Positions 1 to 25,008 of a stretch of DNA of 25,008 nucleotides are shown here, piece after piece (the stretch's first letter is position 1; the number at the start of each line of letters is the position of its first letter). Position numbers and translations under genes: made by a program. Under the pieces are notes generated by a model. That model did not search any database. It was not told where the DNA came from and was given only the letters and a program-made list of their open reading frames with translations. Source of the DNA: a virus (Duplodnaviria > Caudoviricetes); the IMG/VR virus record IMGVR_UViG_3300027726_000013, positions 1 to 25,008 of that record; one strand, 5' to 3'.

Positions 1-1535
1 AAATTCGTAGCAACATATGTAGTAGCAAAAACATTACTACCGACTTTATTAAACGCCAGTGTATTACCACTACCACCGCCAGCCCTTGATACTTCTGTCT
101 CATAAGCCCAACTATCAGCAGGAGTATTGCTGATAATCCCAGAAGAAGTGACATTATGAGTTATAACAGCATAACTGCCAGTTGAACTAGCACTAAGATA
201 ATTTATGGCAACAGTGTTACTATCAACCATACAAAGACGAGGATAATTACCATAGGTCTCATCAAACTCCTCAATATCCAACCGAGTGTTATTAATCATA
301 CCATCATAATCAATCCACCAGGTCTCAATATAACCATCATTCGTGGTTGTCTGCGAATAAGCAACCATATAAACATTATCAGTGACAGCTATAAAATCTA
401 TCTCAGCAAAATAACTACATATAATATCATATGTACACTGCTGACTATCAATAACACCCTGTTTTATAGTACCATTATTATCCCACACCTGCAAAGTAAC
501 CAAAGTTGTTTTAGCACTACCTGTATCATAATAATAAACCACATATTTATCAGTACCAGGAATATGAAGAACACAAGCATTAGAACCATCAGAGCCATCA
601 TATTCATATCTACTTATAACCCCTGCATTAATAATATTACCATTATCGCTGTCAACCTGAATGACAGTAGCCCAACCATCACCATCACCACCACCTGTAC
701 CATCACCATCACCAGATGCAACAGTAAGATAATATTCACTGTTATTAACACGAACCAAACCCTTTAAACCAACTGTCCTACCCTCAGATTGGTCCCATTC
801 CCATGTTTCAATAACAGCAGCGGGAATCACACCATAAACAGGGTCAACAACAAACTCCTTGCCGACACCTATCTTATTCACACTTTGTATCCTGAACCAG
901 AAAAAGTTGTTTGTAACACCCCTGTCATACCAAACCTTGCCTGATTGTATAAGCGGTTTAATATCTGACCAGTTGAACAATATAGTATAATCCATCGTAT
1001 TATTAGCAGGTATAGTGAGGGTCCACACATAACCATTTATCTCAGCATACTGCTTCAATGATTTATCACATGCCAGGTCAAAACGATAATACAAAGCCTG
1101 CGGTGCACCCGTGGTGTTCAACGTGAGCGTGACCTTATAACTACAATCAATATCGTTCCAATCCAAACCGATTTTTAACAACTCATTTGCATCATACCAC
1201 GTATTATTATTCGGACTTGCCTGTAGTCGCCATTTCATATTGTCCTTAAGAAACTGTTTAGCATATGTCTTGTTTATCTCCCAATGCGGCATACCACCAT
1301 AGCTGTTTCCTAGATGCCATATGAATGCAGCAGGGTCAATAAATGGTGGTTGTTCATCACCTAGACTAAGGATATATCCTGTGCCCGCTGATGCCAGTAG
1401 TATTGAAACACCGATTCCAATTGCCTTCTTTTTGTTTCGCCTAACCCAATTCATGAGCCGGTCACGGAAAAAAAACAATACTGTGAGCACAACAAAGAAA
1501 ATTATTGCCAATGCCACAGAAATTATCATATCCAT
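1..1535 (-). CDS. Large membrane-anchored surface/adhesin-like protein with ~50-aa beta-propeller-like repeats (partial, runs off left edge; >511 aa)
   Basis: Not in ORF track because no stop lies in the window. Manual translation from ATG 1535 (MDMIISVALAIIFFVVLTVLFFF...KKAIGIGVSILLASAGTGYIL) stays open to base 1. Two N-terminal hydrophobic segments, repeats such as YEYDGSDGSNACVLHI / EEFDETYGNYPRLCMV, about 9 N-x-S/T sequons. Confidence 0.8.
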   Translation of the reverse strand, partial: MDMIISVALAIIFFVVLTVLFFFRDRLMNWVRRNKKKAIGIGVSILLASAGTGYILSLGDEQPPFIDPAAFIWHLGNSYGGMPHWEINKTYAKQFLKDNMKWRLQASPNNNTWYDANELLKIGLDWNDIDCSYKVTLTLNTTGAPQALYYRFDLACDKSLKQYAEINGYVWTLTIPANNTMDYTILFNWSDIKPLIQSGKVWYDRGVTNNFFWFRIQSVNKIGVGKEFVVDPVYGVIPAAVIETWEWDQSEGRTVGLKGLVRVNNSEYYLTVASGDGDGTGGGDGDGWATVIQVDSDNGNIINAGVISRYEYDGSDGSNACVLHIPGTDKYVVYYYDTGSAKTTLVTLQVWDNNGTIKQGVIDSQQCTYDIICSYFAEIDFIAVTDNVYMVAYSQTTTNDGYIETWWIDYDGMINNTRLDIEEFDETYGNYPRLCMVDSNTVAINYLSASSTGSYAVITHNVTSSGIISNTPADSWAYETEVSRAGGGSGNTLAFNKVGSNVFATTYVATN

Positions 1536-1541
1536 CTGTTT

Positions 1542-3617
1542 TTACCATCCTATAAACGAATACGCTAGGTTTACAAACGAGTTGTTATGAAGTGTTATAG
1601 TCCCTGCCTTGTTCACTATAATCCAGCACATACTATGCTTACCTGCATCAGTACCATCCATTGACACGTCGTTGATTTCAATTAAACTCTCATTTGATAC
1701 ACTTGTTATATTAATGTGATATTCTACTGTGCAGTTCTGTATCGTAAAATTCTTTGTCGTACTGTAAACCGTCAGATTTTGTATAGTCCAGTTGCATATC
1801 ATATACGGGTCGCTAGTCGTACCGCTACCATATCTCACCCCATGTGCGTAATCAAAATCACTGTCAGATGGGATAACTAAATCATTAAAATCATTAATAT
1901 ACTCTTCTGCACCAATATCGAGGGATATACCATTATATGTTAAACTAACATTTTCTCCATCAACCCAGGTTATACTCCTATCTACTGTTATTGTGTTCGC
2001 AGTATAATCAACATCAGTTATCATAAGATTATAATCATTGTTAATACAGATAAGGTCACCACTTATCATCCCATAACCATCTGTAAAATAACTAGCATCA
2101 TCAAGAGTTATTGTTGTACCTGTACCACCACCAACAGTAAAGGTCAACCAGTCTCCAGCATCTATACAAGGGCTGGTATCATTCAACGAAAAATCATGAC
2201 CAACAGCATCTCCAAACTCAGGGTCATCCCTTAACTCTCCCGTGGTTTCAGCAAGAGCAACCCAGGCAGCCCAGTTATTATTAGAAGCATCATAATACCA
2301 CTGATTACCAACAGCACCAGCCTTATCCCAATACATATTATTAACATATACACTGTTTGTCTCAGAAGGAGAATTAGGGTTACTAGCACTATATCTAATC
2401 AATGAACTAGGAGCACTTGTATCAAGAGAAAGAAAAATATTATTTTTCACCACTATGTTTTTACTATAAGCTGAAAAGAAAATAAATGCATTACCAAGGC
2501 TATAATCATCTGCAACAAAATCATTATTATAAATACTCAAATTCTCATCATAATAACCATAATCTGAGTATGTTAGTATGGAATATTTATACGTATTATA
2601 TATAGCACTATTTCTAATGATTAATTCATTTATTCCGTCTCCAGGTGCTATCCCAAAATTACCACTATCATTATATGATAAAAAACCATCGATAGTCACA
2701 TTGCTGATACAACCACCTAGATCAACACCACCAAGAGTGTTATGATGTGACACACAATCTTTCATATATATATTCCCAGAAGGTACAGCTGTTCCTCTTT
2801 CCCCATAAAAATCATATCCCTGCTCAGAATTACCATAACTAAGGCAACCTTTAACAAGGAAATTCTGACCATAATGAGTACCTGCACCATCACCACTATG
2901 TATAATGATACCATCTGAAGTTGTCACAAGACCACAATTATATGTCGTGCAATTCAATATCCTGCCATTATTTATCGGATTAATAGCAGAACCATAAAAA
3001 ACAATCCCCCCTGTGTGTATATCATGTACAGTACAATTCTCAACAGTTATATTAGAACACTGGTCAAAATACATCCCATTATCACCATTATAAGATACAG
3101 TCACATTAAAAACATAAATATCAGAGTTATTAAAGTTCTCACACCTTATCCCATAACCAGCCTGGTAAATAAAAACCAAGTTCTCTATCCTAACATAAGA
3201 AACCTTCTCCACAGCAAGGCTAACACCATAATAAGAGACATTATCACCATCAATAACAGGAGCATCACCACTACCATACGCACCAATAATCATCCAATTA
3301 CTAACTGTACCTCCCTTCCTAACATACAAATAATGCCAATCAGTAGCAGTCCAAGTATCACCACGCTTAAAAAGAACGTCATCACCAACCTGTATAGTAC
3401 CATCACCCATAGCAGTAGTCACTTTACCAATGGTCTTCCAAGCATGAGCATCATCACCAGCAAGACCCGTATTACCATCATTACCAGTATTAGAAACATA
3501 ATAAACAGTGTTAACAGCCCTGACACGCTGAACAAACAATGGTGTGACAAAGATTAACGAAAACAACAATATGAAAAAAACCAGAATAGCGTTAAACCGT
3601 GTCCTAACATCAACCAT
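1542..3617 (-). CDS. Secreted or membrane-anchored right-handed parallel beta-helix (pectin-lyase-like) protein, putative adhesin/depolymerase
   Basis: Signal peptide ending VRA; YYVSNTGND, AWKTIGKV, GDDVLFKRGDTW, GAYGSGDAPVIDG, many NxTV/GI beta-helix repeats, SPCIDAG and DIGAEEY motifs; RBS GAGGAGAAGAGGGG. Confidence 0.85.
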   Translation of the reverse strand: MVDVRTRFNAILVFFILLFSLIFVTPLFVQRVRAVNTVYYVSNTGNDGNTGLAGDDAHAWKTIGKVTTAMGDGTIQVGDDVLFKRGDTWTATDWHYLYVRKGGTVSNWMIIGAYGSGDAPVIDGDNVSYYGVSLAVEKVSYVRIENLVFIYQAGYGIRCENFNNSDIYVFNVTVSYNGDNGMYFDQCSNITVENCTVHDIHTGGIVFYGSAINPINNGRILNCTTYNCGLVTTSDGIIIHSGDGAGTHYGQNFLVKGCLSYGNSEQGYDFYGERGTAVPSGNIYMKDCVSHHNTLGGVDLGGCISNVTIDGFLSYNDSGNFGIAPGDGINELIIRNSAIYNTYKYSILTYSDYGYYDENLSIYNNDFVADDYSLGNAFIFFSAYSKNIVVKNNIFLSLDTSAPSSLIRYSASNPNSPSETNSVYVNNMYWDKAGAVGNQWYYDASNNNWAAWVALAETTGELRDDPEFGDAVGHDFSLNDTSPCIDAGDWLTFTVGGGTGTTITLDDASYFTDGYGMISGDLICINNDYNLMITDVDYTANTITVDRSITWVDGENVSLTYNGISLDIGAEEYINDFNDLVIPSDSDFDYAHGVRYGSGTTSDPYMICNWTIQNLTVYSTTKNFTIQNCTVEYHINITSVSNESLIEINDVSMDGTDAGKHSMCWIIVNKAGTITLHNNSFVNLAYSFIGW

Positions 3618-3662
3618 GTATTACTTCCCCTCTTCTCCTCATAAATTTTTTTTAAAAAAAAC

Positions 3663-4610
3663 CTATTTCAAAAACACTTTAAGCTCCGCCTCATCCTCAG
3701 GCAGAAAAACATGACAGTCATTATACTTCTGAATCCAGTCGTCGCTGACAGGAAACTTCCACTTAAAAAAATTATACAAAGATATCTTCTTTTTCTCAGT
3801 ATCTAACAACAAAGATTTTGTGATATAAATAGAAACAACATTATCCCAGTCATATGAGTTGATAAGAATCTCAGATGGTATATATGATGGGAAACATTTG
3901 AAACGTGGGTTACAATTCAGGTTAGGGTTGCGCGTATGATCCTTCAGGATTGTATCCTCTGGTCTGAAAAGCTTGTTGATATAATCAAATATCTCTGTCT
4001 GGTTTTCGCAGAGTGTAGAAAAATCGTTCAATAGCACAAGGTTTTTTTTGCCTTTGAGCAACTCCTTGTATTTATCCGGCATCCTTATCTTTGGTTCTTT
4101 CTGCTTATATATCATGTAATCATATTTTTTTATTGTCTTCTCTTTCAGATACCACATTGGTCTGCCTAGTAGTATTGTGACGCCAGCGTCTATGCCCAGT
4201 AGGTATCCTATTATTTTGAGTGGTATGTAGTATTTTGTGAAACGTGGTTTCGACCTGAAAAACTTAAAATCCTTGTTTGGTACTGCTAATTGTATCTTGT
4301 TATGTCTAGCCAGTTTCTTCATGTAATAAAAAAATGTTATTGTTGTCAGACCACCGAATAAAACTATGTTGTCGTTTTTTATGTGTCTGAAATATTTTTT
4401 GTATTCTTTTTTAGCCGATAAAATGTTTCTCAGGAAACCGTGTTTGTCGTACATGCTCGGTCTTGTTTTTAGGCGTATCACGTTTGCTTCTGAGAAGTTC
4501 TCAAAAAAATCGTTTATGGAGTTGTTACTGCCTATGATGGTATCACCTTTTCTAATATGTGGTATGATGTACCGCCAACCCCCACCCCCATCCAGAAAAT
4601 AATATGTCAT
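3663..4610 (-). CDS. Putative glycosyltransferase, sialyl/polysialyltransferase-like GT-B fold
   Basis: C-terminal ILKDHTRNP...YIPSEIL...VVSIYITKSL resembles the KxHPR / iPaE / S-S/T-L motifs of CMP-sugar transferases; Lys/Phe/Tyr-rich. Confidence 0.55.
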   Translation of the reverse strand: MTYYFLDGGGGWRYIIPHIRKGDTIIGSNNSINDFFENFSEANVIRLKTRPSMYDKHGFLRNILSAKKEYKKYFRHIKNDNIVLFGGLTTITFFYYMKKLARHNKIQLAVPNKDFKFFRSKPRFTKYYIPLKIIGYLLGIDAGVTILLGRPMWYLKEKTIKKYDYMIYKQKEPKIRMPDKYKELLKGKKNLVLLNDFSTLCENQTEIFDYINKLFRPEDTILKDHTRNPNLNCNPRFKCFPSYIPSEILINSYDWDNVVSIYITKSLLLDTEKKKISLYNFFKWKFPVSDDWIQKYNDCHVFLPEDEAELKVFLK

Positions 4611-4615
4611 TTTTT

Positions 4616-5053
4616 TTATTCTTCCTGCGTTATACTCCCATCTTCTTTAACCCAGAAACCTTCCACGTTGTTGTTTTTCAGGTTTTTAAAAAGAGCATAT
4701 TTGACTTCCATCCCGTCATGTCCTATGAAAGATGCTGTGTTACGCCAGACGGGGTGTATCCTTAATCGCTCCCCTTCAACCAATGATATGTTTATTGTGT
4801 GTATCTGCTGTGAAAACGGTAAGACTAATATTTCGTTGAACATGTCTTGTACACGTTCTATCATTGTGAGACTCACTGGATACCAACTGAATTTAGTGAC
4901 AAACTCAACTGGTAAATCCCTGACATGGTTATGTTTCAGGTTATCGAAATCATACTCAGGGATGACACTACCATCAACTAGTGTGGCAATCCAAAAATAA
5001 CAATGATGAGGAGTGTTGCCCTCCTCACCCATATTTATTTTAGCTTTCGTCAT
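4616..5053 (-). CDS. Hypothetical protein in tail region
   Basis: 145-aa ORF overlapping the upstream gene; YFWIATLVDGSVIPEYD. Confidence 0.75.
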   Translation of the reverse strand: MTKAKINMGEEGNTPHHCYFWIATLVDGSVIPEYDFDNLKHNHVRDLPVEFVTKFSWYPVSLTMIERVQDMFNEILVLPFSQQIHTINISLVEGERLRIHPVWRNTASFIGHDGMEVKYALFKNLKNNNVEGFWVKEDGSITQEE

Positions 5054-5615
5054 ACTGAATATATGCGGTTAAAGCACCAAGTGCCCCGAAAGTAGCATCT
5101 GTGTCAACATGTATCTGCAGTGTGAAAAAGTTTGTGCTGCCCGTACTGGTTATCGGGTGGTTATCGTATTGTGTTGCTGTTGTCGGCGCATTTGCTACGC
5201 TATCTATGCCTGTATGTCCTGCGTTTAGTTCCTGTCCTGCCCATCCGTTGCTATCGGTTTGTCCAAGTGACTGTTCATAATCCGCTATCTTGAGTCCATA
5301 GGTTGTACCGCTTTTCCCTGCTTTCACTGCTCCGCTGCTACCGAGTTTAGTGACCCATCCGGCATAACTAGCTAAGTAGAACTTCCAGTTGTCAAGTGTG
5401 TTAGCTGATGCGTTCGCTGTGACCTCTGCGCAATATGTCTTCCAGTAACTATAATTCACACCCGCTGCTGGTATAGGTATCTTATAGCTTGGTGTACTGT
5501 TACCATGTGCGTCACTGACTCTAAAGTAGCTTGTCGCTGTACTACCACAGGTAGTATATGTTTGACTACCTGCTGCTCCGTTGAGTTCTTTTACTACTAC
5601 TGTTGCTGCTGCCAT
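5040..5615 (-). CDS. Putative virion structural protein (beta-rich, tail-associated)
   Basis: Ala/Thr/Gly-rich 191 aa, IPIPAAGVNYSYWK, ends YDES; RBS GAGGT; directly after tail tube gene. Confidence 0.65.
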   Translation of the reverse strand: MAAATVVVKELNGAAGSQTYTTCGSTATSYFRVSDAHGNSTPSYKIPIPAAGVNYSYWKTYCAEVTANASANTLDNWKFYLASYAGWVTKLGSSGAVKAGKSGTTYGLKIADYEQSLGQTDSNGWAGQELNAGHTGIDSVANAPTTATQYDNHPITSTGSTNFFTLQIHVDTDATFGALGALTAYIQYDES

Positions 5616-5624
5616 GATTTAACC

Positions 5625-6557
5625 TCAACTATACTCTGCTAGTGTTACACTCTCAGCTATCCAACCAACTCCACTAGTAACATATCCGTCTTCAGCATTG
5701 AAATTCACTGGTAGATTAGTATATGCTGCGTTAGCGAATGTGAACTTCATACTCTTGTTGCCGCTTGTCGTACTTGTGCCTGTGTTGAACACTATAGATG
5801 CTTCTGTCGGCGATGCATCCTCACCTGCGCCTGTCATCTCCTCCCAGTCGGTTTTACCACCGCTGCTGAGTATGACATTTACCGTGCCGCTGAGATTCTG
5901 TAATCCCTCATAGTAACTATGATACCTTGAGAGACCTATGTTTGGTACGCCAGTTGGGTTGTTGTTTATGGTTATTGTGAAACCGCTTACACCCTCATCG
6001 AAACCACCGGCACGTGTAATGGATGCACCTTGGAATGTCTCGAAGGTGTTGCCCCATGCTGTGCTGTCTGTGAGACTGGGATAATTTCCTATCTCGCATG
6101 CTACACTCGCTACGCTGACATTAACTGTTGCGTGAAGTCGTCCGCCTGGTGTCACACTGAGATTCCAGCTGTCAACGACACATCCTTTGCAGACATATGT
6201 GGCATCGCTCTTAGTATGTACGTAGAAAGTCAATGGTGTTAATAGTCCGCTTGATCTCGTAAGAGCATAATACTGCATACTCTTTGTGAGAGTATTGCAC
6301 TTTTTTGGGCTGGTGTTTTCTATGCGCTGGATATCATACTCGAAACTCAGTTTATAGTCCTTGAGACCATATGTCGTATCCTGTCCATCGTAGTCGCCAA
6401 TGGTATAGACTATGCCGGCGTTGTTACTACCTGAGAGGTTCACGTTGCTTACTGCATCACTGGGTGTCTGAAGAGTACCGCTGCTGACTGGAGTACCACG
6501 TGTCGATTCCGCTATATACTCTAGTTTCATTCCCGTGTTTTTTGTTGTTATCGTCAT
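5625..6557 (-). CDS. Major tail tube protein (putative)
   Basis: YIAESTRGTP N-terminus, GCVVDSWNLSV, FTITINNN, GLQNLSGTVNV are typical of siphovirus tail-tube proteins; position after neck genes; RBS GGTGA. Confidence 0.75.
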   Translation of the reverse strand: MTITTKNTGMKLEYIAESTRGTPVSSGTLQTPSDAVSNVNLSGSNNAGIVYTIGDYDGQDTTYGLKDYKLSFEYDIQRIENTSPKKCNTLTKSMQYYALTRSSGLLTPLTFYVHTKSDATYVCKGCVVDSWNLSVTPGGRLHATVNVSVASVACEIGNYPSLTDSTAWGNTFETFQGASITRAGGFDEGVSGFTITINNNPTGVPNIGLSRYHSYYEGLQNLSGTVNVILSSGGKTDWEEMTGAGEDASPTEASIVFNTGTSTTSGNKSMKFTFANAAYTNLPVNFNAEDGYVTSGVGWIAESVTLAEYS

Positions 6558-6579
6558 CTTATATCACATCACCCTAAGA

Positions 6580-6798
6580 TTAATTCCATATTTTTGTAAA
6601 CAAAGGTATGTAATATGTCGTACCTGCGCTATCCGCTGTCTCAAGCACCGCGTTACAATTAAGACGGGTGTTAGCTGCTGTTAAAACTTTTTTGTTGCCT
6701 ACTACTGTTCCCGTACTGGTCGCCGTTGATTTAACAACTCCACTCACATACTTTGTTTTAATATGTGTATAATACAAATCTGTCCCTGGTAAACTCAT
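6580..6798 (-). CDS. Small putative structural protein
   Basis: 72 aa, RBS AGGAGG, ends GTTYYIPLF. Confidence 0.7.
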   Translation of the reverse strand: MSLPGTDLYYTHIKTKYVSGVVKSTATSTGTVVGNKKVLTAANTRLNCNAVLETADSAGTTYYIPLFTKIWN

Positions 6799-6834
6799 AA
6801 ATTTCTTTTTCCTCCTATGTTTTTTAGTTCATTA

Positions 6835-6878
6835 AAACAACTCATGTAACCATCTTGTGGCTACGTTCATGGTTGTTT
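6835..6878 (-). other. Intergenic RNA hairpin with consensus kink-turn
   Basis: AAACAAC-CAU-GA-AC-GUAGCCA-CAAGA-UGGUUAC-AU-GA-GUUGUUU: 7-bp C-stem, 3-nt bulge, tandem G.A/A.G, 7-bp apical stem. Confidence 0.6.
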
Positions 6879-6918
6879 ATCCTCGAACATAAAAAAACTA
6901 ATGAACCCTAAAATTTTT

Positions 6919-7383
6919 TTAGTTCGCTTTCTTACAGACTACTTCAACTACCCGTCTGTAAACATTCGGGTTTTCTGCATCCAGGCTCACTGGAATAGCA
7001 TGTACCTCGGCTGTATCCCATGTTTTCCCGCTTGCACTCGCATTTGTCCGTATCGTAGTCTCAAAGGTATGTAGAATATTGTTTATGTATGTCGAATGTA
7101 TGCCTTTTAGCCATTTGTCGTTCACTGGTATTATCAGGTCGCAGTCCACTACAACCTCATGTTCAGTAGTGCTGAAACCAATGTCCATTGTCGCGAGGTA
7201 GCTGCGGGGTGGCTTAAACCACATGATGCCCACGTATTTATCGCCGTAGTCGTTTGGTTCTTTCTCTTCGTTGCCCTCATAGCTGAGTAGTTTTACGTAC
7301 GCTGTTGTCGTACTGTACCTGCTGGCTGCGCCTATCCTGCTGTTGGTGAAAAGCCCTATAAGGTCGTCACGTGGATCAAACAT
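6919..7383 (-). CDS. Putative tail terminator / tail completion protein
   Basis: 154 aa between head-tail adaptor and tail tube; C-terminal VYRRVVEV strand typical of this class. Confidence 0.6.
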   Translation of the reverse strand: MFDPRDDLIGLFTNSRIGAASRYSTTTAYVKLLSYEGNEEKEPNDYGDKYVGIMWFKPPRSYLATMDIGFSTTEHEVVVDCDLIIPVNDKWLKGIHSTYINNILHTFETTIRTNASASGKTWDTAEVHAIPVSLDAENPNVYRRVVEVVCKKAN

Positions 7384-7398
7384 AGTTTTTTAACTCTT

Positions 7399-7590
7399 TT
7401 ATTTTTTATACCAGACTGCCACACAGTTACCAGCGGTTGTACCGCCATAGCCCAGGAGATATTCTCTGCATCTTAATGCACATTTACTAGCTGCTCCTGC
7501 TGCCATCTCTGTGTTGACCTCTGCTATCGTGCCACTAGCTGATACTAAATACCCGCTATTCCATGCTGTGGATGATATACTAACTGCCAT
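7399..7590 (-). CDS. Small putative virion protein
   Basis: 63 aa, Ala/Ser/Gly-rich, in operon context. Confidence 0.7.
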   Translation of the reverse strand: MAVSISSTAWNSGYLVSASGTIAEVNTEMAAGAASKCALRCREYLLGYGGTTAGNCVAVWYKK

Positions 7591-7599
7591 GTTTTATTT

Positions 7600-8217
7600 T
7601 CACACTCCTTTAATTGTACTGTTTTGAAGTTGACCTAGAAGAAGATAATAGTTATCCAGATATGTTGTCGGTGATTTGAGTATAAGACGCCAGTTATTCG
7701 TCAGGTCTACCTGACTGATACTTGTACCGCTTTTAAGCCTCATGTATACTAGATGCGCTGCCATGTATGCTGTGAGGTTCTCCAACTGTTTCTTTGTGAT
7801 ATTCCTATGACATGCATAGTACCGTACTATGACATCCTCTGCACTCTCCGGTATAGCACTAGTATTTGATTGTGTCAATGTGAGTATACCATATGTCGAG
7901 CTGCTGACTGTCACAACACAGTTTTTTGCCACATATGATGCACTTATCCACTGAGCGGTTACATCGTTGCTGTCCACCACGAAATCATAGTCACTATCCA
8001 CTATAGGATAGTAGCTTGTCTGAAAAGTCTTGTTAGTACCATCCCAGCTGTCACCAGTATCCGGGTTAGGGTTTACTGTCTCCTCGACATAATGATATAG
8101 TTCTTCTTTCACGTGTTCCTGTGCTATCCTGATGATTGATTCCATCTCACGGTCGTTTATCGAAGCCTCGTCGTCAAGCCCTAGTACGTCACGTACAAGT
8201 CGTGGTGTCGCCCACAT
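7600..8217 (-). CDS. Head-tail adaptor/connector protein (putative)
   Basis: MWATPRLVRDVLG...IIRIAQEHV N-terminus and LTAYMAAHL helix typical of HK97 gp6 / SPP1 gp15-like adaptors; downstream of MCP; RBS AAGGTGA. Confidence 0.7.
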   Translation of the reverse strand: MWATPRLVRDVLGLDDEASINDREMESIIRIAQEHVKEELYHYVEETVNPNPDTGDSWDGTNKTFQTSYYPIVDSDYDFVVDSNDVTAQWISASYVAKNCVVTVSSSTYGILTLTQSNTSAIPESAEDVIVRYYACHRNITKKQLENLTAYMAAHLVYMRLKSGTSISQVDLTNNWRLILKSPTTYLDNYYLLLGQLQNSTIKGV

Positions 8218-8218
8218 A

Positions 8219-8329
8219 CTAGCTCATCACCTTAAATGATTTCCAGTTTTTATCCTGCCTGTAATGTTGTATCAGTTCAGGGTCATCTGTTTCAAATAAC
8301 GTGCCTGTGTATTTCTGTTTAAACAACAT
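8219..8329 (-). CDS. Small hypothetical protein (36 aa)
   Basis: Manual translation MLFKQKYTGTLFETDDPELIQHYRQDKNWKSFKVMS*; RBS-like GGGGTTGA; fills gap after MCP. Confidence 0.65.
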   Translation of the reverse strand: MLFKQKYTGTLFETDDPELIQHYRQDKNWKSFKVMS

Positions 8330-8369
8330 ACTTAATCAACCCCATCCTATTCGTTATCCGTTCAACCCC

Positions 8370-8421
8370 CTTTTTTTTATAAAAAAAAGAGAAAAAAAAA
8401 GAGAGAAAAAAATATCCCTCT
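8370..8421 (-). terminator. Putative terminator after major capsid gene
   Basis: AGAGGGA...TTCTCT hairpin followed by T9, then CTC and T8 on minus strand; includes the 20-bp palindrome C-T8-AT-A8-G at 8370-8389. Confidence 0.6.
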
Positions 8422-9429
8422 TTATGTGTAGAATACACAACCGGCGTTCTCTTGTATGACTTTCGCACCGAGTTTCATCCTGATGCAGAAATCATATTCG
8501 CCTGTGTTCCATCGGTCGTATACCTTGATGCCGCCTTCGTTAGCGACTACCATACCCATCCAGTTGTTTCTGTCAACCATGAAACCGACATCATTACCTG
8601 ATCTGTCGTTAGGTATGTCGGTATCTAGATGGAAGTCTACACCCATGAACCTGGGTATCTTACCCTCTAGTATAGCTGAGTTCTGACTACCATATTGGGC
8701 TGCGTTGACGAACTGTGACTCTAAGAACAGGTCGCTGATTAACGCAGGTGGAAGCAGACAATCAGTTGGTGTATACAAATCAGATACAATATATTCTATA
8801 CCTGTTTTTATCATATCTGTAGTGAGTTGTGTACCCCAGTCAACGGTATTGCCATCACAATACTCTAGTGAGTTACCCGCTGATGTGAAAGTGTAACCAG
8901 CATCAATGGGTTTGTTATCAGTAGCACGGTATAGTTGATATGTGAAATATCTCTGTGCATAATAGGCTAATGTCTTACGTATATGCGCCTCAAGTGGTAC
9001 ATTATCGACTTCCTCGAGAGTCTCATATGCGATTGGTGTAGCTGTCCTGTATTCCACAGGGTCGATATACATGGTCTCCATGTCCAGGTCATGTTCATAT
9101 TCCCCAGTGTGAACATCTGTGACGCCTGTCGCCCACATTGTTGAAGCGTTACTAGTGGATGCTTTTGACACCCAGAACAACTGCCTCTTGTTAGACCTTC
9201 TGAGTTGCCCACCTTTCTCTACAACAGCTGTTACCGGGCTGTAATAAAGACCTTCTGCGAGTATCTCGTTAGCCCATGCGCTGATAGGATCAAGTGTCGC
9301 GGTGTCAGTCCAGTTTGTCTGAAGGCTGCCACCGAAACTCATCGTCTTCATATCCTTAGTTATGATATGGTTGCTATCATAATCTGCAAAAGAATGAATC
9401 GTTTTTGGTACGTATTTTACTTCTGACAT
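8422..9429 (-). CDS. Major capsid protein (HK97 fold)
   Basis: 335 aa from MSEVKY (RBS GAGGA; the track start at 9495 overlaps the upstream gene); FVNAAQYG...ILEGKIPRFMGVDF and C-terminal GAKVIQENA typical of HK97-like MCPs; follows protease/scaffold. Confidence 0.85.
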   Translation of the reverse strand: MSEVKYVPKTIHSFADYDSNHIITKDMKTMSFGGSLQTNWTDTATLDPISAWANEILAEGLYYSPVTAVVEKGGQLRRSNKRQLFWVSKASTSNASTMWATGVTDVHTGEYEHDLDMETMYIDPVEYRTATPIAYETLEEVDNVPLEAHIRKTLAYYAQRYFTYQLYRATDNKPIDAGYTFTSAGNSLEYCDGNTVDWGTQLTTDMIKTGIEYIVSDLYTPTDCLLPPALISDLFLESQFVNAAQYGSQNSAILEGKIPRFMGVDFHLDTDIPNDRSGNDVGFMVDRNNWMGMVVANEGGIKVYDRWNTGEYDFCIRMKLGAKVIQENAGCVFYT

Positions 9430-9431
9430 GT

Positions 9432-10439
9432 TTATTCTTTCCTCTGTTTGTTTATGTTTTCTTTTAGTTTTTTCACTGCCGTTAAACCAAACCATTCCCC
9501 GCCATTCTCTCCATCTGACATGGTTGTTACCGGTCTGGTTTGCATCTCTGTGAGAGACTTTTTTAGTTCGTCTATCTGCTTCTTTAATGCAACCATCTCT
9601 TCGTTTGGTTGCTCTGTTTTTATTGCAACTGTTTCTTTTGGTTCAGTTGGTTTTTGTTCTTCAGCCATAGCTTTTTTCTCCTCTATTTTTTTTGTTTCCA
9701 TTAATGGTTGTTTATCCTCAACTATTATCTCTTTTTTTGTTTCGGTTTGTGTCATACTATCCGGTATGATTACGTTCACTGTTATCGATGCCTCGTTAGT
9801 GTCAACAACAGGTTCTTTGTTTTCAGTTGTTATCGGTATGGTGTCTTCTTTGCCTATGTAGCTGCATTCATCGCCGCCTGCGCCTACATCCACTGTAGCC
9901 CCACCTGCTGGTTCGAAATCCACCAGTACAGTCACTTCATCATCGTCTTTTATCTCACGTTTACTGAGGTAACGGTCGTCTTTGCTCACTAGGTGTTTTA
10001 TCTCGCTGTATCTCATTGGTTTCGCATTCGCCCATACTTCCATGCTCACATTTGTAGGTTTCCCTGCTTTCTGGTTAAGCGCCAAAAAACCCTTCCATGC
10101 ATCATACAACGCTGTTTTCTCGCCTTCTATCACGTTGGTCACCACATCGTTGTCTTTCATCTGCGTATCAGTGTGTATGCCAACGATCTCTTGTACCATC
10201 ACCCGCCCGTCGAAGTTACGTCCGTGGTTGAGGTTATGGTACGTCCCATCCCATTGCTTGTATACTTTTTCAAGCTCTGATGCTGGTACGAACTCGCCGT
10301 TCATGAAACGGTTGCCCGTGACTAGCACCATAGGATGTTTATCATCATTTGTAGCCTTAAGGTTCTTTATGTTGCCTTTTTCAGTGGTCACGAAACTAGC
10401 ATTAAGATGTTTCATGACTTTGTTGTCGTTTCTCATCAT
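9432..10439 (-). CDS. Prohead protease / scaffold fusion
   Basis: ELEKVYKQWDGTYHNLNH and NVSME (His/Ser) in N-terminal domain; acidic linker and C-terminal coiled coil LKKQIDELKKSL; RBS GGAGGT. Confidence 0.7.
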   Translation of the reverse strand: MMRNDNKVMKHLNASFVTTEKGNIKNLKATNDDKHPMVLVTGNRFMNGEFVPASELEKVYKQWDGTYHNLNHGRNFDGRVMVQEIVGIHTDTQMKDNDVVTNVIEGEKTALYDAWKGFLALNQKAGKPTNVSMEVWANAKPMRYSEIKHLVSKDDRYLSKREIKDDDEVTVLVDFEPAGGATVDVGAGGDECSYIGKEDTIPITTENKEPVVDTNEASITVNVIIPDSMTQTETKKEIIVEDKQPLMETKKIEEKKAMAEEQKPTEPKETVAIKTEQPNEEMVALKKQIDELKKSLTEMQTRPVTTMSDGENGGEWFGLTAVKKLKENINKQRKE

Positions 10440-10456
10440 TACCTCCCTTTTTGTTT

Positions 10457-11038
10457 TTACCAGTGTCTAAATCTTTTTTGATGTTGCTGTTGCCTGTCTG
10501 CGAAATCCTGCAGGCGTTTATGGTTGAACTCGTCCACAAGCAGGCTCTCCCCCTCGCTTTTCTGCCCCTCTATCAGCTCACCTGCTACTGTCTGGTCGTG
10601 TGTCTCTTTTTTGAAGTCTTCCCATGCGTTCTTATACCACATACTAGGCTGTTTCACGTTTTTTTCCAGGTAATCCCATAGCACAGGGTTTTCCCTGCAT
10701 TCCTTACCGAAGCGATATGCTGCGTAGGTGAAAGGGTCTATGTATGCGGTGTCGATATAGGGTATGCTCAGGAAAAACTCCATCGGTACTAGTATCATGT
10801 CTTTGTATCGCTCATGTACCTGATGTGATAACGCTGCGCCGTCACCCTGAAAAACATATGGTGATATGTGGTCGGCTGTCTCTTTTGTTATGTTATGTAG
10901 TGTTTTTATGAGCGGGTTTTCTGTGTTCTCAAGTGTCTCCCGCAGGGTCTTCGCATGTTGTTTTTTATGCAGGGTGTTGAACAGTCGGAGCATCCATACT
11001 ACTTTTCTTTTTATAGGGTTAAGGTTATCTATGTTCAT
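10457..11038 (-). CDS. Hypothetical protein
   Basis: 193-aa ORF with ATGA overlap to upstream gene. Confidence 0.8.
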   Translation of the reverse strand: MNIDNLNPIKRKVVWMLRLFNTLHKKQHAKTLRETLENTENPLIKTLHNITKETADHISPYVFQGDGAALSHQVHERYKDMILVPMEFFLSIPYIDTAYIDPFTYAAYRFGKECRENPVLWDYLEKNVKQPSMWYKNAWEDFKKETHDQTVAGELIEGQKSEGESLLVDEFNHKRLQDFADRQQQHQKRFRHW

Positions 11039-11388
11039 TTTTTCTCCAATAATTCTTTAAAAGCGTTTATTATACGCTGTCTGTTAAGACGCGCAGCTGG
11101 TCTCAGATATGGTGTGTACCCGTATTTGTTTAGGTCGGGTCGTCCGAACTCTTGTGCCGCTGCATAGTTTTTGCTGCTGCCTATGTATCGTGACATGGGT
11201 TTTGATACTGTGTTGATGCTTGCTCGTAGTAATCCGGTGTCTACACGTACGAGTCGTTTGGCATCGTGTTCTATCCACAGGGCGCCTTTATCAAGTGTCT
11301 CCTCTACTTGTTCCGCTGGTATCATCTGGTCTAATCGTTGTTTAAGCGGGTTTACGCCTTTTATGTTGATTGTTAGTATTCCTGCCAT
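11035..11388 (-). CDS. HK97 gp10-like putative tail component
   Basis: AKRLVRVDTGLLRASI, YAAAQEFG and PYLRPA motifs. Confidence 0.85.
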   Translation of the reverse strand: MAGILTINIKGVNPLKQRLDQMIPAEQVEETLDKGALWIEHDAKRLVRVDTGLLRASINTVSKPMSRYIGSSKNYAAAQEFGRPDLNKYGYTPYLRPAARLNRQRIINAFKELLEKK

Positions 11389-11509
11389 TTTTTGTGTTCA
11401 ACCCCGTCATGTTGTTTTTTGTCAGACAGTTTTCACATAGGCTGTATTGGATAGACCAATAATCCTTTCCTTCGATACCACATCTTGTGTGACAGATGCG
11501 GCATATCAT
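11342..11509 (-). CDS. Zinc-finger microprotein (55 aa)
   Basis: Manual translation MICRICHTRCG...LCENCL; ATGA overlap with upstream gene. Confidence 0.65.
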   Translation of the reverse strand: MICRICHTRCGIEGKDYWSIQYSLCENCLTKNNMTGLNTKNGRNTNNQHKRRKPA

Positions 11510-11724
11510 ATTATCTTCCTTGCACCCGCTTTTTGTTGCCAGGGTGTGAGTTGTCCACGTCTATGGTATTTTTGCAGCCATTCCTGTACATCCCGGCGTT
11601 CACCCATCTTTCGGGCATGACGCAGCCTGTCCCCTCTTGTGACCTTGTTATGCCCCTCTGCCAGGTGTTCAGGTACGCCACCGGGGCTTATACGCCCGTG
11701 TTCCATCCAATAAGGTCGTGCCAA
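11506..11724 (-). CDS. Hypothetical basic protein
   Basis: 72 aa; RBS GGTGATGGGG; TTG start. Confidence 0.7.
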   Translation of the reverse strand: MARPYWMEHGRISPGGVPEHLAEGHNKVTRGDRLRHARKMGERRDVQEWLQKYHRRGQLTPWQQKAGARKII

Positions 11725-11739
11725 TCCCCCATCACCCTC

Positions 11740-12171
11740 TCATATCTTGAAACATTCCAATGACGGCAAATCCATTATAAACGATTTTATGCTGTTGATT
11801 ATCTCCAGTTGCCGTTCACGTGCTAGTTTACGCTGTGTTTTAAGGACTGATTGTTCCTGTTCCACCCTTTTCTGATCTGCGCTCAGACGGTTCATACCCT
11901 CAACACGTGGGTACTGGAAAGCCCAGTTGCCAGGGTAGAAACGATAGGGTGATGCATCCGGGTTCTGGTTGCAGATGTTTATCATCTCACGGATGTTCTT
12001 AAGTGCGTTTTCTTGTGTGATTATCTGTTCTGTGAGCTGGTTCTCACGTATACGCTCGTTTTTGAGTGTGATAACCTTTTTTTCTAGTTCATCCATTTTT
12101 TTGCTTTTTTCCAGGTCTAACTCAATTTCTGTTTTGAGTCCTTTCATTATCATGTTTTTTTCGTGTGACAT
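11740..12171 (-). CDS. Coiled-coil hypothetical protein
   Basis: Heptad-rich 143 aa. Confidence 0.75.
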   Translation of the reverse strand: MSHEKNMIMKGLKTEIELDLEKSKKMDELEKKVITLKNERIRENQLTEQIITQENALKNIREMINICNQNPDASPYRFYPGNWAFQYPRVEGMNRLSADQKRVEQEQSVLKTQRKLARERQLEIINSIKSFIMDLPSLECFKI

Positions 12172-12190
12172 AATTTATCTCGGAAAATTA

Positions 12191-12955
12191 TCATTCCTCT
12201 GGTGGTACACCTGTTATGCTGCAACGACAATTAGGATGAATCGGTGGTCTTTCTCCTATCTCCTCAATATTCTTGCCATCGTTGTCCACGCATTCCTCAC
12301 ATGTGCGCTCATCGAAAGCTGTTATCCAAACAATATCCTTATCCTTGAGACCCATCGCCTTGTACCTGTTGTCTGTAGCGGTGTTATATGCGTCTATTAT
12401 CTCCGTACGTGCTATCGTACGGGCTCGTACGATTCCCATGTTCTGGTTGCCCTCTATGTTACGCCGTATCTCATAGGCTATCCTGTCTACGCCCCATCCT
12501 TGTGTTATCCCTTTGCTGCAACTATATGTGATGGCATCATGCATACTAGTATTGCAGTCTTTGATGCGGTTCATGTTAATCTCTTGGATGTTCACAAGCG
12601 CCTCATAATCAAGTGGCATCATATCATGCCCTGGTATTACATGGTCGATTTTCATGTCACGATTAGCCTTCTTAATACCCTTCTTATACGCCTGTGTCAT
12701 GTTACGATCCACGACAGACCTTGCCGGGTTTGTCACCTGTTGGTCTATCTCCACCCGTAGCCATCGGCTGATGTCGTCTATTATACCCATCGTTTTTTTA
12801 TCCTGCTGTTGTATAACCCGGTGTTGTGGCTCATGCTGACGGACAAGGTCTAGTAGTGGTGGCACTGTTTTTTCTCCGAATTTCTTGTATAGTGTCATTA
12901 GTTGTTTCTCATATTGCCGTCTGAGCATCATAGTCCTTGTCGGGTCTATCTGCAT
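12191..12955 (-). CDS. Minor head morphogenesis protein (SPP1 gp7 / Mu gpF family)
   Basis: DPTRT N-terminus, RARTIARTE, WITAFDERTCEEC and PPIHPNCRC signatures. Confidence 0.92.
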   Translation of the reverse strand: MQIDPTRTMMLRRQYEKQLMTLYKKFGEKTVPPLLDLVRQHEPQHRVIQQQDKKTMGIIDDISRWLRVEIDQQVTNPARSVVDRNMTQAYKKGIKKANRDMKIDHVIPGHDMMPLDYEALVNIQEINMNRIKDCNTSMHDAITYSCSKGITQGWGVDRIAYEIRRNIEGNQNMGIVRARTIARTEIIDAYNTATDNRYKAMGLKDKDIVWITAFDERTCEECVDNDGKNIEEIGERPPIHPNCRCSITGVPPEE

Positions 12956-12966
12956 AGAAAACCTTT

Positions 12967-14358
12967 TTATTTCGCTGCGCCTTCTTTTATCAGTCGTTCC
13001 CCTAACGCCCGTTGTTTCCTTGCTATAGCCATCTCTTGTCTAGTCGGTTTCCTTGTTGTAACCTCGTTTGGTTCTATTTCATCAGGTGTGGGTTCAGGCT
13101 CAGGCTCAGGTTCGATGGGTTCAGGCTCATCTAACATGCCGTCCTCCGGTATGTTAATGTCGTATTCACGGAGCATCTGACGCGCCTCCATGACATCCAC
13201 TAAACCATAAAGACTATAGAGCTGCCCGATAGTGTTCATAAGAAGCGTCTTGTTGGCTATCTCTGTTTTCTCATCTACAAACAGTGGGTTCCAGTATACC
13301 TCATAACGCCAGATGCTTTCGCCTATGAGCAGGTTAAACATCTGATTTATTAATGGACTGATAAAAATGTTTTGTTGCGCCTCAATGCTTTTGTAGTAAT
13401 CCCCTAGTTCTATTTCGTTGCCTGTGAGCTGCCCTGCTTTCTCTCCTATAAGGAACATCATAGGCATGTCCATAGCCGCTGAAAGATGTATGTAGAAATG
13501 ATATAGTGCATCATGTGGGCTGGGACTAGCGGGGTTGAGCAGCTGGAATAATGTGTCTTTGAAACCAGCGAAACCAACTTTAAGCTCCCTTTTCTTGATT
13601 TGTTCTAGGACTTTGAATGCGTCATCAACCTTTTTCTGGTTGACGTTATCTGATGTGTTTATCGTTGGGAATGGATGTCCAAACATGACTAGGTTGTCGT
13701 TTAGGCTTGTGGTGGCATCGTTGTCTGCTTTGATGCTTTTACATGCTACCTCGAGTGGACTTATGCTGAACGGGTTGTCGCCATCATAGTAGAAGCCTAT
13801 GTGTCCTATCCTGCTGCTGTGTATCATTATGGTCTGTATACCGTTTTTGTATTTCCAGTATTCAACCTCTGTCTTGTTTTTGTTTAGTTGGTAGCCGATT
13901 ATCTGCGTTGGGTCTATGCATCGTATATCTATTAGTTTACCGTTTAGTGGCTGTTGTGGTTCTTTGCTGCCGGCGCAGATGTATTCTATCCATCCATTAC
14001 CATAAATCAAAGCGTCTTTTACGGCTTGTGTGAGTTTGCGTTTAACCTGGTTCCGGGTTATGAAATCGTTTAATTGATTTGTGATATTTTCTGGTATGGT
14101 CTCTCCATCGATGGGACTGTCTATCTCAAACCAGTTGTATATTAGGTCACGTGATCGTTTGTTCACGCCTTTGAATATGATTTCGTTACCATAGTACGCA
14201 CGTTTCTTATCCTCTGCTGTGAGGTTTTCTTGAAATGTAAGTCCCCACAACCAGCTTGTCTGATTCCATGTTATGCCACGCATGATATCTGCGCTGCTGC
14301 GTACAGTCTCTTTTTGTTCTATGGTTTTGTTGCGTCTGAGAAACTTTGGTATTTCCAT
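12967..14358 (-). CDS. Portal protein
   Basis: 463 aa between terL and gp7; DALIYGNGW, SPLE, AAMDMPMMFLIGEKAGQLTG...DYY, VYWNPL motifs. Confidence 0.88.
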   Translation of the reverse strand: MEIPKFLRRNKTIEQKETVRSSADIMRGITWNQTSWLWGLTFQENLTAEDKKRAYYGNEIIFKGVNKRSRDLIYNWFEIDSPIDGETIPENITNQLNDFITRNQVKRKLTQAVKDALIYGNGWIEYICAGSKEPQQPLNGKLIDIRCIDPTQIIGYQLNKNKTEVEYWKYKNGIQTIMIHSSRIGHIGFYYDGDNPFSISPLEVACKSIKADNDATTSLNDNLVMFGHPFPTINTSDNVNQKKVDDAFKVLEQIKKRELKVGFAGFKDTLFQLLNPASPSPHDALYHFYIHLSAAMDMPMMFLIGEKAGQLTGNEIELGDYYKSIEAQQNIFISPLINQMFNLLIGESIWRYEVYWNPLFVDEKTEIANKTLLMNTIGQLYSLYGLVDVMEARQMLREYDINIPEDGMLDEPEPIEPEPEPEPTPDEIEPNEVTTRKPTRQEMAIARKQRALGERLIKEGAAK

Positions 14359-14388
14359 CCCCTTTATCCCTTCTTAAAAAAAAATTTT

Positions 14389-14574
14389 TTAGTTCAATAT
14401 TTTTTCTTGGAATATATTTATTGTATGTACGTGTCGTTCGTATGGTACGCTTGTTGTGCCGAAGCAGTTGCCGATTGCTGTACATATCTTCATGTTTTTG
14501 TTCTCCATGATGATGCCACTGAATTTATCCATGAGGTTTTTTAGTGTAATCGCCCGTTCCGTATAGTTGTCCAT
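14389..14574 (-). CDS. Hypothetical protein
   Basis: 61 aa, RBS GGAG. Confidence 0.55.
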   Translation of the reverse strand: MDNYTERAITLKNLMDKFSGIIMENKNMKICTAIGNCFGTTSVPYERHVHTINIFQEKILN

Positions 14575-14756
14575 TTTTGTTTCTCCGGTACGTATGTGGA
14601 ATAAAATAAACGTAGGTTTATCATGTGTCCGTTGTGGTCTCGTTCGTATGTGTAGATTGTGTCTCCCTCATGTTGTTTCATACAAGTGTAGGCTATGCTG
14701 GTGTTGGCGCAGAGCCATCTGCCATGTTCGTAGTCCCATATCGGCTCGTCATCCAT
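14541..14756 (-). CDS. Hypothetical protein
   Basis: 71 aa starting 4 nt after terL stop. Confidence 0.6.
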   Translation of the reverse strand: MDDEPIWDYEHGRWLCANTSIAYTCMKQHEGDTIYTYERDHNGHMINLRLFYSTYVPEKQKWTTIRNGRLH

Positions 14757-14760
14757 AGTC

Positions 14761-15927
14761 TCATCCTATTTTGAAGTATGTATCCTGTCGTTTGCCTAGA
14801 TGTGTGTACAGGGCGTAACGCAGGGCGTCCATAGCATGGTCGTTGAACTTCACTGGTTCATCGAGTACATGCCCGTCCTTGTCCTCTTTGTATTTGTATC
14901 CACCTATCTCTTTGAGGGTGTTGATACTATCACGTGTGATATGTAGTGGGTGTCGTTTCACGAAGTCTATCCCGTCTGTAACCTCTTTATCTGACGGCAT
15001 GCAGACATAGCCTGCGTTGCATATCTCCTCTATGCGTGCTGGTTCTGCACTGTCAGCGTAGATGAGGCTGCCTGGTGGTATTAGGTGTTTAAGCCTGTTT
15101 ATGAGGTCTTGGTTCGTTAGTTTGGATTCGTAGAGCAACTCACGTACATAGGGTACGGTGTCTTTCATGTTTATTTCTATGAGCGCTGACGGGTTGTTAA
15201 AACCAAAATCCAGCCCGTAGAATGTTTCATCTAGGTTGTCTGGTGTGTTGTCAACATGTTTGTAGTTGCTGTATATGATGTTGGTCAGTACACCCCATTC
15301 GCCGAGACAATAAATCTTATAATAATTTTGATCCTGATGTATTAAGTCTTCTAGTTGGTCGATGTATTCTTTTGTGAGAAAAGGGTTGTCTTTGTATGTG
15401 CTTTGGTGATATGCTATGTCCTCCCGTTTTCCCTCTATTAGTTCCGTGTATATCCAGTTTAGTTTACTTATCGGGTTGCATGTGAGAAACATCTGGTTGA
15501 TGACTGTGTTGGTGCGTCTGAGCCTGAGATTCAGTTGTCGGAAGTCATCGATGTTTATCTCCGTAGCTTCCTCAATCCATATGTAGTTGAACTCAGCGCT
15601 TTTTATTTTCTCTGGCTCATCCAGGCTTTTGAATAATAGTTCCGTACCGTTCTGTAGTGTTATTATCAGCTCTGATTTGTTCAGGTTATGTGGTAGGTTG
15701 TATTCCCGTAGCAAATCAGTTATTAGTTTGAAAGCGGTTATCCTCAAGCTAGGCAGGGTTTTTCTTGTTATGAGAAAGCGTTTATTTGGTTCGTTGTACG
15801 CCTTGCTCAGTATCCATTGTGCTGTGCTGTAGCTCTTGCTGCTACCCGCTCCGCCTACCAGTAGGTTAATTCTCTTGTTTGTCTGGTTCAGCCATTTTAT
15901 TAGGTTTGTTACTTTTACTTGTGTCAT
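14761..15927 (-). CDS. terL: Terminase large subunit (PBSX/SPP1-like)
   Basis: Walker A GGAGSSKS, Walker B IWIEEATE, coupling motif TCNP, STYKDNPFL, RNase H GLDFGFNNP, ADSAEP, NDHAMDALRYA. Confidence 0.97.
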   Translation of the reverse strand: MTQVKVTNLIKWLNQTNKRINLLVGGAGSSKSYSTAQWILSKAYNEPNKRFLITRKTLPSLRITAFKLITDLLREYNLPHNLNKSELIITLQNGTELLFKSLDEPEKIKSAEFNYIWIEEATEINIDDFRQLNLRLRRTNTVINQMFLTCNPISKLNWIYTELIEGKREDIAYHQSTYKDNPFLTKEYIDQLEDLIHQDQNYYKIYCLGEWGVLTNIIYSNYKHVDNTPDNLDETFYGLDFGFNNPSALIEINMKDTVPYVRELLYESKLTNQDLINRLKHLIPPGSLIYADSAEPARIEEICNAGYVCMPSDKEVTDGIDFVKRHPLHITRDSINTLKEIGGYKYKEDKDGHVLDEPVKFNDHAMDALRYALYTHLGKRQDTYFKIG

Positions 15928-16288
15928 CTATTAACACGAACTCTATTTTATTGTCTATGTTGCCGGTGTGTTCCATTTTTATCTCTTGCCTGTCACCCCA
16001 TGCGTCTCTGTTCATATGTGCGAGTAACCATTTAGCTATCTCTGGGTTCTTTTTTGATGCATCCCATAAAACATTGTTTAATTCTAGTTCTACTTCGGCT
16101 CGTAGTTCTTTGATTGTCTGTAAAAAAAGTAAAAAATCTGGTTCTCCTTTTTCTCCTCTTTGCATCCAGTTGTGGAGTGTTTGTCTGCTGATTCCTACTG
16201 CTTGTGCTGCTGTTTCGAATGTCGCCCCGTTTTTGAGGTTTTTGTATATGACTTTTGCTATTTCGGGTGTTAGTTTACAGTCTGCCAT
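15866..16288 (-). CDS. terS: Terminase small subunit (HTH)
   Basis: HTH AAQAVGISRQTLHNW, AKWLL...WGDRQEIKMEHTG tail; overlaps terL start. Confidence 0.85.
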   Translation of the reverse strand: MADCKLTPEIAKVIYKNLKNGATFETAAQAVGISRQTLHNWMQRGEKGEPDFLLFLQTIKELRAEVELELNNVLWDASKKNPEIAKWLLAHMNRDAWGDRQEIKMEHTGNIDNKIEFVLIDDTSKSNKPNKMAEPDKQEN

Positions 16289-16291
16289 TTT

Positions 16292-16402
16292 TTATACACT
16301 ACCGTTCATTATCAGGTCTTTATGTTTTTGTAGCCGTCCGTAGCCGTAGTACCAGTCATAGAACTTTTGTTCGATGTCGTATTCAGAAGGTTGTTTTTTC
16401 AT
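16292..16402 (-). CDS. Small hypothetical protein (36 aa), probably leaderless first gene of late operon
   Basis: MKKQPSEYDIEQKFYDWYYGYGRLQKHKDLIMNGSV*; ATG about 25 nt downstream of a TATA box. Confidence 0.6.
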   Translation of the reverse strand: MKKQPSEYDIEQKFYDWYYGYGRLQKHKDLIMNGSV

Positions 16403-16417
16403 AATATGTAACCTTTT

Positions 16418-16445
16418 TGTTGAAGGTTTTATATATGTTTCAACA
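16418..16445 (-). promoter_or_regulatory. Archaeal-type late promoter (BRE + TATA) flanked by an inverted repeat
   Basis: TGTTGAA-ACATATATAAAACC-TTCAACA on minus strand. Confidence 0.65.
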
Positions 16446-16478
16446 TTTAGTTTCCGTCAACGCTTTTAGTTAAAAAGG

Positions 16479-16582
16479 GTTGATATGATGCCGCCGTGAA
16501 TCAACATAACAAGTGATCTGCCTATATAGGACTTGTATCGTATTGGATTGAAAAAGTTTAATCACGGTTTCGGCATATCAAC
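16479..16582 (-). other. Canonical bulge-helix-bulge RNA motif (candidate 81-nt intron or circularised RNA, 16488-16568)
   Basis: GUUGAUAU-GCCG-AAA-CCGUGA...UCACGG-CGGC-AUC-AUAUCAAC: 8-bp, 4-bp and 6-bp helices with a 3-nt bulge 3' of the central helix on each strand. Confidence 0.6.
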
Positions 16583-16729
16583 ACGGCGTATTCGTTCACC
16601 TAGTTCTTTTATGTGTTTTATGCTGATATGGTCTAGTTTTTTGTTTAGTAGTTCGGTGTTATGTCTTATTTTATCGTCATGTGTTATGTTGTCTTCTGTC
16701 ATAATGATTGTAATGTGCCCACCATCCAT
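16562..16729 (-). CDS. Small hypothetical protein (55 aa; start uncertain, alternative ATG at 16702)
   Basis: MDGGHITIIMTEDNITHDDKIRHNTELLNKKLDHISIKHIKELGERIRRVDMPKP*; its stop lies inside the BHB-flanked segment. Confidence 0.5.
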   Translation of the reverse strand: MDGGHITIIMTEDNITHDDKIRHNTELLNKKLDHISIKHIKELGERIRRVDMPKP

Positions 16730-16807
16730 CCCCCTCGTTTGCTCGAGTCGCCTTTAGTTTAATCTATATTCTGAGAACTTGTCCTCATTAATAATATACT
16801 AACTGAT

Positions 16808-16824
16808 GGTATTTAAATGTTTCC
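16808..16824 (-). promoter_or_regulatory. Archaeal-type promoter (BRE + TATA)
   Basis: GGAAACATTTAAATACC, same GAAACATWTA pattern as the late promoter. Confidence 0.55.
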
Positions 16825-16840
16825 AATATACTACCAATAG

Positions 16841-17056
16841 TTATTGTTTTTTTAACTGCAGTTTTTGGATTTCTTTCTTTATCTCGTATTTTTCTTGTTT
16901 CCAGTTTGGTCTGCCGTCTGCGTATCTTTTCATGTGTTCTTCGAAGTCTGTTGTGCCTAGCTGGTTTTTGTCTTCTTTTCTTTTTATTATCCATAGACAG
17001 TCTTCGCAATAGCATCCTTTTTTTATTTTTGTTTTACATCTGTTGCATCTTCTAAT
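16841..17056 (-). CDS. Zinc-finger protein (71 aa) with non-canonical ATT (or ATA) start
   Basis: Frame reads IRRCNRCKTKIKKGCYCEDCLWIIKRKEDKNQLGTTDFEEHMKRYADGRPNWKQEKYEIKKEIQKLQLKKQ*; no ATG/GTG/TTG between the upstream TAA and the Cys motifs. Confidence 0.6.
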   Translation of the reverse strand: MRRCNRCKTKIKKGCYCEDCLWIIKRKEDKNQLGTTDFEEHMKRYADGRPNWKQEKYEIKKEIQKLQLKKQ

Positions 17057-17114
17057 ATGTATCCATCCCCCTTATATGTTTTATAAGTAAACTATAAATA
17101 ACCCTTTAGATAGT

Positions 17115-17420
17115 TTACCATTGTATCAGTTTCATCTTTTTGTCTTCAATGATCCACGTACCGAACTCATGAAGTTCACCTTCGTTGTATCCGTCTCTGG
17201 TTTTGCCTGTCTGATGGAATCCTTCGACACGATAACCACTATGTTGTAGTCCTGGGAATGCTACGAATATGAAGTTTAGACGCCATTCTTTGTTTGTCTT
17301 AACATCTCTTAGTATCATCTCATGGTGTTTGTTTTCCAGATACTGTAGGTAGTCGTCCATCTCCTGTTTGTCGTAGAACTCAAGATGTATCTCATCATAT
17401 TGTGGTTTTGGTCTGTTCAT
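17115..17420 (-). CDS. Hypothetical protein
   Basis: 101 aa, RBS GGGGTGGA. Confidence 0.75.
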   Translation of the reverse strand: MNRPKPQYDEIHLEFYDKQEMDDYLQYLENKHHEMILRDVKTNKEWRLNFIFVAFPGLQHSGYRVEGFHQTGKTRDGYNEGELHEFGTWIIEDKKMKLIQW

Positions 17421-17423
17421 AAT

Positions 17424-17792
17424 TTATTCCACCCCAAATCTCTGGTCTATAATCTCTGTTACATCATATAGCCAATTATATTCCCTATCATGTGTTCTTT
17501 CATCTAGTTCCTCTAAATCTTTGATTATTTTTTGTCTGAGGGTTTCGATGTCAGATTCTAAATAGACCTTTGTACCATAATCAATATCAACAGTCGTCAT
17601 GCAATCTTTATAATAAGTTCCGTCATGTATATCCTTCTGGGTCAATACTCGTGGTTTTTCATCATATAGTCCTTTAGTGGTCATACCAACAACAGGAACG
17701 ATATTCCATTCAATATCTGGGTCGTGTCCAATATCTGTTGTCGCATTTGGTTCTAATAATTTGCCTTTTAAACTCCAATCGTCTGAGGTCAT
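17424..17792 (-). CDS. Hypothetical protein
   Basis: 122 aa, RBS GGAGGA, ATGA overlap. Confidence 0.75.
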   Translation of the reverse strand: MTSDDWSLKGKLLEPNATTDIGHDPDIEWNIVPVVGMTTKGLYDEKPRVLTQKDIHDGTYYKDCMTTVDIDYGTKVYLESDIETLRQKIIKDLEELDERTHDREYNWLYDVTEIIDQRFGVE

Positions 17793-18103
17793 TTCTCATC
17801 CTCCAAATTAAAGAAGTGTTTTAATAATTCAATTTTACCATATATCTTAAAAATAGCATTTTCATGTCGTAAATCTTTGATATCCCGTTTACACCAATCA
17901 TATAATTCTTCCTTTGAATTAGAACAACAATAATTAGTCATATCTTCTATTTGTTTTGCTAAATCTTTTTGAAAAAGATTTATCCATTCCCTCGCAGCAT
18001 CACGCAAATCGTCAACCACTTCCGATGCCTCATCAGATATATATGACATTTTTGATGTGTCATAAATATCTTTCAATGTCTTCAATTTATTTACCTTGCC
18101 CAT
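17789..18103 (-). CDS. Hypothetical protein
   Basis: 104 aa, tightly coupled to neighbours. Confidence 0.75.
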   Translation of the reverse strand: MGKVNKLKTLKDIYDTSKMSYISDEASEVVDDLRDAAREWINLFQKDLAKQIEDMTNYCCSNSKEELYDWCKRDIKDLRHENAIFKIYGKIELLKHFFNLEDEK

Positions 18104-18104
18104 A

Positions 18105-18506
18105 TCAGAACACCACCCAATATATAACTACCATAACAGTAACAACACCCACATATATGCCGTACCGCCCCAACGTATACCGCCTGTCGTTCCCCCAACG
18201 AGGCAGATACTTGTTCTCAAAAAAAGAGTACACTATGTTCACTACCCCCACAATCACAACCATATACACCAAACTTAACAAAGTGTAGGGGTAAATCAAC
18301 AACGCAAACAACAAGAATGTAAGCCCTGATCCCAGACCACCTGCGAGCAGGTTAGCGGGGCTGGCGCTCATACTCAACCCATGTATGTTTATCTGCCCAT
18401 ATAGTGTGCCTGAGCCCATTATATGCCATAGCTCATGCCACAGGAAACCTGTTATCCATAGGAACAGAAATATTAGCGGATAAGTTATGTATTCAAGCGT
18501 ATACAT
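18105..18506 (-). CDS. Small polytopic membrane protein with HExxH, M50 (site-2 protease)-like
   Basis: About 4 hydrophobic segments; HELWH at end of TM1 followed by LLAGG; RBS AAGGTGA. Confidence 0.55.
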   Translation of the reverse strand: MYTLEYITYPLIFLFLWITGFLWHELWHIMGSGTLYGQINIHGLSMSASPANLLAGGLGSGLTFLLFALLIYPYTLLSLVYMVVIVGVVNIVYSFFENKYLPRWGNDRRYTLGRYGIYVGVVTVMVVIYWVVF

Positions 18507-18694
18507 TATTTAATCACCTTCTTTTTTGTTTTCTTTTTAGGTCTAAGAAAATCATAACTATTCGGATTAGCACCACAACAAGGACACGCAACCGTAGGCA
18601 TACCATCCCTAGCATCCATCTCGCCCATCGGCACATGCTCACCAACAGCCCACAACCCAAAACCATTGCACGTCTTACATTTCTTCTTAATCAT
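18506..18694 (-). CDS. Zinc-finger microprotein (62 aa)
   Basis: CKTCNGFG...CPCCG; start at MIKKK after RBS AGGAGG. Confidence 0.75.
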   Translation of the reverse strand: MIKKKCKTCNGFGLWAVGEHVPMGEMDARDGMPTVACPCCGANPNSYDFLRPKKKTKKKVIK

Positions 18695-18696
18695 CC

Positions 18697-18960
18697 TTAT
18701 TTTTCCTCCTTTTTGAAACTTGGCGCATAATCCAACAAAAACCAATTAAGCTGCCTACGATAAAAAATATTTAATTTAACAACATACTTATCCTTTATCC
18801 TATCATAGTCTTGTTCACTGAGACTATGCTTATTAACAAAAGCCATCCCTGTACCACCATACCTCTCTTTGATATCCTCCCAGGTAGTCGGCGGCGTACT
18901 GTTTTTGTACATCTCATTCACACAAGATTCAAAAATCTTCAATGCTTCCGTGTCGTTCAT
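18697..18960 (-). CDS. Hypothetical protein (87 aa)
   Basis: Likely start MNDTEALK (RBS GGAGGGAG, ATGA overlap). Confidence 0.75.
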   Translation of the reverse strand: MNDTEALKIFESCVNEMYKNSTPPTTWEDIKERYGGTGMAFVNKHSLSEQDYDRIKDKYVVKLNIFYRRQLNWFLLDYAPSFKKEEK

Positions 18961-19061
18961 CGTTTCATCTCCCTCCGAGCAACAACCCAAATCCAAAACC
19001 ACATCAGACAACACCCCAGAATAAAACCAGATATGACCAACAAATCACTACAAACTGACAT
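18957..19061 (-). CDS. Single-pass membrane peptide (34 aa)
   Basis: MSVCSDLLVISGFILGCCLMWFWIWVVARREMKR*; RBS GGGGAG inside the endonuclease 3' end. Confidence 0.6.
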   Translation of the reverse strand: MSVCSDLLVISGFILGCCLMWFWIWVVARREMKR

Positions 19062-19491
19062 AATCAACTCCCCTGTGATTTAAAATTTTCATTTCTCGTT
19101 CTATTTCTTGTTTGCGTTTTTTATCAATTTCAGATGTCCAACGACCAGATGTTTTATTGCATATCTCTAAAAATTCCATAGTTAATTCTGCTTGTCTTTT
19201 TTTATTTTTAAGATGAGGTAATATTTTAGGTAAAACATATCTCATTCCATTATGATGTGTTCGCCAAAGCCATTGCTTTTTTTTACGGGTTTTATGAAAT
19301 ATATTGCCATTAAATTTTACTTCAGTAATTTTTCCATAGCCCGTACATTCGAGAATCCAATCTAATATTCCTTTATTTATACTACTTACTCCTAAAGAAA
19401 TATTATGATGCCCGTCTTTGCTTTTAGTTAAACTAATACAGCCATCCGCATCAATATAACCCGCTAAATAACTCCATTCTAATTCATTCAT
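19048..19491 (-). CDS. Single-motif LAGLIDADG homing endonuclease (free-standing)
   Basis: YLAGYIDADGCISL, GYGKI, ILPHLKNKKRQAEL; RBS GAGGT before MNELEW (alternative start 19503); visibly more AT-rich than flanks. Confidence 0.9.
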   Translation of the reverse strand: MNELEWSYLAGYIDADGCISLTKSKDGHHNISLGVSSINKGILDWILECTGYGKITEVKFNGNIFHKTRKKKQWLWRTHHNGMRYVLPKILPHLKNKKRQAELTMEFLEICNKTSGRWTSEIDKKRKQEIEREMKILNHRGVDYVSL

Positions 19492-19499
19492 AAAATACC

Positions 19500-20306
19500 T
19501 CATAATGAAACATGAACATCACCACGATTCGGGATTATCACAAGTTTAATCACACCAATATCAGTCGGCGGGAGCATCCATTTCTCAACATACGAACTAG
19601 TATCCTCCGTGTAACCCCGCATAAAACTACCTGTGACACCCAACACCTTCTTCTTCTGTTTGATATGCACCTTGTTATCACCATATAACTGCGTCTTAAT
19701 CTCAGATGCCTTGATGTGCGCATGTGCTATAAGATAAATATCGGCGTTAACATACCCTATCAGATCCTCTAACCAATTTATTTTATTGCCACCTTTACGT
19801 CCACCTACACGACCATGCATACTAAATATGTCAAAGGCGTTCTTCTCGTTGCTCCCCTCACGGGCAAACGTAAGACGTATCAACGCAGAGTCTTCTAAGA
19901 GTTTCACACCCAACTCCTTCTCAAACTCATGCATCACATCAAAATGGTAGTTCAGCCGGATTTTTTCTTCATGATTACCCCTGTGCATCCCCAGACACTT
20001 GTCTCTGATTGGTCTTAGAATATTTATCGCATCATATACCTGCATCGGCACACAATTACTCAAATCCTGCAGATACTTAGTTTCAATCGTAGCCGGGTCA
20101 AACCGTTTATCCGTATAATTTATGCAGTCCACATAATCACCCATCCCTATCCAATAACAATTCGGCTTATCCTTTATCCATTGCACCATATCCTTTAACT
20201 TCTGCCGTTCACACCCCTTGTTGCCGATATGTGAATCGCCTAAGGGTACTATGCTGAACTCATCCAACCTGCTTTTATACGGTATCTTCACCCATTCTGT
20301 CTTCAT
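19500..20306 (-). CDS. Calcineurin-like metallophosphoesterase
   Basis: GDSH, GDYVD, GNHE, HG and AHAH metal-binding motifs. Confidence 0.9.
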   Translation of the reverse strand: MKTEWVKIPYKSRLDEFSIVPLGDSHIGNKGCERQKLKDMVQWIKDKPNCYWIGMGDYVDCINYTDKRFDPATIETKYLQDLSNCVPMQVYDAINILRPIRDKCLGMHRGNHEEKIRLNYHFDVMHEFEKELGVKLLEDSALIRLTFAREGSNEKNAFDIFSMHGRVGGRKGGNKINWLEDLIGYVNADIYLIAHAHIKASEIKTQLYGDNKVHIKQKKKVLGVTGSFMRGYTEDTSSYVEKWMLPPTDIGVIKLVIIPNRGDVHVSL

Positions 20307-20325
20307 TTATCTACTCCCATCCTTT

Positions 20326-20529
20326 TCACCGGTCCATCATAACAATCCGGTCAATCAAATCAGACGTACTCTTATCCACCATTATTTTCTGTTTATGTTC
20401 ACCCCTGCTGTCAGACCAACGCCGGACATAATCCCTGAAAACCACCAGCTCACACGCAACCTCATGAGGGACACCATAAAAAAACACGTCATAGTTATCC
20501 CCGTTGGTCGCCTTCATCTTCATCTTCAT
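20326..20529 (-). CDS. Hypothetical protein
   Basis: 67 aa, RBS GGTGA. Confidence 0.65.
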   Translation of the reverse strand: MKMKMKATNGDNYDVFFYGVPHEVACELVVFRDYVRRWSDSRGEHKQKIMVDKSTSDLIDRIVMMDR

Positions 20530-20663
20530 TTTTTGTTCTCACCATCCCCATCTATTATTCTTTCAACATGCACCATGCGGATACATCGTTTACACCAATA
20601 ACACCTGTACCCGCCTGTCGAACGGAAAACATCACATTCACTATTGCACTTCGGACAGTTCAC
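20526..20663 (-). CDS. Zinc-ribbon microprotein (45 aa)
   Basis: GTG start after GGAGG; MNCPKCNSEC...CYWCKRC; overlaps both neighbours by 4 nt. Confidence 0.7.
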   Translation of the reverse strand: MNCPKCNSECDVFRSTGGYRCYWCKRCIRMVHVERIIDGDGENKK

Positions 20664-20785
20664 TCGAAATTCCTCCACAGACTGTATATCTGCCGTATCT
20701 CCTCCATAAAAATATAATACAATTGTTCGCTCTCGATATTCTTCAAATCGATTTCAGTTTTGGATTCATTGGTTTGTATCTGCAT
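20660..20785 (-). CDS. Small hypothetical protein (41 aa)
   Basis: MQIQTNESKTEIDLKNIESEQLYYIFMEEIRQIYSLWRNFE*; RBS GGTGA. Confidence 0.6.
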   Translation of the reverse strand: MQIQTNESKTEIDLKNIESEQLYYIFMEEIRQIYSLWRNFE

Positions 20786-20791
20786 ATCATC

Positions 20792-21073
20792 TCACCAATA
20801 TCGTTCATGTCTGAATATTTTGGAGTGCAACCAATCCTTGAATAATTCCCACGTGGTTGGTTTATATTGTTCAAAATTCGCAGTGACTTGTATGGGTCCT
20901 CCTTTAGTTGCTGACCAACACATGGATGTCGGGCGCATATGTTTGAGAAACCATTCCTCGCCTTGTTTTATTTCAAATTCCCACTCTATTTTTATTGTAT
21001 CTTTATCTGTTGTTGGAATTTGAAAAGTTACTGGCGTACGTTCATTAAATATATCTAATATTTTTTCTTTCAT
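20792..21073 (-). CDS. Hypothetical protein
   Basis: 93 aa, RBS GGTGGTGA. Confidence 0.75.
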   Translation of the reverse strand: MKEKILDIFNERTPVTFQIPTTDKDTIKIEWEFEIKQGEEWFLKHMRPTSMCWSATKGGPIQVTANFEQYKPTTWELFKDWLHSKIFRHERYW

Positions 21074-21101
21074 TTATCATCACCACCCTCGATAATCATA
21101 T

Positions 21102-21569
21102 TTATTTCTCCTTTTTTTGTTTACAATAATCAATAAAACTTGTTACACTCATATTCTGGATACTATTATTCTCCAGTTGACTTTTAATCCAGAACCGGTC
21201 TTGCTGTGTCGGGTTGTTGATGTCTCGTCCCTGTTGTTTAAAAGTGTCTAAAAGTGTGTTACAAATATCGTTGTTTTGAGTTACTTGTGACATAAGTTGT
21301 GTTACTTTTATACGCTTATTTGTAACACAATTCTCCAACTCCTGTATCTCCTCCTGTAACTTTCTGATCTGATTCTCACGCTGATGATAATAAAAATCCA
21401 ACAAGATTTTGCTGAAACTCAACCCGTTTTCCTTGAAGTAATCCCGCACATAACGGGGTACACGTATAGAAAAAACAACTGTATCATTGTTATTGTATTG
21501 TATTGTATTGTTATAATGTAACGTGTTACGTAACGTGTTACAATTAGTAGTAGTACACTCTTTTTTCAT
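21102..21569 (-). CDS. Ribbon-helix-helix-like DNA-binding protein with coiled coil
   Basis: VVFSIRVPRYVRDYFKENGLSFSKIL fits an RHH strand-helix-helix; coiled coil IRKLQEEIQELE; RBS GGAGGT, ATGA overlap. Confidence 0.6.
   Translation of the reverse strand: MKKECTTTNCNTLRNTLHYNNTIQYNNNDTVVFSIRVPRYVRDYFKENGLSFSKILLDFYYHQRENQIRKLQEEIQELENCVTNKRIKVTQLMSQVTQNNDICNTLLDTFKQQGRDINNPTQQDRFWIKSQLENNSIQNMSVTSFIDYCKQKKEK
21486..21542. repeat. (TATTG)4 pentamer run plus tandem near-palindrome (GTAACGTGTTAC)2; candidate origin/operator
   Basis: TATTG x4 at 21491-21510; GTAACGTGTTAC at 21518-21529 and 21530-21541. Confidence 0.75.
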
Positions 21570-22837
21570 CCAAAGACCTCCAGTCGTTGCGGTACGTTCG
21601 TAAGGCGTTTGTTCGCTATCTTACAATACTCAGGGTTCAACTCAAAACCAATATAATGACGATTCATCCTCTTGCAAGATAACGCTGTCGTCCCGCTTCC
21701 GATGAACGGGTCAAGAACAACCTGATTTTCTTTTGTAACGAGTTTTATGAGGTATTCCATGAGGTAAGAGGGTTTGACAGTGGGATGGAAATTGTTTCTT
21801 TTGTTTTCTGCACCACGATTACGAGGGTTGGTTCCCCCAGGGGAACCAACTATACGACTTTCATCCATGTATCTTCCATCGTTTGTGTCGCATCCCATGT
21901 CACGTTCACTCTTTGAGCTTTTCGCACAATAAAAAAACCGTGAGGCAGAATGATTATTTCCATCTTCTTCTGTATAGATTTTTCCAGGTTGACCAATATG
22001 AAACATTCCGTCTCTATGTGTTGTTTTTTTAATACTTCCACAAGGTTGTCCTGTTTCTGGGAATAACTCTACAACCTCTGGGCTTCCATCGTGTATGAGG
22101 TTCGCAGGAAAACGACCAAGAGGTTGTTGATATTTCCCCTCTTGCCTTTTAAGTCCAAGTTCCAAAACTTTTCCGTCTGTGTTGTAATCCCCTTTTGAAT
22201 ATGCACCACCATTCAGATTCTCTTTTGTTGTTATTCTGCATCCATCGATATTCAACCCACCAACACCCCACCGCAAAACATTCTCCGCTACCGTCCCTTC
22301 AGACAACGGCTTACGAGCCAACACAACTGGCTCATGCGCGGGCTTAAGAGCAGTACCCCAACCCTCCCAATCGGAAGTGCCTTTGGTTAAATCCATCACT
22401 GTTTTATTTTTGTGTTCATTCCACCCAGAGTTTTGTCCCATAGCCGTTGAGCCTGCCCTAAGTTCTCCAATAACCTCTCTCTCATTCCCTTGTAACTTAT
22501 CAATCGCTTTTCCTATGTTGAGGCTTTTCGGAAACCCTGACCCGTATATCCAGTTAATCATATCCCGTATCTCGAACCCCGCGTCCTCGATAGCACACGC
22601 CATTCTATGATATGTCCTAGAGCCACCAAAACTAAGCAAGTGACCGCCTGGTTTCAGGACACGCAAAACCCCAACCCACAATCCGACATTATAGGAGATT
22701 CCTGTCGCATCCCATTTCTTACCCATGAACCCAAGCTCATACGGAGGGTCAGTGACAACAGCATCAACACTGTTTTCTTCAATCTGTTTTATCCCCTCCA
22801 GGCAATCCATACAATAGATTTTATCGAGTTCAAGCAC
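21566..22837 (-). CDS. DNA amino-methyltransferase (N6-A/N4-C), beta class
   Basis: DPPY precedes HPTVKP and DPFIGSGTT; likely GTG start at 22837 (RBS GGAGGGG, overlaps upstream TAG), not 22951. Confidence 0.93.
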   Translation of the reverse strand: MLELDKIYCMDCLEGIKQIEENSVDAVVTDPPYELGFMGKKWDATGISYNVGLWVGVLRVLKPGGHLLSFGGSRTYHRMACAIEDAGFEIRDMINWIYGSGFPKSLNIGKAIDKLQGNEREVIGELRAGSTAMGQNSGWNEHKNKTVMDLTKGTSDWEGWGTALKPAHEPVVLARKPLSEGTVAENVLRWGVGGLNIDGCRITTKENLNGGAYSKGDYNTDGKVLELGLKRQEGKYQQPLGRFPANLIHDGSPEVVELFPETGQPCGSIKKTTHRDGMFHIGQPGKIYTEEDGNNHSASRFFYCAKSSKSERDMGCDTNDGRYMDESRIVGSPGGTNPRNRGAENKRNNFHPTVKPSYLMEYLIKLVTKENQVVLDPFIGSGTTALSCKRMNRHYIGFELNPEYCKIANKRLTNVPQRLEVFG

Positions 22838-23025
22838 TACAACCCCTCCACCGAACGCTTGCCCGTATGTGTCTGCCTGTACCCTGTGGTTTTTCTGTGG
22901 CTGAACCTGTTGAAGCCTGTGTTTTCTATTATGTATCCGCAGTGTGGGCACATGTAGAAGTGGTGTGTATCCGGCTCTGTCGGCACAAAACTTGTTTTAC
23001 ATCTTGGGCAGTATATCTCGCTCAT
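22837..23025 (-). CDS. Zinc-ribbon microprotein
   Basis: CPRC...CPHCG; RBS GAGGA. Confidence 0.75.
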   Translation of the reverse strand: MSEIYCPRCKTSFVPTEPDTHHFYMCPHCGYIIENTGFNRFSHRKTTGYRQTHTGKRSVEGL

Positions 23026-23131
23026 GTTGCATCCTCATCCAATGGTCTATTCCATCCCAGTCTTTGTCCTCCAAACTTATTCCACACATGGGGAATAGTT
23101 GTTCTGCGTTACGTACTCCTATTTTTTCCAT
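22997..23131 (-). CDS. Small hypothetical protein (44 aa)
   Basis: MEKIGVRNAEQLFPMCGISLEDKDWDGIDHWMRMQHERDILPKM*; RBS GGAGG. Confidence 0.6.
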   Translation of the reverse strand: MEKIGVRNAEQLFPMCGISLEDKDWDGIDHWMRMQHERDILPKM

Positions 23132-23255
23132 AGTTTCCTCCACAAAAATTTTTGTATTGTGTTTTGTTTTCTTTTATGAACTCGTCTGCGATTTCTAAAA
23201 AATCCTTTTTTTCAAGGTCAACTCGGATATGATCCTCAAAAAAATTAAGTTTCAC
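23109..23255 (-). CDS. Small hypothetical protein (48 aa)
   Basis: GTG start, RBS GGAGTGTGA; MKLNFFEDHIRVDLEKKDFLEIADEFIKENK... Confidence 0.5.
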   Translation of the reverse strand: MKLNFFEDHIRVDLEKKDFLEIADEFIKENKTQYKNFCGGNYGKNRST

Positions 23256-23272
23256 AAGGGTCACACTCCCGT

Positions 23273-23430
23273 TGTGTATACATGAGTTTGCTCATGTACA
23301 TGACTAAAATTATATAATAAAGGCGAGATAAATTGTTAACAGATATATATTTGACATGTGTCATGTACACATAGATGAGATGTCTTATATATTTTTTCCT
23401 TTTGTTTTGTTTAAATGTTAAATGTTTTTC
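23273..23430. promoter_or_regulatory. AT-rich promoter region with clustered TCATGTACA operator-like sites
   Basis: TATA-like TTATATAA (23310-23317) and TATATATT; palindrome TCATGTACATGA 23292-23303; repeat at 23361-23369. Confidence 0.55.
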
Positions 23431-23532
23431 CGTTTTTATGCAAACTGTATATAAATAACTCGCATTTTGGTGGAATGTTTCCGTTGTTGTTTTCTCTTGC
23501 TGTAACTTAGTCATGATTTTTTCCTTTATGTT

Positions 23533-23658
23533 TTACCTTAACTGTACTATAAGAGAATGTAATGTTGTTCCTTCTTCCTTCTCGCAGTTTGCATGTTCAA
23601 GAATATCTATAAGCAAATCATATTCATTTTTCGTTAATGTAACTTCAATATGTTTCAT
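23533..23658 (-). CDS. Small hypothetical protein (41 aa)
   Basis: MKHIEVTLTKNEYDLLIDILEHANCEKEEGTTLHSLIVQLR*; RBS GGTGA. Confidence 0.6.
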   Translation of the reverse strand: MKHIEVTLTKNEYDLLIDILEHANCEKEEGTTLHSLIVQLR

Positions 23659-23671
23659 TTTACTTTCACCA

Positions 23672-23812
23672 TTACCTTACAACCTTCTTATTATAACGCC
23701 TAGTCCAACGATAACGATCACCACTAAAACAACTACGACAATACGTACCAGTACACGGACTACCACACAACAAACAACGATCCGTCTTAAAATCAGCTCC
23801 TTTCTTAGTCAT
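23672..23812 (-). CDS. Zinc-finger microprotein (46 aa)
   Basis: CLLCG...YCRSC; start MTKKGA after GGAGGGAATGA. Confidence 0.7.
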   Translation of the reverse strand: MTKKGADFKTDRCLLCGSPCTGTYCRSCFSGDRYRWTRRYNKKVVR

Positions 23813-23816
23813 ATAA

Positions 23817-24071
23817 TCATTCCCTCCAACGATAATAAAAAGCCCGGTTGTTCCTATGCGCAATAAACAAGTCACCCAACCCCACACCAATGCGGCAGAA
23901 ATCCCTGATATTATACGAAGACCAACGGTCTGTGTTGAACTTGTTCCGCTGCAGATGGTCGTTGTTGTTTGTCTTAAGATGGAAATAACGAGTCCGAAAA
24001 CCATCTATATCATTTTTTGTGCAGTAGTCTTTGAACTCGTTATACCGCCTCATCATCTCCTCTGACATCAT
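23817..24071 (-). CDS. Hypothetical protein
   Basis: Likely start MMSEEM after GGAGGGTGA. Confidence 0.65.
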   Translation of the reverse strand: MMSEEMMRRYNEFKDYCTKNDIDGFRTRYFHLKTNNNDHLQRNKFNTDRWSSYNIRDFCRIGVGLGDLFIAHRNNRAFYYRWRE

Positions 24072-24113
24072 GTTTATCGTCCCCTTCACCCTCCACAGTG
24101 TGAGACCAACCAA

Positions 24114-24278
24114 CTATTTTTTATTTGAAATTAATCCAGCTATCCCCCAACTTATCAACATAAAACCAATGGATATACACATTCCCCCTAGACTATCGGC
24201 ATAAAAATTTATTATTATCATCGGTATATTCATACAACCTGCAAAAAAAGCTATTAATGCATACATTTTTTTATTCAT
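24114..24278 (-). CDS. Small two-TM membrane protein (54 aa)
   Basis: MNKKMYALIAFFAGCMNIPMIIINFYADSLGGMCISIGFMLISWGIAGLISNKK*; RBS AAGGAG. Confidence 0.65.
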   Translation of the reverse strand: MNKKMYALIAFFAGCMNIPMIIINFYADSLGGMCISIGFMLISWGIAGLISNKK

Positions 24279-24297
24279 GTTTTTTCTTCTCCTTTTC

Positions 24298-24711
24298 TTA
24301 TTGTTTTTTCATACCATATGATTCTATGAAACTGGATGCCTCCTCAAATGTCAAATCATCTAATGTTTGCCGTGTGACAGTGAGTTTATCAGCTAATTCT
24401 TCATTACCGTTATTGCCCCAAATGATTGCAAACACCGCTTTCTTTTGCCGGTCTGTCGCCGAGCCCGTTTCTTTGGACTTCGTGCCTTGGCGGGGCATTC
24501 CCGGCGTTCCTGACGCGTCCATGTTCTTGTATATGTCGTCCATTATCATGTTCTTTATGCCGTAGGCGTCTTCCATCGCCTCTGCTTTGTCTTTGTAGAA
24601 ACCAGCGTTTGTGAATGCTGCGACTAGTTCACAGCTGTTTTTCCAGCTGCTTTGTCGTGCTATTCTCACGTCTTTTTTTTCCCAAAATTCATTATCAAGT
24701 TCTCGTTGCAT
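24298..24711 (-). CDS. Hypothetical phage protein, possibly recombination/ssDNA-related
   Basis: IARQSSWKNS helix and C-terminal ATDRQKKAV...LTFEEASSFIE module of the type often appended to phage annealing proteins; RBS AGGTGGTGA. Confidence 0.7.
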   Translation of the reverse strand: MQRELDNEFWEKKDVRIARQSSWKNSCELVAAFTNAGFYKDKAEAMEDAYGIKNMIMDDIYKNMDASGTPGMPRQGTKSKETGSATDRQKKAVFAIIWGNNGNEELADKLTVTRQTLDDLTFEEASSFIESYGMKKQ

Positions 24712-24964
24712 AAATTATTTTTCACCACCTATTTTTACAAAACAGACACGAAGACCCTGTCTCCGCGCCCATTTAACAAAACGGTTACAGTTAACATAAT
24801 GAGAAAAAGGCAGGGGTTTGGGAGGTATATGACCAAAAATACGATGGATGCCCTTTTTTTTCCCCTGCCCGATGGGATTACAAAATAAGCGTGAAAAAAA
24901 ATTTGTGGAGGTGCGGAAAAAAAACACTGGATGTGAATCAAAATGTTTTGTTGAAGCCCGCACC

Positions 24965-25008
24965 CCCCATTGTTTGTTCTGTAACATGTTACAGAACAAA
25001 CAATGGGG
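24965..25008. repeat. Perfect 44-bp palindrome with no spacer, extending to the window end
   Basis: CCCCATTGTTTGTTCTGTAACA|TGTTACAGAACAAACAATGGGG, axis between 24986 and 24987. Confidence 0.95.

Follow-up and report, generated by a model that had tools for sequence, protein, structure and literature searches.

Organization of the locus

The window (the whole stretch analysed, 25,008 nucleotides, positions 1 to 25,008 of IMG/VR record IMGVR_UViG_3300027726_000013) is a tailed-virus genome with mostly minus-strand genes, among which PHROG and Pfam identify terminase, portal and tail-tube proteins, and is identical over the parts compared to IMGVR_UViG_3300027792_000041. Ahead of the packaging genes lie a small cysteine-rich gene and a second gene, here termed the small gene, whose 3′ end is embedded in a 104-nt stem (Table 1). 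The small gene has no match in Pfam or PHROG; it looks real from its three homologues in our protein collection, P0002 (80%), P0021 (67%) and the weak P0020. Two related sequences inform the comparison: L048, a 1632-base metagenome contig that keeps the TATA box, leader, stop position and U-tract, and L132, a more distant virus (56% identity to the window in capsid, 52% in portal) that encodes P0020.

In the window, the zinc-finger-like gene lacks an ATG, GTG or TTG start codon; it probably uses an ATT behind a G-rich stretch, found at the matching place in the window and L048 genes (L048:1100-1342). Two TATA-like boxes, P1 and P2, are taken by us as promoters from the archaeal TATA consensus, and the transcribed strand was assigned from these boxes together with the genes. 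The last 60-70 nt of the leader are almost unchanged in L048. An eight-base direct repeat (16757-16764 and 16556-16563, minus strand) flanks the small gene in both window and L048, and a 7-bp inverted repeat (16421-16447) brackets P2, which is also plausible as a plus-strand promoter directed antisense into the motif described below. Further upstream, a free-standing LAGLIDADG endonuclease gene (19048-19503, minus strand) overlaps the stop of a phosphoesterase-like gene; a candidate motif bracketing it (19010-19499) folds at −1.5 kcal/mol and is not credible. The end of the window (24965-25008) is a perfect 44-base palindrome.

Table 1. Features of the window, and motifs in two other viral loci (L005, L159); helix positions are given as paired strands and energies in kcal/mol
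Feature	Position	Strand	Remarks
Small cysteine-rich (zinc-finger-like) gene	16841-17056	−	Upstream of small gene; synteny marker
TATA-like box P1	16810-16817	−	Predicted promoter of the small gene's transcript; identical in L048
Predicted leader	16703-16789	−	Transcription start inferred from TATA spacing
Small gene	16562-16729	−	55 aa, or 46 aa from ATG at 16702
Motif 5′ strand (h, H, first bulge, h′)	16562-16582	−	Predicted cut between 16569 and 16568
Motif 3′ strand (h′, H, second bulge, h)	16479-16499	−	Predicted cut between 16488 and 16487
Helix h	16582-16575 with 16486-16479	−	8 bp
Central helix H	16574-16571 with 16493-16490	−	4 bp
Bulges	16570-16568 and 16489-16487	−	Each 3′ of central helix
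Helix h′	16567-16562 with 16499-16494	−	6 bp
Predicted intron, predicted circle	16488-16568	−	81 nt; from geometry, 96-nt counterpart in L132
U-tract in intron loop	16551-16555	−	5 T in window; 6 in L048, 7 in L132
Ten-base palindromic hairpin, AUAU loop	16521-16530	−	In L132 too, one compensatory pair
Hairpin repeat copy	16451-16482	−	32 bases directly after motif; second U-tract 16476-16472
TATA-like box P2	16427-16436	−	About 25 nt before ATG at 16402 (36-codon frame); predicted packaging-operon promoter
Terminase small subunit	15866-16288	−	PHROG and Pfam matches
Terminase large subunit	14761-15927	−	After small subunit; PHROG and Pfam matches
Portal	12967-14358	−	After large subunit; PHROG and Pfam matches
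L005 motif	4092-4176	+	9/4/8 pairs, 59-nt insert, −26.1, z −4.55; before small terminase gene
L159 motif (G041:C40)	11693-11798	−	12-bp outer helix, 75-nt insert, −22.3

A bulge–helix–bulge motif spans the stop codon

The original prediction had described a canonical bulge–helix–bulge at this site, and its account of the structure was confirmed: all 18 pairs (8+4+6) are Watson–Crick, and the polarity is canonical on the minus strand, the one with real genes, the plus strand presenting the mirror form. If each bulge is cut after its second base, the result is the 81-nt segment that had been proposed (16568-16488), with the stop inside, the stop codon itself (16564-16562) sitting in helix h′. 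The inner stems ascribed to the insert are present in the predicted fold, and ARAGORN calls no tRNA gene in the window, in keeping with the reported absence of a cloverleaf, nor any in L132; Rfam returned nothing near its gathering score.

The motif ranks first in a strict scan of both strands of the window, with 14 flanking pairs against 11 for the runner-up, and with G–U pairs allowed it is the sole strong canonical motif in the window and record bases 25000-38776 (−21.3 versus −14.1 kcal/mol for the next). With inserts of at most 600 nt, 2 of 150 block-shuffled sequences contained a strict motif with an equal number of pairs, while none of 113 attained −21.3 kcal/mol (inserts up to 200 nt; median best −10.9) and nine reached −15 kcal/mol or below.

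Directly after the motif, and overlooked in the original prediction, stands one copy of a short, mobile hairpin repeat with an A-rich tail, whose first four bases form the outer four pairs of h. Stripped of these, the motif scores −13.2 kcal/mol, inside the shuffle range; because the pairs come from the repeat, statistics from a single genome make the evidence look stronger than it is, and the weight of the argument falls on the homologues. The repeat has 56 pattern matches in genome contigs (L073-L128), mostly of archaeal genomes, with copies judged by eye to lie between long direct repeats (L077, L095, L112), after tRNA ends (L089, L097, L107, L113, L124) and inside tRNA genes (L081, L096, L120). 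Two related viruses carry it at differing places (window 16451-16482, minus strand, and L048:18-50), and its exact pattern is absent from five candidate host genomes.

The reduced energy is one argument for seeing in the stem nothing beyond chance, or else an inverted repeat acting at the DNA level (such as operator half-sites or a cruciform close to the packaging genes) and not as RNA. Chance motifs do exist, such as one in L032, which lies inside an intact terminase domain and which we took to be accidental. A 3-4-3 asymmetry, however, would be useless to a duplex binding site, and the syntenic compensatory changes and G–U pair found in L132 (next section) indicate a role as single strand, so we consider this explanation very improbable.

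Conservation and compensatory change in related viruses

L048 retains H, the first bulge and the 5′ strand of h′ exactly and differs at three outer-helix bases; its 3′ strand is unseen because the contig stops 17 bases past the last codon. P0002 and P0021, the latter known from protein only, share the last four residues of the small gene. In L132 the order is a zinc-finger homologue (C-terminal part, E 2.5e-9) upstream, one extra gene, then the small-gene homologue P0020 (weak, pairwise E 0.016), which ends in the motif. A ten-base core of the motif 5′ strand is common to the window, L048 and L132. The L132 frame across it differs (AETGTR, versus MPKP in the window), so its conservation is not explained by constraint on the protein.

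Between window and L132, 27 of 28 cells are paired, with three double changes and one single change (G–C to G–U), whereas a slid-partner control gives 31-61% paired; two complete copies are too few for a shuffle control to become significant (40-60 of 500). The L132 outer helix comprises three A–U pairs exactly three nucleotides past H, one of them via a double change. Covariation in related viruses, which had been suggested as a check on the prediction, thus speaks in its favour, with H, the first bulge and h′ maintained in L132 through compensatory changes. As for the 3-4-3 geometry in homologues, the first bulge is kept in L132 but the second is weakly supported.

Wider searches added few sequences. 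A loose core pattern matches 2 of 35 virus records (the window's own and L132) and its reversed control matches three; with the control as frequent, it is position and pairing, not the pattern alone, that carry weight. Exact cores searched against viral contigs found the window's own record only (1 match; 1 of 14 in a second search), and a two-motif pattern had no match in genome contigs. Model R1 returned only its two training copies from 61 genomes or records, these plus the L048 fragment from 35 sources, and nothing from 151 genomes of the candidate host class. Phage GenBank records gave three weak matches (E 5), zinc-finger queries no new virus, and an apparent homologue in L047 proved spurious.

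Folding of the transcript

In local folds of the window, H and h′ form nearly always and most of h at 85% or above. Since the second bulge can slide, as had been anticipated, the exact 3-4-3 register accounts for 16-19% of the local ensemble. It falls to 1-10% in the naked full transcript, where the motif's outer helix has a competitor in an 11-bp helix within the small gene (16620-16630 with 16573-16583, minus strand), and returns to 16% when the gene is held unpaired, mimicking ribosomes; in these models the competing helix could couple folding of the motif to translation. In the L132 local fold H and h′ form, while the three A–U pairs of h are at 0.2%. By these predictions the 5′ splice bulge is well supported in both window and L132 and the 3′ bulge firmly in the window only.

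These folds bear on an alternative in which the structure is never cut and serves instead as a conserved 3′-end stem-loop (a stabiliser, a termination aid or a protein-binding site), selection acting on the G+C stem and AAA bulge and the window's second bulge and outer helix being partly an accident of the neighbouring repeat. Consistent with this, what every copy keeps is H, the first bulge and h′, the L132 outer helix is not predicted to form, the window owes its outer four pairs to the repeat, and U-tracts are found both within the stem and directly behind it. A plain terminator, on the other hand, would be poorly sited across the last codons and stop, and a scan for bacterial-type intrinsic terminators over 16200-17200, with archaeal U-tract termination outside its coverage, found none. 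The L132 bases that pair precisely three nucleotides past H, including the doubly changed pair, also weigh against an uncut stem, as does the coding-strand canonical polarity, which exceeds its controls in related loci (final section). We judge the uncut stem-loop unlikely, though it is the most serious of the rivals.

The insert and the reading frame

The inserts measure 81 nt in the window and 96 nt in L132, both multiples of three and both containing the stop. Their removal would add seven (window) or four (L132) residues, unlike each other; three homologues end at the unspliced stop, making the unspliced protein end the conserved one. After splicing, the new stop in L132 would precede the next start codon by four bases, and that in the window would lie beyond the second U-tract. 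The insert does not look like an intron needed for rebuilding a protein.

In both inserts a U-tract is followed 14 bases later by a stretch ending in the AUAU-loop hairpin. The hairpin stretches share 13 of 16 bases, a score attained by 6 of 400 shuffles for a feature chosen after viewing both, so that the likeness is suggestive; a comparable palindrome occurs in L159 outside any motif. The U-tract, which the original prediction had not mentioned, is possibly a terminator or a protein-binding site; as the former it tells against splicing, in that transcription could stop there before reaching the 3′ strand. Other roles for the insert were tried and rejected. Each predicted circle has one stop-free frame, as rolling-circle translation would need, yet 45% and 34% of shuffles have one as well, and the frame differs between the window and L132. 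The C-box-like heptamer of a box C/D guide is paired in h′ in the window and absent in L132, a hammerhead consensus is not kept in L132, and neither has Rfam support. Antisense matches to the virus's own genes reach 11 and 10 nt at the longest and are unremarkable.

An intron that is spliced yet neutral, an old entry near the gene end that is tolerated while its circle and the new tail are unimportant, would fit the unconserved codons of the second exon, the occurrence of unrelated motifs at various positions in other viruses, and the insert interiors, which taken whole are not significantly alike (880 of 5,000 shuffles and 26 of 328 natural stretches do as well). It sits less easily with the recurrence of U-tract and palindromic hairpin at equal spacing, and the 81-nt insert encodes no nuclease, unlike introns with homing endonucleases. 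Nor did we find an intron-less form, all four known homologues seeming to keep the insert, and we regard such a passenger as improbable. One candidate intron-less allele, at the start of L048, resembles the exon junction; the match is mostly an independent copy of the repeat, and the rest of the likeness ranks second of 58 repeat copies, so we did not accept it as an allele lacking the insert.

Host and RNA evidence

The terminase finds its best genome matches in two short contigs assigned to Aenigmatarchaeota bins (62-64%), followed by a Methanospirillum and a Thermotogae bin (49%). A repeated domain of the record's large gene matches 26 of 151 genomes in the phylum of a Thermoplasmatales bin, at up to 53% identity and up to 30 matches per genome; two other phyla in this comparison, which covered archaeal phyla only, gave weak single matches in 9 of 151 and 5 of 151. 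A related portal gene occurs in 2 of 197 genomes of the candidate class, once in a provirus-like contig (L159), where it adjoins an integrase-like gene. The repeated-domain and portal matches indirectly suggest an archaeal host, probably of the Thermoplasmatota. The splicing endonuclease (PF01974) is present in all five candidate host-group genomes examined, four of which encode two domains in one frame. Such a two-domain euryarchaeal enzyme, that of A. fulgidus, is described as restricted to canonical motifs (PMC12397907), which counts against splicing in L132 with its outer helix of three A–U pairs.

Parts of the region occur in eight sequencing runs, all available as contigs, including two RNA runs from a single study; four were compared. 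One RNA contig (151 nt, depth 2) spans 16466-16608 without gaps and is unspliced, in agreement with an uncut stem, and a DNA contig spans 16446-16987 without differences. Neither the exon joint nor the circle junction appears at the predicted sites in the two RNA runs (contigs, with depth 2 in one and no cover in the other). The want of cover in the latter run (X5) carries no evidential weight, and RNA depth over the region is too low for ranking its genes. The RNA-library contig represents the unspliced form, possibly as DNA; its depth is too low, and contigs drop rare forms, for it to exclude splicing. Small circles are often lost in library preparation. The proposal of a host-spliced intron is partly supported: covariation favours it and an archaeal host with a splicing endonuclease has indirect support, while cleavage, ligation and the circle are predictions.

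Interpretation as a probable host-spliced intron

We favour, as probable though well short of certain, the view that the stem is a viral intron at the 3′ end of the small gene, spliced by a host endonuclease, whose excision removes the stop codon and releases a circle. By structure the motif is EndA-intron-like, conserved and real, with membership of that class predicted from sequence. In the proposed scheme, transcription from P1 would pass the inner U-tract, and the motif would fold after the ribosome clears the stop, melting the competing in-gene helix. The tRNA-splicing endonuclease of the host would then cut both bulges of read-through transcripts and its ligase join the ends, so that the stop codon would be lost and the 81-nt circle freed. 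Such 3′-end processing might retire or re-tail the small-gene message ahead of the packaging operon, or couple it to the next gene, and would leave behind a circle expected to be stable. Given that the protein is conserved at its unspliced end, and that the few codons of the second exon are not conserved, the step probably acts on the RNA.

EndA splicing is established for tRNA, rRNA, cbf5 and HVO_1309 (PMC7714728, PMC2738675, PMC4090602), and the count given for 2020 names the last two as the only reported substrates outside tRNA and rRNA (PMC7714728). HVO_1309 of Haloferax volcanii carries a 46-nt bulge–helix–bulge intron in its 5′ UTR that is cut by EndA and circularised (PMC7714728). The viral insert resembles it as a short, motif-bounded non-tRNA intron whose removal rebuilds no protein, but is predicted rather than experimentally shown, viral rather than cellular, and at a 3′ end, where its 81 and 96 nt span the stop. 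The cbf5 introns of Crenarchaeota (16-44 nt, often with relaxed motifs) split a catalytic codon (PMC2738675). They likewise represent an EndA-type intron in mRNA, with the cut placed between bulge bases two and three, but must be removed to make the protein (PMC2738675), whereas the virus conserves its unspliced product and excision restores no conserved split frame.

Archaeal tRNA introns and pre-rRNA stems share the 3-4-3 geometry and polarity (PMC4090602, PMC7714728); neither tRNA nor rRNA surrounds the viral motif, and were the exons of the window joined, the remaining stem would have a 7-nt loop. Bulge–helix–bulge ends also occur in mobile archaeal rRNA introns that carry homing endonucleases (PMC2738675), and this virus has a LAGLIDADG gene, but one that lies 2.5 kb from the insert. 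In searches of mostly open-access full texts we found no report of a bulge–helix–bulge intron in a viral non-tRNA transcript. Were the host-spliced intron borne out, viruses would be using the tRNA splicing of their hosts to control genes and would be producing circular RNAs, and gene ends called from DNA could be wrong in such viruses. The window, with its canonical motif, and L132, with its weak outer helix, would form a natural pair for probing the outer-helix need of the two-domain enzyme.

Similar motifs near terminase genes of other viruses

We scanned 34 terminase loci, one per near-identical group and with very short ones excluded. At or below −16 kcal/mol there are nine canonical motifs on the coding strand (eight without the window), one mirrored and two canonical but antisense, a bias towards coding strand and canonical polarity that is suggestive. 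At or below −20 kcal/mol, the 42 kb upstream of the large terminase gene hold three motifs (one being the window's) and the other 240 kb two; this positional trend is not significant without the window (p about 0.1, an estimate).

L005, a complete 47-kb virus, has its motif in a 72-codon cysteine-containing frame between replication and terminase genes. Insert removal there would shift the frame, and the motif has no homologue in 19 other records. The first gene of a provirus-like operon in L159 has the motif in its leader, some 670 nt before the small terminase gene; the motif's h′ has only 3 bp and a competing hairpin appears in the minimum-energy fold. Both are unrelated in sequence to the motif of the window. 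In L009, a further motif and the beginning of the terminase match overlap. Four viruses with three unrelated sequences are the basis for a broader and tentative idea, doubtful on present evidence, that tailed viruses infecting uncultured archaea repeatedly place a host-cut tRNA-type motif ahead of the packaging operon as a step in gene expression, which would delete a stop, couple or retire a message and yield a conserved small circular RNA. Two other loci, with no tRNA called in either, carry strong coding-strand canonical motifs downstream of the terminase, in head-gene regions: L011 has one of −20.6 kcal/mol about 5460 nt after the start of the terminase match, and L043 has three (−21.2, −19.1 and −16.2 kcal/mol) about 4880-5400 nt after it.
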